Origin: an uncultured delta proteobacterium
GTDB lineage: Bacteria > Myxococcota_A > Polyangia > Fen-1088
Direction of reading: 5' to 3'
DNA length: 64,000 bases
Assembly (NCBI GenBank): GCA_963767925.1
Contig: CAVYGB010000002.1
Coordinates: 1,600,001-1,664,000 of the forward strand
Part shown: in pieces, positions 1 through 64,000 of the stretch
Layout of the letters: every line of letters starts with the position of its first letter
Position numbering within the stretch: the stretch's first letter is position 1
Program-made: the position numbers and the translations under genes
The notes under the pieces: generated by a model
Databases searched by the model: none
What the model saw: only the letters and a program-made list of their open reading frames with translations
What the model was told of the DNA's origin: nothing

Positions 1-960
1 CTGTGCGGGATGCGCGTGGAGCGCTTCTCGATCGGCTTCGGCAAGCCCCTCGTGTCGGTCAAGAGGGGCGACACGACGTTCCAGGTGTCCCCCATCCCGC
101 TGGGTGGCTTCGTCCAGATCACCGGGCTCAACCCCCACGAGGAGTTCGACCACAAGGACCCCTACGTCTACCCGAATCGCCCGCGCTGGATGCGGTTCGC
201 GGTGCTGGTGGCCGGCCCGGGCGCGAACTACATGGCGGCCGTCCTGCTGGCGATCGGCATCCTGGTGGGCTTCGGCAAGCGGATGCCCACCCACGACGTC
301 GAGCAGGTGATCGCCAACTCGCCGGCCCAGGCCGCCGGGCTGAAGGCGGGCGACGTGCTGCTCGAGGCCAACGGCAAGCCGCTGACCCCGACCGTGACCA
401 TCCGGACCGTGGTGGGTGAGTCGCAGGGCGCGTCCATGATGCTGAAGGTGAAGCGCCAGAACGAGACGCTCACCATCCCCGTCACCCCCAAGCGCGACTC
501 GGCCGAGGGCGTCTTTCGCATCGGCATCCAGACCGGCACCGCCTTCGCGCCGGTCCCGTTCGGACAGGCGCTCCGCGAGGCGGTGATCTTACCCGCCGTC
601 GTGTCGGGTGAGATGCTCAAGGGCATGTGGGACATGATCGCCGGCAGGCAGCCGGCCAACCTGAGCGGCCCGGTCGGGATCGCCCGGGAGATGGCCAACG
701 CGGCCGAGCAGGGCATGGTGCAGTTCCTGCACCTCATGATGTTGCTCTCGATCTACCTCGGCCTGTTCAACCTGCTGCCGCTGCCGGCGCTGGACGGCGG
801 GCGGGTGCTGTTCCTGGGGATCAACGCGCTCCCCATCCGACAGGTGAGCGCGAAGACCGAGGCGGCGGTCCACATGGTGGGTCTGCTGCTCCTGCTCGGC
901 GTGTTCGTCCTGGTCACCTTCAAGGACATCAAGGACATCGTCGTCCGGATGGTGAACTGA
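1..960 (+). CDS. rseP: RIP metalloprotease RseP (M50 site-2 protease with PDZ domain), 5' end outside window
   Basis: Motifs FSIGFG, PIPLGGFV, AGPGANY, PDZ SPAQAAGLKAGD, SGPVGI and FNLLPLPALDGG; frame is open to the window edge and HExxH is not seen. Confidence 0.9.
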   Translation: MCGMRVERFSIGFGKPLVSVKRGDTTFQVSPIPLGGFVQITGLNPHEEFDHKDPYVYPNRPRWMRFAVLVAGPGANYMAAVLLAIGILVGFGKRMPTHDVEQVIANSPAQAAGLKAGDVLLEANGKPLTPTVTIRTVVGESQGASMMLKVKRQNETLTIPVTPKRDSAEGVFRIGIQTGTAFAPVPFGQALREAVILPAVVSGEMLKGMWDMIAGRQPANLSGPVGIAREMANAAEQGMVQFLHLMMLLSIYLGLFNLLPLPALDGGRVLFLGINALPIRQVSAKTEAAVHMVGLLLLLGVFVLVTFKDIKDIVVRMVN

Positions 961-1934
961 CAAGGCCCCGTCCTCCCCGCGCCCGGCGGATCCACGACGG
1001 GCTGGTGGGGCAACGCGCGCTGATCGGTCAGGCGTACCTGGCCGACCCGGAGCTGCGGCGACAGTACGAGGCGGAGATCGCCCCCCGCACGCGGGCGGCG
1101 CTGGGACGCATCCTCGACGACCTCGGGTGGGGTCCGGAGGCGGGCCCGTCCGGGGCGGGCAGCGTGCTGCGGGCGCTGGACCTGGGCGCGGGCACCGGGG
1201 CGGCCGGGGCCCTGCTGCGCGAGCGGCTGGGCCCGATCGACCTGGTCTCGGTCGACCGGGTGGCGGCGCTGCCCGGGGTGGTGGTGGCCGACCTGCGACA
1301 GAAGGGGCGGCCGCCCGGGGTGAGCGGCCAGTTCGACCTGATCGTGGCGGCCCACCTGCTCAACGAGCTGGGGGCCACGCTGGACGTGACGGCCCGGGCG
1401 GCGCTGGTCTTCGCCTGGGCCCGGGAGCTGCTGGCCGAGGGGGGCAAGGTGGTCCTGATCGAGCCGGCGCTGCGCGAGACCTCGCGCGACCTGCTGGCCA
1501 TCCGGGACCGGCTGGTGCCGGCGGGGTTCTTCGTCGTGGCGCCTTGCCTGCTGCAGGGGCCCTGTCCGGCGCTGGTCAACGAGCGCGACTGGTGCCACGC
1601 CAGCGCCCCCTGGCCTCCCGAGCAGGCGGCGGCGCGCGCCGGCCAGTCGCGGGTGGACTACAGCTACCTGGTGCTGGCCCGGGCGGGCGAGCCGAGCCCG
1701 GAGCGGCGGCTGTTCCGGGTCGTGAGCGACCCCATCGTCGAGAAGGGCCGCCTGCGGATGTGGGGCTGCGGCCCCGCGGGGCGCCACCCCCTGGTCCGGC
1801 TCGACCGGGACCGCACGGAGGCCAACGGGGCCTTCGATCGCACGGGGCGGGGCGATCTCCTCATCGCCGCCGACACCAATCGGGCGGGGGACGGCCTGCG
1901 CATCGGCCCCCACAGCCGGGTCGAGCGGCGTTAG
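957..1934 (+). CDS. SAM-dependent methyltransferase, Rsm22-like (start uncertain)
   Basis: ALDLGAGTG motif I, FDLIVAAHLLNEL, VLIEPA, VVAPC..CP..DWCH; abuts the rseP stop. Confidence 0.7.
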   Translation: MTRPRPPRARRIHDGLVGQRALIGQAYLADPELRRQYEAEIAPRTRAALGRILDDLGWGPEAGPSGAGSVLRALDLGAGTGAAGALLRERLGPIDLVSVDRVAALPGVVVADLRQKGRPPGVSGQFDLIVAAHLLNELGATLDVTARAALVFAWARELLAEGGKVVLIEPALRETSRDLLAIRDRLVPAGFFVVAPCLLQGPCPALVNERDWCHASAPWPPEQAAARAGQSRVDYSYLVLARAGEPSPERRLFRVVSDPIVEKGRLRMWGCGPAGRHPLVRLDRDRTEANGAFDRTGRGDLLIAADTNRAGDGLRIGPHSRVERR

Positions 1935-1997
1935 GTTCCGTGTACGATGCGGGGGTCGGGGCCCGGTGGGGGACCCCCCCCGGGGCAGGGGAGATTC

Positions 1998-2609
1998 ATG
2001 AGCAAGGCTTCCAGAGCGGAGACGGAGTCGTTTCGCACGCGCGCCCGGGGCGTGGCGGTGCGGCTGTTTTCACGCAAGGGGTTCGAGGGGACGTCGGTGC
2101 AGGAGGTGGCGGACGATCTCGGCGTGACAAAGCAGGCGCTCCTGTATCACTTCGCCTCGAAGGAAGGCCTGCGGCAGGCGGTGTTCGAGGAGCTGGTGGG
2201 GAGGTGGCGCGACGTCTTGCCCCGGCTGCTCTCGGCCCTGACCCGGCAGGAGGCCGGGTTCGAGGACGCGATGGCCGAGATCGTCGAGTTCTCGCGGGCC
2301 GAGCCGGCCTACGCCCGCTTCCTCATGCACGAGCTGCTGCGCGGGGTGCACGATCCGGTGCTGACCGACACGGGCTCCTGGCTCAAGGTCGCGGCCGACA
2401 TCATCCGCCGGGCCCAGAAGGAGGAGAAGGTCGACGCCGCCGTCGATCCGGAGGCCTGGGTGGTCAACGTCGGCACCCAGATCCTCGCCACCCTCTGTTT
2501 CCTCGACCGCGACCGCCCCGACCACCCCGGCTCGGACCGGGTGGTGCGGGAGCTGGCCCGGGCGATGGGCGCCAGCCTGCTCTGTCCGCCCCGCCCAACT
2601 CAGGGCTGA
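1998..2609 (+). CDS. TetR/AcrR family transcriptional regulator
   Basis: LFSRKGFEGTSVQEVADDLGVTKQALLYHFASKEGL HTH; GGAG before the ATG. Confidence 0.9.
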   Translation: MSKASRAETESFRTRARGVAVRLFSRKGFEGTSVQEVADDLGVTKQALLYHFASKEGLRQAVFEELVGRWRDVLPRLLSALTRQEAGFEDAMAEIVEFSRAEPAYARFLMHELLRGVHDPVLTDTGSWLKVAADIIRRAQKEEKVDAAVDPEAWVVNVGTQILATLCFLDRDRPDHPGSDRVVRELARAMGASLLCPPRPTQG

Positions 2610-2670
2610 CGCGGACTGGCCGATTACTTACCACGTGGTAAGTTTTCTGGCGAAGGGAGGGCCCGCGCCA

Positions 2671-3642
2671 ATGACCACGACGGAGCCAACGACGGAGCCA
2701 ACGAAGACGTCCACGACGACGACCGCCGGAACGTCCGCGACGACATTCACGAAGGCGTCCACGAAATTCCCGGAGGGATCGAGAGCCACGCCGAGCTTTT
2801 ACCAGCCGGTGGACGAAGGGGAGCGCGAGGCGCTGTACGCCAGCTACGTCGAGTTCCTCGGCCGCCGCAACGGCGAGATGGACTTCGAGCGGCGCCGTTA
2901 CAGCAAGCGGGAGGCGCACCTGCAGGCGCTCGACGGGGCCAGCCTGGCCTTCCGGGGCCCCTTCGATCCGGAGGCCTTCCGCCGGCAATACGCCCACTAC
3001 GACAAGGGGGAGGCCACCCCGGCCGCCACCCAGCTCCTGCTGATGTTCTGCAAGGTCAACGCCGGCGAGGCCTTCGGCGTGGAGGTGATGCGCGAGGCGC
3101 GCAAGGCCTACTTCGAGCGGCCCGAGGCGCAGTACCAGGCCGAGAAGATCATCGCCAACGAGGAGGAGTACCACACCAAGCTGCTGGTGGGCGCCACCGG
3201 CTACTTCGGGGTGAAGATGGATCAGTCGTTCGTGCCCCCGCTGCCGCTGAAGATTTTGATCCACGGCCTGGCCGGCATGCCCCAGCGCTTCTTTCACTCG
3301 GTGCTGCTGGCAGCAGAGCTGGCCGGCATCTACACGTTCAACACGCTGCTCGACATCACCCGGGTCGTGCTGCGCGACCAGCCCGAGGTGCGCGACGCCA
3401 TGGAGGAGCGCCTGTGCGCCGTGCTGGTCGACGAGATCGGCCACGTCAGCTACAACCGCCTCGCCCTCGGCACCTGGGGCCTGTCCCTGGCCCGCCGCCT
3501 GTACCCCCTGGTGCAAAAGAGCGTCGCCGCCAGCCCCGAGTTCCGCGCCCTGCGCGAAAAGGTAGGCGGCGGCCTCCCCCTGCACGCCCTCGACTACCGC
3601 CACCTCCCCGAGGCCGTGCGCGCCCAAGCATTCTTCGTGTGA
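2671..3642 (+). CDS. Ferritin-like di-iron protein with Thr-rich N-terminus
   Basis: Paired E...ExxH motifs (GEAFG, EEEYH, AELAG, DEIGH); GGAGG RBS. Confidence 0.65.
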   Translation: MTTTEPTTEPTKTSTTTTAGTSATTFTKASTKFPEGSRATPSFYQPVDEGEREALYASYVEFLGRRNGEMDFERRRYSKREAHLQALDGASLAFRGPFDPEAFRRQYAHYDKGEATPAATQLLLMFCKVNAGEAFGVEVMREARKAYFERPEAQYQAEKIIANEEEYHTKLLVGATGYFGVKMDQSFVPPLPLKILIHGLAGMPQRFFHSVLLAAELAGIYTFNTLLDITRVVLRDQPEVRDAMEERLCAVLVDEIGHVSYNRLALGTWGLSLARRLYPLVQKSVAASPEFRALREKVGGGLPLHALDYRHLPEAVRAQAFFV

Positions 3643-3666
3643 CCCCTCCGCCCCCCACCCGCGGAG

Positions 3667-3712
3667 CCCCCTCACCCCACCCTCTCCCCGCTGCCGCGGG
3701 GCGAGGGCGAAC
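3667..3712 (+). repeat. Dispersed hairpin repeat (REP/BoxC-like), forward copy
   Basis: cccctcaccccaccctctccccgctgccgcggggcgagggcgaac, matching 18934-18978. Confidence 0.95.
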
Positions 3713-3786
3713 GCACAACGGGACAGCCAAAATCCCGGCCCATCCGCCGCTGATCCTTGCTTTTGGCGCTGCCGGTGGCACCCGGC

Positions 3787-4253
3787 CGAGTGGGGTGAGG
3801 GGTCCGCGGGGAAAGTGATGGTGGCCCGGGGCTGAGCGGGGTGAGGGGTCCGCCGGGAAAGTGATGGTGGCCCGGGGCTGAGTGGGGTGAGGGGTCCGCG
3901 GGGAAAGTGATGGTGGCCCGGGGCTGAGTGGGGTGAGGGGTCCGCGGGGAAAGTGATGGTGGCCCGGGGCCGAGTGGGGTGAGGGGTCCGCGGGGAAAGT
4001 GATGGTGGCCCGGGGCCGAGTGGGGTGAGGGGTCCGCGGGGAAAGTGATGGTGGCCCGGGGCCGAGTGGGGTGAGGGGTCCGCGGGGAAAGTGATGGTGG
4101 CCCGGGGCCGAGTGGGGTGAGGGGTCCGCGGGGAAAGTGATGGTGGCCCGGGGCTGAGTGTGGTGAGGGGGGTCCGCGGGGAAAGTGATGGTGGCCCGGG
4201 GCTGAGTGTGGTGAGGGGTCCGCCGGGAAAGTGATGGTGGCCCGCGGCTGAGT
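3787..4253. repeat. Tandem array, about 10 x 46 bp
   Basis: Unit ggggtgaggggtccgcggggaaagtgatggtggcccggggc(t/c)gagt at 3792, 3838, 3884 and onward, with minor variants. Confidence 0.95.
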
Positions 4254-4300
4254 GTTCGCCCTCGCCCCGCGGCAGCGGGGAGAGGGTCGGGGGTGAGGGG
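4254..4300 (-). repeat. Dispersed hairpin repeat, reverse copy
   Basis: gttcgccctcgccccgcggcagcggggagagggtcgggggtgagggg is a near reverse complement of 3667-3712. Confidence 0.95.
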
Positions 4301-4334
4301 TCCGCCGGCCGTGGTCAACACGGTTCGACGCATC

Positions 4335-4368
4335 TAGGACCGATCCTGTCCGCAGGGGCGGGCATACT
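4335..4368 (+). promoter_or_regulatory. Putative operator and -10 element of the WYL regulator
   Basis: Imperfect palindrome TAGGAC-N7-GTCCGC followed by CATACT about 10 nt before the ATG at 4378; no obvious RBS. Confidence 0.45.
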
Positions 4369-4377
4369 CCGCGGGGC

Positions 4378-5346
4378 ATGCTCGAGACCTCCGCCCGCCT
4401 GCTGCGCCTGCTCTCGCTGCTACAAACGCGGGCGGTCTGGACCGGGGTCGAGCTGGCCCGCCGGCTGGAGGTCACCGGGCGGACCCTCCGGCGCGACGTG
4501 GATCGCCTGCGCCGGCTGGGGTACCAGGTGCAGGCCACGGTGGGCACCGGCGGCGGCTACCGGCTGGGCGCGGGCAGCGCCCTGCCGCCGTTGTTGCTCG
4601 ACAACGACGAGGCGGTGGCGGTCGTGCTCGGGCTGCGCACGGTCGCCAGCGGCCCGACCAGCAACGTCGAGGAGGCCTCCACCCGGGCCCTGGCCAAGCT
4701 TGAGCAGGTGATGCCGCCCCGGCTGCGCCGGCGCATCGCCGCCCTGCACGCCGCCATCGTGCCTGTCGTTCGCCCCTCGGCCCGGGTCAGCTCGAAGCTG
4801 CTCACCGCCATCGCCGAGGCCTGCCACGAGCACCGCCGGATCGCCTTCACCTACCGGGGTTACGACGACAAGGTCTCGCATCGCGAGATCGAGCCCCAGA
4901 GCCTGGTGCACACCGGCCGGCGCTGGTACCTCGTCGCCTGGGACGTGCGGGCCCGCGACTGGCGCACCTTCCGCGCCGACCGGGTCAGCGCCGTGACCCC
5001 CACCGGCCAGCGCTTCGCCACCCGCCCGGGCCCCGACCCCGACCTCGGCGGCTACGTCTCCCGCGGGGCCTCCACCGCCCCCTACCCCGTCCGCGCCCGC
5101 CTCCTCCTGCACGCCCCCATCGAAGCCGTCGCCGACACCATCACCCCCGAGATCGGCCACCTCGAAGCCGTCGACGCCACCCGCTGCACCATGACCGTCG
5201 GCTCCCGCTCCCTCGAAGAGCTCGCGGTCTGGTCCGGCCTGATCGGCTTCGACTTCCAGATCCTCGACCCCCCCGCCCTCATTCCCCTGGTCCGCGGCCT
5301 CGCCGCCCGCTACCACCGCGCCGCCACCACCAGCCCCCCCACCTGA
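4378..5346 (+). CDS. YafY/PafB-like HTH-WYL transcriptional regulator
   Basis: N-terminal HTH (ELARRLEVTGRTLRRDVDRLR, GGGYRL) and WYL motif RWYLVAWD..DWRTFRADR. Confidence 0.93.
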   Translation: MLETSARLLRLLSLLQTRAVWTGVELARRLEVTGRTLRRDVDRLRRLGYQVQATVGTGGGYRLGAGSALPPLLLDNDEAVAVVLGLRTVASGPTSNVEEASTRALAKLEQVMPPRLRRRIAALHAAIVPVVRPSARVSSKLLTAIAEACHEHRRIAFTYRGYDDKVSHREIEPQSLVHTGRRWYLVAWDVRARDWRTFRADRVSAVTPTGQRFATRPGPDPDLGGYVSRGASTAPYPVRARLLLHAPIEAVADTITPEIGHLEAVDATRCTMTVGSRSLEELAVWSGLIGFDFQILDPPALIPLVRGLAARYHRAATTSPPT

Positions 5347-5362
5347 ACGGGGCACGGGCTCG

Positions 5363-6127
5363 CTACTTCGGGAGGGGGAGGTGTTGCAGGAAGCCGTTGA
5401 GGGCGGTGACGACTTCGGCGGGGATCTCGTGGGCGCCGTCGAAGGGGTACCAGGTGACGGCGAGGCCGGCGGCGAGGAGCTCGTCGCGGAGGCGTTCGGC
5501 GAGGGCGAAGGAGAGGGTCGGGTCGGTGCGGCCGTGGGCCAGGAAGACGGGGAGGCCGCGGCGGCGGGGGAGGGCGTGGACCCAGGTGGCCTCGTCGACG
5601 GGGGTGCCGGAGAGGAGCACGAGGGCGGCGAGGGGCGTGTCGGAGAGGAAGGCCACCTGGGCGGCGACCATCGCGCCCTGCGAGAAGCCGCCGAGGAGCA
5701 GGGGGCCGCCGGGGTTCCAGGCCAGCTCGGCGAGGAGGTCCTCGACCCGGGCGGCGGCGGCGGCGATGCCGGGCGGGCGGGTGGCCGAGAGGTCGGGGAT
5801 CGTGCCGCCGGGCGGGAGGTGGCTGCCCAGGTCGAGCCGCCACCAGCCCCGGCCGTCGACCGGGCCGTCGGGAGGGACGGTGGGGTCGGGCGCCTGGGGG
5901 AACACGAAGCGCCCGCGCGGGGGCAGGCGGATGGTGTCGGTGAAGGCCACCCATTTGCCCGCCGACAATCCATACCCATGCAGCAGCACGAGGGTGGGCG
6001 GGCCGCTGCCGCCGTGGACCAGGGTCACCAGGGGCGGATGCCGGATCTGGCGGACGAGGTAGCTGGCGCCCGCGCCGGCCAGGGCGATCACGACCACCGC
6101 GAGGACCACGAGCTGGCCTCTTCGCAC
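5363..6127 (-). CDS. Phospholipase/carboxylesterase (alpha/beta hydrolase) with N-terminal TM segment
   Basis: LLHGYG, GGFSQG nucleophile elbow, HGRTD, GAHEI; GTG start inferred. Confidence 0.85.
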   Translation of the reverse strand: MRRGQLVVLAVVVIALAGAGASYLVRQIRHPPLVTLVHGGSGPPTLVLLHGYGLSAGKWVAFTDTIRLPPRGRFVFPQAPDPTVPPDGPVDGRGWWRLDLGSHLPPGGTIPDLSATRPPGIAAAAARVEDLLAELAWNPGGPLLLGGFSQGAMVAAQVAFLSDTPLAALVLLSGTPVDEATWVHALPRRRGLPVFLAHGRTDPTLSFALAERLRDELLAAGLAVTWYPFDGAHEIPAEVVTALNGFLQHLPLPK

Positions 6128-6159
6128 CGGACGACCTGTCGGCTCTTCGCGCGCGGCGG

Positions 6160-6912
6160 TCAACGGAGCGTAGCTCGATCTCGACCGGGAACGCTCGGCA
6201 GGTCGTGGGGGTCGCGGGCGCTGGATCGCGCGCGCGCGTCGCTCCGGCGGCGGCGGGGCCGGCGCTGCAGCCACGCCAGAGCCAGCACCAGGGCAGCGAG
6301 GGCTGGCGCTCCCGGGGCGCCGGCGCCACCGGCGGCGCAACCGCGGCCGCCCGTCCCGGCGGGTGGGGTGGCGGGGGGCGCGCCGCCGCCGATGGGTGAG
6401 GTGGCGGGGGGAACGGCCGGGCCGCCGGCGGCGCCGTCCGTGTCCGGGGTGGTGCCCGAGACGCCCGCGTCGCCGCTGGCGCCGGGCGGGCGGCCGGGAC
6501 CGAGGGCGGCGAGGTCGGCGGCGGCCTCCTCGCTCGCGCGGGTGCGCGAGCACAGGGTGGCCAGCAGGCCGGGCTTGTTGTCGAGGGCGTAGATGAGATA
6601 GGAGCCGCCGGCGGCGAAGGCGATCCCGCAGGAGGCGTCCGAGCTCGAGGTGAGGACCACCTGCCGGCGGTCGACCGGCCCCTTCCAGACCCGGGCCACG
6701 TCGAGCTCGACCTGCAGCAGCGGGCCGAAAACGGCAGCGGTGGCGGACGGCTCGATCCGGGTGACGGTGCCCTGGAACACCGCCGTCGCGGCGGCGAGCG
6801 CCGCCTCCGGGGGTGGCGGCGGCGCGCAGGAGCAAGCGTGCGCCTGGCTCCGACCGAGCGCCAGCAGGGCCGCCACCACCGTCGCCTGCGTCAACCGTGC
6901 CCGACCCATCAT
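6160..6912 (-). CDS. Secreted TIMP/NTR-like (CSC) domain protein with MYXO-CTERM-like sorting tail
   Basis: Signal peptide, then ACSC..AVFQGTV, ASCG..F..G.SYLIYA, LCSRT; C-terminal GC + hydrophobic helix + RRPRRRR. Confidence 0.7.
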   Translation of the reverse strand: MMGRARLTQATVVAALLALGRSQAHACSCAPPPPPEAALAAATAVFQGTVTRIEPSATAAVFGPLLQVELDVARVWKGPVDRRQVVLTSSSDASCGIAFAAGGSYLIYALDNKPGLLATLCSRTRASEEAAADLAALGPGRPPGASGDAGVSGTTPDTDGAAGGPAVPPATSPIGGGAPPATPPAGTGGRGCAAGGAGAPGAPALAALVLALAWLQRRPRRRRSDARARSSARDPHDLPSVPGRDRATLR

Positions 6913-7094
6913 GGGCGGTAGCTTACGCCCGGTGGCCGCCGCGCGGGAAAGCGCCTGCGAGCGCGACGTGATCGCCCTCGCCCGCGGCGCAACACGCGCG
7001 CCGCATCCCGAGCGCTCGCGCGCACCGCGGACACCTCGAGCCCCGGACGAAACCCTCACGAAACGAGAACTCCCATATACGGATCCTTGTCCCC

Positions 7095-7850
7095 ATGAAG
7101 CTGAGGTCGGCCGACGCGAAGCGCATCCTTTCGTTCTGTCTCGATTGTCCCTACGACGTCGAGCTGTCCGACCAGGGGCCCACCCGCTACATCCGGATCT
7201 CCCCCCTGTCCGAGGGGGCCGGCCCCCCGCACCTGTTCGAGGCCGACACCTTCGAGGAGGCGCTGCGGGCGGCGGCCGAGACGGGGCTGGTCCGCAAGGC
7301 ATGCATCGAGCGGCAGCTCGCCCTGCACGGCCAGACCGGCGAGCGCACCTTCGACGCCCGGCAGGGGCAATGGAGCGGCCCGGCCTTCCCGCCGGTCCCC
7401 GAGATCGACCCCGTCGAGACGCCCGGGCGCGAGCCGTCGCTGGCCCACTACCGCGGCCTGGCCGAGTTCCGCTACCAGATCCGCCGCTTCGTCAGCTTCT
7501 CCGAGCGGGCGGCGCGGGCCGCCGGGCTGGAGCCGCCGCAGCACCAGCTCCTGCTGGCGATCCACGGCCTGCCGCCGAGCAAGCGCCCCATCGTCGCCAC
7601 CCTGGCCGAGCGCATGTGCATCGAGCCCGAGGCCTGCCAGGAGCTGGCCGCCCAGCTCATCGACAAGGGCCTGCTCCGCTGGACCGCCAACCCCGCCGAC
7701 CGCCGGGAAAAGCTCCTGGCCCTCACCGACCCCGGCCAGACCATCCTGCGCACCCTCACCCGCCAGCACCGCAACCAGGTCCTCGCGGTGGGCCCCACCT
7801 TCGTCCACGCCCTCGGCGCCGTCCTCAGCTCCTTCGAGGAGACCGAGTAG
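7095..7850 (+). CDS. MarR family regulator with extra N-terminal domain
   Basis: C-terminal YRGLAEFRYQIRRF..GLEPPQHQLLLAI..DRRE..LT..G wHTH. Confidence 0.8.
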   Translation: MKLRSADAKRILSFCLDCPYDVELSDQGPTRYIRISPLSEGAGPPHLFEADTFEEALRAAAETGLVRKACIERQLALHGQTGERTFDARQGQWSGPAFPPVPEIDPVETPGREPSLAHYRGLAEFRYQIRRFVSFSERAARAAGLEPPQHQLLLAIHGLPPSKRPIVATLAERMCIEPEACQELAAQLIDKGLLRWTANPADRREKLLALTDPGQTILRTLTRQHRNQVLAVGPTFVHALGAVLSSFEETE

Positions 7851-7905
7851 AGCGGTGCCCGAGCGTCGAACGGTTTGAACGGGGTTTCCGCCCCGCGGCG
7901 GCCGC

Positions 7906-8307
7906 TCAGGCCACCGGCTCGGGGGCCGGGGTCTCGATGCTGACCACGTCGGGGGCGAAGCGGTAGAGGGCTTCCAGGCTGCGGCGTTGCCAGTGCAGCT
8001 TGGGGTTGCGCAGGAAGCGCACGCCGTAGCGCAGGTCGGAGCTCAGCTTGTTGACGAGGTGGATGTAGGCCACCAGGCATTGCAGGGGCGAGCTCGACAT
8101 GAAGTCGAGGCCGTTCATGTCGAACACGACAAGGCGGAAGCGTTCGCGCAGCACCTCGGCGTGCAGGCGGCGCAGGAAGGGGTCGAAGGCGGGCACGGCG
8201 TCCATGTCGACGCTGCCCGACAGGCGGATCCGCACCTGATCGCCTTGCTCGCCGAGGACCAGGAAGAAGTCCGCCCCGACGAGGGGTTCAATCGTGAGTC
8301 GCGCCAT
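7906..8307 (-). CDS. STAS-domain anti-sigma factor antagonist-like protein
   Basis: IRLSGSVD, VVFDMNGLDFMSSS; GGAGG RBS. Confidence 0.75.
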   Translation of the reverse strand: MARLTIEPLVGADFFLVLGEQGDQVRIRLSGSVDMDAVPAFDPFLRRLHAEVLRERFRLVVFDMNGLDFMSSSPLQCLVAYIHLVNKLSSDLRYGVRFLRNPKLHWQRRSLEALYRFAPDVVSIETPAPEPVA

Positions 8308-8851
8308 GTCGACCCCAGGAGGGCAGGGCGGCCCGGGGACCACGGGCCTCCTGCTTCACCTGCACGCGCGCCTCGGCGGTGATCGTCACCTCGTCCCCTC
8401 TCAGAGAATAGCTGAGGTTCATCTCCGCTTCCGCCCGAATTCGCGCGAGGCCCAGGCCGGAGCCGGAGGTGCGGGTCGTGCTGCGGGCGATCATGGCATC
8501 GTAGAGCGCCAGCGCGTCGGCGCACCTCACGCTCTCCTCGAAGAACTGCCGCAGATCGCCGAGGCGATCGGCCCGGGCCCGGTTGCTGCTGCAGACGCGG
8601 AGCAGGCCCTGCTCGCCGGGCGACTCGTCGTGCAGCTCGACCTGGAGCTGGCCCGCCCCGTCGCTGGAGTACTTGGCGGCGTTCTCCAGCAGCTCGTGGG
8701 CGGTCAACATCAGGCGGGCGCAGGCGTCGGGCTCGACCAGCAGGTTGCTGAAGAAGTCGCAGATGTATTTGCTGGTGCGGGCGATGAGGCGCGACTCCGG
8801 GTAGAAGTCGAAGCGCAGGGCGGCCCGCACGCGCCGCTGATCGTCGCTCAT
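8288..8851 (-). CDS. HATPase_c anti-sigma factor/Ser kinase-like protein
   Basis: N-box HELLENAAKYS and G-box SGSGLGLARI, without a HisKA domain. Confidence 0.75.
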   Translation of the reverse strand: MSDDQRRVRAALRFDFYPESRLIARTSKYICDFFSNLLVEPDACARLMLTAHELLENAAKYSSDGAGQLQVELHDESPGEQGLLRVCSSNRARADRLGDLRQFFEESVRCADALALYDAMIARSTTRTSGSGLGLARIRAEAEMNLSYSLRGDEVTITAEARVQVKQEARGPRAALPSWGRHGATHD

Positions 8852-8870
8852 CGCGCTGGGCGGCCGCCGA

Positions 8871-10067
8871 TCAGCTCAGCACGACGAGCGGGTAGGTGTA
8901 GTTGTGAAACTCGGGCACGCCGCCGCAGGGGGCGATCTCGCCCCAGCCGATCAGCCCCAGCCAGGGGGCCTGGGGGGCCACCACCTTCTGCAAGAGCACG
9001 TTCTCCTCGAGGGTCTCGCTCGCGCCCAGGAAGGGTCCCGTGCGGGCCCCACACTCGAACCCCAGCACCGCCCAGGGCTGCCGGCCCTGCAGCCGGGTGA
9101 CGAGGTCCTGGCCCATGCGGACGGCGCCGTCTTTCACGACCTTGACCGTGCGGTGATGAAACATGATCTTGCTGCCCTCGGGGATCGAGGCCTGCACCAC
9201 GATGGCCCCGCTGGCGCTGTCGAACCCGAAGGCCGCCCGGATGAGGTAGACCGCCTGGGGGCGCCCGTCGACGACGATGCGGCGCTCGATCCCCATGGCC
9301 AGGCCGGAGCTGTGGTCCTGGTTGTAGACCTCGTCCTCGGTGCGGCCCACGCTCTCGCGCCACACGTCGGCCGCCCGCCGGCCGTCGAGCTCGAACAGCT
9401 TGTTGCCCTCGGCCCGGGTCAACGTCATCACGACCCCCGTGGGGGTGGTCCCGTGGGACACGCCGAGATCGAGCTGGAAGTCGCCGTCGAGCCCGAGCGC
9501 CACCCCGCCCCGGCTGAAGGCCTCCGTGCCCTGGTACTGGTAGGTGCAGCCGGCGGGACCGGCCGGCTGCCCGGCGGCCGCCCCCACGATGGTGGCGGTG
9601 TTGTCGTGGCGGACCCCGGCCAGCAGGTCGTTGACGTCGATGCCGCACAGGGGGTCGTAGAAGGTCAACATCACCTTGGGGTCGCGCCCCAGCTCGGTGC
9701 GCAGCGCGCGCGACAGCAGGCGGCCCTTGTGCTCGCTGTCGGTCTGCACGTCGTCGACGCGGGCGGAGGCCACCCGCAGCGAGGTGCCGCCCAGCCCCAT
9801 GGCCCCGGCCACGAAGCCGCTCTCGTCGACGGCGCCGTTGGCCATCACGCCCTGTCCGGAGCACCCCATCACGGTGACGCCGGGTCCGACCGCCTCGCGC
9901 ACGCCCCGCAGCAGCGCGGCCTGATCGTGGTTCACGGTGGCGTAGACGACTACCGCCTTGAGGTGTTCGGACTTGAACCCCTGGGCGATGGCCCGGCCCA
10001 CCGAGAGGCCGGCCCGGTCGGAGTCGGTGTCCTGCGACAAGGAGCTCTGCGCGAAAAAGGCTGCCAC
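8871..10067 (-). CDS. FIST-domain signal transduction protein
   Basis: VMGCSGQG, IVGAAAG, GVSHG..P.G, T.AEGNKLFELDGRRA, FECGAR, GWGEIAP..FHNYT; GGAGG then GTG at 10067. Confidence 0.85.
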   Translation of the reverse strand: MAAFFAQSSLSQDTDSDRAGLSVGRAIAQGFKSEHLKAVVVYATVNHDQAALLRGVREAVGPGVTVMGCSGQGVMANGAVDESGFVAGAMGLGGTSLRVASARVDDVQTDSEHKGRLLSRALRTELGRDPKVMLTFYDPLCGIDVNDLLAGVRHDNTATIVGAAAGQPAGPAGCTYQYQGTEAFSRGGVALGLDGDFQLDLGVSHGTTPTGVVMTLTRAEGNKLFELDGRRAADVWRESVGRTEDEVYNQDHSSGLAMGIERRIVVDGRPQAVYLIRAAFGFDSASGAIVVQASIPEGSKIMFHHRTVKVVKDGAVRMGQDLVTRLQGRQPWAVLGFECGARTGPFLGASETLEENVLLQKVVAPQAPWLGLIGWGEIAPCGGVPEFHNYTYPLVVLS

Positions 10068-10230
10068 GGCTGGTACCTCCAGGCTCTGTCTCCAGGAACG
10101 CCCCTGGATGCTCTTCCCAGTGAAGGACGGCAGATCCCGGGAAAACTTGAAGCGACGGCCTCGCGCTTTGCAGATCGGTCCCGACCGCCCAAGATCGAGG
10201 AGGGGCCCGAGCGGCCGCTGCGCCCCGCGC

Positions 10231-11691
10231 ATGCCGGCCGAGCTGCCGCCGAGCACGATGGACGGCGACTCCGAGCTGCTGAAGGACAAGGTCCTCTTGC
10301 TGCTGGCGCGCGAGCGCGAGCTGCTGACCTTGCGCCGGCGCCACGCCCGGGTCTCGGCCTGGCTCACGGTGGCCCACAACCTCCCCGAGCTGATCTCGCC
10401 CCGCACCCCGGTGGAGGAGACCTACCGCGCGCTGGCCCAGAAGCTGAAGAGCTTCCTCGAGTTCCAGAAGGTCGTCTTCCTGACCCTGGTCCCCGACCAG
10501 CCCGACCTGCGCCGTCTGATCGAGCAGGAGGGGTTCGGCCTGTGCAACGCGCCCGACAGCCCGGCCCTCATCGACCTGGCCCGGGTGGTCGGCATGCAGC
10601 GGTTCATGTGGTGCCGGCTGGTGACCGGTGCGGGAGCACCGACCACCTTGCTCGTCGCCGGCTACGACCGGGAGAAGGCGCTCTGTTACAGCCCCTTCGA
10701 GGAGGCCGACTTCGGGCACTGGAAGAGCATGGGCCAGCACCTCGGCCTGCTGCTGCGCAACGCCGGCCTCATCAAGCAGCTCGAGCAGGAGAAGGGCCGC
10801 CTGCAGGAGCTGAACGAGACGCTGGAGCACCGGGTGGCCGAGCGGACCGACCAGATCGCCCAGGTCAACCGGGGGCTGAACGAGGCCCTGGCGGCGGTGC
10901 GGGACCGCGAGCGCCGCCTGAAGGACGACCTGATTCAGGCCCGCTCCTTCCAGCAGAGCATCTTGCCGCCGCCCACCTGCGCGCCCCACGTCGAGCTGGC
11001 CTCGCTGTACCGCCCGCTCGAGCAGGTGGGCGGCGACATCTTCGACGTCTGCGAGGTGGGGCCGGCCCACCTGCGGGTCTTCCTGGCCGACGCCGCCGGC
11101 CACGGCGTGCAGGCCTCCTTGCGCACCATCGTGCTCAAGTCGGAGTACGACCGGATCAAGGCCCAGCACGGCTCGCCCGACAGCCTGTTCCAGGAGTTCA
11201 ACCGGCGGCTGGCCGCCCAGTACAGCCCCGGCGAGATGGTCTGCACCGCCTGCTGCTTCGACCTCATCGCCGAGCCGGCGGGGGGCGTCCGGCTCCGCTA
11301 CGTCAACGCCGCCCACCCGGCGCTGATCTGGGCGACCGGCGAGGACATGCGCGAGGTCTACCGGGACGGGCCGTTCCTGGGCCTGCGCCCCGACATCGAC
11401 CTGCAGCTCTGGGAGGGGACCATGGCCGATGGCGACATCCTCTTCGTGTACAGCGACGGGCTGTGTGACCAGTTCGACATCGAACGGCGTGCCTTCCCGT
11501 TGCGCCAGGCGACGGCCGAGGCCCTGCAGGACGCGTTGCCCATGGCGGCGGTGGTCGAGCGGCTCGTGGCGGCGTTCGATCGATTTCGCGGGCCGGTGGC
11601 GGCCACCGACGATCTGACCGTCATCGGGATGCGCGTCGGGATGCGCGTCGGGATGTCGATGTCGGACAAATCCCCACGTCCGGTGTTATAA
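10231..11691 (+). CDS. SpoIIE/RsbU-type PP2C phosphatase with N-terminal sensor and coiled coil
   Basis: ARSFQQSILP, VGGDIFD, ADAAGHGVQA, NAAHP, YSDGL, DDLT. Confidence 0.9.
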   Translation: MPAELPPSTMDGDSELLKDKVLLLLARERELLTLRRRHARVSAWLTVAHNLPELISPRTPVEETYRALAQKLKSFLEFQKVVFLTLVPDQPDLRRLIEQEGFGLCNAPDSPALIDLARVVGMQRFMWCRLVTGAGAPTTLLVAGYDREKALCYSPFEEADFGHWKSMGQHLGLLLRNAGLIKQLEQEKGRLQELNETLEHRVAERTDQIAQVNRGLNEALAAVRDRERRLKDDLIQARSFQQSILPPPTCAPHVELASLYRPLEQVGGDIFDVCEVGPAHLRVFLADAAGHGVQASLRTIVLKSEYDRIKAQHGSPDSLFQEFNRRLAAQYSPGEMVCTACCFDLIAEPAGGVRLRYVNAAHPALIWATGEDMREVYRDGPFLGLRPDIDLQLWEGTMADGDILFVYSDGLCDQFDIERRAFPLRQATAEALQDALPMAAVVERLVAAFDRFRGPVAATDDLTVIGMRVGMRVGMSMSDKSPRPVL

Positions 11692-11705
11692 GAAGCGCCT
11701 CTTTC

Positions 11706-12707
11706 ATGACCGCCCCTTTCGTTCGCGCGTTGCTGCTGTTGACGGCGCTCTCGGGGTCCGCGCTGGCCCAGTCGGCGGCGGACGCCGACAGCCTGATCGA
11801 GCAGGCCAAGGCGCTGCGCGGGGCCGGCGACGACGCCGGGGCCTACGACCTGTACGTGCGGGCCTACGGCATGTCCCGCACGCCCCGCGCCGCCGGGCAG
11901 CTCGCGCTGTGCGAGTTCGAGCTGAACCGCTGGGTCGACTCCGAGCTCCACCTGCAGGAGGCGCTGCGGGCGGCTGACGATCCCTGGGTCAAGCGCAACC
12001 GGGCCATCCTCGTCGAGATGATGTCCAAGGTGAAGCTGCGGCTCGCCCGCGTCGAGGTCATCGGCCGCCCCGAGGGGGCCGAGGTCGAGGTGGCGGGCCG
12101 GGCGGTGGGGCGCCTGCCGCTGCCCGGGTCCTTGCGCGTGCCGGCGGGCGAGGTGTTCGTGCGGGTGGCGGCGCCCGGCCACCGCACCTTGCGCCGCACG
12201 GTGGTCGTGCAGGCCGAGGAGCTGGCCCAGGTGACCGTCGAGCTCGAGCCCGGGCAGAGCGAGACCTCGGCGAGCCCCGAGGTGGGCCCGCCCGAGCAGG
12301 ACCCGCGGCGTCTGGGTCAAGGTGGGAACATGTCGGACCTGGCGACCGGCGCGCGCCCGCTGCCCGGGAGCTGGCAGCGGCAGGTGGGCTGGATCGGCGT
12401 GGGCATGGCCGGGGCGCTGGCGGCGGCCGGCGGGGTGGGCCTCCTCGTCCGCTACAACAAGATCGAGACGTTCAACGACTACCGCAGCCCGACGCGGACT
12501 CAGTGCAACTCCGCGCTGCCCAACCGGGGGGGTGGCCCCTGTCCGGGCCTGCTGGATTCGATCGAGCAGGCCAGCACCCTGTCGCTGGTCAGCTTCGTGG
12601 GGGCCGGGCTGGTGGCCATCGTGTCGGGGATCCTGCTGGTGACCTCCCCCGCCGAGCCGACCGTCGACGCTGCCCGACAGGGCGCCCTGCTGAGCTGGCG
12701 CTTCTGA
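11706..12707 (+). CDS. PEGA-domain/TPR secreted protein
   Basis: Signal peptide, TPR-like helices, PEGAEVEVAG..VGRLPL, C-terminal hydrophobic segments. Confidence 0.8.
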   Translation: MTAPFVRALLLLTALSGSALAQSAADADSLIEQAKALRGAGDDAGAYDLYVRAYGMSRTPRAAGQLALCEFELNRWVDSELHLQEALRAADDPWVKRNRAILVEMMSKVKLRLARVEVIGRPEGAEVEVAGRAVGRLPLPGSLRVPAGEVFVRVAAPGHRTLRRTVVVQAEELAQVTVELEPGQSETSASPEVGPPEQDPRRLGQGGNMSDLATGARPLPGSWQRQVGWIGVGMAGALAAAGGVGLLVRYNKIETFNDYRSPTRTQCNSALPNRGGGPCPGLLDSIEQASTLSLVSFVGAGLVAIVSGILLVTSPAEPTVDAARQGALLSWRF

Positions 12708-12874
12708 GCGGCCGTCGCGGGGACGGTTGAACCAACCGTCGGAGTGACGATAAAGTACCGGCGGGGTCCGAGGGACGTGCCCTGCATGTACTTCGGTGGG
12801 ACAGGCAACGAAGTGGTGAGCCGGCGACAGGTTCCGCCGGGCGGGCCAGGGGCTTGCCCGGAGGTGGTCTCTTG

Positions 12875-14177
<1,303 letters not shown>

Positions 14178-14257
14178 CCGCGACCGCCGGGCGAGCTGGT
14201 ACTTCCGTTCGATGGACCGCTGCCCGTCAAAGGTGAGGGGCAATTGCCCGCCGGAGG

Positions 14258-14320
14258 CCCCTCACCCGGCCCACAGACGCGCCGACCGATCCCCACGGCA
14301 GAACGCGGGGAGAGGCGAAA
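14258..14320 (+). repeat. Degenerate forward copy of the hairpin repeat
   Basis: cccctcaccc ... ccccacggcagaacgcggggagaggcgaaa. Confidence 0.55.
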
Positions 14321-14362
14321 ATCCTGATGCCCTGCCAAAGAGGTGACCTCGCGGCGCCAACC

Positions 14363-14466
14363 GCATCGTGGCCAGAGGGCATCGTGGCCAGAGGGCATCG
14401 TGGCCAGAGGGCATCGTGGCCAGAGGGCATCGTGGCCAGAGGGCATCGTGGCCAGAGGGCATCGTG
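14363..14466. repeat. Tandem array, 6.5 x 16 bp
   Basis: GCATCGTGGCCAGAGG at 14363, 14379, 14395, 14411, 14427, 14443 plus a partial copy. Confidence 0.95.
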
Positions 14467-14507
14467 TGGCTGGCCGACTTACGTTTCCGTTCGACCCCCC
14501 GCCGCCT

Positions 14508-14562
14508 GTTTGCCCTCGCCCCGCGGCCGTCCGCGGCCGTGGGGAGAGGGAAGGGTGAGGGG
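14508..14562 (-). repeat. Hairpin repeat, reverse copy with a longer loop
   Basis: gtttgccctcgccccgcggccgtccgcggccgtggggagagggaagggtgagggg. Confidence 0.9.
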
Positions 14563-14776
14563 CGGTCGCTCCATCGCTGACCAGCGCGGCGCGTGCGCGA
14601 GCACCTGACACATTCCGGGACAGGTGGCGTTGCGGCGTTGCACGCGTACTGCGCCGAGAACGCTTTGTTGTGCGGCGGGTCTCGTGTCCTGCTCGTTTTT
14701 GCGATCAATCCCGCTCAATCGCGTTGGTGGCTTCCGCGCGGGGCCAGTAGGGTGGGGCGCAGGAACCACGCCCGCC

Positions 14777-16156
14777 ATGATCAAACCTCCCCCGAACGTT
14801 TCGTCTCGCGCTCTCGCCACCCGGCTGGCCGCGGTCGCCCTCGCGGTGGCCGGCCTGGCCGCCTGCCCGGGCGCCCGGGACGAGTCCGTGCCCGATCCAC
14901 CCATCGAACCCCCGCCGGCGGGCAATGGCGGCAGCGGCGGCACCGGCGCGATCGCCGGGCCGGTCGGAGGTGGTGGAGGTGGCAGCGGCGGCACGGGGGG
15001 CACCACCGCGGCGGATGGCCCCGCGCCCGCGGAGCCCACCCCGCCCGGTCCGGCCGGCGCCTGTCCGGATGGCTTTCACCGCTGCGGCGAGACCTGCGCC
15101 AGCAACAACTCGCTCACCACCTGCGGGTCGGGCTGCGAGCCGTGCCCCACCATCGCCGACGGCGTCGCCACCTGCGACGGCACCCGCTGCGGGATCTCCT
15201 GCCCGGCCGATCGCCGACCCTGCCTCGACCGGTGCATCTCCGCCAGCCAGCCCTGCGACTCCTCCTGTCCGCCGGGGCGCAACCCCTGCAACGGGATCTG
15301 CGTCGAGCCCACCAGCGTCACCGCCTGCGGCACCGCCTGCACCGCCTGCCCGATGTCCCCCAACGGCAAGACCTCCTGCGACGGCCTCACCTGCGCGCTG
15401 GCCTGCAACGACGGGCACTACCTGTGCGAGCCGACCGGATCGTGCAACCCCTTCGCCCAGGCCTGCCGGCGCGGCGAGGTCGACACCTGCGCCCCGGGCT
15501 ACCGCCTGTGTGGCAGCAAGTGCCTGGTCGAGACCGCCTGCTGCACCGAGGGCCAGGAGGGCTGCTCCGAGTGCCAGACCTGCTCGGGCACCCCCGGCCG
15601 GTGCATGAACCGGCCCGACGGGGCCGGCTGCGGCAGCGATCGCGCCTGCCGCAGCGGGGCCTGCGTCTCCTGTCGCACCAGCGGGAGCTGCGGGGCCAGC
15701 AACGCCTGCCGGACCGGTCAATACCAGTGCAGCGCCGGCGTGGAGAGCTGCCGGGAGAGCAACCAGGCCAACGGGACCCGCTGCGGCGGCCAGAACGCCT
15801 GCTTCAACGGGGCCTGCCGGCAGTGCCGGGACAGCGGGGAATGCAGCGACAACCCCTGCGTGAGCTCCTCCTGGCAATGCAGCAACGGGGTCGAGCGCTG
15901 TGTGGAGATGGGCTCGCGACGGGGGGGCCAGCGGGCCTGCCCCAGCCGCGACGACGTCTGCATCCGCGGCCGCTGCACCCGCTGCCGCAACAGCGGCTCG
16001 TGCACCTTCGAGTTCGAGCCGGAGTGCAAGGCGGCCACCTGGCAGTGCTTCGGAGAGGACGGGGGCGAGCAGTGCACCTTCGCCGGAAATCGCCCGCAGG
16101 GGACCTCCTGCTCCGGGGGTCAGTGCGACAACTTCGGGCTCTGCGTGCGGCCGTGA
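14777..16156 (+). CDS. Cys-rich repeat lipoprotein
   Basis: Lipobox LAAC, Gly/Pro linker, dense Cys modules (CG.C..C, NG..C...C..G.C). Confidence 0.85.
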   Translation: MIKPPPNVSSRALATRLAAVALAVAGLAACPGARDESVPDPPIEPPPAGNGGSGGTGAIAGPVGGGGGGSGGTGGTTAADGPAPAEPTPPGPAGACPDGFHRCGETCASNNSLTTCGSGCEPCPTIADGVATCDGTRCGISCPADRRPCLDRCISASQPCDSSCPPGRNPCNGICVEPTSVTACGTACTACPMSPNGKTSCDGLTCALACNDGHYLCEPTGSCNPFAQACRRGEVDTCAPGYRLCGSKCLVETACCTEGQEGCSECQTCSGTPGRCMNRPDGAGCGSDRACRSGACVSCRTSGSCGASNACRTGQYQCSAGVESCRESNQANGTRCGGQNACFNGACRQCRDSGECSDNPCVSSSWQCSNGVERCVEMGSRRGGQRACPSRDDVCIRGRCTRCRNSGSCTFEFEPECKAATWQCFGEDGGEQCTFAGNRPQGTSCSGGQCDNFGLCVRP

Positions 16157-16351
16157 CGCTTCCCGGGTCGCTGTCACCAAACGTGACAACCAGAAACGGA
16201 GCGCGCGGTATTTGCCAATCCGATTGCCGCTGTTGCGCTTGTCACGGTCGCCCATTGGCGATATCTGCGCAATCCAATCTGGAATAATAGGTGACGGACG
16301 AGGGCGCGCTATTGCAGACCGGATGAAGCGCGTGTTATTCGCCGATCCATC

Positions 16352-18193
16352 ATGGTGTCATATTGGAGGGGTATTCGAGCGATTTTGATCACCTCGACCG
16401 GGCTACGCGGGGCGGTCGCCGTCCTCGCCCTGTCGCTGGCCACGGGCTGCTTGCAGGCCCGGGAGGTCGATCCGCAGCGGCCGGTGACCATCGACGCGCG
16501 GCCAGCGGCCACGCCGGACGCCGCCACGCCGGACGCCGTCGTCGAGCCGGACGGTCCGCCCCGTCCGGAGTGTGTCGAGGGCTCGACCGTGTCGAGCGAG
16601 CAGTGCAGCGCCGGCCTGGCCTGTAACGCGGGCAAGTGCCTGCCCTGCGTGGCGGGCGAGAGCTGCACGCCCGAGGATCGCTGCCACAAGGGGACCCGCG
16701 AATGTGGGGCCGCCATCCGCTGCGTCGACACCGGGGCGCTCGCCGATCCCGGGACGACCTGCGGGGACAACCTGGTCTGCTCCGCCGAGGGCAAGTGCGC
16801 GGCCTGCACGGTGGGCGAGGCCTGCACGCCGACCGACCTGTGCAAGGCCGGCAAGATCGAATGCAAGACCGGGGCGCCCGTCTGCGCCCCCGTGGCCGAC
16901 GCCCCCAACGGCAGCGCCTGCGGCGAAGGTCAGGTCTGCAGCGCGGGGGCCTGCGTGGCCTGCCGCGACGGCATGACCTGCGTGCCCACCAACAAGTGCC
17001 ACACCGGCAGCCTCTCCTGCAGCACCGGCACCCCCCAGTGCATGGACGTCGGCAGCAACCTCGCCAACGGCACCTCCTGCGGCGAGGGTCAGGTCTGCCG
17101 CGACGGCGACTGCACCGCCTGCCTGGAGAAGATGCCCTGCTCGCCCCCCGACGCGCCCTGCAAGGCGGGCGAGATCCGCTGCGCCAGCGGCTCGCCGGTC
17201 TGCGTGGCCACCGCCACCAACGCCCCCGACGGCAAGGAATGTGGGGCCGAGCAGGCCTGCCGGGGCGGCATGTGCCGGCAGTGCCGCACCACTGGCACCT
17301 GCGGCAACAACCCCTGCAAGGACTCGACCTACGCCTGCCAGAACGGGGTCGAGAGCTGCCGCGAGACGAACAAGGCCAACGGCACCCTCTGCCCGGGCAA
17401 CGACAACGCCTGCCTCAACGGAAGCTGCCAGCGCTGCCGCACGAGCGGCGAGTGCGACAACAACGACTGCCGGAGCTCCAGCTACCGCTGCGAGGGCGGC
17501 CGCGAGTCCTGCCAGAACACTGGCAACGCGCGGGACGGCACCGGCTGCGGCAACCAGCAGGCCTGCCGGGGCGGCTCCTGCCAGCAGTGCCGCAACTCCG
17601 GCGAGTGCACCCCCGATGGCAACAACGACGAGCGCTGCCTGGTCGGCCGGCGCCAGTGCGGCAGCGACGGCGTCGAGCGCTGCGTGCCGAACGAGAACCG
17701 CGCCTCCCGGGCGCCCGGGTTCGACTGCGGTGGCGGCCGGGTCTGCGCCCGCAAGGCCAACGAGGACCGCACCCTGACCTGCCGGACCCGCCTGCCCGAC
17801 AGCGCCACCAGCTCCTGCCAGCAGGGCCGCGAGCGCACCCGCGAGTGCGCCAGCAACTACTGCAACGAGAACAGCCAGTGCGACCAGTGCGGCCGCGATC
17901 CCTTCGAGTGCTGCCCCGACGGCTCCAACAACGGCTGCGACGGCAACCACTTCTGCAACGAGGCCCAGAACTGCCAGCCGAAGCTCGGCTCCGGCGAGCC
18001 CTGCGAGCAGGGCTCCCAGTGCCGCAGCGGAACCTGCGCCGTCCCCCCCGCCCCCAACGGCGTCTGCAGCAACGACCGCTCCATCAAATGCACCCCCGGC
18101 CGCTCCAACGGCCCCTGCCCCATGCCCGATCCCCTGAACCCCCCCAACTGCGTCGACGCCCCCGACCCCAACGAACCCCCGTCCTGCCGCTAG
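16352..18193 (+). CDS. Cys-rich repeat lipoprotein, related to the upstream gene (start uncertain)
   Basis: Lipobox LATGC; repeated roughly 50-aa modules (NG..CG..QVC..G.C..C). Confidence 0.85.
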   Translation: MVSYWRGIRAILITSTGLRGAVAVLALSLATGCLQAREVDPQRPVTIDARPAATPDAATPDAVVEPDGPPRPECVEGSTVSSEQCSAGLACNAGKCLPCVAGESCTPEDRCHKGTRECGAAIRCVDTGALADPGTTCGDNLVCSAEGKCAACTVGEACTPTDLCKAGKIECKTGAPVCAPVADAPNGSACGEGQVCSAGACVACRDGMTCVPTNKCHTGSLSCSTGTPQCMDVGSNLANGTSCGEGQVCRDGDCTACLEKMPCSPPDAPCKAGEIRCASGSPVCVATATNAPDGKECGAEQACRGGMCRQCRTTGTCGNNPCKDSTYACQNGVESCRETNKANGTLCPGNDNACLNGSCQRCRTSGECDNNDCRSSSYRCEGGRESCQNTGNARDGTGCGNQQACRGGSCQQCRNSGECTPDGNNDERCLVGRRQCGSDGVERCVPNENRASRAPGFDCGGGRVCARKANEDRTLTCRTRLPDSATSSCQQGRERTRECASNYCNENSQCDQCGRDPFECCPDGSNNGCDGNHFCNEAQNCQPKLGSGEPCEQGSQCRSGTCAVPPAPNGVCSNDRSIKCTPGRSNGPCPMPDPLNPPNCVDAPDPNEPPSCR

Positions 18194-18228
18194 AGCGTCG
18201 AAGCGCCCTGGACCGCAGCCGCCCCGGA

Positions 18229-18273
18229 CCCCTCACCCCTCCCTCTCCCCGCTACCGCGGGGCGAGGGCGAAC
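18229..18273 (+). repeat. Hairpin repeat, forward copy
   Basis: cccctcacccctccctctccccgctaccgcggggcgagggcgaac. Confidence 0.95.
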
Positions 18274-18297
18274 GACTGCGGGTTGCCAGGATCACCG

Positions 18298-18389
18298 CCC
18301 GGGCGGGGATCCAGGGTGGATTGTGAGGTTCCCGGGCGGGGATCCAGGGTGGATTGTGAGGTTCCCGGGCGGGGATCCAGGGTGGATTG
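18298..18389. repeat. Tandem array, about 2.8 x 33 bp
   Basis: cccgggcggggatccagggtggattgtgaggtt at 18298, 18331, 18364. Confidence 0.95.
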
Positions 18390-18442
18390 CGGATCTCCGA
18401 CGCGAGCGTCGCTCGGGAGAGAATCGTGGCACCTTCGCGATC

Positions 18443-18487
18443 GTTCGCCCTCGCCCCGCGGCAGCGGGGAGAGGGAGGGGTGAGGGG
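18443..18487 (-). repeat. Hairpin repeat, reverse copy
   Basis: gttcgccctcgccccgcggcagcggggagagggaggggtgagggg. Confidence 0.95.
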
Positions 18488-18548
18488 TTTCCGGGGATTT
18501 GAGGCTCCCGAGTAACACGTCTCTCGGACGCGCCGATAAGAGCGGGCG

Positions 18549-18908
18549 ATGGAGGTCCCGCTCGCTCGACGCCGACGGCTTCGCCGCCAATCGACCGACG
18601 CTGAGAATGCTCTTTGGCGTCACCTGCGCGGCCGCCGATTTGTCGGTTTCAAGTTTCGCCGACAACACCCATGCGGGCCCTTCATCCTCGACTTCTTCTG
18701 CGCCCGGTCTCTTGTCGCCATCGAGCTCGACGGGGGCCAGCACTTCGAGCCGGAGGCGCAGGCCTACGACGCTCGACGCACCCGCTACCTCGCCGACAGG
18801 GGCATCACGATCGTGCGCTTCGGCGCGGATCTCGTGTTTCGCGAACCCGAGTCGATCCTGATGACCATCGCCGCCGCGCTTGGCGCCTGGGAGGCCTCAC
18901 CCTACTGA
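18549..18908 (+). CDS. DUF559 (Vsr-like) endonuclease domain protein
   Basis: ARRLRRQSTDAENALWRHLR..GFKFRRQHP.GPFILDFFC..LVAIELDGGQH..YDARRT.YL..GI.IVRF. Confidence 0.92.
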   Translation: MEVPLARRRRLRRQSTDAENALWRHLRGRRFVGFKFRRQHPCGPFILDFFCARSLVAIELDGGQHFEPEAQAYDARRTRYLADRGITIVRFGADLVFREPESILMTIAAALGAWEASPY

Positions 18909-18933
18909 GCGCACGGATCGGCTCGCCCGGAGA

Positions 18934-18978
18934 CCCCTCACCCCACCCTCTCCCCGCTGCCGCGGGGCGAGGGCGAAC
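18934..18978 (+). repeat. Hairpin repeat, forward copy
   Basis: cccctcaccccaccctctccccgctgccgcggggcgagggcgaac. Confidence 0.95.
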
Positions 18979-18979
18979 G

Positions 18980-19197
18980 AGTGGTGGAGATGGCTCGTTC
19001 ATCTTGCAGGCGGGCGATGCTGCAAGTGGTGGAGATGGCTCGTTCATCTTGCAGGCGGGCGATGCTGCAAGTGGTGGAGATGGCTCGTTCATCTTGCAGG
19101 CGGGCGATGCTGCAAGTGGTGGAGATGGCTCGTTCATCTTGCAGGCGGGCGATGCTGCAAGTGGTGGAGATGGCTCGTCATCTTGCTGGCGGGCGAT
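18980..19197. repeat. Tandem array, about 5 x 45 bp
   Basis: gtggtggagatggctcgttcatcttgcaggcgggcgatgctgcaa at 18981, 19026, 19071, 19116, 19161 (last copy degenerate). Confidence 0.95.
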
Positions 19198-19201
19198 CCT
19201 C

Positions 19202-19217
19202 AGGGAGGGGTGAGGGG
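19202..19217 (-). repeat. Partial reverse hairpin repeat (G-rich tail only)
   Basis: agggaggggtgagggg matches the end of the 18443-18487 copy. Confidence 0.65.
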
Positions 19218-19233
19218 CTCCCGGGGCGGGGGG

Positions 19234-20769
19234 TCAGGGGTCGAGTTTCCAGAGGCGGTCGCCGAGGGCGTAGAGGGCGTCGGGGGCGAGGTCGAGGTTG
19301 AGGACGGAGCCGTCGAGGGGGATCGAGCGGACGTGGGCCCCGGTGTTGGAGTCGTATTTGACCACCACCGCGCGCGCCTGGAAGGTCACCCCCTCGACAA
19401 CCAGCTCACCGGGTGAGGCCAGCGCGAGATAGACCGCGTCGCCGGTCGCCAGCAGGGCGCTGCAGCTCACCCCCAGCGGCGCGCTGATCGAGTTGCCCCA
19501 GATGACGCTGCCGTTGGCGGCGGCCAGCTTGGCCACGAACAGGGCGTTGGCGCCCCCGTTCCGGAAGACCTGGGTCAGGAGCTGGAGCTGGCCGGTGAAG
19601 TTCCCGGCCACCAGCAGATCGCCGCCCGGGTTGGTTGTCGTCCGCTCGATGCGCGCGCCCTTGTCGGCCGGGGAGGTCTGGGCCCAGACGACCGAGCGGT
19701 CGGCCCGCCACCGCGCCACCACCCAGTCTCCCGTCGTCGAGCTCAAGGTCCGGTCCCCCAGCCGCAGCGCCCCCACGAACTGTCCCCCGATGGCCCAGCC
19801 TCCGTCGGCCAGCGAGACGGCGTCCGCGACAAGGAACGGCCGGGCGAGCTGGGTGTTGGGGAGCGCCACCCCCCGGGCATCGAGCATCTCCAGGCCGCCG
19901 TTGTTGGCGCTCATGACCAGGAACCGGGTGCCGAAGTTCCACAGGACGTCGACGTTGGAGCGGTCGACCGCCGCCAGGACCTCCCCCGCGGCGCTCAGCC
20001 GCGCCAGCTTGGCCGTGCGGGGTCCGGTCGTCGCGCTGCCGATGAAGCCGGCGGCGTTGATCTCCCCTTCCACCCGGGAGATGGCGCCGAAGCTGACGCT
20101 GCCGGACGGGTAGGCCTTCAGCTCCTGCACCTTGCCGTCGGCTCCCAGCCGGGCGAGGAAGGGCGTGGTCGCGGCCCCGCCGTCGAAGGATCGGTCCCCG
20201 ATGGTGGCCACCCCGAAGGCGGCGCCGCCCACCAGCACGCCGTCGGGCAGGGCCATCAAGGCCGTGCTCCGGGGGACGCTCTGGGCCCACTGGACGCCCC
20301 GTAGATCGAAGCGCGCCACCACCGAGCGGGCGGCGTCCATGACAACGGTGCACGCGCCCTGGCCGCTGCAGTCGCCCGACCAGCCCCCGAAGACCGCGGG
20401 CGGCGTGGCCCGCGCGGTGAACGACACGGTCTGGCCGCGCGGGTGGGTCGCCGAGCAGCGCCCGGCGCACATTCCGCCGGGCTGGGCGATCACCGCCCCT
20501 GCGCCCGTGCCCTCGGTCGCGACGGAGAGGAGGAAGGGCCCGGCCGGCCCGCCCCCGCCGTCGGGCAACACCGGCTCCGGGCCGCCGCCATCGGGACCGC
20601 GGGCGGAGATGAGCTGTCCGGCGTCGCTGCCCCCGCCCCTGCCCCCGTCGTCCAGCTCACTCGCGTCATACCGGGGGGCGTTGCACCCGAGCACCGCGGC
20701 GGCAGCCAGCAGCCCGCCCGCCGCCATGCGGAACAAAAGCCACGACGAACCAAAGTTTGACGGAAGCAC
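19234..20769 (-). CDS. Lipoprotein with divergent InlB B-repeat-like domain and beta-propeller-like C-terminus (start uncertain)
   Basis: Lipobox VLGC; GTGAGAV..C...CSAT..G.TV.FTA..FGGWSGDCSG..CTVVMDAARSVVARF; repeated W..S propeller-type motifs. Confidence 0.7.
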   Translation of the reverse strand: MLPSNFGSSWLLFRMAAGGLLAAAAVLGCNAPRYDASELDDGGRGGGSDAGQLISARGPDGGGPEPVLPDGGGGPAGPFLLSVATEGTGAGAVIAQPGGMCAGRCSATHPRGQTVSFTARATPPAVFGGWSGDCSGQGACTVVMDAARSVVARFDLRGVQWAQSVPRSTALMALPDGVLVGGAAFGVATIGDRSFDGGAATTPFLARLGADGKVQELKAYPSGSVSFGAISRVEGEINAAGFIGSATTGPRTAKLARLSAAGEVLAAVDRSNVDVLWNFGTRFLVMSANNGGLEMLDARGVALPNTQLARPFLVADAVSLADGGWAIGGQFVGALRLGDRTLSSTTGDWVVARWRADRSVVWAQTSPADKGARIERTTTNPGGDLLVAGNFTGQLQLLTQVFRNGGANALFVAKLAAANGSVIWGNSISAPLGVSCSALLATGDAVYLALASPGELVVEGVTFQARAVVVKYDSNTGAHVRSIPLDGSVLNLDLAPDALYALGDRLWKLDP

Positions 20770-20867
20770 GTGACAACCCCTGAGGGCACACACTCTACTA
20801 CTTCACCCCTCCGGGACAACCCCCGGCCCCCGGGCCCGGCTCCCCCGGAGTGGGCCAGATCGCGGCG

Positions 20868-21086
20868 CGGCCGCGGGCCGTCAGTTGAAGGCGAAGCCGA
20901 CAGTGAGGCCGACGCCGAAGCCGCTGGCCGGGTCGACCCGGCCGCGGGCCGTCAGTTGAAGGCGAAGCCGACAGTGAGGCCGACGCCGAAGCCGCTGGCC
21001 GGGTCGACCCGGCCGCGGGCCGTCAGTTGAAGGCGAAGCCGACGGTGAGGCCGACGCCGAAGCCGCTGGCCGGGTCCACCCGGCCG
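20868..21086. repeat. 3 x 71 bp tandem repeat containing the 3' end and stop codon of the adjacent OMP gene
   Basis: tcagttgaaggcgaagccgac at 20881, 20952, 21023. Confidence 0.95.
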
Positions 21087-21992
21087 TAGAGGATGTCGAG
21101 GCCGGTGGCCAGGCCGAAGCTCTCGGCGAACCACCAGGCGTAGCTCGCGCCCAGGGCGAGGCCGAAGCCACCTTCTCCCTCCCCTTCGAAGCCGACGCCG
21201 TCGCCGTTGAACTGGGCGAACGCGATGGCGCCCTGAAGCCGCAACGTCGGGGCGACGTGGTAGGCGACGCCGGCCGCGAGCTGGCTGAGGTTGATGGAGG
21301 CCCCTTCGAGCGATCCAGAGATGGCGCCTTTGCCGTCCGGACTGGAGACGGTGAGCCCCGTGAAGCTGGCCAGGATCATCAGGTCCGACTCGAGGACGTA
21401 ACCAGCCGACAGGTTCAGCGCGGTGCCGATGCCAGACAGCCCCGAGTCACCGATCGACACCGACAGGTAGCTCGGCCCCACCCCGGCGGAGAGATAGAGG
21501 CCCGAGTCCGGGTGGGCCGCGGCCGGCGCCTGGGCCTGGAGCTGACCGTAGTCCTGCGGATACCCCGGCGGTGGATAGCCGGGCTGGGCAGCGGGATAAC
21601 CGGGCGGAGGCGCGGGCTGCTGCGGGTTCGGGCCCTGCGGATAGGGCTGCTGCGGGTACGGCTGCGGCGGATACGGTTGCTGGGGATAGGGCTGCTGCGG
21701 AGCCGGCTGCTGCGGGGGATAGGGTTGCTGCGGGTACGGCTGCTGCGGCGGTAGCCGGCTGCTGCGGAGCCGGCTGCTGCGGGTACGGCTGCTGCGGGTA
21801 CGGCTGCTGCGGGTACGGCTGCTGCGGGTACGGTTGCTGCGGTTGCGGGGGATACGGCTGCTGGGGCGCCGGCGGATAGGGCTGCTGCTGTGAGGCCGGC
21901 TGGGCCCCCGCCGAGCCCGACAGCAGGGTCAGAGCGAAGGCGAGGCTCACGGCCGTGATCCGCAGCGTCCAGCGTCTCGGGGTGCAATTCAT
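21023..21992 (-). pseudogene. Outer-membrane beta-barrel protein with (PYPQQ)n linker, frameshifted at about 21750
   Basis: GGAG plus ATG at 21992, signal peptide, QQPYP repeats continuing in a different frame into GLYLSAGVGPSY..VGLTVGFAFN. Confidence 0.75.
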
Positions 21993-22242
21993 CGATCTCG
22001 CTCCAGCAGGGGGACATGCGCTCCGGAGGACGGCGTCCCCGAAGCCGCGACCAGCAAACCCGCGACCGGAACCCGAAACCAGAAATCCGCACCAAGGCGC
22101 CCCCCACCGATCGCGCCACGAAGGCAGGGCGCACCCTAGCATCCGAAAATGTCCCGGCGCGACCGGAAAGATTCTTCAACCTGGAGTCCGGTAGGCTCGC
22201 CTCGAGCAGCCCGCTGGCAGGGCCGGGGGAGGCGCCAGAAAT

Positions 22243-22278
22243 GAAAGAGCCACCGTCCGGAGGGACGGTGGCTCTTTC
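22243..22278 (-). terminator. Rho-independent terminator after the DUF1552 gene
   Basis: Perfect 16-bp stem gaaagagccaccgtcc / ggacggtggctctttc, 4-nt loop, T-rich tail on the minus strand. Confidence 0.8.
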
Positions 22279-22306
22279 GGGACTCGGTCTGCTTCGCTGG
22301 CGCCGA

Positions 22307-23737
22307 TCAGGCGTTGACGAGGCCGACCGTGCCGGTGAAGTGCGCCGGCATTTCCTTCACGCCCATGATCCGGCAGATGTCGGCCATGGTGTTGGCGGTG
22401 GACTTGCCGCCGCCGCCCCGGACCGGGGTACCGCCGTCGATGTGCACGCCACTGCGCATGGCCCCGCCGGCCTTGCCGGCGAAGATCCAGGGGATCTGGT
22501 AGGCGCTGTGCGCGCCGCCGTCACCCATGTGGTTGCCCCAGATGACCATGCTGTTGTCGAGGAACGAGCCGCCCGGCTCCTCGACCGCCTTGGCCTTGGT
22601 CAGGAACTCGGCGAAGCGGTCCATGAACCACTTGTCGATCAGCTCCTTGACCTTGACCCCCGCCTGGGTCGGGTTGTGGGCGGCGTCGTGGAAGTTCACG
22701 AACTGACTCTTGTAGCCGGTGCTGTTCCGCTCCGGCACCCCCGGCACGAAGGTGCCGAAGTTGAAGTAGTTGCCGGCCGAGTTGCTGAGCTGCAACGTCG
22801 CCACGCGGGTCACGCCCGAGCTGAGGGCGGCCAGCGCGATGTCGAGCTGGGCCTTCATGAGGTCCGGGAACAGCCGGGGCGTCGAGGCGATGGCCGCGTT
22901 GTCGAAGGGCATCGGCATCGGGGCGGTGAAGCCGCCGCCGTTGGCCCCGGGCCGCGGCCGGCCCAGACCGGAGATCTCGGTCTCCAGCGTGCGGATGGCG
23001 GTGAAGTGGCCCTCGATGGCGCCCCGCTCCTCGCGGCCGACGCGCGTCTTGAACCGCTCCAGGCTCTTGCCCACGTAGTCGAGGATGCTCTTCTGCGTGC
23101 CGAGCAGCTTGGCCGTGGCCGGGTCGGGGCCGGTCGGCTCCGCCATGCCGGGGGCCGGCGCCGGGCGACCGGCGAACAGCTCCCCGTAGACCGTGGCGGG
23201 GTTGCCCTGGGGGTTGATCGGCGCGCCCGCGCCCGTCCAGAAGCAGCGGAAGGCGCCCCGGGTGCCGCTGGCCGGCTTGTTGTCGACCTGGGCCATGAGG
23301 TTGAGCGACAGCCGCTCGCCGGGGTTCAGGGGGACGGCCTTGGCCACCACCTGATCCAGCGTCGCGCCCCGCGGCTCGTGGTACTTCGAGTTGCCCGGCT
23401 TGGTCGAGGGGCCGCCCCAGTAGATGACGCCGTAGCACTCGTGGGCCCAGTTGTACCCTTCCGGGTAGTTCGGCTGGTCCATGTTCGAGACCCAGGTCAG
23501 GTCATTGCGGAACGGCTCGAGGGCCTTGGTGCTGGTCGGGAAGGTGGCGTTGGCCAGCGCGCCCACCGGCGGCTTCCACACGTTGAGGATGTAGCCCTCG
23601 CTGTTGTGGATGAGCAGCATGCGCTTGCTGGCCACCGAGTCCGCCCAGACTTTGCTGGAACGGAGCAGGGGCAGGCAGGCGGCGCCGATGCCGAGCGACT
23701 TCAGCAGATTGCGACGGTCGATATCCCAGTTCTTCAT
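22307..23737 (-). CDS. DUF1552 (HXXSHH) domain protein with Tat-like signal
   Basis: RRNLLKSLGIGAACLPLL, TLDQVVA, KSILDYV, FHDAAH, LDNSMVIW, GGAHS..IPWIFAG. Confidence 0.85.
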   Translation of the reverse strand: MKNWDIDRRNLLKSLGIGAACLPLLRSSKVWADSVASKRMLLIHNSEGYILNVWKPPVGALANATFPTSTKALEPFRNDLTWVSNMDQPNYPEGYNWAHECYGVIYWGGPSTKPGNSKYHEPRGATLDQVVAKAVPLNPGERLSLNLMAQVDNKPASGTRGAFRCFWTGAGAPINPQGNPATVYGELFAGRPAPAPGMAEPTGPDPATAKLLGTQKSILDYVGKSLERFKTRVGREERGAIEGHFTAIRTLETEISGLGRPRPGANGGGFTAPMPMPFDNAAIASTPRLFPDLMKAQLDIALAALSSGVTRVATLQLSNSAGNYFNFGTFVPGVPERNSTGYKSQFVNFHDAAHNPTQAGVKVKELIDKWFMDRFAEFLTKAKAVEEPGGSFLDNSMVIWGNHMGDGGAHSAYQIPWIFAGKAGGAMRSGVHIDGGTPVRGGGGKSTANTMADICRIMGVKEMPAHFTGTVGLVNA

Positions 23738-25479
23738 TGCTGTCCCTCTCCGGCCAGGGGCATACGGTGGGTGAAGGCGAGAGTCTTGGTGGTGGCGACG
23801 AGCAGCTCTTTGAGGTCGTAACCCGACGCCGCGAACGCCTCCGACATGGCCTTGACCGACCCCTGCTCGCTGGGGAGCGTGGGGCGGCGCAGGCTGTACT
23901 CGAGGAACTGCTTGGTGAAGCAATCGCGCGCCTCCTGCGAGGTGGCGATGGCCTTGCTGAACTCGACGCCGTTCTTGAAGCTGACGTCGCCGGCCTGGAA
24001 GGGGAAGGTCCCGCTCGAGTTGACCGGCATGTTGGCGTCGGTGTCGCGCCAGGCGCCGACCGCGTCGTAGTTCTCGAAGGCGAAGCCGCTGTTGTTGATG
24101 CGGCCGTGGCAGGCCGAGCAGGAGGCCTCGGTCAGGGTCGACTCCTCGAAGCGCTGCCGGTTCGAGATGTTGGGGGCCACGTCCTTGACCGGCGGCGGGA
24201 CGAAGTCCGGCGGCGGGATGATGGGCGTGCACAGCACCTTGTCGAGGATGAGCAGGCCGCGGCGCACCGGGTGCGGCTCGTCCCCGTCGGCGTGGCCGGC
24301 GAGGAAGCTGCCGTGGGTGAGGATGCCGGCCCGCTGGGTCGGGTTCAGGGTCACCGCCTGCATCCCGGCCCCGGTCACGCTGGTCACGCCGTACAGCTTG
24401 GCCAGCGGTCCGTCGACGAAGCTGGCGCTCGAGGTGAACAGGGCCTCGAGCTTGGACGAGGGGCCCTGCATGATGGAGGCGAAGAAGGTCCCGCTCTCCC
24501 GCAGCATGGCCTCGCCGACGGCGGGCGAGTAGTTGATGTAGGTCTCGTCCTTGCTGAGGGTCGGCAGCGAGCTGACGTTCAGCCACTGGACGATGAACTC
24601 ACCGAGCCCGAGCTTGGCCTTGTCCGAGGCCAGCAGCCGGCGGGCGTGCTCCGCGATCTTCTCGGGGTTGGTGAGCTGGCCGGCCGCCGCGGCCGCGAAC
24701 AGCTCCGGGTCGGGCATGGAGGCCATCACCGTGTACGAGAGCCGCGAGGCCATCGCGTAGTCGTCGAGGCGAACCACGCCGTTGCCGCTGGCGGGCGAGA
24801 GCTCCCAGCGGTAGTGGAACATGGGGCTCTGCAGGATGGCCGAGACCATCGTGCGGGCGGCCTCCGGATAGGTGAGGCCGACCTCGGCCCCCCGCACCCG
24901 GGTGTAGAGGGCGAGCAGGTCGGCCTTCTCGTCGTTGAGGAGGGGACGACGGAAGGCGCGCAGCCCGAACTCCTCGATGAAGCGTTTTGCGCAGGCCTCT
25001 TCGCCGCCGGCGGCCGGGGCGGCACAGCCCTGCGGCATCAGGGTGGCCAGCCGGCCCATCGCCACGGTGGCGATGCCGTCGGAGAGCGTCGAGAACAGCC
25101 GGGCGTCGTTCGAGCTACCGACGGTCGCGCCGTTGAGGAAGCCGTGTTCGAAGGCCTCCACGTCGGACGAGAAGCCGCCGGCCTGTCCGACCGCCGGCGC
25201 GTCCATGCCGATCAGGTCGCGGACGGTGTTGTTGTATTCGTTGAACGTCATCCGTCGCAGCGGCAGCGGGCCGGCCGCGTCGTCCGGAGTCACCGGAGCA
25301 GGCGGGGGGGCGACGGGTGCACCGGTCATCGGGTCGGGTCTGCCCACCGGGCCTGGGTTGCTGGGCCCGGGGCCCTGCATCGGGGCATCGCCGACCGCGC
25401 CCGTGCAGCCGAGACCGGCGAGCGCCGTCCCGGTCATCAGCATGGCCATGGCCAATGGGGATGTTCCTGGTCGAGTCAT
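23734..25479 (-). CDS. DUF1592/DUF1588/DUF1587/DUF1595-type lipoprotein with CxxCH
   Basis: Lipobox LGC, LRRMTFNEYNNTVRDL, AFRRPL, ASRLSY..SMPD, RAGILT, PVRRG, CSACH..GFAFENYDAVG; stop overlaps the next start. Confidence 0.88.
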   Translation of the reverse strand: MTRPGTSPLAMAMLMTGTALAGLGCTGAVGDAPMQGPGPSNPGPVGRPDPMTGAPVAPPPAPVTPDDAAGPLPLRRMTFNEYNNTVRDLIGMDAPAVGQAGGFSSDVEAFEHGFLNGATVGSSNDARLFSTLSDGIATVAMGRLATLMPQGCAAPAAGGEEACAKRFIEEFGLRAFRRPLLNDEKADLLALYTRVRGAEVGLTYPEAARTMVSAILQSPMFHYRWELSPASGNGVVRLDDYAMASRLSYTVMASMPDPELFAAAAAGQLTNPEKIAEHARRLLASDKAKLGLGEFIVQWLNVSSLPTLSKDETYINYSPAVGEAMLRESGTFFASIMQGPSSKLEALFTSSASFVDGPLAKLYGVTSVTGAGMQAVTLNPTQRAGILTHGSFLAGHADGDEPHPVRRGLLILDKVLCTPIIPPPDFVPPPVKDVAPNISNRQRFEESTLTEASCSACHGRINNSGFAFENYDAVGAWRDTDANMPVNSSGTFPFQAGDVSFKNGVEFSKAIATSQEARDCFTKQFLEYSLRRPTLPSEQGSVKAMSEAFAASGYDLKELLVATTKTLAFTHRMPLAGEGQQ

Positions 25480-25637
25480 TCGTGAATCCTCCAAGCGCCC
25501 TCGGCGCAGAGGTCTCCCGGCGGATGTGCCGGGCGACATCAGTAACAAAGTGCCGTGGCCTGACGGTCAGCGTTCTAAAAACGAGCGGAACCAGCACGAA
25601 AAAAGACGCGCGTCATGGTGACGTTTTCGTCTACTCG

Positions 25638-26618
25638 TCACGCGCCCCCGCCGCCTGGCCGCCCTTCCCTGGATACATCCTGCTGACGGCCCAGAACCAG
25701 GGCGTACGTTAGCAGACTCAAGTCGTCTCCGAGGCGCCAGAGCCAGGGCTCGATCACACGGGGCGGGAGCGCCAGCAGGGGGGCCGCCACGGGGTCGCGG
25801 GCGAAAAAGCGGCGGAGCGCGCGGGGCCGGGTGCCAGTGAAAACGTTGTCGGTGGCTTCGAGGTGATCGAGCAGCCGTGACAGCGGCTGGCTAGCAGCCG
25901 TCTCCTCGAGCGGATAGGTCTCCGAGGAGGCCACGTCGGTCACGAGGAGCGCGGTTCCGCCCGGACGAGCGAGCAGGACCAGGGCCCGCAGGTGAGCCGC
26001 GGCGACCGCCTCGGCCAGCTCGTGCAGGTGGGGATGCTCCACCCCGAGGGCGAGCCGGCAGCTCTGGGCGATCTGACTGAGCAGGCAGGCCGAGACGACG
26101 ACATCGAAGGTCCCGGGCAGGGCCCCTTGCAGGTTGGCCAGCGCGGCCGCCGCCACCGCGGCCGGGTCCGGGGGCCGGCGGGCGTTCCGGGCGGCTTCCA
26201 GGAGGGCGAGCCCTCCGGTGAGGTCGACCCCCGCCCGGAGCACGAGCCGGGCGGCCACCTCGGCCGGCTGGCGGTCGCGTGCCCGCTGGAGCGCCTCGTC
26301 ATCGAGATCGACGAGGTGGATGGTCCGGAAGTGTTCGGCCAGCACCATCAGGTCGACGTCGTTGCAGTTGCCGGCCCCAAGAATGGCAAGTGTGCCCGCG
26401 AGCGTGCCGGCCTCGGAGCCGGCGTGGGGGCCCGCAAGGGTGCCGGCGAGGTCGGGGGTGGGGTCCGGAGGGCTGGCCGGATCCGGGCCGGCGGGCCTGG
26501 CCGCGTCGACGAGCAGGGCCATGACGCGCTCCCGGTGGCTGGCGAACCCGTCCCAGCGGTTGGCCGAGCCTCGGTTCACCGTCCGCTGGTAGCGCAGGAG
26601 ATCCGCGGGCGGGCGCAT
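25638..26618 (-). CDS. Putative SAM-dependent methyltransferase-fold protein
   Basis: ILGAGNCND.DL, IHLVDLD, FDVVVSACLLSQ, RPGG. Confidence 0.6.
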   Translation of the reverse strand: MRPPADLLRYQRTVNRGSANRWDGFASHRERVMALLVDAARPAGPDPASPPDPTPDLAGTLAGPHAGSEAGTLAGTLAILGAGNCNDVDLMVLAEHFRTIHLVDLDDEALQRARDRQPAEVAARLVLRAGVDLTGGLALLEAARNARRPPDPAAVAAAALANLQGALPGTFDVVVSACLLSQIAQSCRLALGVEHPHLHELAEAVAAAHLRALVLLARPGGTALLVTDVASSETYPLEETAASQPLSRLLDHLEATDNVFTGTRPRALRRFFARDPVAAPLLALPPRVIEPWLWRLGDDLSLLTYALVLGRQQDVSREGRPGGGGA

Positions 26619-27012
26619 CGGACCCGCAGTCTAGCCACGGAGCCGCGCGAGATGGATGGCTCGGGCCCCCGAGCCGTCGCGCGGACCGCTGTCGGATGCC
26701 GCCGTCGGGTTCCGCCGTCGCTGCGCGGGCACTCTCCTCATTTTGTTAGCGTGACGACTTACTTGCTGGATCGACGCCCTCGCGGGGGTAGATTGGATGA
26801 GCCGAGGAGGGGCGGAATGTGGGGGCCAAGACGCGCAAGCACCCGAGAGCCAGTCATAGCGATTCGGTATCATCGGGGTACTTCTCGATGGGTCGGTTCC
26901 GTACCCGCGGCGCAGGCTTTGTCTCACGTCGGGCTTCGGGTTGACAGAGCACCGGTGGGTCCAAAACAATGAACTGCGCCCCGATCGAACAAGACGCCCG
27001 TAGAAAGTTCGC

Positions 27013-28608
27013 ATGCGTTCCATGCCTTCCCTTCAGCCGGCCATGCCCATGGCGGTCCCATCGTCGCTGATGGCGGGGTGGCCACCCAAGGGGCGCTTCG
27101 AGCTGTCGCGCGGGCGGCGGTCGATCCTGATCGTCGAGGACGACCACGACATCCGCACCTCGCTGGCCGACTTTCTGACCCTCGAGGGGTTCGAGGTGAT
27201 GACGGCCTCCGACGGGGCGGCCGCGCTGGCTCGCCTGCGCCGGGGGGAGCCCCCCGACGTGGTGCTGCTCGATCTGATGATGCCGGTGATGGACGGCTGG
27301 CAGTTCCGGCTCGAGCAGAAGCGCGACCCGCTGCTGGCCCAGGTGCCGGTCATCGCGCTGTCGGCCAACGGGTCGCCCCAGGCCCGGGCGGTCGACGCGG
27401 CAGCGTTCATCGCCAAGCCGCTCGATGTCTCGGTGCTGCTGTCGACCATCGAACGGGTCATCGCCCAGACCATCGCCGAGCGCACGGCCAACGCCGAGCG
27501 GATGGCCGCCCTGGGGACCCTGGCGGCGGGCATCGCCCACGAGATCAACAACCCGCTCTGCTACGTCATCGCCAACCTGCAGCTCACCGCCCGCCAGCTC
27601 CCGGTCGCCCTGCGTGACAGCCAGTCGGAGCTGCCGACCCTGATCGAAGAGGCGATCGAGGGGGCGGGGCGCATCGCCAGCATCGTGCGCGAGATCCAGC
27701 AGGTCAGCCGCCCCTCCCCCGACGAGCCGTCGATCGTCGAGGTGCGGGCGGTGGTGGAGGCGGTGCTGCGCCTGACCTCGCACGAGATCCGCCACCGGGC
27801 CCGGCTGGAGACCGAGTTCGCCCAGTCCCCCGCGGTGCAGATCGACCGGGTGCGCCTCGAGCAGGTGTTGATGAACCTCATCGTCAACGCCATCCACGCC
27901 ATCGAGGAGGGCCGGGCCCACGAGAACATCATCCGGGTCAGCATCGGCACCTCGGCCGACGCCCGGGTGGAGATCCGCATCGCCGACTCGGGCTGCGGCA
28001 TCCCCGACCCGGCCAAGCCGCGGGTGTTCGACCCCTTCTTCACCACCAAGGCCCCCGGCACCGGGACCGGCCTCGGCCTGGCCATCTCGCGGGCCATCGT
28101 CACCGCGGCCGGCGGGGACATCACCTTCGATTCGATGGAGGGCAAGGGCAGCGTGTTCTGCGTGCTGCTGCCGGCGGCCCACCCCGCTCGCATCGAGAAG
28201 GGGCAAAACCCGCCCCCCACCGAGCTGGCCCACCTGCGCATCCTGGCCATCGACGACGAGCCGGCGATCCTGCGCTCGCTCAAGCGGCTGCTCGAGCCGG
28301 CCCACGAGGTCACGGTGGCCGGCACCTCCGCCGAGGTGCTGGGCCTGCTCAACGAGCGGGTGTTCGACGTGGTCCTGTGCGACCTCTCGATGCCCGACAT
28401 CCCCGGGGCGGAGCTGTCGGACCGGATCGTCACCCTGGTCCCCTCGCTCGGCTCGCGCATCGTCTTCATGACCGGCGGGGCCTTCACCCCCCGGGCCCGC
28501 GCCCTGGTCGAGCAGGGCGACCGGCTGCTGCTGGAGAAGCCCTTCAGCTACGACAGCCTGCAGGCCGTGCTCCAGCGCGCGACCGGCGGCGTCCAGATCC
28601 CGGGCTGA
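27013..28608 (+). CDS. Hybrid histidine kinase (Rec-HisKA-HATPase-Rec), start uncertain
   Basis: ILIVEDD..DVVLLDLMMPVMDG, AHEINNPL, FFTTK..GTGLGL, ILAIDDE..CDLSMP. Confidence 0.92.
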   Translation: MRSMPSLQPAMPMAVPSSLMAGWPPKGRFELSRGRRSILIVEDDHDIRTSLADFLTLEGFEVMTASDGAAALARLRRGEPPDVVLLDLMMPVMDGWQFRLEQKRDPLLAQVPVIALSANGSPQARAVDAAAFIAKPLDVSVLLSTIERVIAQTIAERTANAERMAALGTLAAGIAHEINNPLCYVIANLQLTARQLPVALRDSQSELPTLIEEAIEGAGRIASIVREIQQVSRPSPDEPSIVEVRAVVEAVLRLTSHEIRHRARLETEFAQSPAVQIDRVRLEQVLMNLIVNAIHAIEEGRAHENIIRVSIGTSADARVEIRIADSGCGIPDPAKPRVFDPFFTTKAPGTGTGLGLAISRAIVTAAGGDITFDSMEGKGSVFCVLLPAAHPARIEKGQNPPPTELAHLRILAIDDEPAILRSLKRLLEPAHEVTVAGTSAEVLGLLNERVFDVVLCDLSMPDIPGAELSDRIVTLVPSLGSRIVFMTGGAFTPRARALVEQGDRLLLEKPFSYDSLQAVLQRATGGVQIPG

Positions 28609-28694
28609 GCCACCTGCCGCGCGCGCTGATCACCGAGGTTACGAGCGCCGCCCGCCGCCGCCGCGCCCGCCCGCTCACCTTCGGGCTGTGACGA

Positions 28695-30830
28695 TCACTG
28701 GCCGGGGTCGGGGACGTAGAGCTGGTAACGGCCATCGGGGCCGCTGCTCGTCTCGTCGATGGGGGGCGTGCTGGTGATGTCGGGCGCCTCCGGGTCGATG
28801 CAGGTGGGGGCGCTGCCCACGCAGAACACCTGGATGACGACGCCGGCCGCCGCCACGCCGTTCTCGAGGGCGGCGCCCGACAGGCTCAGGCGGCCGGGAA
28901 GGGCGCGGTCGAGGGTGAGGTCGCTGCTGCGCGCGCGCACCGGCTCGAGGGGGATGCGGGGGACGCGGCGGTCGGCGGGCGGCTCGATGAACAGGCGGTA
29001 GACCCGGTCCGGGTCGGTGGGGAGCTGGTAGCGGCCGTCGCCGCCGACGGTGGTGGTGACGGTGCGGCCGGCGCCGTCCTCGCCGGTGTCGACCGCCTTG
29101 ACGATCAGGCCGGCGGCGACCGCCGCGGGGGTCAGCCGTCCGAGCAGGCGGGTCCGCCGTCCCAGCGTCACCGTGCGCCCGGTGGCGGCGGCCGCGAGCG
29201 ACGTCAGGTCGAGGTTGTTGGCGGTGGTGATGGCGGCGTCGGCGGGCGCGCCCTCGGGCGGGGCCAGCGTGACCCGGTAGCGGGTGCGCGGCAGGGCGGC
29301 GAAGCTGGCCAGGCCGGCCCCGTCGCTGATGGCGAGCCGGCGCACCAGGCCGGCAGCCGGGACCGCGACGCCGCCGAGGGTGAAGCTGCCGACCCGGGGC
29401 AGCGCGCCCGGCTCGCTCTCGATCAGCACGCGCACGCCGGGCAGGGGGGCGCCGGTGGGGGCCAGCACGGTCAGATCGAGGCGGACGGGGGCGGCGGCCG
29501 CGTAGGTGAAGTCGACCGCGGCGCTGCTGTCCCCCTCGCGCAGGATGACCCCGGCCGACTGGGGGAGCTGGGCCTCGGGCAGCCCGCTGCCTTCGGGGGG
29601 CAACACCCGCACCTCGAACTGGCCGGCCCGGGCCTGCAAGGCGTAGCGGCCGCCGTCGCCGGTCTCGCCCACCGTGGACGGCAGGGCGCCGGCGCGCAGG
29701 CGGACGCGCGCTCCCCGCAGCGGCCCCGCGGCGATGGCGACCGCGCCGCTGACGGCGATGCCCCGGTCGACCCGGAAGCTCTGCAGGCCGAACTCCTCGG
29801 CCAGCAGCCCGGCGTGGGCCAGGGGAGCGCGGGCGGGCTGGCCCGGCTCGCCGTCGGGGACCAGCAACACGTCGTAGCGCTGCCCGAGCTCGAGCAGCGC
29901 CCGGAAGCCCATGCGGCGGCTCGGCACCACGTAGCCGTCGAGCCGGGCGGTGGAGCTGCGCCCGGCGATGCGCACGTAGAAGGCGGGCAGCTCGAAGCCG
30001 CGCTCGTCCTGCGGGTCGATGGTGACCGGGTAGCCCCGCTGCAGGTCGATGGTCTTCGTCACCGGGGTGCCGGCGGAGATCTGCAGGTCGGCCTCGAACA
30101 GGGCGAGCGCGCCGGCCGGCGGGGTGGCCCGCACCCGGAACTTGGCGAACAGGCGGTCGGGCACCACCGCGAAGGCGGTGCGGCGGTCCTGGCAGCCCGC
30201 TTCGCCGGCGATCTCGGCCAGGATGGTGTAGCGGCCGGTCATCTCGGTGGGAAACTCGATCACCGCGGGGTCGGCGTCGACGAGGGTGTAGGGGACGGCC
30301 TGGTTGCTCTCGTGGACGATCGACCAGCGCCAGGTCGGCGCGGTGGTGCGGCCGCCGGCGACCCGGGCGGCGAGGCGAAAGCGGTAGCCGGGTCCGGCCG
30401 GGATGTCGGAGAAGCGCTGCGGGGAGAGGGGGTCGATGCTCACCCCGCAGGAAGGCGGCGGATCCACGGCGGGAGGCATGCCGCTCACCGGCGGGGGTGG
30501 GGACGGTGGCGGCGGGGGGGATGCGGCGTCGGCGGCGCCGCCGTCGGTCGGGGGCCTCGATCCTGGGGCGGCGGGCACCGGCGCGGGTGCGGCCGGCGGG
30601 GCGACCGGGCCGGGCGTGGGGTTGAGGGTGGGGGCCGAGCCGCCGGCCCCGCCGGCGCCACCGGGATTGCCGCTGGTCGGTCCGTTCGCGCCGGAGGCGG
30701 GGCCCTCGCTGCTGGCGCCGGGGACGCCGCGGTTCAGGCTCGTCGAACGTTCGGCGGCGCAGGCCGCGGTGAGCGGCAGCAGGGCCAGCAGCGCCAGGCG
30801 CGCGCGACGAGAGGACGCGCGTGGGCTCAC
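28695..30830 (-). CDS. Lipoprotein with Pro-rich linker and carboxypeptidase-regulatory-like repeats
   Basis: GTG overlapping the upstream stop, lipobox LTAAC, repeated T..DG.Y/F beta-sandwich motifs. Confidence 0.7.
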   Translation of the reverse strand: MSPRASSRRARLALLALLPLTAACAAERSTSLNRGVPGASSEGPASGANGPTSGNPGGAGGAGGSAPTLNPTPGPVAPPAAPAPVPAAPGSRPPTDGGAADAASPPPPPSPPPPVSGMPPAVDPPPSCGVSIDPLSPQRFSDIPAGPGYRFRLAARVAGGRTTAPTWRWSIVHESNQAVPYTLVDADPAVIEFPTEMTGRYTILAEIAGEAGCQDRRTAFAVVPDRLFAKFRVRATPPAGALALFEADLQISAGTPVTKTIDLQRGYPVTIDPQDERGFELPAFYVRIAGRSSTARLDGYVVPSRRMGFRALLELGQRYDVLLVPDGEPGQPARAPLAHAGLLAEEFGLQSFRVDRGIAVSGAVAIAAGPLRGARVRLRAGALPSTVGETGDGGRYALQARAGQFEVRVLPPEGSGLPEAQLPQSAGVILREGDSSAAVDFTYAAAAPVRLDLTVLAPTGAPLPGVRVLIESEPGALPRVGSFTLGGVAVPAAGLVRRLAISDGAGLASFAALPRTRYRVTLAPPEGAPADAAITTANNLDLTSLAAAATGRTVTLGRRTRLLGRLTPAAVAAGLIVKAVDTGEDGAGRTVTTTVGGDGRYQLPTDPDRVYRLFIEPPADRRVPRIPLEPVRARSSDLTLDRALPGRLSLSGAALENGVAAAGVVIQVFCVGSAPTCIDPEAPDITSTPPIDETSSGPDGRYQLYVPDPGQ

Positions 30831-32311
30831 AGGTACTCCACCGTCCAGGTGATCCACTGGTGGCAGCCCGAGCCGGGCACCAGCTCGCACACCGGGTCGT
30901 CGGGCTTGCAGCGGGTCGCGAAGTCGCGCGCCTGCGGATCGGCCAGGTCGAGGCGGTCCCAGTATTCGACCCGCACCTCGATGCGGTCGCCGGGCTGGTA
31001 CTCGCGGGCGGGGATGGTGAAGCTGTCGAAGATGGCGCTCACCCGTCGCTCGAAGCGGGGCATGCCGGGCCCCTGCTTGCGGATCGACCAGCGGAAGGCC
31101 CGCTGGGTGGGGCGGCCCGGGTTGGGCCAGGGGTCGCCGTCGTCCTGGACCTCGCTGACCTTGAGCACCCGGTCGCGGTCGTAAAGCTCGAAGAACTTCG
31201 GGGCCGAGCTGAAGCGGGGCTCGGTGTTGCGGATGCAGGGGGCGCGGTCGACGACCTGCAGCGGGTAGGGCGCGGAGGTGGCGCTCTGGGCGCCGTCGGA
31301 GACGGTCAGCTCGGCCCGGTAGGCCCCGCGCTGCTCGGGGGCGAAGCAGACCTCCCATCCGGCGGGGCGGCTGTCGGGGCAGGCGGGCGGGACCACGCTG
31401 CTGCCGTCGGGGCGGGTCAGCTTCCAGGTGAAGGTCAGCGCCTCCTCGGGATCGAAGTCGCCCTTCTCGCCGGCGGCGAGCCGCACGTCGCTGAAGATGC
31501 CGAGGGGGGTGTCGGCGGTGACGCTGGCCGCACGGGGCCCCGCGATCTGGATGCTGGCCAGCGGGGGGGCGATGAGCTGGGAGGTCACCATGAGGTGGGC
31601 CGGGCGCTCGATCCCGAGCTCGTCGAGCGCGAACACGCCCACGCAGAAGGCAGCCCGCTGGGCCCGTTCGTAGCGGAAGCTGGTGAGGCCGGGCTCGACC
31701 CGGGTCAGGCGGGCGGCCCGCTCGGCGTCCTCGCAACGCCCGTCGAGGGCCAGGGCCCAGGAGAGGCTGGAGCGGGCGATGGCCGCCGGATCTTCGGGCG
31801 TCTCGCCGGGCAGGCCATCGAGCGACCGGCGGCGGTATTCGGCGGTGAAGGTGACCGGCTGGCGGCTCTGCACGACCGGGGGCCCCAGCAAGACGAGGCT
31901 GCGCTCGAACATCGCCACCGGCCGGGTGGCGAACCCGCGCGCCCCGTCGGCGTCGCCGACCACGACCCAGACGCAGAAGCTGGCGGCGGCCCGCTGCACG
32001 CCGGCGAAGGTCTCACCGTGGCTGGTCACGGCGGCGCCGGGGTCGCGGCCGGCGACCGAGGCCTCGGCGGCGGCCAGGCTCTCGGGGCAGGTGCTGCCCG
32101 ATCCCCAGGCGAAGCTGCGCGCGCCTGCGGTGTCGTCGCTGACCAGCACCTGGAACTGTCCGGTCTCCCCGCGCAGGAGCTGCTCGGGCCCCTCGATGCG
32201 GATCCGCGGCGCCGTGTTGACCGTATCGGTGAACAGCAGACAGCCACCAGCACCGCTCGCCAGGAGCCCGATCCACGCGACCCGCGCCGCTATCATCCAC
32301 GACTTCCTCAT
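30827..32311 (-). CDS. Lipoprotein with PKD/Ig-like domains
   Basis: Lipobox AGGC, NTAP.I.IEGP, LTFTWKL, YRAELTVSDG. Confidence 0.7.
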   Translation of the reverse strand: MRKSWMIAARVAWIGLLASGAGGCLLFTDTVNTAPRIRIEGPEQLLRGETGQFQVLVSDDTAGARSFAWGSGSTCPESLAAAEASVAGRDPGAAVTSHGETFAGVQRAAASFCVWVVVGDADGARGFATRPVAMFERSLVLLGPPVVQSRQPVTFTAEYRRRSLDGLPGETPEDPAAIARSSLSWALALDGRCEDAERAARLTRVEPGLTSFRYERAQRAAFCVGVFALDELGIERPAHLMVTSQLIAPPLASIQIAGPRAASVTADTPLGIFSDVRLAAGEKGDFDPEEALTFTWKLTRPDGSSVVPPACPDSRPAGWEVCFAPEQRGAYRAELTVSDGAQSATSAPYPLQVVDRAPCIRNTEPRFSSAPKFFELYDRDRVLKVSEVQDDGDPWPNPGRPTQRAFRWSIRKQGPGMPRFERRVSAIFDSFTIPAREYQPGDRIEVRVEYWDRLDLADPQARDFATRCKPDDPVCELVPGSGCHQWITWTVEYL

Positions 32312-32560
32312 GATCGGCCGGGCGGTAACGCTAACACGCCCAGCGGCGTTGCAACGGCAGCGCCATGCTCCAAAGCCGCCGAAGCCGCGCCAGATGCGAG
32401 GTCCTGCCCCCGCCGCACCGGCCCGCCGCACGCGCGGTCGGCAACCCTGATCCAGATGTCCCGATCCCGTCGCCCCGCCGCCCCGCGCCCACCGGCCCGC
32501 GCGATGCGCTCGGGGACGGAGACACCAGTTCGCAGAAGCGGACTGCGCAAGTCCAGGGAA

Positions 32561-32896
32561 CTAGGGCAAGAAGGTCGCGGCGGTGTGGAGGACCCAGACG
32601 AGGTAGCCGAGGCCGAAGCCGGCGATCGACAGCGGCAGGAGAGGGCGCACGACGCGGGCGACGATCCCGGACAGCGCCGCGGCGACCGGGCGGGCGGGTC
32701 GCGGGGAGGTGGGGGAGGGGCGAGAGGCTCGCCAGTGGCGGGCGCTGCTGGCGAGGAGCTCGGCGGTGGCGCGGGCGAGGATCCGTGGCTCGCGGGGGGC
32801 GCGCGGGGCCAGGGCGGGGAGATCGCGCAGGGCGCGCAGGACCAGATCGTCTTCGATGTGCAGGGGCAGGTCGGGCGGCGGGGCGGAGTCAGCCAT
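32561..32896 (-). CDS. Small single-TM protein, putative anti-sigma factor
   Basis: Overlaps the sigma factor stop; C-terminal hydrophobic helix. Confidence 0.55.
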   Translation of the reverse strand: MADSAPPPDLPLHIEDDLVLRALRDLPALAPRAPREPRILARATAELLASSARHWRASRPSPTSPRPARPVAAALSGIVARVVRPLLPLSIAGFGLGYLVWVLHTAATFLP

Positions 32897-33467
32897 GGGC
32901 ACGTTCCTTCGCGAGGGTTGCGCGCGGTTCGGGCAGGAGGGCGGCGAGAGCGGCGCGGGCGCGGGCCAGCCGCTGCCGCAGGGCCGGGTAGGTGATGCCG
33001 AGGATCTCGGCGACCTGGGCCTGGTCGAGCCCGTCGACGCCGACCAGCAGCAGGACCTCGCGGTGGGCGGCGGGCAAGCTGGTCAGCGCCTCCTCGACCG
33101 CGGCCACCATGCGCGACTGCGCGGCGGCCGCCTCCGGACCGGGGCCCGGGGTGGCGCACACGTCGTCGGACAGGGCGATCCAGCGGCTCAGGTCGAGCCG
33201 GGACCAGCGCAGGTAAGAGCGGAAGGCGTTGCGGGCCACGGTGAACAGCCACGCCGCCAGGTCGGTGTCCGCGCGCAGGGTCGGAGCCGCCCGCGCCAGC
33301 GCCATCCAGGTCTCCTGAAACAGGTCCTCCGCCACATCGTCCCGCCGCACCGCCCGCCGCAAGAACCCGTACAAGGAGGTCCGGAACCGCTCGTACACCG
33401 CCGAAAACGACGCCACATCCCCCCGCCGCAACCCGGCGAGCAGATCAACGTCCAGCGGTCCCCCCAT
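32889..33467 (-). CDS. ECF RNA polymerase sigma-70 factor
   Basis: AEDLFQETW, AWLFTVARN, LP..HREVLLL..EILGI..RLARAR. Confidence 0.92.
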   Translation of the reverse strand: MGGPLDVDLLAGLRRGDVASFSAVYERFRTSLYGFLRRAVRRDDVAEDLFQETWMALARAAPTLRADTDLAAWLFTVARNAFRSYLRWSRLDLSRWIALSDDVCATPGPGPEAAAAQSRMVAAVEEALTSLPAAHREVLLLVGVDGLDQAQVAEILGITYPALRQRLARARAALAALLPEPRATLAKERAHG

Positions 33468-33475
33468 CCCGCTAT

Positions 33476-33502
33476 CAACGTCCGCGGCGCGCGCGTGTGA
33501 CA
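33476..33502 (-). promoter_or_regulatory. ECF-type promoter for the sigma gene
   Basis: Minus strand TGTCAC-N16-CGTTG about 10 nt before the ATG. Confidence 0.6.
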
Positions 33503-33534
33503 GAGAAAACGCGCGCCCCGGACGGTTCCCGGTC

Positions 33535-33561
33535 GGTCACACAATGGGAAGGCAGGCGTTG
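33535..33561 (+). promoter_or_regulatory. ECF-type promoter for the divergent membrane-protein gene
   Basis: Plus strand GGTCAC-N16-CGTTG, same motif and spacing as the divergent one. Confidence 0.6.
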
Positions 33562-33605
33562 GAGGTGGGGCGCGGCAAGGTGCTCGCGCTCGAATGGAGG
33601 TCTCG

Positions 33606-33953
33606 ATGCGTGAGCTGATGTCACATGGCGGGCCGGGAATGTGGCCCATCCTGATTCTGGGGGTGGTGGGGCTGGCCACCGCGGGCTGGTTTGCCTGGCG
33701 GGCGGAGGGGCGGGTGGTCGGGTTTGTCGATCGGCTGGGGAGGTCGATCGTCTGCGCGACCCTGGTGGCGCTGGCCATGGACATCATGGCCACCCTGTTT
33801 CATGCCCCTCGGGCCCCGGTCGAGGACAGGACGCTCCTGGTGATGCGGGGCCTGGGCGAGTCGATGTCCCCGCTGGTGCTCGGCTTCGCCCTCCTGTGCC
33901 TCATCAACCTGCTGATGGCCATCGGCCAGCGCCGCCTCGACGGCAAGGCCTGA
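33606..33953 (+). CDS. Small 3-TM membrane protein, MotA/TolQ/ExbB-like
   Basis: GGPGMWPILILG start, three hydrophobic helices, GLGESMSPL; GGAGG RBS. Confidence 0.6.
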   Translation: MRELMSHGGPGMWPILILGVVGLATAGWFAWRAEGRVVGFVDRLGRSIVCATLVALAMDIMATLFHAPRAPVEDRTLLVMRGLGESMSPLVLGFALLCLINLLMAIGQRRLDGKA

Positions 33954-34016
33954 CCCGCTCGCATCCCGCCTCCGTCACGGCACGGAGGCGGGCGGCGGGG
34001 CGTCGAGGGGACCGGG

Positions 34017-35501
34017 TCAGCCGCGCAGGATCCAGCCGAGGAGCTGGGTGGGGCGGGGCGGTTTCCCTTGCAGGAGCAGGCCGACCCGGAACACGCGTCC
34101 GCCTGCCCAGACGGCGGCCAGGGCGAACAGCAACGTCCCGAGCAAACCTACGATCGGTTGCCAAAGGGGGATCGCCTCGGTCGCCGCCAGCCGCAGCGGC
34201 ATCAGGATGGGTGTCCACATCGGGACGAACGAGAGCGCGGTCGCGAAGCCGCCGGTCGGCTCCTCCAGCACCTTCCACCAGACCATCATCGGCAGCAGCA
34301 TCACCAGCAGGACCGGCAGCACGAAGTTCTGCGCGTCCTTGAGCTCGCTGCAGGCGGCGCCCACCGCGCCGAAGATCGACCCGTAAAGGAGGACACCCAC
34401 CACCGGGAACACCAGCACGGCGGTGAGCACCCCCTGCCGCAGCAAGCTGGAGAGGCCGTATTCGTTCATCAGCCAGGCGCTGCCCGCGACATAGATCACC
34501 ATCGTGGTCAGCGACACCCCGGCGCTGCCGAGGACCTTGCCCAGCATCAGCTCGGCCGGGCGGACGGAGCCCAGCAGCACCTCGGCGATGCGCTGCTGCT
34601 TCTCCTCGAGGGTGCTCTGCAACATGGTCTGCGACATCATGAGCGCCAGGAACACCAGCACCATCACCCCGACGGGCACGAACATGGCGGCGTCCCGGCT
34701 GCGCTCGTCGCCGCTGCCGATGGCCCCGTCGGCGTCGCGGGTGTAGAGCCCCAGGGCATCGACAGTCACCGGCGCCAGCGCGCGCGCCACCACCAGCACG
34801 TCGATCCCCGCCGCGCCCAGCCGCTCGCGCTGCACCGCCTGGTTCGCGGATCGAATGAACCAGCGGGCCAGCCCGGCGGTCGGCGCCGCGATGAGATGCA
34901 GGCGGATCGGCGCCCGGACCGACGCGGCGGCGTCGGCCGCGGTCGATCCTCCCGGCGCCGTCGGTGTCCCGCCGGTCGATCCTCCGGCCGGGGCCGATCC
35001 CGCTGTCGAATTCGCAGGTGCGCCGGGACCCGGCGCTCCGGCGGCGGGGGCTCCCGGTGGGCGCGGCGCTCCCCCGGTGAGGCGGTTGAGCACGGCGGAA
35101 AGATCACCGGGAGCCAGGGCGGAAGGGTCGATCTCGGCGAAGGCGTGCAGCTCGCCCTTGCGGATGCGCTCCGACAGCTCCAGCCGTTGCCCATCGGTCA
35201 GGGTGGGGGTGGGCGCGGCGATGAGCTGGAACCGCGGCTCGACCTGGCGGCGGGTCGCGGGGTCCATCACCTCCAGGCGGTTGCGCAGCTCGGCCGCCTC
35301 GAGCAGGCGGGGCAGGACCTTGCCGGTGGCATCGGCGACGACGACGCGCTTGTCCGCCACATCGACCCGGCCGCGCATGAGCTTCGGGATGGCGGCGCCT
35401 CCCAGCATCAGCACCGGCATCAGCACCAGCGACACGAGGAACGCCTTGCTGCGGACGCTCGAGCGGTACTCCCGCAGGGCGATGACCAGGGTTCTACGCA
35501 T
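34017..35501 (-). CDS. ABC-2 type permease (NatB/YhaP-like)
   Basis: IALREY..VRSKAF, EEKQQRIAEVLLGSVRPAELMLGKVLG, multiple TM helices. Confidence 0.9.
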   Translation of the reverse strand: MRRTLVIALREYRSSVRSKAFLVSLVLMPVLMLGGAAIPKLMRGRVDVADKRVVVADATGKVLPRLLEAAELRNRLEVMDPATRRQVEPRFQLIAAPTPTLTDGQRLELSERIRKGELHAFAEIDPSALAPGDLSAVLNRLTGGAPRPPGAPAAGAPGPGAPANSTAGSAPAGGSTGGTPTAPGGSTAADAAASVRAPIRLHLIAAPTAGLARWFIRSANQAVQRERLGAAGIDVLVVARALAPVTVDALGLYTRDADGAIGSGDERSRDAAMFVPVGVMVLVFLALMMSQTMLQSTLEEKQQRIAEVLLGSVRPAELMLGKVLGSAGVSLTTMVIYVAGSAWLMNEYGLSSLLRQGVLTAVLVFPVVGVLLYGSIFGAVGAACSELKDAQNFVLPVLLVMLLPMMVWWKVLEEPTGGFATALSFVPMWTPILMPLRLAATEAIPLWQPIVGLLGTLLFALAAVWAGGRVFRVGLLLQGKPPRPTQLLGWILRG

Positions 35502-36471
35502 GGGCCTCGCCTCCGTCGCTGTCCTGCGCCGCCGGGCCGGCGATGCGCACGAAGATGTCTTGCAGGTGGGGACGCCCCACCTCGAAGTGCTCGACCCGCA
35601 CCTTCTCGACGAGCGCCCGCAGGATCGCCTGCGGGTCGCTCCCCGGCTCGAGCCGCAGCTCCTGGAGCTGCCCGAAGTCATTGACCCGGGCGACACCCGG
35701 CAGCCGCTCGAACGCGATGCGGTCGCCCGCCACCCGGACCTTCACCGTGTCGGTGGCGTATTGCTGGCGGATCGCCTCGAGCGTCCCGTCGAGCACCTTG
35801 CGCCCGTGGTGGATCATGAGGATGAAATCGCACATCCGCTCGGCCACCTCCATGTCGTGGGTAGAGAACAGGATCGTCGTCCCCTTGCCCCGCACCTCCA
35901 GGATGGCCTCCCGGATCGTCTCCATGTTCACCGGATCGAGCCCGGAGAACGGCTCGTCGAGGATGAGCAGCTCGGGCTCGTGCAGGACCGCGGCGATGAA
36001 CTGGACCTTCTGGGCCATCCCCTTGGACAGCGCCTCGACCCGCCGCCCCTCGCAATCGCCGATGCCGAGCCGCTCCAGCCAGCGCCGGCTCTCGACCCGC
36101 GACCGCCGCTCCGGCACCCCCTTGAGCGCCGCGAAGAACCGCAGCAACTCCCCCACCGGCATCTTCCGGTAAAGCCCCCGCTCCTCCGGCAGGTAGCCAA
36201 TCCGGTCGGACGCGCCGTCCCCCGTGCTGGCGTCGTGCCCCAGCACCCGGATCTGCCCCGCGTCGGGATGGTAGATGCGCGTGATCATCCGCAAGGTCGT
36301 GCTCTTGCCCGACCCGTTGGGCCCGATGATCCCGTACACCGCACCCACCGGCACCCGGAACGAGATCCCATCCACCGCCCGCTTCGCCCCGAAGCTCTTC
36401 CGCACGCCTTCGAGCCCCACGGCCTCTCCATTCAAGGTTGCAGACAAGGACCCTCCATCTCCAAGCACCAT
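35494..36471 (-). CDS. ABC transporter ATP-binding protein (start uncertain)
   Basis: GPNGSGKST, GYLPEERGLY, LSKGMAQK, LILDEPFSGLDP. Confidence 0.93.
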   Translation of the reverse strand: MVLGDGGSLSATLNGEAVGLEGVRKSFGAKRAVDGISFRVPVGAVYGIIGPNGSGKSTTLRMITRIYHPDAGQIRVLGHDASTGDGASDRIGYLPEERGLYRKMPVGELLRFFAALKGVPERRSRVESRRWLERLGIGDCEGRRVEALSKGMAQKVQFIAAVLHEPELLILDEPFSGLDPVNMETIREAILEVRGKGTTILFSTHDMEVAERMCDFILMIHHGRKVLDGTLEAIRQQYATDTVKVRVAGDRIAFERLPGVARVNDFGQLQELRLEPGSDPQAILRALVEKVRVEHFEVGRPHLQDIFVRIAGPAAQDSDGGEAHA

Positions 36472-36593
36472 GCCAGAACGCACCCCCCTAAGTGTCCTTC
36501 CCACCCCTTTTCCTTCTCCCCCCCAAAAGTCACACCGCCCCAACCCGTGCCGTCCTCGTTCCCGTTCCCGTTCCACCCCCGGCAAGGCCACCC

Positions 36594-36648
36594 CCCCTCA
36601 CCCTCACCCTCTCCCCACAGCCGCAGACGGCCGCGGGGAGAGGGCAAC
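36594..36648 (+). repeat. Hairpin repeat, forward copy with a longer loop
   Basis: cccctcaccctcaccctctccccacagccgcagacggccgcggggagagggcaac. Confidence 0.9.
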
Positions 36649-36862
36649 CAGCCAGCGGTTTGCCCCGCCTGAGCGCCCGCTCCCCCCGGGCAAAACAGCC
36701 AGCGGTTTGCCCCGCCTGAGCGCCCGCTCCCCCCGGGCAAAACAGCCAGCGGTTTGCCCCGCCTGAGCGCCCGCTCCCCGGGCAAACAGCCAGCGGTTTG
36801 CCCCGCCTGAGCGTCCGCTCCCCCCGGGCAAAACAGCCAGCGGTTTGCCCCGCCTGAGCGCC
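36649..36862. repeat. Tandem array, about 4.6 x 47 bp
   Basis: cagccagcggtttgccccgcctgagcgcccgctccccccgggcaaaa at 36649, 36696, 36743, 36787, 36834 (one 44-bp unit). Confidence 0.95.
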
Positions 36863-36932
36863 GCTGGGCCCGTGAGGCCCCCCCCGCCGGCGCGTGAGCG
36901 GCCGTCCCCCGGGAAGCACATCCCCACCTCCC

Positions 36933-37059
36933 CGCGCCCCCCGCCGGAAAGCACGGAGCGCCCCCGGACAATCTCGCGCGCCCCCCGCCGGAAAGCACGG
37001 AGCGCCCCCGGACAATCTCGCGCGCCCCCCCGCCGGAAAGCACGGAGCGCCCTCGCCCC
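36933..37059. repeat. Tandem array, about 2.7 x 44 bp, running into a truncated reverse repeat arm (gccctcgcccc)
   Basis: ccggaaagcacggagcgccc at 36944, 36988, 37033. Confidence 0.9.
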
Positions 37060-37082
37060 AAGCTCGCTGCTAGACTTCCGTC

Positions 37083-37664
37083 ATGCACACCATGGGAGCG
37101 AAGGTCGGCGTCACGCTCCTCGGAACCGGGCTCCTCCTGGGCAGCGGCCTGGGGTGCGGGACCGGGCAGAGCGTCGGAGGAGCGGCGGCGGCCGACGAAT
37201 ACCTCACCCTGCGGACCGAAGGCGCAAGCTGGCAAATGCGGATCGAGCCCTCAGGCCGGGTATCGGGCGCCGACATCGAGCTGGCCGCGACCGGTACCGG
37301 GTACCGGGGCATGGTCGGCGGCCAGCTCGCGGACATGTTCACCGCCGACGGCCGGCGCATCGTCGGCACGCGGGGCGGGTTGCCCATCGACCTGCACGTG
37401 GCAGCGGCAGGAGAGGCGATCTCGGCGACCGGGACATTTGCCGGAACAATGGGCCGGGTGGAGCTGGCGGGGCAGGGGATGAGCAGCAGCGTCGGTCGGT
37501 GCACGGTGGTGCTCGAGCGGCAGGATGAGCGCCGGTATGTGGGGCAGCGGAATTGCCGGGGGAGCGCCCGGTTTTCCAGGACCGAGCTCGAAGTACCAGC
37601 CGCTTTCGCGCTCCTCTCGCCGGAGAGAAAGATCATGCTCCTGGCTGCGCTCACCGGTAGCTGA
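37083..37664 (+). CDS. Hypothetical lipoprotein
   Basis: Lipobox GLGC, beta-rich mature region. Confidence 0.65.
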   Translation: MHTMGAKVGVTLLGTGLLLGSGLGCGTGQSVGGAAAADEYLTLRTEGASWQMRIEPSGRVSGADIELAATGTGYRGMVGGQLADMFTADGRRIVGTRGGLPIDLHVAAAGEAISATGTFAGTMGRVELAGQGMSSSVGRCTVVLERQDERRYVGQRNCRGSARFSRTELEVPAAFALLSPERKIMLLAALTGS

Positions 37665-37708
37665 GCCGGGCGCCGCAAGCGCACCCCAGCGCCCGCGCGC
37701 CGGGGGCG

Positions 37709-38431
37709 TCAGTCGCTGTCGATCTCGATCTCGATGTCCGGGTTGTACGAGGGCGGGTCGCCATCCTCGTCGACCGTGATCTCGACGGTCGTCTTCTTCC
37801 CCTCGGGCAAGGTGAGCGAGAAGCTCTGCTCGGAGATGTAGCCCAGCCTGGGGTTCTCGCGGGACCGCACCTCGATGCGCACCCCGAGGACGTGATTGCC
37901 CGGTGGCACCCCGCGCGCCGCCAGCGTGACCGCGTTGTCGCCCAGCGGGGCGGAGCCGGCGTCCCAGATGCGCACGCCATCCAGCCGCAGCTCCGCCGTC
38001 TTCAGCAGGTAGCGGCGCGCCCCCTCCCACTGCACGACCGGGATGAGCTGCGTCGACAGCAGGGCATTTTCCAGCGTCTCGCGCCGGGCGCGCGAGCGGA
38101 ACAGGGCGTCCTTGATCGCGCTGTGCTCGGCCCGCAGCCGCTCGACCTCCGCCGCGCTGGCCTCGCCGGCAGCGGGCCGCCGGTCCGCCGCGCTGGCCTC
38201 GCCGGCAGCGGGCCGCCGGTCCGCGGGCGACCCGGCCGGCGTCGCGCCCGGCGCTTCACCCGCCGCCGGACGCCGCTCGGCCGGTGAACCGGGCGGCGGC
38301 GCACCCGCCGCCTCCCCGCCGCCCCGCGACCCGGCCGGCTGCGAGGCGGTCGGCCCCGCCAGGGCCGCGACGAGCACCAACCCGAGGGCGGCCGCGAGCA
38401 ACGACGGCAACCGCGGCGGCGACAGCTTCAT
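37709..38431 (-). CDS. Secreted hypothetical protein with coiled coil and beta-rich C-terminus
   Basis: Signal peptide, 36-bp in-frame duplication (ADRRPAAGEASA), co-oriented with the OMP pair. Confidence 0.7.
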   Translation of the reverse strand: MKLSPPRLPSLLAAALGLVLVAALAGPTASQPAGSRGGGEAAGAPPPGSPAERRPAAGEAPGATPAGSPADRRPAAGEASAADRRPAAGEASAAEVERLRAEHSAIKDALFRSRARRETLENALLSTQLIPVVQWEGARRYLLKTAELRLDGVRIWDAGSAPLGDNAVTLAARGVPPGNHVLGVRIEVRSRENPRLGYISEQSFSLTLPEGKKTTVEITVDEDGDPPSYNPDIEIEIDSD

Positions 38432-38498
38432 GTTCTCGTCCCCCTGCGCTTCAGGAAACCCCTCATCGATGTGCTCATCCCTTCAACCGCCCCCCCCG

Positions 38499-39257
38499 TC
38501 ACTCCGTGAACGGCATCAGGAGCCCGACCCCGAGGGTGGCGGCCAGGTCGTTGACCAGCTCGGTCTGGGCCAGGAGCTGCTGGCGGTAGATGTGGTTGCG
38601 GACGTCGAGGCGGATGGTGACCGCGCGGCCGACGAAGAAGCCGAAGCCGATGCCGGCGTTGCCCGCCACCCCGCTGGTCAGCACCGAATCGACCACCCCC
38701 GCGCCGAGGGTGACCGACACGTCGAAGTGCACGATCGACGCCCCCGACTGCAGCTTGGCGTGCAAGGGGGAGAAGACGAGGTTTGTCGAGAAGAGCAGGG
38801 CCCGTCGCTCGCGCCCCTCGAGCAAGGAGAAGGTCCGCTCGAGCTCCGGACCGGGCGTCGACAGCAGGCGGGTGTAAGCGGCGCTGGCCTCGATCGCGAA
38901 GTCCTCGGTCAGGTGGTAGGCATAGGCGCCGCCGGCCACCCAGGTGGCGTCGAACATGTCGGAGACGTAGTGTCCGCCGCGCAGGATCAGCTCGTGGCGG
39001 TTGGTCTTCTGCACCAGCCGATCCCGCACCGACCGCCGCTTCCGCTTGGCGTCCAGGTCGGCCTTCACCGCCTCGTCGAGGCACACCGCCCGGTCCTCCT
39101 CGGCCGCCGGCCCGGTCCGCGCCGCTTCGGGGGGCGCCGCTTCGGCGGGTGGGGGCAGCGGCAGCGGGGGCGGCTGCGCCCGGGCGCTCCCGGCCGGCGC
39201 GGCCGCCAGCAGCAGGGCGAACCCGGCGGCGGCGAACGGACGCCTCAACCGAGCCAT
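38499..39257 (-). CDS. Outer membrane beta-barrel domain protein (myxobacterial type)
   Basis: Signal peptide, KTNRHEL, YAYHLTEDFAIE, FSPLHAK, RLDVRN, terminal beta strand. Confidence 0.8.
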   Translation of the reverse strand: MARLRRPFAAAGFALLLAAAPAGSARAQPPPLPLPPPAEAAPPEAARTGPAAEEDRAVCLDEAVKADLDAKRKRRSVRDRLVQKTNRHELILRGGHYVSDMFDATWVAGGAYAYHLTEDFAIEASAAYTRLLSTPGPELERTFSLLEGRERRALLFSTNLVFSPLHAKLQSGASIVHFDVSVTLGAGVVDSVLTSGVAGNAGIGFGFFVGRAVTIRLDVRNHIYRQQLLAQTELVNDLAATLGVGLLMPFTE

Positions 39258-39964
39258 ATGCTGAGGCCCACCAGCACGGTGAGGTTGTGGGTGGTGCGGC
39301 CGCGGCCCAGCACCTCCTGGGGCAAGATGAAATCGCGCAGGTCGAAGCGCAGCGCCAGCCGCCGCCAGAGCGCCAGCCGCAGCCCCAGCCCGGCCTGGAA
39401 GGTGATTCCCTGCACGGAGTCGTGGAAGGTGCGGCCCGCGCCGGCGACGGCGTGCAGGTCGCCGTGCAAGATGGTCTCCTCGCTCAGCTTGAACTTGGCG
39501 TGGAAGGGCGAAAACAGCAGCCCGGCCATCGCCTGCAGGGCCGACCCGGGCACGAAGCGGCGGCTCTGCTCGAAGGAGGTGAAGGGCGCCTCCAGCCGGA
39601 ACCGCACCGGCGCGTAGCTGACCAGCACCTCGAGCCCCAGATCCTCGCTCGGGAAGAACGCCACCGCCGCCGCCGCCGTGTACGTCGACGACAGCAAGTC
39701 CGAGGCATACATTCCCCCGAGCGCCGCCAGCTCGAACCGCCCGCGCTTGAGGAAGTCCCGCTTCTGCACCCCCTTGCGCCGGTACCCGTCCGCAGTGAGG
39801 TCATCGAGACACCCCACCCGATTCGGCGCCTCGCCCTCCTCCTCGGGAGCCACCACCTCCTCCTCCGCCTCCGGATCCGCCACCTCGGGCGCCGCCCAGG
39901 CCCCACCCGAGACGAGCCCAATCCCCATCACACACGCAACCGGCAACACCCAACCACCCATCAT
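39245..39964 (-). CDS. Outer membrane beta-barrel domain protein, paralog of the downstream gene
   Basis: VQKRDFLKRGRFEL, FFPSEDLGLE, FSPFHAKF, RFDLRD, VGLSIWL. Confidence 0.8.
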   Translation of the reverse strand: MMGGWVLPVACVMGIGLVSGGAWAAPEVADPEAEEEVVAPEEEGEAPNRVGCLDDLTADGYRRKGVQKRDFLKRGRFELAALGGMYASDLLSSTYTAAAAVAFFPSEDLGLEVLVSYAPVRFRLEAPFTSFEQSRRFVPGSALQAMAGLLFSPFHAKFKLSEETILHGDLHAVAGAGRTFHDSVQGITFQAGLGLRLALWRRLALRFDLRDFILPQEVLGRGRTTHNLTVLVGLSIWLG

Positions 39965-40282
39965 GAAACCCCCTTGCCAGCGTACCCCGATCCGCACTCC
40001 CGGAGCAATCCCGCGCCCCCCACCAAGGACCACGCCTCCGCCTCAGCGCCAAAAGGCGCGGAGCCCACCCCTTTGGGCTACCATCGCCGCAAAAAGGCCC
40101 CCACTCCGCAACGTTTCCGTCCCTTCCCCCCGCCCCGTCCGTCGTCTCCGTCCCCGTCCCCCCTCTGCTCTGTCCCCCCCTCCCATCCACCCCACGTAGG
40201 TCCACACTCCCCCACAGCCCCGTGGTACACCCCTTTTCCCCCCTGAATTGCGCAAATGGTGTTGCCGGTGTTGGAGCTTCCG

Positions 40283-43367
<3,085 letters not shown>

Positions 43368-43521
43368 ATCACGCGCCGGGCCCTCCGGGGCTGCGCAGGA
43401 GTGCGTTGCGGCCTCAGGGGCGCGTCTCCGGCGTGCGCCGGAAGGGATTAGCGAGTAGGGTAGTGCCTGCGGCGGTTGGGCGGGGCGGTGCTGTGGAGAG
43501 GTCCCATCTTCCTTGCCAGCC

Positions 43522-44679
43522 ATGCGGTTCGAGTTCGCCACGGGCACACGCATCCGGTTCGGCGCAGGCGCCGTCGCCGACGTCCCGCAAATCGTGCGCG
43601 GGCTGGCGGTCCGGCGGGTCCTCCTTGTCACCGGGCGCACGCCCGAGCGGGCCGAACGCGTGCGTCAGGGCCTGCGCGCCGACGACCACGACCTGCTCGA
43701 ACTGGCGGTGACCGGCGAGCCCACCATCGAGCTGGTGCGCATGGCCGCCCAGCGGGCCATCGTGCAGCGCTGCGAGGCGGTGGTGGCCTTCGGCGGCGGC
43801 AGCGTCATCGACACGGCCAAGGCGGTGGCGGCGCTGGTGGCCAACCGGGGTGACCCGCGCGACTACCTCGAGGTGATCGGTCGCGGGCGCACGCTGGAGC
43901 GGACCTCCCTGCCGGTGGTGGCGATCCCCACCACCGCGGGCACCGGGGCCGAGGTCACCCGCAACGCCGTCCTGCTCTCGCGGCACGAGCGCACCAAGGC
44001 GAGCATGCGTTCGCCCACCCTGGCCCCGCTGGCGGCGGTCATCGATCCCGATCTGCTGGCCGGGGCCCCGCCCGCGCTGCTGCTGGCCACCGGCTTCGAT
44101 GCCCTCTCGCAGCTCATCGAGCCCTTCCTCTCGGCCCGGGCCAGCCCGCTCACCGACGCCTGGGCCCGCGAGGGCATACGGCGCTCGGTGCGCTCGCTGC
44201 GCCGGGCGGTGCTGGAGGGCCCCGACGCGGCGGCGCGCGAGGACCTGGCCATGGCCAGCCTGCTCGGGGGGCTGTGCCTGGCCAACGCCGGACTGGGAGC
44301 CGTGCACGGCTTCGCCGCCCCCGCCGGCGGCATGCTCGACGCCCCCCACGGCGCCGTTTGCGCCGCCCTGCTGGCCCCCGTCCTGGCCGTGAACCTGCAG
44401 GCCATCGCCGCGCGCGCGCCCGGCCACCGCAGCTTGCCCCGCTTCGCGGAGCTGGCGACCCTGCTCACCGGCCGCGGCACCGCCGACGTCCAGCAGAGCG
44501 TCCCCTTCCTCGAGGCCCTGGCCCGTGACCTGGGGGTGCCCGGCCTGGGCCGCATGGGCCTCACCGACTCCGAGATCCCCGGACTGCTCGATCGCGCCCG
44601 CCGCACCAACAGCCTGCGCGGCAACCCGATCGAGCTCACCGACGAAGAGCTCGCCGAGATCCCCCAGCGCGCCCTCTGA
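43522..44679 (+). CDS. Iron-containing alcohol dehydrogenase
   Basis: GGGSVIDTAK, IPTTAGTGAEVT, GLGAVHG, PHG. Confidence 0.92.
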   Translation: MRFEFATGTRIRFGAGAVADVPQIVRGLAVRRVLLVTGRTPERAERVRQGLRADDHDLLELAVTGEPTIELVRMAAQRAIVQRCEAVVAFGGGSVIDTAKAVAALVANRGDPRDYLEVIGRGRTLERTSLPVVAIPTTAGTGAEVTRNAVLLSRHERTKASMRSPTLAPLAAVIDPDLLAGAPPALLLATGFDALSQLIEPFLSARASPLTDAWAREGIRRSVRSLRRAVLEGPDAAAREDLAMASLLGGLCLANAGLGAVHGFAAPAGGMLDAPHGAVCAALLAPVLAVNLQAIAARAPGHRSLPRFAELATLLTGRGTADVQQSVPFLEALARDLGVPGLGRMGLTDSEIPGLLDRARRTNSLRGNPIELTDEELAEIPQRAL

Positions 44680-44777
44680 CCCTGCAGCGAGCCGCAGTTT
44701 TCCTCCTCACCGTCGAATCGCCCTTCCCTCGGCTCGAGGAATGAACAGCTTCCTGATGATCGTTGGGAGGTGACCAC

Positions 44778-45128
44778 ATGGCAAACCGGTCGAAGGGCAA
44801 GATGGGTACATTGGGCGAGGACCTGGACGCTGCGGATCGCGATGAGCGAAGCGCGTCCGGCGCTCCGGGCGCCGTCCTGGGCGAGGGCGAGTCGGTCGGC
44901 CCCTGGTCGGACGAGGAAGAGGAGGCAAACGCCTTCGATGCCGCTTCGGACCAGGAGCACGAAGACGCCGACGAAGACAGCGATGAAGACGCTGACGACG
45001 ACGAAGGTGAGGACCTCGAGACGGAGACCGGTTATCAGGCCGCCCTGGCCGAGGAGGTGACGGGGGACGAGTCACCCGTGGATCCTCCGAGCTCGCCTCC
45101 GAGCCCGAAGCGCCGTCGCAGCCATTGA
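44778..45128 (+). CDS. Small acidic, likely disordered hypothetical protein
   Basis: GGAGG RBS, D/E-rich ORF with basic ends. Confidence 0.6.
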   Translation: MANRSKGKMGTLGEDLDAADRDERSASGAPGAVLGEGESVGPWSDEEEEANAFDAASDQEHEDADEDSDEDADDDEGEDLETETGYQAALAEEVTGDESPVDPPSSPPSPKRRRSH

Positions 45129-45140
45129 CCCCTCGGCGTC

Positions 45141-45174
45141 CGAGCTCCGCGGAGCGCTGGCCCCGCGGAGCTCG
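45141..45174. terminator. Hairpin between convergent genes
   Basis: 12-bp stem cgagctccgcgg / ccgcggagctcg, no U tract. Confidence 0.45.
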
Positions 45175-45185
45175 ACGTCTCTTCA

Positions 45186-45689
45186 TCAGGTGCTGGGTTG
45201 CTGCCGCGACAGCTCCTCGGGGATGTCGTTGCGGGGCTCGGAGTCTTCCAGCTCGGTCTGCAGGGCCATCATCTCCTGGGCGATGGCCGCCAGCTCCTCC
45301 TTGTCGAGCACCTTGCGGGAGGCGGGAAACAGCGACCCCTCTTCCTCCTCCACGTGGTGCTCGACCTGCTCCTTGAGCACCTTGACCTGGGCGTCGAAGG
45401 TCGGCTCGCTCGGATCCGCTTCGAGCAGATCGGCCAGCAGCCGCTTGACGCTCGTGTGCTCGACGAAGGCCTCTAGGACCATGTCCTCGGTCTTCTTGTC
45501 CTGGACCGCCGGATAGAAGAACTCCTCCTCGATGCGGGCGTGGACGGCCAGCTTGTCGGCCAGGTCCTCGAAGAGGGCGGCCTTGTCCTTGGGGTCCTCC
45601 GCCCCCTCGATCTCCTTGAACAGCTTCTCCACCTCGCGGTGCTGCGCGCTCAGCATCTCGATCGCGTCGATCTCTTTCTTGGTTGCCAT
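45186..45689 (-). CDS. Hemerythrin HHE cation-binding domain protein
   Basis: QHREVE, HARIEEEFFYP, EH, HHVEEEE..LFP. Confidence 0.92.
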   Translation of the reverse strand: MATKKEIDAIEMLSAQHREVEKLFKEIEGAEDPKDKAALFEDLADKLAVHARIEEEFFYPAVQDKKTEDMVLEAFVEHTSVKRLLADLLEADPSEPTFDAQVKVLKEQVEHHVEEEEGSLFPASRKVLDKEELAAIAQEMMALQTELEDSEPRNDIPEELSRQQPST

Positions 45690-45897
45690 CTTTGTGAATC
45701 CTCCAGCTGCCTCGTACAGCAGAAGGTGTGCCAGGCCCGCGGCCCGAAAAACTCAGCAAAATCCCGCATCTCCGGCGCCGTCTGTGGCGACCCGGTAACC
45801 GCCCGCACCGGTTCGTGACGACATGCCGGCCGTTGCCTCGTCGCGAGTCGCGGCGCGATCGCCACGGCGACGGGCCGTGGCGCGTGACCGCCGGGCG

Positions 45898-45947
45898 AAA
45901 AAAAAACAGGGAGCAACCGAGCCGGCGGGCGGCCCGGTTGCTCCCTG
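45898..45947 (-). terminator. Rho-independent terminator
   Basis: Stem cagggagcaaccg / cggttgctccctg next to an A9 run (U tract on the minus strand). Confidence 0.85.
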
Positions 45948-45999
45948 TGATTCCTCTCATTTTCCGTCGAGGGACCGTGAGGCCGCGCGTGCCCGGCGG

Positions 46000-46824
46000 T
46001 CAGATCCGGAAGTGCAGCAGGAGGCTCAGCGAGCGGTAGTCGGTGCGGTCGACGCCCGGGGGCTGGTTGCCCAGCAGGTTGTCGAAGCTGAAGCGCGCGC
46101 CCACGTCGACGCTCTCGTTGACGTTGAAGATCACGCCCAGGCCGAACGGCGCCTGGTAGGTGTCACCGAAGTTCGACAGCGGTCCGGTCACGCCGCTCAG
46201 GATCTTGAACACGCTGGTGTCCGACAGCTGAAACTGCAGCTCGATCGGCAGGAACAGCCAGTTGGGGTTGCCGGCGTCCCGTTCGGTCAGGGCGATGCCG
46301 ATCTGGGGGTCGAAGAACAGGGCGAAGGCGTCGGAGAAGTGGATCTTGCCGGCCGCGCCCACCGTCAACATCAGGTAGCGCGGATCTTCGATCTGCAGGG
46401 CGTAGAGGCCCGTGTGCAGCGACAGGTGAAAGTCCGGGCTGTAGGCCAGGCCGATCAAGGCGTCGACGCCCACGTTGTCGTAGACCTGGGGACAGCGGCC
46501 GTCGGTGCCGCTGAGACAGAGGCCGGCTCCCGGCAACGTCTGCCAGCCCATGGGCAGGTTGTGCACGAGCCCGAGCTGGAAGGTGTCGCTGAAGCTGAAG
46601 TAGAAGTCGGGGGCCAGCGACACGGGCTCGCCCACCGAACCTTCGGTCATGTTGACGTGCAACAGGATGCGCGAATGGAAGAGCCCGGCAGGGCCCTGCA
46701 CGCCCCGCTGGACCGACTCCATGCCCATGGGCGCGTTGCTGACCGGCGGGACATCGACCTGGGCAGCCGCGATCCCCGGCACGGCGAGCAACCCGAGAAC
46801 AAGAGACGCTTGTGAGATACGCAT
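46000..46824 (-). CDS. Putative outer-membrane beta-barrel protein
   Basis: Signal peptide ending AAA-Q, amphipathic strands, C-terminus SLSLLLHFRI. Confidence 0.65.
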   Translation of the reverse strand: MRISQASLVLGLLAVPGIAAAQVDVPPVSNAPMGMESVQRGVQGPAGLFHSRILLHVNMTEGSVGEPVSLAPDFYFSFSDTFQLGLVHNLPMGWQTLPGAGLCLSGTDGRCPQVYDNVGVDALIGLAYSPDFHLSLHTGLYALQIEDPRYLMLTVGAAGKIHFSDAFALFFDPQIGIALTERDAGNPNWLFLPIELQFQLSDTSVFKILSGVTGPLSNFGDTYQAPFGLGVIFNVNESVDVGARFSFDNLLGNQPPGVDRTDYRSLSLLLHFRI

Positions 46825-46993
46825 GTCCGACAATGTGCGTCCGGTGACGGCCGTCGGTGATCGGGACCATCCTGGGGGGTAGTCCCCGTCCCCGGGGGCT
46901 CCGATCGGGCCGTCCGGAGCGGATGGACATGCCTTGCACGCCCGGCTCCGGTCACGGCGCTCGGCCTGGCCGCATACTCCAGGTCGCGGCGGC

Positions 46994-47030
46994 AAAGAAA
47001 AAGGGGCGGCGGCCTTCCGGCCCCGCCCCC
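46994..47030 (-). terminator. Rho-independent terminator after the BON gene
   Basis: ggggcgg..ccgcccc hairpin preceded by aaagaaaaa. Confidence 0.75.
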
Positions 47031-47050
47031 TCGTGCCGCCCAGGGCGCGA

Positions 47051-47755
47051 CTAAGGTATCAGCGGCTCGGCGCGCTGGGTGGACCCGGGAGGGGTCTTGG
47101 GAGGCGCCGGCGGGGTGCGCTTCTCGGTCAGATCCGGCGGCAACCGGTCCGGGACCGACAGATCCGGGCGCTCCGCGGGGGGCGCCTGGGCCGGGTCGGT
47201 CGCGCTCGGGGTGGGCCACTCGGGCTGGGCCGGGTCGGGCCGGGCCGGCGGCGGCAGCAGGCTGGGCGTGGTGGTCGAGCGGCGCTCGGTGGGCGCGGGC
47301 TGGACCGGGTCGTTCGGGTCGGGGGCCCGGCGCTCGCTGGGCGCCGGGGTGGTTGCCTCGCGCGGGCGCGTGCTCTTGCGCTTGGCGGGGTCACCGGCCG
47401 GCCGGGCCGCCTCCTTGCTGCCGCGGACGAAGATCTGGTTGTCGACCTCGTCCACGCCCTTGACCGACTCGGCGGCCCGCTGGGCGGCGGCCTTGTCCTT
47501 CGCGGTCGCGGTCGTACCGGTGAGGATGACCTTGCCGCTCATCACCGTCACGTCGAGGCCCTGCGCCTTGAGCGTGGCGTCCTTGTCGAAGCGGGTCTCG
47601 ACCTGCTTTTCAAGGTTCGCGTCGCGCGCCTGTGAGGTCTCGTCCCGGCTCGTGTTCAGCTCGGGCTGCTCGGCCCGGGCCACATCAGATCCACCGAGGA
47701 GAACGCACAGCGCGGCGGTCCCCAGGCACCACCCCTGATGTCCTTGCATGGTCAT
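47051..47755 (-). CDS. BON-domain (OsmY-like) secreted protein with Pro-rich tail
   Basis: LDVTVMSGKVILTG..A..AAESVKGVDEVDNQI. Confidence 0.85.
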   Translation of the reverse strand: MTMQGHQGWCLGTAALCVLLGGSDVARAEQPELNTSRDETSQARDANLEKQVETRFDKDATLKAQGLDVTVMSGKVILTGTTATAKDKAAAQRAAESVKGVDEVDNQIFVRGSKEAARPAGDPAKRKSTRPREATTPAPSERRAPDPNDPVQPAPTERRSTTTPSLLPPPARPDPAQPEWPTPSATDPAQAPPAERPDLSVPDRLPPDLTEKRTPPAPPKTPPGSTQRAEPLIP

Positions 47756-47941
47756 CCTTCCTTCCGCGGCGGCAAGAGTTCAATCCGCATGCCGGCGGCG
47801 ACGGCCCTCGAAATACCGATAAACCGCACGCCCGCCGGCTCCGGTCCTCGGAGCCGTTACGGAGGCACCACCGGACGTTACGCCGGCACGACCCGGCCAA
47901 CGCGCGCCAGCAGGCCCGCGCGGGCCCGGCGCCCGCGCGCT

Positions 47942-48796
47942 TCAGAGCGGGCGAGGGGATTTCAGCGAGGCGGCCTGGTATCCCACGTTCTCCTGCATCG
48001 AGGAGGCGGGGGCGCAGGGCGGGGCGGGCTCGCCGGCGGCGGGCGGCTCGGCGGGGCGGGCGCGGGTGGTGGTGAAGCGCTCGAGGCGCGTGCGGAACAG
48101 CAGCTCGAAGTCGACGGTCTGCTCGCTCACACAGCCGTCGGGCTCGACCGTGGTCTGGTCGCCCGGCCCCCACCACAGCACCTTGGGCGGGGCGTGGGCC
48201 ACGAGCTGCAGCAGCACCCCGATCTCGCGCGACTCGGGCCGGGCGGTCGTGCCGCCGGTGCCGACCACGCCCATGCGCACCAGGCTGCGGTCGCTGCGCG
48301 TGCGGCGGATCTTCACGCCCACCTCGCGGCTCGACCGGATGAGCGCCTCGATCTCCCTGGCCGGCGCCGGCTCGACCTCGTACACCAGCGTGCGCGAGTG
48401 GGGGCCCCCGGTGAGAAAGTGGAAGGTGGGCAGGGCGGGGCCCTTCTCGGCGAAGGTGAGGGCGGCCGCGCCCCAGTAAAACCCTTCGTAGAGGACCGCG
48501 CAGTCGCTGCGCACGGCCCGCGCCGCCGCCCGCTTGCCCCGGGTGCCGGCGCCGCCGGGGGGGCGGGACAGGCCAGCGAACGTCTCGGCGGGGGGGCAGG
48601 TGATGGGGGCGGCGTCCGGTCGCTGGGCGACGATGGGTCGGGCCGCCGCCGGGGCCGGCGCCGCGGCGGGGGCCGGTGGGGGCGGCGCCTTCTTGCAGGC
48701 GAGCGCCAGCGAGGACGCCGCCAGGCCGAGCATGCAGAGAAACACCGAGCGCTGGGCGGTCACGGCGGGCGACCCTACCACCGCCGCCGCTTGCAC
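47942..48796 (-). CDS. Hypothetical lipoprotein (start uncertain)
   Basis: Lipobox LALAC followed by KKAPPP. Confidence 0.6.
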   Translation of the reverse strand: MQAAAVVGSPAVTAQRSVFLCMLGLAASSLALACKKAPPPPAPAAAPAPAAARPIVAQRPDAAPITCPPAETFAGLSRPPGGAGTRGKRAAARAVRSDCAVLYEGFYWGAAALTFAEKGPALPTFHFLTGGPHSRTLVYEVEPAPAREIEALIRSSREVGVKIRRTRSDRSLVRMGVVGTGGTTARPESREIGVLLQLVAHAPPKVLWWGPGDQTTVEPDGCVSEQTVDFELLFRTRLERFTTTRARPAEPPAAGEPAPPCAPASSMQENVGYQAASLKSPRPL

Positions 48797-48832
48797 GCAC
48801 CGGTCGATGACCGGATACTCGAATGACCTCGC

Positions 48833-50206
48833 ATGGCCCAGACCATCTCGACCGCGAAGGAAGCCATCGATCGGGTGAGGCAGTCACCCGCCACAAAGGT
48901 GAAGATCGCGGTCGTCGACATCGACGGGGTGCTGCGCGGCAAATACGTCCACAAGGACAAGTTCATGTCCGCGGTCGAGGGCGGCATGGGATTTTGCAAC
49001 GTCGTGTTCGGCTGGGACAGCGGCGACGTCTGCTACGACAACGCCCGCTACACCGGCTGGCACACCGGCTACCCCGACGCCCTCGCGAAGATCGACCTCG
49101 CGACCTACCGCGAGGTCCCCTGGGACAACAAGGTCCCCTTCTTCCTCGCCGACTTCGAGACCGAGGCGGGCGCCCCCCTCGGGATCTGTCCCCGCCAGCT
49201 CCTCAAGAAGGTCATCGCCCGCGCGCGCGCGGCCGGCCTTCACCCGCTGATGTCGCTGGAGTACGAGTGGTTCAACTTCCGCGAGACCTCGCAGTCGATG
49301 GCCGACAAGGGCTACGCCTCGCCGCAGCCGCTGACCCCCGGGATGTTCGGCTACTCGATCCTGCGCCTCAACCAGAACCACCCCTTCGTCAACGCCCTGT
49401 TCGACGAGATGGCCGCCTTCAACGTCCCAATCGAGGGCCTGCACACCGAGACCGGGCCCGGCGTGTTCGAGGTGGCGCTCCTCTATTGTGACCCGCTCGA
49501 GGCGGCCGACCGGGCGGTGCTGTTCAAGACCGGGGCCAAGGAGATCGGCCACCGCTTCGGGATCATGCCGACCTTCATGGCCAAGTGGAACCCCGACTTG
49601 CCCGGCTGCAGCGGCCACATCCACCAGTCGCTCTGGGACGCCGACCACAAGACCAACCTGTTTCACGACCCGGCCCGCCCCCACCACATGAGCCCCCTGT
49701 TCGAGAGCTACCTGGCCGGCCAGCTCCAGACCATGGTCGACCTGCTGCCGCTGTTCGCCCCCACCATCAACAGCTACAAGCGCCTCACCGAGGGGGCCTG
49801 GGCCCCCACCCGGGCCAACTGGGGCGTCGACAACCGCACCACCGCCCTGCGGGTCATCCCGGGCAGCGCCAGGTCGACCCGCCTCGAGACCCGGGTCAAC
49901 GGCTCGGACACGAACCCTTACCTGGCCCTGGCGGCGGCCCTGGCCGGCGGCCTGCACGGCATCGAGCGCAAGCTCACCCTGCCCCGCGGCCCCGTGCAGG
50001 GGAGCGGCTACGCCGACAGTGCGGCGACGGTCCTGCCCCGCAACCTCGACGAGGCGACCAACCGCCTCGACAAGTCGGAGGTCGCGCGCGAGCTGCTGGG
50101 GTCCGAGTTCGTCGATCACTTCGTGGCCAGTCGGCGCTGGGAGTGGCGGCAGTGGAGCCGCGCCGTCACGAGCTGGGAGCTGGCTCGATATTTCGAGATC
50201 ATCTGA
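48833..50206 (+). CDS. Glutamine synthetase family protein (gamma-glutamyl-amine ligase, PuuA-like)
   Basis: DIDGVLRGK, EYEW, HTETGPGVFE, TFMAK, GCSGHIHQSL, NSYKR, WGVDNRT, ETRV. Confidence 0.9.
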   Translation: MAQTISTAKEAIDRVRQSPATKVKIAVVDIDGVLRGKYVHKDKFMSAVEGGMGFCNVVFGWDSGDVCYDNARYTGWHTGYPDALAKIDLATYREVPWDNKVPFFLADFETEAGAPLGICPRQLLKKVIARARAAGLHPLMSLEYEWFNFRETSQSMADKGYASPQPLTPGMFGYSILRLNQNHPFVNALFDEMAAFNVPIEGLHTETGPGVFEVALLYCDPLEAADRAVLFKTGAKEIGHRFGIMPTFMAKWNPDLPGCSGHIHQSLWDADHKTNLFHDPARPHHMSPLFESYLAGQLQTMVDLLPLFAPTINSYKRLTEGAWAPTRANWGVDNRTTALRVIPGSARSTRLETRVNGSDTNPYLALAAALAGGLHGIERKLTLPRGPVQGSGYADSAATVLPRNLDEATNRLDKSEVARELLGSEFVDHFVASRRWEWRQWSRAVTSWELARYFEII

Positions 50207-50244
50207 CGATATAGCCCGGACGACCTAGCGACGAGGGGGCACCC

Positions 50245-51441
50245 ATGGCGATCCACGGTTTCAACTTTCCCACCCGCATCCTCTATGGCGCCGAGGCGAT
50301 CGGCCTGCTGCCCGGCCTGCTCACCGAGCTCGAGAGCCGCCGCCCGCTCCTCGTCACCGATCGCCAGCTCGCCGAGCTGCGGCCGGTGACCGGCACCCGC
50401 AAGCTGCTCGACGACGCCGGCCTGGCCCCCGCGGTCTTCTCCGGCATCTGGGGCAACCCGGTCAAGTCGCAGGTCAGCGCCGGGGTGGCCGCCTACCAGG
50501 CCCACAAGGCCGACGCCGTCGTCGCCCTCGGCGGCGGCGCCGCCATCGACGTGGCGAAGGCCATCTTGCTGATGGTCAACCACCCCGGCGACCTGTTCGA
50601 CTACGAAGACGGCAAGCCCGACGCCCGCCCCATCGACCGCGCGCTGCCCCCCTTCCTGGCCGTCCCCACCACCGCCGGCACCGGCAGCGAGGTCGGCCGC
50701 AGCACCGTCATCTCCGACGACGACAGCAAGGTGAAGAAGATCATCTTCTCCCCCCGCTTGCTGGCGGTGCGCGTGCTGATCGATCCCGACCTCACCCTGG
50801 GGCTGCCCGCCGGGGCCACCGCCTCGACCGGCATGGACGCCGTCACCCACCTCGTCGAGGCCTACCTGGCCAAGGACTTCCACCCGATGTGCGAGGGGAT
50901 CGCCCTGCAGGGGCTGCGCCTGGTGGCGCCCAACCTCCCCCGCTGCGTCGACTACGCCCGCAAGATGGCGAGCGGCGACCGCCAGCTCATGTCCGACGAG
51001 GCCCACCGGGAGGCCCGGGGGCTCATGCTCAACGCCGCCATGATGGGCGGGGTGGCCTTCCAGAAGGGCCTCGGTGTCACCCACTCGCTGGCCCACGCGC
51101 TGTCGACGGTGTGCGACCTGCACCACGGCCTGGCCAACGGCATCTGCATCTCCTACGCGATGGCCTTCAACCAGGACGTCGCCGCCCAGAAGATGGCCGA
51201 CATCGCCGCGGCGGTGGGGGCCAGGAGCGCCAGCGCCGCCGGCTTTCTCGGCTGGCTCGCCGAGCTGCGCGCCGCCATCGGCATCCCCAACACGCTGGCC
51301 GAGGCCGGGGTCAAGGCCGAGCACCTGCCCCGCCTGGTCGAGATCGCGGTCGCCGACGGCTGCCACGCCAACAACCCCAAGCCGGTCACCGCCGACAACT
51401 TCCGCACCCTCTTCCAGAACGCCCTCGCCGGCAAGCTGTAG
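50245..51441 (+). CDS. Iron-containing alcohol dehydrogenase
   Basis: GGGAAIDVAK, PTTAGTGSEVGR, MDAVTH, HSLAH, HHG. Confidence 0.93.
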   Translation: MAIHGFNFPTRILYGAEAIGLLPGLLTELESRRPLLVTDRQLAELRPVTGTRKLLDDAGLAPAVFSGIWGNPVKSQVSAGVAAYQAHKADAVVALGGGAAIDVAKAILLMVNHPGDLFDYEDGKPDARPIDRALPPFLAVPTTAGTGSEVGRSTVISDDDSKVKKIIFSPRLLAVRVLIDPDLTLGLPAGATASTGMDAVTHLVEAYLAKDFHPMCEGIALQGLRLVAPNLPRCVDYARKMASGDRQLMSDEAHREARGLMLNAAMMGGVAFQKGLGVTHSLAHALSTVCDLHHGLANGICISYAMAFNQDVAAQKMADIAAAVGARSASAAGFLGWLAELRAAIGIPNTLAEAGVKAEHLPRLVEIAVADGCHANNPKPVTADNFRTLFQNALAGKL

Positions 51442-51504
51442 CGACCGCCGCGCGCCCCCCTCGGGGGGCGCCACCCGCCGCCCGCGACGAAGAGACGACC
51501 CACC

Positions 51505-51831
51505 ATGCCCATCCTGGAGTGCCGCCGGGTCGTCTTCTTCTCGCGGCTCGACGAAGCGGCCTTCTTCGGCCAGCTCGAGGCGAACCGGGCGGTGCGCAAG
51601 ATCGAGGCGGTGGGCGACACCATCCGCCTGCACGTCGCCAGGGCCCTCTCCGAGCCGGCGCTGCGGGATCTGCTCGCCACCTTCCACCGCTACAAGATCC
51701 GGATGGACCAGCTCGCCCAGCTCGCCTCCGATCGCAACCGGCCCTGGTTCACCGACCCCCGGGCCTACTGGCACCGCGGCGTCTTCGGCAAGCCGCCCCC
51801 CGCAGGACCGCGCCGCCCGCCGCGGCGGTAG
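51505..51831 (+). CDS. Small hypothetical protein
   Basis: Fills the operon gap, coding-like codon use, DEAAFF..LRDLLATFHRY..WF..AYWH. Confidence 0.7.
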   Translation: MPILECRRVVFFSRLDEAAFFGQLEANRAVRKIEAVGDTIRLHVARALSEPALRDLLATFHRYKIRMDQLAQLASDRNRPWFTDPRAYWHRGVFGKPPPAGPRRPPRR

Positions 51832-51887
51832 CTCCGGAGGGCCGTTTCGGGTTTGCGCACGCCCGTCGGGCTTGGGAAAATGAAGGG

Positions 51888-52706
51888 GTGAGCACGAAGC
51901 GGCCGCTCATCGGCGTCTCGGCATCCTTCTTCCACCCCGATCCGGCGCGGGCCCTGTACAAGGGCAAGACCCTGGTCTACGCCGAGCAGTCGCTGCTGCA
52001 CTGGGTGATGTCGGCCGGCGCGGTGCCGGTGCTGCTGCCCACGGGGAGCGGGTCGCTGTTCGCCGCCGACATGGTCGAGCAGATCGACGGCCTGGTGCTG
52101 CAGGGCGGGGCCGACATGTCTCCGCGCAGCTACGGCTGTGAGCCGATCCGCCCCGAGTGGCAGGGCGATGCCCTGCGCGACGCCTACGAGATCGAGATCC
52201 TCAACCTGTGCATGGCCCGGAGCAAGCCGGTGCTGGGGGTGTGCCGGGGCACCCAGGTCATCAACGTGGCCCTCGGCGGCTCGCTGTACCAGGACATCGA
52301 GCTCGAGCACGAGCACGCCGACAAGCGGGTGCACCGCCTGTGGGAGGTCTACGATCAACACGCACACGAGATCCTGATCGAGCCCGGCTCCTGGCTGCAG
52401 CGCTGGTACGGCGGCGATCGCCCGCGGGCCCGGGTCAACAGCGTCCACCACCAGGGCATCCGCCGGCTGGGCCGCGGCCTGGTTGTCGAGGCCCGCTCGA
52501 TCCCCGACGGCATCGTCGAGGCGGTCCGGCTCGACCCGGGCGGTGAGCAGGGTCCCTGGGTCTACGGCGTGCAGTGGCACCCGGAGTTCATGCAACCGGT
52601 CCCGCCCGGCGGGCCGATCACGCCCCCGGCGGAGGCCAAGGACCTGCTCGATTCTCAGGTCCTGCTGCAGGCCTTCCTGCGCGCCGTCGAGGCCCGGCGC
52701 GCCTGA
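51888..52706 (+). CDS. Gamma-glutamyl-gamma-aminobutyrate hydrolase family (peptidase C26, PuuD-like)
   Basis: RPLIGV, DGLVLQGGAD, LGVCRG.Q.INVALGGSLYQD, VNSVHHQG, GVQWHPE. Confidence 0.92.
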   Translation: MSTKRPLIGVSASFFHPDPARALYKGKTLVYAEQSLLHWVMSAGAVPVLLPTGSGSLFAADMVEQIDGLVLQGGADMSPRSYGCEPIRPEWQGDALRDAYEIEILNLCMARSKPVLGVCRGTQVINVALGGSLYQDIELEHEHADKRVHRLWEVYDQHAHEILIEPGSWLQRWYGGDRPRARVNSVHHQGIRRLGRGLVVEARSIPDGIVEAVRLDPGGEQGPWVYGVQWHPEFMQPVPPGGPITPPAEAKDLLDSQVLLQAFLRAVEARRA

Positions 52707-52747
52707 CCGGCGGGAGGGGGCGGTGATACCATGGGGGCGGGGACACG

Positions 52748-54130
52748 ATGCAAATCAGGAATCCGGCCACCGATGACGTGATCGCCGATGTGGCCGCCGA
52801 CAGCGCGGCCACCGTGGCAAGCAAATACGAGCGCGCCCGCGCCGGCCAGGCCGGCTGGGCCCGCACCCCGCTCGAGGAGCGGCTGGCCATCATCCGCCGG
52901 TTCAAGGAGGCGCTGGCCGTCCGCAAGGAGCTGCTGGCCCGCACCTTGACCCGGGAGATGGGCAAGCCGATCGCCCAGGCCCGCAACGAGATCGCCGCCA
53001 TGGGCGGGCGCCTGGACTTCTTTCTGCGCGAGACCGCCGCCGTCCTCGGCGAGGAGGTGGTCCTGCGCGACGGGGAGGCCGCCCGCCCCACCCTCGAGGA
53101 GATCATCCGGCACGAGCCGCTGGGGGTGGTGGCCAACGTCTCGGCCTGGAACTACCCCTACTTCGTCGGTTCCAACGTGTTCGTCCCGGCGCTGCTGACC
53201 GGCAACACCGTCCTTTACAAGCCCTCCGAGCACGCCACCGAGACGGGGCTGCGCATCGCCGAGCTGCTGCACGAGAGCGGGGTGCCCGACGACGCCTTCG
53301 TGGTGGCGGTAGGCACCGGCGAGGTGGGGCAGGCGGTGGTGAGCCAGCCGGTCGACGGGCTGTTCTTCACCGGCAGCTACGCCACCGGGATGAAGATCGC
53401 CCAGGCGGTGGCCGGCCGCTTCGTCAAGCTGCAGCTCGAGCTGGGGGGCAAGGACCCCACCTACGTGGCCGACGACGCCGACGTGGCGGCCGCGGCCGAG
53501 GGGCTGGCCGACGGCGCCTTTTACAACACCGGGCAGAGCTGCTGCTCGGTCGAGCGCATCTACGTTCACAAGGCGGTGGCGGGGCCGTTCCTCGACGCCT
53601 TCGTGGCGGCGGTGCGCGGCTTCAAGGTGGGCGATCCCAACGACGACGCCACCTACATCGGCCCGCTGGCCCGCCGGCCCCAGCTCGAGATCCTCGAGGC
53701 CCAGATCAAGGACGCGGTCGACAAGGGGGCCAAGGTGCTGTGTGGGGGCGCCCGGCTGTCCCGCCCCGGCTACTACTTCGATCCCACGGTGCTGACCGGG
53801 GTCACCTCCGACATGAAGGTCATGCGCGAGGAGAGCTTCGGCCCCATCATCGGCCTGCAGGTGGTGGAGGGCGACGACGAGGCGGTCCGCCAGATGAACG
53901 ACACCGAATACGGCCTCACCGCCGGCGTGTACAGCCGCGACCGGGCCCGGGCCGAGGCCATCCTCGCGCGGGTCGACGCCGGCAGCGTGTACTGGAACTG
54001 CTGCGACCGGGTCAGCCCGCGCCTGCCCTGGACCGGGCGGCGCCACTCTGGCATCGGCTCGACCCTGTCGACCTACGGCATCCGCACCTTCCTCCAGCCC
54101 AAGGCCTTTCACCTCCGCGCGCCGGCCTGA
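52748..54130 (+). CDS. Aldehyde dehydrogenase
   Basis: WNYP, KPSE, FTGS, LELGGKDP, GQSCC, EESFGP. Confidence 0.95.
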   Translation: MQIRNPATDDVIADVAADSAATVASKYERARAGQAGWARTPLEERLAIIRRFKEALAVRKELLARTLTREMGKPIAQARNEIAAMGGRLDFFLRETAAVLGEEVVLRDGEAARPTLEEIIRHEPLGVVANVSAWNYPYFVGSNVFVPALLTGNTVLYKPSEHATETGLRIAELLHESGVPDDAFVVAVGTGEVGQAVVSQPVDGLFFTGSYATGMKIAQAVAGRFVKLQLELGGKDPTYVADDADVAAAAEGLADGAFYNTGQSCCSVERIYVHKAVAGPFLDAFVAAVRGFKVGDPNDDATYIGPLARRPQLEILEAQIKDAVDKGAKVLCGGARLSRPGYYFDPTVLTGVTSDMKVMREESFGPIIGLQVVEGDDEAVRQMNDTEYGLTAGVYSRDRARAEAILARVDAGSVYWNCCDRVSPRLPWTGRRHSGIGSTLSTYGIRTFLQPKAFHLRAPA

Positions 54131-54224
54131 TCGGGCGGTGGCAGGGTGGGGGGCTCCTGGCGTTCCCGGGTTTTTGACGCAGTTACTTGTCAGGGCGCGG
54201 GGGGCTGCTGCTAGATTTGGGGAC

Positions 54225-54812
54225 ATGACTGGTCGGTGTTGCGTCGCATTGCTGGTGACCGCGGGCGCGCTCTCGTGCGCCTCCGCGAAGAACAAGCAGA
54301 GCGGCCCTGTGCTCGGCGATCCCTACTCCTCGCCGGTCTCCTCGGCGATTGCGCGCAAGGCGCCCCGCTGCGAGACGCCCGCGGAGTGCGGAGAGGCCCC
54401 CTCGCCCGAAGTGAAATGGGAGTGTCAGCTCGGCGCCTGTCAGCTCGCCTCCGCCGCCGGCAAGGAGACCGACCCGCAGCCGCCACCTGTCTCCGAGCCG
54501 ATCGCGCCGCCCGCTCCCAGCGACGACAGCCGCTCGGCCGAGGAGGGCTCCGTCGACCGCAGCACGCCGCCCGCCGGCCTCTTCGCCCCGATCCCGCCGG
54601 CCAGCGTCGCGCCCGAGCCCGCGCCTCCGCCGCCCCCGCCCCCGCCCCCGCCTGCCGCCCCCGGCACACCGTCGCCCCCGCCGCCCGCCCCCGGCCAGCC
54701 GACGCCCACCCCGCTGCCAGCACAACCGACGCCTGCCCCACCGCCCGCCCCCACGACGCCGAGCACCCCCACGCCGGCACCCCCGGCGCAGCCGCAAGCG
54801 CCTCGCCTGTAA
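54225..54812 (+). CDS. Pro-rich hypothetical lipoprotein
   Basis: Lipobox ALSC, small 4-Cys module, poly-Pro tail. Confidence 0.65.
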   Translation: MTGRCCVALLVTAGALSCASAKNKQSGPVLGDPYSSPVSSAIARKAPRCETPAECGEAPSPEVKWECQLGACQLASAAGKETDPQPPPVSEPIAPPAPSDDSRSAEEGSVDRSTPPAGLFAPIPPASVAPEPAPPPPPPPPPPAAPGTPSPPPPAPGQPTPTPLPAQPTPAPPPAPTTPSTPTPAPPAQPQAPRL

Positions 54813-54821
54813 CCGCTGCCC

Positions 54822-54871
54822 GTTTGCCCTCGCCCCGCGGTCCGCCGCGGGGAGAGGGAAAGGGTGAGGGG
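54822..54871 (-). repeat. Hairpin repeat, reverse copy
   Basis: gtttgccctcgccccgcggtccgccgcggggagagggaaagggtgagggg. Confidence 0.9.
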
Positions 54872-54889
54872 CGGTTGCCGAACCGGACG

Positions 54890-54932
54890 CCCCACGCGCC
54901 GACCTCTCCCCATAACAGACCGCGGGGCGAGG
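54890..54932 (+). repeat. Degenerate forward hairpin repeat
   Basis: cctctcccc-ataacagaccgc-ggggcgagg. Confidence 0.6.
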
Positions 54933-54993
54933 TGGTCTCCCTCCGCCCTGGCCTCGGCGTGGCGGCCGGCGCCGGGCGTGCTAAAGATGCACA

Positions 54994-56013
54994 ATGCGGC
55001 TGGTGGGGACGATCGCGATCCATGTAAAGGGCAGCCTCGTCGAGCGGGAGCCCACCATGTGGGAACGGTTCCGACAGAAGCTGGGTGGCTCGGTCGACCT
55101 CAGCACCGAGAAGATGAAGGTCGAGCTCGAGGCGACCGCCGTCGTCGAGCAGGTGCGACGGGCCCTCACCCGCCTGAGCGTCACCAACGCCCTGTCGCTG
55201 GTCATCGACGACACCGTCATCTTCCAGGACAGCGAGGGCAAGGCCCACGACCTGCCCGATCTGGTCATCGCCCTGGCCGAGCACGCCTCCGTCTTCGGCC
55301 GCGGCTTTCAGGAGCTGCGCTTCGCCGCCGAGCACGAGGAGATGGGGGTGCACTACGTCGTCGAGACGCGCGCCCGCACCGAGCACCTCGCCACCGAGCC
55401 GGCGGCCATCTTGTCGGTGGGCGGTCGCCTCAAGGCGCTCGAGCCGCTCCCCGGTGAGGAGGCCGAGGCCTACCAGAAGCGGGTCGAGCCGCTGACCCGC
55501 AACACCCCCACCCTCGAAGCCGCGCGCGCCTCGTTCGAGTCGTTCATGAACCGCCTCGAGGACGCCCTGCGCGCCACCATGCCCGAGTCGCGCGTGGAAA
55601 ATGTCCGGGCCGAGGCCCGCCTGGTCAAGGCGACCCGCCGCACCCCCGCCGCCCGCACCCCCCGCGAGCCCACCCACCCGGGCTACGACCCGCACGCGCT
55701 CTATTACCCCAACCCGATGGGCATGATGCTGGACGCGATGATCCTGACGTCGTTCATGCACATGATGATGCCGTCGCCGTTTTTCCACGTGGTCAACCCG
55801 GCGGGCGCCGCCCTCGGCACCACCCAGCAGGTCGCCGCCGAGCCCGAGCGCCTGGAGCAGGAGCCCCAGGAGACCCAGTCCGACAGCGACCAGCCGGCCG
55901 ACGAGGGCGACCTCGCCGGCGACGAGGCCGTCGCCGACAACAGCGACTACGACAGCGGCGGCGGCGGTTACGACGGCGGCGACTTCGGCGGCGGCGACTT
56001 CGGCTCCGACTGA
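54994..56013 (+). CDS. Hypothetical protein with acidic Gly-rich tail
   Basis: Long ORF with coding-like codon bias ending GGGYDGGDFGGGDFGSD. Confidence 0.8.
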   Translation: MRLVGTIAIHVKGSLVEREPTMWERFRQKLGGSVDLSTEKMKVELEATAVVEQVRRALTRLSVTNALSLVIDDTVIFQDSEGKAHDLPDLVIALAEHASVFGRGFQELRFAAEHEEMGVHYVVETRARTEHLATEPAAILSVGGRLKALEPLPGEEAEAYQKRVEPLTRNTPTLEAARASFESFMNRLEDALRATMPESRVENVRAEARLVKATRRTPAARTPREPTHPGYDPHALYYPNPMGMMLDAMILTSFMHMMMPSPFFHVVNPAGAALGTTQQVAAEPERLEQEPQETQSDSDQPADEGDLAGDEAVADNSDYDSGGGGYDGGDFGGGDFGSD

Positions 56014-56138
56014 GCGGCCCGGTCCCGGCCGGCCCGGAGGAAGCGATGGTGGTCGCGGCGGCGTGCGCCTGAGTCCCGGAGGGTACCACGGGCCCCCGGA
56101 CACTTCCCCTCCGGGGGCCCGAGACGCAGCTTCGCCAC

Positions 56139-56369
56139 ATGAGGCGGGGTTACCTACACCGGGCGTCCTGGGCGCAGCGCAAATTCGGCAAGAACATCGG
56201 CACTCCCGAGCGCTGGATCTCCATGGTGGGCGCGCTGGCCCTGGCTTTTTACGGGCGCCGCCGGGGCAAGCACCGTCAGGTGGCGGCCGCCGCGGCCACC
56301 TTCCTGATGCGCCGGGGCGTCACCGGACGTTGTCCCCTCTACACGCGCCTGGCGCTGTCCACGAACTGA
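56139..56369 (+). CDS. DUF2892/YgaP-like small membrane protein
   Basis: KNIGTPERWIS..G..TGRCPLY..L.LST. Confidence 0.75.
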   Translation: MRRGYLHRASWAQRKFGKNIGTPERWISMVGALALAFYGRRRGKHRQVAAAAATFLMRRGVTGRCPLYTRLALSTN

Positions 56370-56515
56370 TTCGCCGCCAATCGTTCGCACGCACGTTTTC
56401 ATCATCCCACCGGACGCATCCGCGAAACCTTCGAGCCTCGGGACCTGCGCTGCCGCTTGCGTTGGTTGCCGCCGGGCAGGCAGTCTGCGTATTCTCGGGC
56501 CGCCACGAGGCGAGC

Positions 56516-58189
56516 ATGGCCAGCACACCCAAACGGAATCCGAAGTCGAAGACTCCAACCCGGCCCGGCTCTGCGGCCAAGCGCGCGCCCAGCCCCGCGG
56601 CCAAGGCTTCCCGGCCCGCCCAGTCGGGCCGACCGCCGAAGCCCGCCGCCCGGACCGCGAAACCCGTCGCGACCAGGCCAGGCGGCAAGGTGAGCAGCAA
56701 GGCGGGCGGCAAAACGGCGAGCAAAACGGCGAGCAAGACGGCGAGCAAGACGGCGAGCAAGACGGCGAGCAAGACGGCGAGCAAGACGGCGAGCAAGACG
56801 GCGAGCAAGACGGCGAGCAAGACGGCGAGCAAGACGGCGAGCAAGACGGCGAGCAAAAAAGCCGCGGGCAAGCTGGCTGCAGCACCGCTGAAGCCGGCCG
56901 CGCGGGGCAAGCCCGCCGCCAAGGCGCGCGGAGGAGCGCTGGGCAAGCTCGCCGGCATCGCGACCCGGTCGGCGGCGAAGATCGCCACCAAGATCGCCAG
57001 CGCCGCGGGCAAGCTCGCCCCGAAGGGCGCAGGCAAAAACGGGATCCGGGGCAAGCTCGCCAGCGCGCCGGCCGGCAAGGCCCCGGCCAAGGCCGCTCCC
57101 CGAGGGGCGGCGTCCGCGAAGGGCAAGGCGCTGGCCGCCGACAAGGCACGCCTGTCGCCGCGGGTGACCGCGGCCCTGAAGGCGGCGAGCTGGGCCGCCG
57201 ACTGGGTGGCAGCGCAGGGCCGCTTCGTCTGGCACGACCTGATGTCGACCGACGTGCCGGCCGCGCGCGCCTTTTACACGGCGCTGTTCGGCTGGAGCGT
57301 CGACGAGCTGGACCAGGGCGGCTACCCGGTGCTGCTCCTCAAGAACGGCGAGCGCAGCATCGGCGCCATCGTGCCCGAGCGGTCGCTGCCCGCCTCGCAC
57401 TGGATGCCCTACCTCGCGGTCAGCGACGTGGACGCCACCTGCCGCCGCATCGGTGAGCTGGGCGGCGGCGTCTGCGTGCCGGCGACCAACGTGCCCGGCC
57501 TGGGCCGGTTCGCGGTGGTCAACGATCCGCAGGGGGGGACCTTCTCGCCGCTGCGGCGTCCCGCCGACGCGGGCCCTCCGCCCGACCCCACCCCCGCCGC
57601 CGGCGACTTCTGCTGGGAGGAGCTCTACACGCCCGACCCGGAGGCGGCCGCCCACTTCTACGCCGACATGTTCGGCTGGGACGTCGAGCAGATGATGATG
57701 GGCGCCGCGCCCGCCGGCGACAGCGAGAGCGACGGCGAGGACGACAGTGACATCGAAGCTGGCGACGACGAATCCGACGACGAGGTGACCGAGCAGACGC
57801 GCGTGGCGGCCAACGGGGCGGACGACGAGATTTCGGACGAGGACGCCGCCGAGACGACATCCGCGGGCGACCCCTACCACCTCGAGAGCCACACGCTCGG
57901 CGGCGACGCCAGCGCGGGCGCTCCGGCGGGCGGCTTCGGTTACTGGATGGCCAAGAGCGGCGGGGTAGGCGTGGCGGGCTTCATGCAACAGCCTGTGGAT
58001 ACGGCGCCGCGGCCGTTCTGGCTGCCCTACGTGGCGGTGCCGGACGTCGACGCCACCGCGGCCCGCGCGGTCACGCTCGGCGCCACCATCCTGATGCCGC
58101 CCGCCGACATTCCGGACCTCGGTCGCTTCGCCGTGCTGGCCGACCCGGCCGGCGCCCAGGTGGCCCTCTACTGCGCCTCGCCTCCCTGA
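56516..58189 (+). CDS. VOC/glyoxalase family protein with long Lys/Ala-rich N-terminus and acidic insertion
   Basis: FVWHDLMSTD..AFY.ALFGW, HWMPYLAV.DVD, GRFAV..DP.G occurring twice; GAGG RBS. Confidence 0.85.
   Translation: MASTPKRNPKSKTPTRPGSAAKRAPSPAAKASRPAQSGRPPKPAARTAKPVATRPGGKVSSKAGGKTASKTASKTASKTASKTASKTASKTASKTASKTASKTASKTASKTASKKAAGKLAAAPLKPAARGKPAAKARGGALGKLAGIATRSAAKIATKIASAAGKLAPKGAGKNGIRGKLASAPAGKAPAKAAPRGAASAKGKALAADKARLSPRVTAALKAASWAADWVAAQGRFVWHDLMSTDVPAARAFYTALFGWSVDELDQGGYPVLLLKNGERSIGAIVPERSLPASHWMPYLAVSDVDATCRRIGELGGGVCVPATNVPGLGRFAVVNDPQGGTFSPLRRPADAGPPPDPTPAAGDFCWEELYTPDPEAAAHFYADMFGWDVEQMMMGAAPAGDSESDGEDDSDIEAGDDESDDEVTEQTRVAANGADDEISDEDAAETTSAGDPYHLESHTLGGDASAGAPAGGFGYWMAKSGGVGVAGFMQQPVDTAPRPFWLPYVAVPDVDATAARAVTLGATILMPPADIPDLGRFAVLADPAGAQVALYCASPP
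56711..56854. repeat. 12 x 12 bp in-frame repeat encoding (KTAS)12
   Basis: aa(g/a)acggcgagc units. Confidence 0.95.
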
Positions 58190-58467
58190 GGCCGGCGCGG
58201 CGCGGGGCAGGTTCGAGAGGCGCAAAATCTGATCTTCTGGCAAGCTGGCGCCTCCAACAGCGCGGAGGGTCACGTGGTCCCCAGAAGCCGCTTCATCTGC
58301 CGGGAGTACGAGGAGAGCGACGCCGCCGGCGCCGAGGCCGGAGCCCCCGACGGCGCCGGTCCGCCGGCGGGCCCTCCCGCGGAGGCGCGCCCCTCCGAGG
58401 AGCGGTGGGCGGGCTCGCCGGGAGAATGTTGCTCGCTGCGCGCGCCCCGGACTCCCGGGGATCCGGC

Positions 58468-59373
58468 GTGAAGGGGGCGGCGGCGCGGCTCGCGGGCGCG
58501 CTGCTGGTCACTGCCTGCGGCAGCCTGACGCCGCCCCGGATCATCACACCCGAGGGCCCCGAAGCCGTCGCGCCCGACGCCGGCCCGTCCCCGGGTGAGC
58601 CCGACGCCGGCGCCGACGCCTGGGTGTTGCCGCCGCCGCCGGCCCCGCCCGACGGGTCCACCGCCGAGGCCGGCGGCCCCGCGCTGCTCGACGTCGTCTA
58701 CGCCCACAGCGGCAGCGACCTGTTCCGGGTCGACCCCCGGACCCTGGACATCGCCCGCATCGGCCCCTTCGTCCTCGAGGAGGCGGGCCGCACCCGTTTC
58801 CTCAACACGGTCACCGACATCGCCGTCGATCGCGCCCGGCGGATCGTGGGCCTGACCTACGACCGGCTGCTGGAGATCGACGGCGCCACCGGGGCGTGCA
58901 AGCCCATCGCGCTGCTGCCGCCGGGCCAGCGGTTCAACGGCCTGTCCTGGATCCGCGGGAGCGGCGGCCCCGAGGCCCTGGTGGCGACGAGCATCGACGG
59001 CGGCGTCTTCGCCATCGACCCGGCCAGCGGCGGCGCCACCCGGATCGGGGCGCTCGGCGGCGGCCTGCAGTCGAGCGGCGACCTGGTCTCGGTCGAGGGC
59101 TACGGCACCTTGCTGACGGTGATGGGCCCGGCGAGCGATCGTCTGGCCAGCCTGGATCCGGCGACCGGCGCCGCCACCGTGATCGGCGAGGTCGGCTTCG
59201 ACGGCGTGTGGGGCCTGGGCTTCTGGAAGAACCGGGTGTTCGGCTTCACCTCGACGGGGGACTTTCTCCTCATCGATCCCCGCACGGGGGCCGGCACGCT
59301 CGCCGGCAGCTTCCCCGCTTTCCCCTTTTACGGCGCCGGCGTCACCACCGAGGCGCCGGTCGTCATCGAGTAG
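58468..59373 (+). CDS. Lipoprotein with beta-propeller-like domain
   Basis: Lipobox VTAC, YAHS..LFRVDP, repeated IDP.TG..T.IG, SSGDLV, FYGAGVTT.AP. Confidence 0.75.
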   Translation: MKGAAARLAGALLVTACGSLTPPRIITPEGPEAVAPDAGPSPGEPDAGADAWVLPPPPAPPDGSTAEAGGPALLDVVYAHSGSDLFRVDPRTLDIARIGPFVLEEAGRTRFLNTVTDIAVDRARRIVGLTYDRLLEIDGATGACKPIALLPPGQRFNGLSWIRGSGGPEALVATSIDGGVFAIDPASGGATRIGALGGGLQSSGDLVSVEGYGTLLTVMGPASDRLASLDPATGAATVIGEVGFDGVWGLGFWKNRVFGFTSTGDFLLIDPRTGAGTLAGSFPAFPFYGAGVTTEAPVVIE

Positions 59374-59743
59374 CCGCCCGATCCGGGGAAGTCACCCTGA
59401 TGATTTACGAGTGGTGTTGGTGACGAGAAGCGCACATCATCGTCAGATGGCAAAAAAGTACATCCCGAAGGATGACGACACCAAGGTGCGCAAGACTTTC
59501 TACAAGATCATGCGCGCCTTGACCTCGCCGAAGAACCGCCGGCGGTCCTTCTCATCTGGCCCCTACCACGGCGGCCGATAGACGCGCTGGCGTCCGTTTT
59601 GACGCGCACCTCCACGAACCATGGGAGGTGCGCGTCACTCTGACGCCTCCCTGCCGGGCGCGGGACGTACCCCCCGGCCAAGGACGCTGGCGCAGAGGAC
59701 CCGCCGGCCCTGCCCCGGCCGCCCCGGGGTAGCATCTCGGCCC

Positions 59744-61285
59744 ATGTTTCGCATCGCCGAGCTGCTCGGTGCGCTCTCGCTGGCCACCGATCTGGCCGAC
59801 GGCTTCCCGCTCGAGAAGTGCATGCGCACGGCGGTGCTGGCCCGTCGCCTGGCCGACTGCGCGGGCTGTGACGAGGTGGCCCGGCGGACCGCCTACTGGT
59901 CCAGCCTGCTGCGCTTCACGGGGTGCACCGGTTTTTCCCACGAGGAGGGGCGCTACTACTCGGCCGGCGGCGACATCACCTTGCGCCGGACGCTGGCCAT
60001 GGTCGACTTCGGCCGGCCATCGACCTTCGTCCGGCGGGCCATCGGCAACATCGCCAGCCACGCCCCCCTGGGCCAGCGGGCGGTCGCGCTGGGACGGCTG
60101 CTCGCCACCGGCGCGCCCCGGCGCCACGCCGACGCCCAGTGCGAGGCGGGCGCCACCTTCGCGCGGGCGGTCGACCTGCCCGAGGTGGCGGCGGTGCTGG
60201 CCCTGCGCGACGAGCGCTGGGATGGACGGGGCCCGCGCCGGGCGGCGGCGGGCGAGGCGCTGCCGCTGGCCGCCCGCATCGCCGACGTGGCCGACACCGC
60301 GGAGCTGTTCGCCTGGAACCACGGCCCCCACGAGGCCCTGGCGGAGCTGCGCCGCCGCCGCGGGGGGCAGCTCGACCCCCGCCTCGTCGACCTGTTCGGG
60401 CGCCACGCCGGTGACCTGTGGTCCGACCTGTTCGGCCCCTCGGTCTGGGACCTGTTCCTCGACGCCGAGCCGGCGCCCAACCGGGTGGCGCGCGACGGCG
60501 CCGAGGTGACCCGCTGCCTGCTGGCCTTCTCCCGCTTCGCCGATCTGTTCTCGGTGTACACGCTGGGGCACTCGGACCAGGTCGCCGACCTGGCCCAGCG
60601 GGCGGCCGCTGCCCTCGGGCTGCCCGAGGCCGACAGGACGCTGGCCCGCCAGTCCGGCTACGTCCACGACATCGGCCGGGTGGGCGTCCCCACCGGCATC
60701 TGGGAAAAACCCGGCCCGCTGTCCCCCTACGAGCGCGAGCGGGTGCGCAGCCACGCCCAGCACACCGAGACCGCCCTGCGGCTGGCGCCGGCGCTGGCGC
60801 CCCTGGCCGAGGTGGCCGCCTCCGCCCACGAGCGCGGCGGCGGGGCCGGCTACCACCGCCGCCTGCCGGCCGAGTCGGGGCCGCTGGTGGCGCGCCTGCT
60901 GGCGGCCGCCGACGTGTGCGTGGCCCTGCGCTCGGACCGCCCCCACCGCCCGGCCTTCGACCGCGCGGGGGTCGAGCGTGAGCTGCGGGCGATGACCGCC
61001 GCCCGGGCCCTCGATCCCGCGGCGGTCGACGCCGTGCTGGCCGCGGCGGGGCACCCGGTGCGCGCCGCCCCCCCGCCCCGCGGCCTCACCGATCGCGAGG
61101 TGCAGGTGATTCGCCTCGTGGCGGTGGGGCGCACCAACCCGGAGATCGGCCGCCTGCTCGGCATCTCGCCCCGCACCGCCCAGAAGCACGTCATGAACGT
61201 GTACGCCAAGCTGGGCCTCGAGAGCCGGGCCGGCCTGGCCCTGTTCGCCATGGAGCACCAGCTCCTCGAGCCCGGCCAGACCTGA
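59744..61285 (+). CDS. HD/HD-GYP-like double-domain protein with C-terminal LuxR HTH
   Basis: LSLATDL, ERWDG.G, GHS..VA, VHDIGRVG, HER..G.GY, RSDRPHRPA, LTDREVQV..GRTNPEI. Confidence 0.9.
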   Translation: MFRIAELLGALSLATDLADGFPLEKCMRTAVLARRLADCAGCDEVARRTAYWSSLLRFTGCTGFSHEEGRYYSAGGDITLRRTLAMVDFGRPSTFVRRAIGNIASHAPLGQRAVALGRLLATGAPRRHADAQCEAGATFARAVDLPEVAAVLALRDERWDGRGPRRAAAGEALPLAARIADVADTAELFAWNHGPHEALAELRRRRGGQLDPRLVDLFGRHAGDLWSDLFGPSVWDLFLDAEPAPNRVARDGAEVTRCLLAFSRFADLFSVYTLGHSDQVADLAQRAAAALGLPEADRTLARQSGYVHDIGRVGVPTGIWEKPGPLSPYERERVRSHAQHTETALRLAPALAPLAEVAASAHERGGGAGYHRRLPAESGPLVARLLAAADVCVALRSDRPHRPAFDRAGVERELRAMTAARALDPAAVDAVLAAAGHPVRAAPPPRGLTDREVQVIRLVAVGRTNPEIGRLLGISPRTAQKHVMNVYAKLGLESRAGLALFAMEHQLLEPGQT

Positions 61286-61374
61286 ACATCCGTTGCGGCG
61301 CCAGGTGGCGCATGGGCGGGCGCGCGCCGGCCGCGCACTCTCGCTGGGTAGCCAACCCCAGCGAGGAGGACGCC

Positions 61375-62238
61375 ATGATCGTCGTGTTCGGAGCCACCAG
61401 CCAGGCAGGACCCCATCTCGTGAAGACGCTGCTCGCCGCGGGCCAGCGCGTGCGCGCGGTTGCCCGCGACGTCTCCCGGACCCGCGGGGTGCTGGGCGCG
61501 GGTGTCGAGGTCGTGCCCGGCGACCTCGAGCGTCCCGAGACGCTGGCCCCCGCCCTGGCCGGGGGCCGCCGGGTGTTTGTCGCGGTCGGCGGCGCCAGCG
61601 GCACGCCGGACCTGGTGGCGGCGGAGGGCCGCCTCATCGAGGCCGCCCGCGCCGCCGGCGTCGAGCGCTACGTCCGCCTCTCCGGGATCGACGCCCTGCC
61701 CGACGCGCCCGCCCGCGTGCAGCGGATGCACGGCGAGATCGACCGCCACCTGATCGCCTCTGGCCTGCCCCACACCATCTTGCAGCCCGGCTTCTTCATG
61801 CAGAACTTCCTCGGCCTGGCCGGGGCCATCCGGACCGGCGCCCTGCCGCTGCCCACCGGCGAGGCGAAGGGCTCGATCATCGACGCCCGCGACATCGCCG
61901 AGGTAGCGGCCCGGGTGTTGACCGGGCCCGGCCACCTCGGTCGGCGCTACACCTTGACCGGCCCGGAGGCGCTCAGCCACGCTGAGGTCGCGCGCATCCT
62001 GAGCGATATCCTCGAGCGGGAGGTCCGCTTCGTCGACCTGCCGGCGGCGGCCTTCGCCCAGGGCGGCGTCGAGGGCGGCCTGCCCCGCTGGTTCGCCGAC
62101 CTGCTGGCCGACGTCTACCAGCAGGTGTTCGCCGCCGGAGGCTGCGCCCGCGTGACCGACGACGTCCCCCGGCTCCTGGGCCGCCCGGCCCGCGCCTTCG
62201 CCGCCTTCGCCCGCGAGCACCGGGCACATCTGTCCTGA
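61375..62238 (+). CDS. NmrA-like/atypical SDR NAD(P)H-binding protein
   Basis: IVVFGATSQAG, TILQPGFFMQN, IDARDIA, YTLTGPEALS; GAGGAGG RBS. Confidence 0.9.
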   Translation: MIVVFGATSQAGPHLVKTLLAAGQRVRAVARDVSRTRGVLGAGVEVVPGDLERPETLAPALAGGRRVFVAVGGASGTPDLVAAEGRLIEAARAAGVERYVRLSGIDALPDAPARVQRMHGEIDRHLIASGLPHTILQPGFFMQNFLGLAGAIRTGALPLPTGEAKGSIIDARDIAEVAARVLTGPGHLGRRYTLTGPEALSHAEVARILSDILEREVRFVDLPAAAFAQGGVEGGLPRWFADLLADVYQQVFAAGGCARVTDDVPRLLGRPARAFAAFAREHRAHLS

Positions 62239-62303
62239 CCGGGCAGCTCCGCCTCGACGGAATCGTCCGCCGCCGCGATAATGGCGGCGTGGCGCGCTCT
62301 TCG

Positions 62304-64000
62304 ATGGTGGGACGAAGGTGCTTTCTGGGTGTCGGCTGGTTGCCCTGGGTGCTGCTGGCGTTCGCGCCGGCCCCGGCCGCCGCCGAGCCGCTGCGGGCCG
62401 AGCAGGTCCCGCCCGAGCTCAAGCCCTGGATCCCCTGGGTGCTGCGCGGGCACGAGCGCGCGCTCTGCCCGCGGTTCCCCGGCGACGACAGCCCCCGCTG
62501 CGTCTGGGCCGGCGCGCTCGACCTGGCGCTCGAGGCGGGCGGGGGGCGCTTCCAGCAGACCTGGGAGGTGTACGCCGAGACGTCCGTCCCCCTGCCCGGC
62601 GGCCGCGACCGCTGGCCGCTCGCCGTCCTCGTGGCGGGCCGCCCCGCCACCGTGCTGGAGGAGGGGGGCCAGCCCCGCGTGCGCCTGCCTCCCGGGCGCC
62701 ACAGCGTGAGCGGATCCTTCGGGTGGAAGCGGCTGCCCGAGTCGCTGCCGGTTCCGGCCGAGACCGGCCTGGTGGCGCTCCGCCTCGGCGGCCAGCCGGT
62801 GGCCTTCCCGCGCCGGCAGGACGGCGAGCTGTTCCTCGAGGCGACGACCCGGCCCGAGGCGGCGGCCGATCGCCTCGACCTCACGGTCCACCGCAAGGTG
62901 ACCGACGGCGTGCCGCTGATCCTCGCCACCCGGCTGCAGCTCGCGGTGGCGGGCAAGATGCGCGAGGTGCTGCTGGGGCAGGCCTTGCCGCCCGGCTTCG
63001 TCCCGCACGCCCTGCACAGCCCCCTGCCAGCCCGGCTCGAGTCAGGGGGGCGCCTGCGCCTGCAGCTCCGCCCGGGGTCGTTCACGGTGACGCTCGAGGC
63101 GCGCCAGGAGTCGCCCGCCCGCGCCCTCACCCGGCCGGCGCCCGAAGGGACCTGGACCGAGGGGGACGAGGTCTGGGTCTGGCAGGCGCAGCCGGCGCTG
63201 CGGGTCGTGACGGTGGCGGGCGCGCCCGCGGTCGACCCCCGCCAGACCACCTTGCCGCGCGAGTGGCGGTCCCTGCCGGCCTACCTCATGAAGCCCGGCG
63301 CCACCCTCGCGCTGCAGGAGCGCCGGCGCGGCGACGCCGACCCGGCGCCCGATCAGCTCACGCTCGACCGGCAGCTCTGGCTCGACTTCGACGGCGGCGG
63401 CTACACCGCGCGCGACGCCATCCGCGGGCGGCTGGGGCGCGGCTGGCGGCTGGAGATGGGGCCGGAGAGCCAGCTCGGCCGGGTGGCGGTGGCCGGCACC
63501 GACCAGTTCATCACCCGCCTGGCCGACGGCGGCAAGAGCGGGGTGGAGATCCGCCAGCGCCAGGTGAATCTGGAGGCCGAGAGCCGCCTGGAGGGCGCGC
63601 GCCAGCGCCTGCCCGCGGTGGGCTGGGCCCACGACTTCCAGGCGGCGGCGGCCACCTTGAACCTGCCGCCCGGCTGGCGCCTCATCCACGCCGCGGGCGC
63701 CGACCGGGTCGACCGGAGCTGGATCAAGCGCTGGACGTTGCTCGACCTGTTCCTGGTGCTCGTCGTCGCCATCTCGGTGGCCCGCCTGTTCGGGCGAGGG
63801 CCGGGCTTCCTGGCGCTGCTGATGATGCTGCTCATCGCCCAGGAGCGGGACGCCCCTGCCTGGATCTGGCTGGCGGTGGTGCTGGGCGAGGCGCTGGTGC
63901 GGGCGTTGCCGGCGGGGCAGCTCCGCAAGCTGGCGAAGCTGTACCGGCTGGGCGCGGCGATCGTGCTCATCCTGGTGGCCATCCCCTTCGCGGTCGGGCA
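62304..64000 (+). CDS. Large secreted/membrane hypothetical protein, 3' end outside window
   Basis: Read by eye (not in the ORF track because it has no stop): signal peptide, VPPELKPWIPWVL..C..CVW, WLDFDG.GYT, TM helices after WTLLDLFLVL. Confidence 0.8.
   Translation, partial: MVGRRCFLGVGWLPWVLLAFAPAPAAAEPLRAEQVPPELKPWIPWVLRGHERALCPRFPGDDSPRCVWAGALDLALEAGGGRFQQTWEVYAETSVPLPGGRDRWPLAVLVAGRPATVLEEGGQPRVRLPPGRHSVSGSFGWKRLPESLPVPAETGLVALRLGGQPVAFPRRQDGELFLEATTRPEAAADRLDLTVHRKVTDGVPLILATRLQLAVAGKMREVLLGQALPPGFVPHALHSPLPARLESGGRLRLQLRPGSFTVTLEARQESPARALTRPAPEGTWTEGDEVWVWQAQPALRVVTVAGAPAVDPRQTTLPREWRSLPAYLMKPGATLALQERRRGDADPAPDQLTLDRQLWLDFDGGGYTARDAIRGRLGRGWRLEMGPESQLGRVAVAGTDQFITRLADGGKSGVEIRQRQVNLEAESRLEGARQRLPAVGWAHDFQAAAATLNLPPGWRLIHAAGADRVDRSWIKRWTLLDLFLVLVVAISVARLFGRGPGFLALLMMLLIAQERDAPAWIWLAVVLGEALVRALPAGQLRKLAKLYRLGAAIVLILVAIPFAVG

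Follow-up and report, generated by a model that had tools for sequence, protein, structure and literature searches.

The nuclease gene locus described here is best read, at roughly even credence on our part, as a copy of a widespread selfish cassette, in which a core of the YcjD-type DUF559 group is framed by inverted BoxC/PIT/TM repeat ends and the nuclease moves both the cassette and the solo repeats. On either side of it, in this genome, lies a miniature inverted-pair element belonging to that repeat family. The analysis was performed on a stretch of 64,000 nucleotides (referred to as the window), the features of which are collected in Table 1. An earlier note on this DNA had placed the DUF559 gene between a reverse repeat copy upstream and a forward copy downstream, each forming part of an inverted pair with a tandem array inside, and had reported the repeat from four other loci in the window; this layout was confirmed in all its parts.

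Table 1. Positions of the nuclease gene, repeat copies and tandem arrays in the window
Feature	Position	Strand	Basis
DUF559 (YcjD-type, Vsr-fold) nuclease gene, 119 aa, intact	18549..18908	+	Pfam, YcjD identity, invariant columns, model/fold matches
Forward repeat copy, left arm of left inverted pair: pyrimidine block CCCTCACCCC, then hairpin arms CCCTCTCCCCGC + GCGGGGCGAGGG	18227..18280	+	
Tandem array, 3 x 33 nt, within left inverted pair	18298..18396	.	period 33, 2.8 copies, 100% match
Reverse repeat copy (hairpin, then GGGGTGAGGGG), 54-61 bp 5' of DUF559 gene	18436..18495	-	
Degenerate remnant of first repeat block (CCTCACCCTAC), at DUF559 stop codon	18895..18905	+	
Forward repeat copy, left arm of right inverted pair, ~18-26 bp 3' of DUF559 stop	18926..18980	+	
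Tandem array, ~5 x 45 nt, within right inverted pair	18980..19204	.	
Partial reverse copy, outer block alone (AGGGAGGGGTGAGGGG), without hairpin	19202..19226	-	
Repeat locus outside the cluster: forward copy 3669-3707 and reverse copy 4259-4286	3669..4286	.	
Repeat copy of second subfamily, with longer loop, itself palindromic	14513..14561	-	hairpin match 14513-14550
Hairpin site of second-subfamily type	36607..36644	.	
Repeat hairpin site	54827..54858	.	

The arms that bracket the gene (18441-18495 and 18926-18980) are 55 nt long and 96% complementary, while those of the left inverted pair (18228-18280 and 18436-18488) extend over 53 nt at 94% and those of the right pair (18926-18949 and, in the partial copy, 19202-19225) over 24 nt at 83%. 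The reverse copy 5' of the gene belongs to two pairs at once, serving the left pair as its right arm and the gene-bracketing pair as its left arm, and the order of the locus is [(+)(-)] gene [(+)(-)]. Folding as DNA gave a hairpin of -13.4 kcal/mol (z=-3.6) for the left forward copy and of -14 kcal/mol (z=-2.6) for the forward copy downstream of the gene. In relatives the DUF559 ORF terminates ...PSP* within the first block of an intact forward repeat copy; the remnant at the stop codon in the window is a degenerate form of that block. No Rfam family was matched between 17500 and 20000, and no promoter or terminator was detected between 18150 and 19300. Among sequencing runs, no RNA run was listed as containing the locus, and contigs recovered at it from four soil DNA runs (shares at most 0.14) were short pieces on the repeats or flanks, none of which ran across the gene or provided an informative joint.

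The small nucleases of the DUF559 family are numerous, and a structure has been solved, but to our knowledge no substrate is assigned to them. The window protein matches Pfam DUF559 (PF04480) at E=3.8e-32 and 110.8 bits (cut-off 20.6) over profile positions 6-108 of 109, and its further Pfam matches are confined to MTES_1575 and DUF2726, with no HUH Y1 transposase family. It is 49% identical to E. coli YcjD and matches PDB entry 3HRL at E=1.1e-20. The catalytic residues are intact: E59, D61, H65 and D74 do not vary across an alignment of 43 sequences, copies inserted in frame included, and probably correspond to D51/H69/D97 of Vsr, as judged by way of PMC3239194. A structure model (pLDDT 89) returned 3HRL as the best fold match, followed by the catalytic domain of the homing endonuclease I-Bth0305I, with Vsr lower; I-Bth0305I is the nearest functionally characterised match (TM-score 0.65), which places the fold in kinship with a homing endonuclease.

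The flanks of 80 DUF559 loci from many phyla were scored for a pyrimidine/purine hairpin within 160 bp of the gene. The hairpin was found upstream at 67 loci, downstream at 70 and on both flanks at 61, whereas control placements within the same loci had an upstream hairpin in 2.6% of cases, a downstream one in 3.1% and both together in 4 of 5028. Hairpin density was 5.6 per kb near DUF559 versus 0.30 per kb in the remaining 662 kb. YcjD-type DUF559 is very strongly and specifically associated with the BoxC-like repeat class across phyla. The sequence of the repeat varies by lineage while the layout is kept, and the left and right ends of a cassette match each other; one cassette elsewhere is bounded by an inverted pair of 28 nt without a mismatch. 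The PSP C-terminus seen in 12 of 17 aligned DUF559 homologues is the translated first repeat block. The E. coli K-12 annotation assigns ycjD to DUF559, as stated in the earlier note, and the ycjD ORF ends ...SPSP*; TMECO no. 9, which is listed as a former BoxC in Table 1 of PMC4666352, is located 168 bp downstream of it.

A shared hot spot is one alternative account of the window locus, since the spacer between the convergent flanking ORFs, 16352-18193 (+) and 19234-20793 (-), tolerates insertions and both repeats and gene could have landed there by chance. Bracketing at the frequency found across many phyla refutes this for the family as a whole, and the pairing is also seen in E. coli and inside coding genes; the probability left to chance is negligible.

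The association has a boundary within DUF559. A multi-copy DUF559 clade in another family (13-15 copies per genome) showed weak pyrimidine/purine hairpins near the gene at 1 of 20 loci; these loci were rejected as cassette copies and belong to a different clade, and the link to the repeat accordingly holds for one DUF559 clade and not for the whole Pfam family. When a strict form of the motif was run over 300 genomes of the phylum, at least 9 matches were obtained in G113, G287 and G279 only, the strict motif being too lineage-specific for the correlation to be assessable with it at phylum depth. Among the publications searched, no paper was found that joins DUF559 or ycjD with BoxC, PIT or triplex repeats.

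The DUF559 gene itself behaves as mobile DNA. Repeat, DUF559 and repeat lie as one unit inside a host gene, in frame and with open reading on both sides, at 30 of the 80 loci. The 28 host genes tested include those for restriction-modification enzymes (17 of the 28), HrpA, MetG and MetH, and no Hint or intron families were found in the 28 host proteins; solo repeats are likewise read through in host proteins, as PSP..GEG-type peptides. Insertion polymorphism was observed among HrpA orthologues (73-78% identical), where one site is empty in three, occupied by the repeat pair alone in one and by the full cassette in another; at HrpA site 2 the repeat pair stands alone in one orthologue, and in another the full cassette lies between two pairs. 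Empty orthologous sites, which the earlier note had proposed to look for in relatives, exist in HrpA. Such a comparison is impossible for the window locus itself: when 16400-20800 was searched as DNA against 20 relatives, only repeat copies and DUF559 fragments were returned, and orthologues of the flanking genes were not found. No flanking ORF is held in common among 12 loci of the same family. Identities between DUF559 proteins do not track genus, the G000 protein being 53% identical to its homologue from the same genus and up to 73% identical to those of other genera.

The repeats have the appearance of ends that belong to the cassette itself. In the minimal cassettes L057 and L077, single repeats form the ends within host genes that have no other repeat nearby. 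In the cyanobacterium G350, the repeat variant of the cassette turned up nowhere but in the host gene and was not dispersed. A passenger role for the gene is also conceivable: the hairpin/triplex repeats would move or recombine via host replication and repair, and DUF559 would be a repair, defence or addiction nuclease carried along without acting on them. The large share of restriction-modification enzymes among the host genes would suit such cargo, as would the readiness of pair interiors to expand in tandem without an evident nuclease (arrays lie inside 14 of 15 long repeat pairs) and the tie between the motif itself and genome instability drawn by Holder et al. (PMC4666352). A passenger gene, however, would be expected to differ from element to element, whereas at the 61 bracketed loci no gene other than DUF559 was found between the outward-facing repeats, its pair is the sole outward-facing one in the present genome, and its catalytic residues are invariant even in the in-frame copies. 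We hold a passenger role to be improbable.

The 9.3 Mb genome contains 281 sites of the repeat family. A hairpin-motif scan of the window gave 11 nested matches at 8 distinct sites, compared with 0 in shuffled sequence, and a 23-nt repeat core occurs 5 times against an expectation of 0.01. The core has 190 copies genome-wide. Where neighbouring copies are less than 1 kb apart, the pair is +- in 34 cases, -- in 16, ++ in 8 and -+ in a single case, which is the pair around DUF559; of the 46 consecutive -+ gaps none is as short as its 449 bp, and the second shortest measures 3567 bp. Gene-less inverted pairs form elements of 165-168 bp with conserved interiors. These are oriented (+,-), with the hairpins facing inward, whereas the cassette is (-)gene(+) with the hairpins facing outward, and simple internal deletion cannot therefore convert one into the other. 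No target-site duplication was evident at 34 inverted pairs; inverted ends are present, and an imperfect duplication of 70 nt flanks one cassette elsewhere. Repeat copies cluster on the contig that bears dnaA, and orientation relative to dnaA on that contig (C2) showed no clear bias among the assigned copies, the arm-type classifier having left 90 of 190 unassigned.

Repeat content was compared with DUF559 presence in 41 genomes of family f1, comprising 14 that are DUF559-positive and 27 that are negative. The motif was present in 14 of 14 positive and 9 of 27 negative genomes, a statistically significant correlation within the family (Fisher P=2.9e-5, uncorrected for phylogeny). In one relative, G320 (94% complete), 42 conserved hairpin sites are spread over about 35 contigs, and DUF559 was not found in it by two genome searches; such searches are lossy, and the PF04480 control gave no match in E. 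coli. The earlier note had proposed to correlate repeat numbers with the gene, and had named equally many fresh copies in genomes devoid of DUF559 as evidence to the contrary; within the family repeat counts follow DUF559 presence, while G320 in part supplies the contrary case.

The same figures can be explained by homing alone. On this explanation the cassette copies itself into sites that already bear repeats, which serve as portable homology or target, and solo repeats spread by other means (another enzyme, replication slippage or hairpin recombination), DUF559 being a rider and not the driver. Repeats in nine negative genomes including G320 as well as in all the positive ones, one DUF559 gene for 281 repeat sites, and a fold nearest to a homing endonuclease would all agree with this, as would HrpA site 2, where a pair alone in one orthologue corresponds to a cassette between two pairs in another, in the same order as in the window. 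Against it stand the minimal cassettes L057 and L077, whose single repeats are their only ones in the vicinity, and the undispersed variant of G350, the latter indicating repeats that travel with the gene and not pre-existing targets; moreover, no other candidate mobilising gene was seen here, nor by Holder et al. in the available part of PMC4666352. Homing alone is considered unlikely, although it deserves to be taken more seriously than a passenger role.

If the locus is instead a selfish cassette whose nuclease drives both gene and repeats, the nuclease, probably as a dimer, would recognise the repeat at its hairpin, which is pseudopalindromic, and nick or cut there. The break would then be repaired via recombination with another repeat-bearing copy, and this repair would copy the cassette to other repeat sites in a homing-like manner. 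The same activity, acting in trans, may keep the gene-less repeat elements moving or homogenised, with tandem arrays and rearrangements as probable by-products. This reading is weakened by the 42 sites of G320 and the motif in nine negative relatives, by the ratio of one gene to 281 sites, by the opposed orientations of pair and cassette, by the lack of an evident target-site duplication at the 34 pairs and by the undispersed G350 variant. In addition, we know of no strand-transfer activity of a Vsr-fold nuclease by itself, and insertion at new sites is thus left unexplained by a selfish cassette of this kind.

BoxC (1990s), PIT (2000) and TMECO (2015) are reportedly names for one highly conserved, widespread bacterial repeat, for whose spread no mechanism is known to us. 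According to the 2015 study, no mobility function had ever been found near the repeat (PMC4666352), and YcjD-type DUF559 may be its missing partner. With confidence a little short of even, we suggest further that the BoxC/PIT/triplex-motif repeats have in YcjD-type DUF559 the enzyme that was so long missing for them and that the two together would constitute a distinct class of mobile element, a Vsr-fold nuclease of about 110 aa with hairpin/triplex ends, which spreads gene-less derivatives by the hundreds and resides, translated through, in essential genes, from relatives of E. coli to myxobacteria and cyanobacteria. The link gives each partner a testable function: it provides a candidate substrate for YcjD of E. 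coli K-12 and a candidate driver of the genome instability at BoxC/PIT/TMECO repeats. It also provides an example of a nuclease cassette tolerated in frame by its hosts, the genes for methionyl-tRNA synthetase and methionine synthase among them, and a miniature nuclease with sequence or structure specificity could serve as a tool.

The resemblance to E. coli BoxC pointed out in the earlier note was corroborated. As described in PMC4666352, both share a three-block build (a pyrimidine block, a second pyrimidine block, a loop and a complementary purine block), frequent hairpin mismatches, an occurrence as singles and as inverted pairs of two subtypes, a dispersed and, in this genome, apparently intergenic distribution and a tie to local instability, and TMECO no. 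9 lies beside ycjD; the clustering on the dnaA contig is comparable to that in the origin-proximal halves in E. coli K-12. The window-genome repeat departs from the strict E. coli consensus CCCTCNCCC-N3-6-GGGNGAGGG-N3-GGGNGAGGG, its spacers being about 10 nt and 1-2 nt (the latter between the second and third blocks), and it has a longer stem than BoxC and a 4-nt loop. Judged on sequence, it is a lineage variant of the BoxC/PIT/TMECO class. Its 281 sites compare with 23 in the TMECO set, and the 165-168 bp inverted-pair elements with conserved interiors are a further difference; in the available part of that description no associated mobility gene is reported and ycjD, DUF559 and endonuclease go unmentioned (PMC4666352).

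With Vsr the window protein shares fold and active-site type, and a YcjD profile picks up Vsr at e=1e-5 (PMC1189080); Pfam nevertheless assigns the protein to DUF559 and not to the Vsr family, and its genomic behaviour is that of mobile DNA. The EDxHD homing endonucleases, whose prototype I-Bth0305I works as a dimer and has a pseudopalindromic cleavage site (Taylor et al. 2011, PMC3239194), are similar in their Vsr-like catalytic domain with conserved E/D/H/D residues, in their selfish-gene behaviour and in a target which, like the hairpin of the DUF559-linked repeat, is pseudopalindromic. Empty and filled orthologous sites occur for the DUF559 cassette too, with cleavage itself predicted by analogy. 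Unlike these enzymes, the window DUF559 has no NUMOD/HTH DNA-binding N-terminal domain, and DUF559 lies outside any intron or intein as far as the 28 host proteins (no Hint or intron family) and the Rfam scan around the locus extend; the cassette has inverted repeat ends of its own, and translation runs through it without any splicing.

Palindromic elements that sit in frame within genes are known too, the Rickettsia RPE among them, and with these and with MITEs the present elements share their shortness, terminal inverted repeats, high copy number and in-frame copies inside coding genes. They differ in that a classical transposase, whether DDE or of another type, is absent and no target-site duplication was seen, and an autonomous partner would be a nuclease of about 110 aa. 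In REP/RAYT systems, the gene for the TnpA-REP HUH Y1 transposase is flanked by inverted REPs, and REPs are abundant as singlets and inverted doublets. The analogy drawn in the earlier note stands insofar as a single small nuclease-type gene is flanked on both sides, in inverted orientation, by a hairpin repeat of which the genome has many further copies, as singlets and as inverted doublets. It does not extend to the enzyme, as DUF559 has a Vsr/PD-(D/E)XK fold and not an HUH one, nor to the behaviour of the gene, which is mobile, non-syntenic among relatives and found in frame inside host genes, with the repeats as ends of the cassette; the DUF559-linked repeats, moreover, possess a third, mirror block.

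The DUF559 gene, the repeat copies on either side of it, the inverted pairs enclosing tandem arrays and the recurrence of the motif at four further window loci were all located as an earlier note had described them (shuffled sequence gave no copy of the motif). The ORF matched DUF559 (PF04480) with E = 3.8e-32 and 110.8 bits against a Pfam cut-off of 20.6. Each repeat unit has three blocks. The first (CCCTCACCCC) and the second are pyrimidine blocks; the third, a complementary purine block, pairs with the second in a 12-bp hairpin that has one mismatch and a loop of 4 nt. Each arm bracketing the gene doubles as half of another inverted pair, and inside these two pairs the sequence is arrayed in tandem (3 x 33 nt and approximately 5 x 45 nt). 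The neighbouring ORFs at 16352-18193 (+; 613 amino acids, cysteine-rich, repetitive, without a Pfam match) and 19234-20793 (-; 519 amino acids, with a Flg_new_2 (InlB B-repeat-like) domain) converge toward this cassette. A second repeat subfamily (window 14513-14561 and 36607-36644) has a longer loop which is palindromic too; it numbers 29 copies in the genome at no more than one mismatch and is without its own DUF559 gene there.

Coordinates of the gene, its flanking repeats (window positions) and tandemly expanded repeat loci elsewhere in the genome (contigs C2 and C12)
Feature	Position	Strand	Remarks
DUF559 gene	18549-18908	+	119 aa, Pfam PF04480
Repeat arms bracketing the DUF559 gene	18441-18495 and 18926-18980		55 nt each, 96% complementary
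Left inverted pair	18228-18280 with 18436-18488		
Right inverted pair	18926-18949 with 19202-19225		second member a partial copy
Tandem-arrayed repeat units or long pairs with minisatellites	C2:460063-460672; C12:20277-20749; C2:1978971-1979404; C2:471718-472486; others		

A genome-wide family of gene-less elements is built from the repeat of the cassette. The assembly (9.3 Mb, 71% G+C, 13 contigs, which look like those of one organism given inter-contig tetranucleotide correlations of at least 0.99) holds 190 copies of the 23-nt repeat core at up to three mismatches, 83 of them exact, and 281 distinct hairpin-motif sites. The commonest unit is a convergent pair of a forward (+) and a reverse (-) copy, 165-168 bp long with ends CCGGAGAC and CCCTCACCCC, in which two distinguishable inner arms are both conserved; no target duplication was evident at these pairs. 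Among neighbouring core copies less than 1 kb apart, 34 were arranged +-, 16 --, 8 ++ and one -+, the last being the pair that brackets the DUF559 gene; its gap of 449 bp was the smallest among 46 consecutive -+ gaps, followed by one of 3567 bp. Internal tandem arrays (minisatellite periods of 7-144 nt) were present in 14 of the 15 inverted pairs longer than 175 bp, so the arrays beside the DUF559 gene are a trait of the family and not specific to this locus. The elements look like hot spots of tandem expansion. Whole repeat units were also seen in tandem (for example, six copies at 117 bp and six at 90 bp). The spread of the repeat was highly uneven, with 74 sites per Mb on C2, which carries both the window (C2:1600001-1664000) and dnaA (C2:1350612-1351118), versus 3 per Mb on C8, at 3.3 Mb the largest contig. 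Apart from the window gene, the genome gave a single DUF559 match, a weak one (C9:216079-216396, 35 bits, within a 389-amino-acid frame) whose closest repeat copies were approximately 11-18 kb distant.

A homolog search returned 1563 database matches, the best 120 at 60-78% identity; a C-terminal PSP, corresponding to the translated first repeat block, was present in 12 of 17 aligned homologs, and longer forms continued into PSP..GEG-type peptides. Scanning one genome per species gave 537 relatives, of which the best 80 loci (Myxococcota, several proteobacterial classes, Cyanobacteria, Chloroflexota, Nitrospirae, Verrucomicrobia, Planctomycetes and others) were analysed with 5-kb flanks using a generic pyrimidine/purine hairpin detector (arms of 8 nt, loops of 2-14 and no more than one mismatch). 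Of these best 80 loci, 67 had a hairpin within 160 bp upstream of the gene, 70 had one downstream and 61 had both, while same-length pseudo-genes elsewhere in the same loci gave 2.6%, 3.1% and 4 of 5028, respectively. Hairpin density was 5.6 per kb at the gene ends versus 0.30 per kb in the other 662 kb. The layout was constant, with a reverse copy upstream, a forward copy downstream and the hairpins outermost, and the DUF559 stop codon often lay within the forward copy. The repeat sequence depended on lineage, the two ends of one cassette matched each other, and distinct paralogs within one genome carried distinct repeat variants. Hairpins were present at 8 of the 11 best YcjD-type loci and, weakly, near the gene in 1 of 20 loci of a separate multi-copy DUF559 clade (L094-L113; genomes G275 and G140). 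That clade, from another family within the class, has 13-15 copies per genome and its own conserved upstream stretch, and may be a separate mobile lineage.

Gene and repeats together form a selfish cassette with the nuclease gene as its core and the repeat as its ends. In 30 of the best 80 loci the DUF559 frame ran on without a stop for 240 nt or more in both directions, and host genes were assigned with Pfam at 28 of these (L018 and L058 were left out). Restriction-modification enzymes dominated (17 of 28: 10 MmeI/Eco57I-type, 5 HsdM, 1 HsdR and 1 N6_N4 methylase), followed by the helicase HrpA (5 of 28); a YgiQ-type radical SAM protein, MetH, MetG, an HMGL-like enzyme, a Mur-ligase protein and a frame with no other domain occurred once each, so that essential enzymes (MetG, MetH) are among the hosts. 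Solo repeats were likewise translated in frame within host proteins. Five HrpA orthologs (73-78% identical) were compared at two sites: the first held (-)repeat-DUF559-(+)repeat in four orthologs and only a (+)(-) repeat pair in one, and the second was empty in three, held a repeat pair in one and [(+)(-)]DUF559[(+)(-)], the same layout as the window locus, in one. These states settle that the cassette is inserted DNA. No flanking ORF was common to the 12 DUF559 loci of the window's family, and the protein identities do not follow taxonomy: the window protein is 53% identical to a same-genus homolog and up to 73% identical to those of other genera. In another genome (G348, L137:1372-1955) the inverted ends of a cassette of 444 bp match perfectly over 28 nt, and a 70-nt segment from the 5' end of the neighbouring gene is directly duplicated around the cassette (87% identical).

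The AlphaFold model of the window protein was confident (pLDDT 89.3). Foldseek ranked 3HRL, a DUF559 structure without assigned function, first, followed by 3R3P, the catalytic domain of the homing endonuclease I-Bth0305I (TM-score 0.65), and mitoribosomal proteins, with Vsr lower. Residues E59, D61, H65 and D74 were invariant in 43 sequences, in-frame copies included; the E-D-H-D residues are described as common to I-Bth0305I and Vsr, and I-Bth0305I as a dimer which nicks or cuts a 14-bp pseudopalindrome (available text of PMC3239194). As a pseudopalindrome, the repeat hairpin would be an obvious candidate for the target of the nuclease.

Gene and motif were compared across 41 genomes of the family, the window's own included, using the strict hairpin motif (the assemblies were incomplete). 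All 14 YcjD-type-positive genomes carried it (343, 33, 30, 30, 26, 12, 10, 9, 9, 8, 4, 3, 2 and 1 sites), while it was absent from 18 of the 27 negatives (Fisher P = 2.9e-5, Mann-Whitney P = 4.8e-6, uncorrected for the non-independence of kin); it was rare among 300 other genomes of the phylum sample. The other nine negatives carried the motif (42, 9, 5, 5, 3, 3, 2, 1 and 1 sites). The main exception, G320, is 94% complete and has 42 well-conserved sites on approximately 35 contigs; DUF559 was not found there by profile or Pfam search, a lossy search whose negatives call for caution, as the PF04480 genome search misses the E. coli control, even though K-12 ycjD carries a DUF559 annotation.

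On the reading we favour, with confidence evenly balanced, action of the nuclease on the repeat would spread its own gene along with the solo elements. Against it, however, stand the many copies in G320 with no DUF559 match, the opposite polarity of gene-less pairs and cassette, the lack of visible target duplications, the failure of the cassette's repeat variant to disperse in another genome (G350), and the fact that such nucleases have no known means of inserting DNA at new sites. The main rival, in which the activity of the nuclease is limited to homing into repeat sites and the repeats spread by other means, was considered rather unlikely. A (+)(-) pair matches the junction expected from a head-to-tail or circular cassette.

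E. coli K-12 ycjD (b1289), annotated as DUF559, shares 49% identity with the protein of the window; its ORF ends in ...SPSP*, entering pyrimidine-block sequence, and a three-block repeat of the same type lies 168 bp 3' of the stop. The 3' end of ycjD is also repeated approximately 70 nt downstream. The repeat downstream of ycjD is TMECO no. 9 (1 351 239-1 351 204; PMC4666352, Table 1), a motif formerly named BoxC and PIT according to its authors (Holder et al. 2015). In the available text of PMC4666352, MG1655 has 23 copies and five inverted pairs belonging to two subtypes, the motif is present in more than 260 genomes and associated with genomic instability, and a mobility function near it was never found; the terms ycjD, DUF and endonuclease do not occur in that text. 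No paper in the literature searched linked DUF559/YcjD with BoxC/PIT/TM repeats, and a 2022 genome paper names a DUF559 gene EDxHD-family under an inteins heading (available text of PMC9403480).

The BoxC/PIT/TMECO architecture is common to the copies in the window's genome, although the strict E. coli spacing is not kept; enrichment on the dnaA contig parallels the origin-proximal clustering of the K-12 repeats (available text of PMC4666352). The window contributes a repeat expansion of very large size (281 sites) alongside one gene with its unique -+ pair, a within-family correlation with its exception, a non-syntenic, taxonomy-incongruent distribution and a three-state HrpA site. RAYT genes, which propagate REPs in the system the earlier note had taken as its analogue, typically stay in place, and the behaviour of the cassette is unlike this positional stability.
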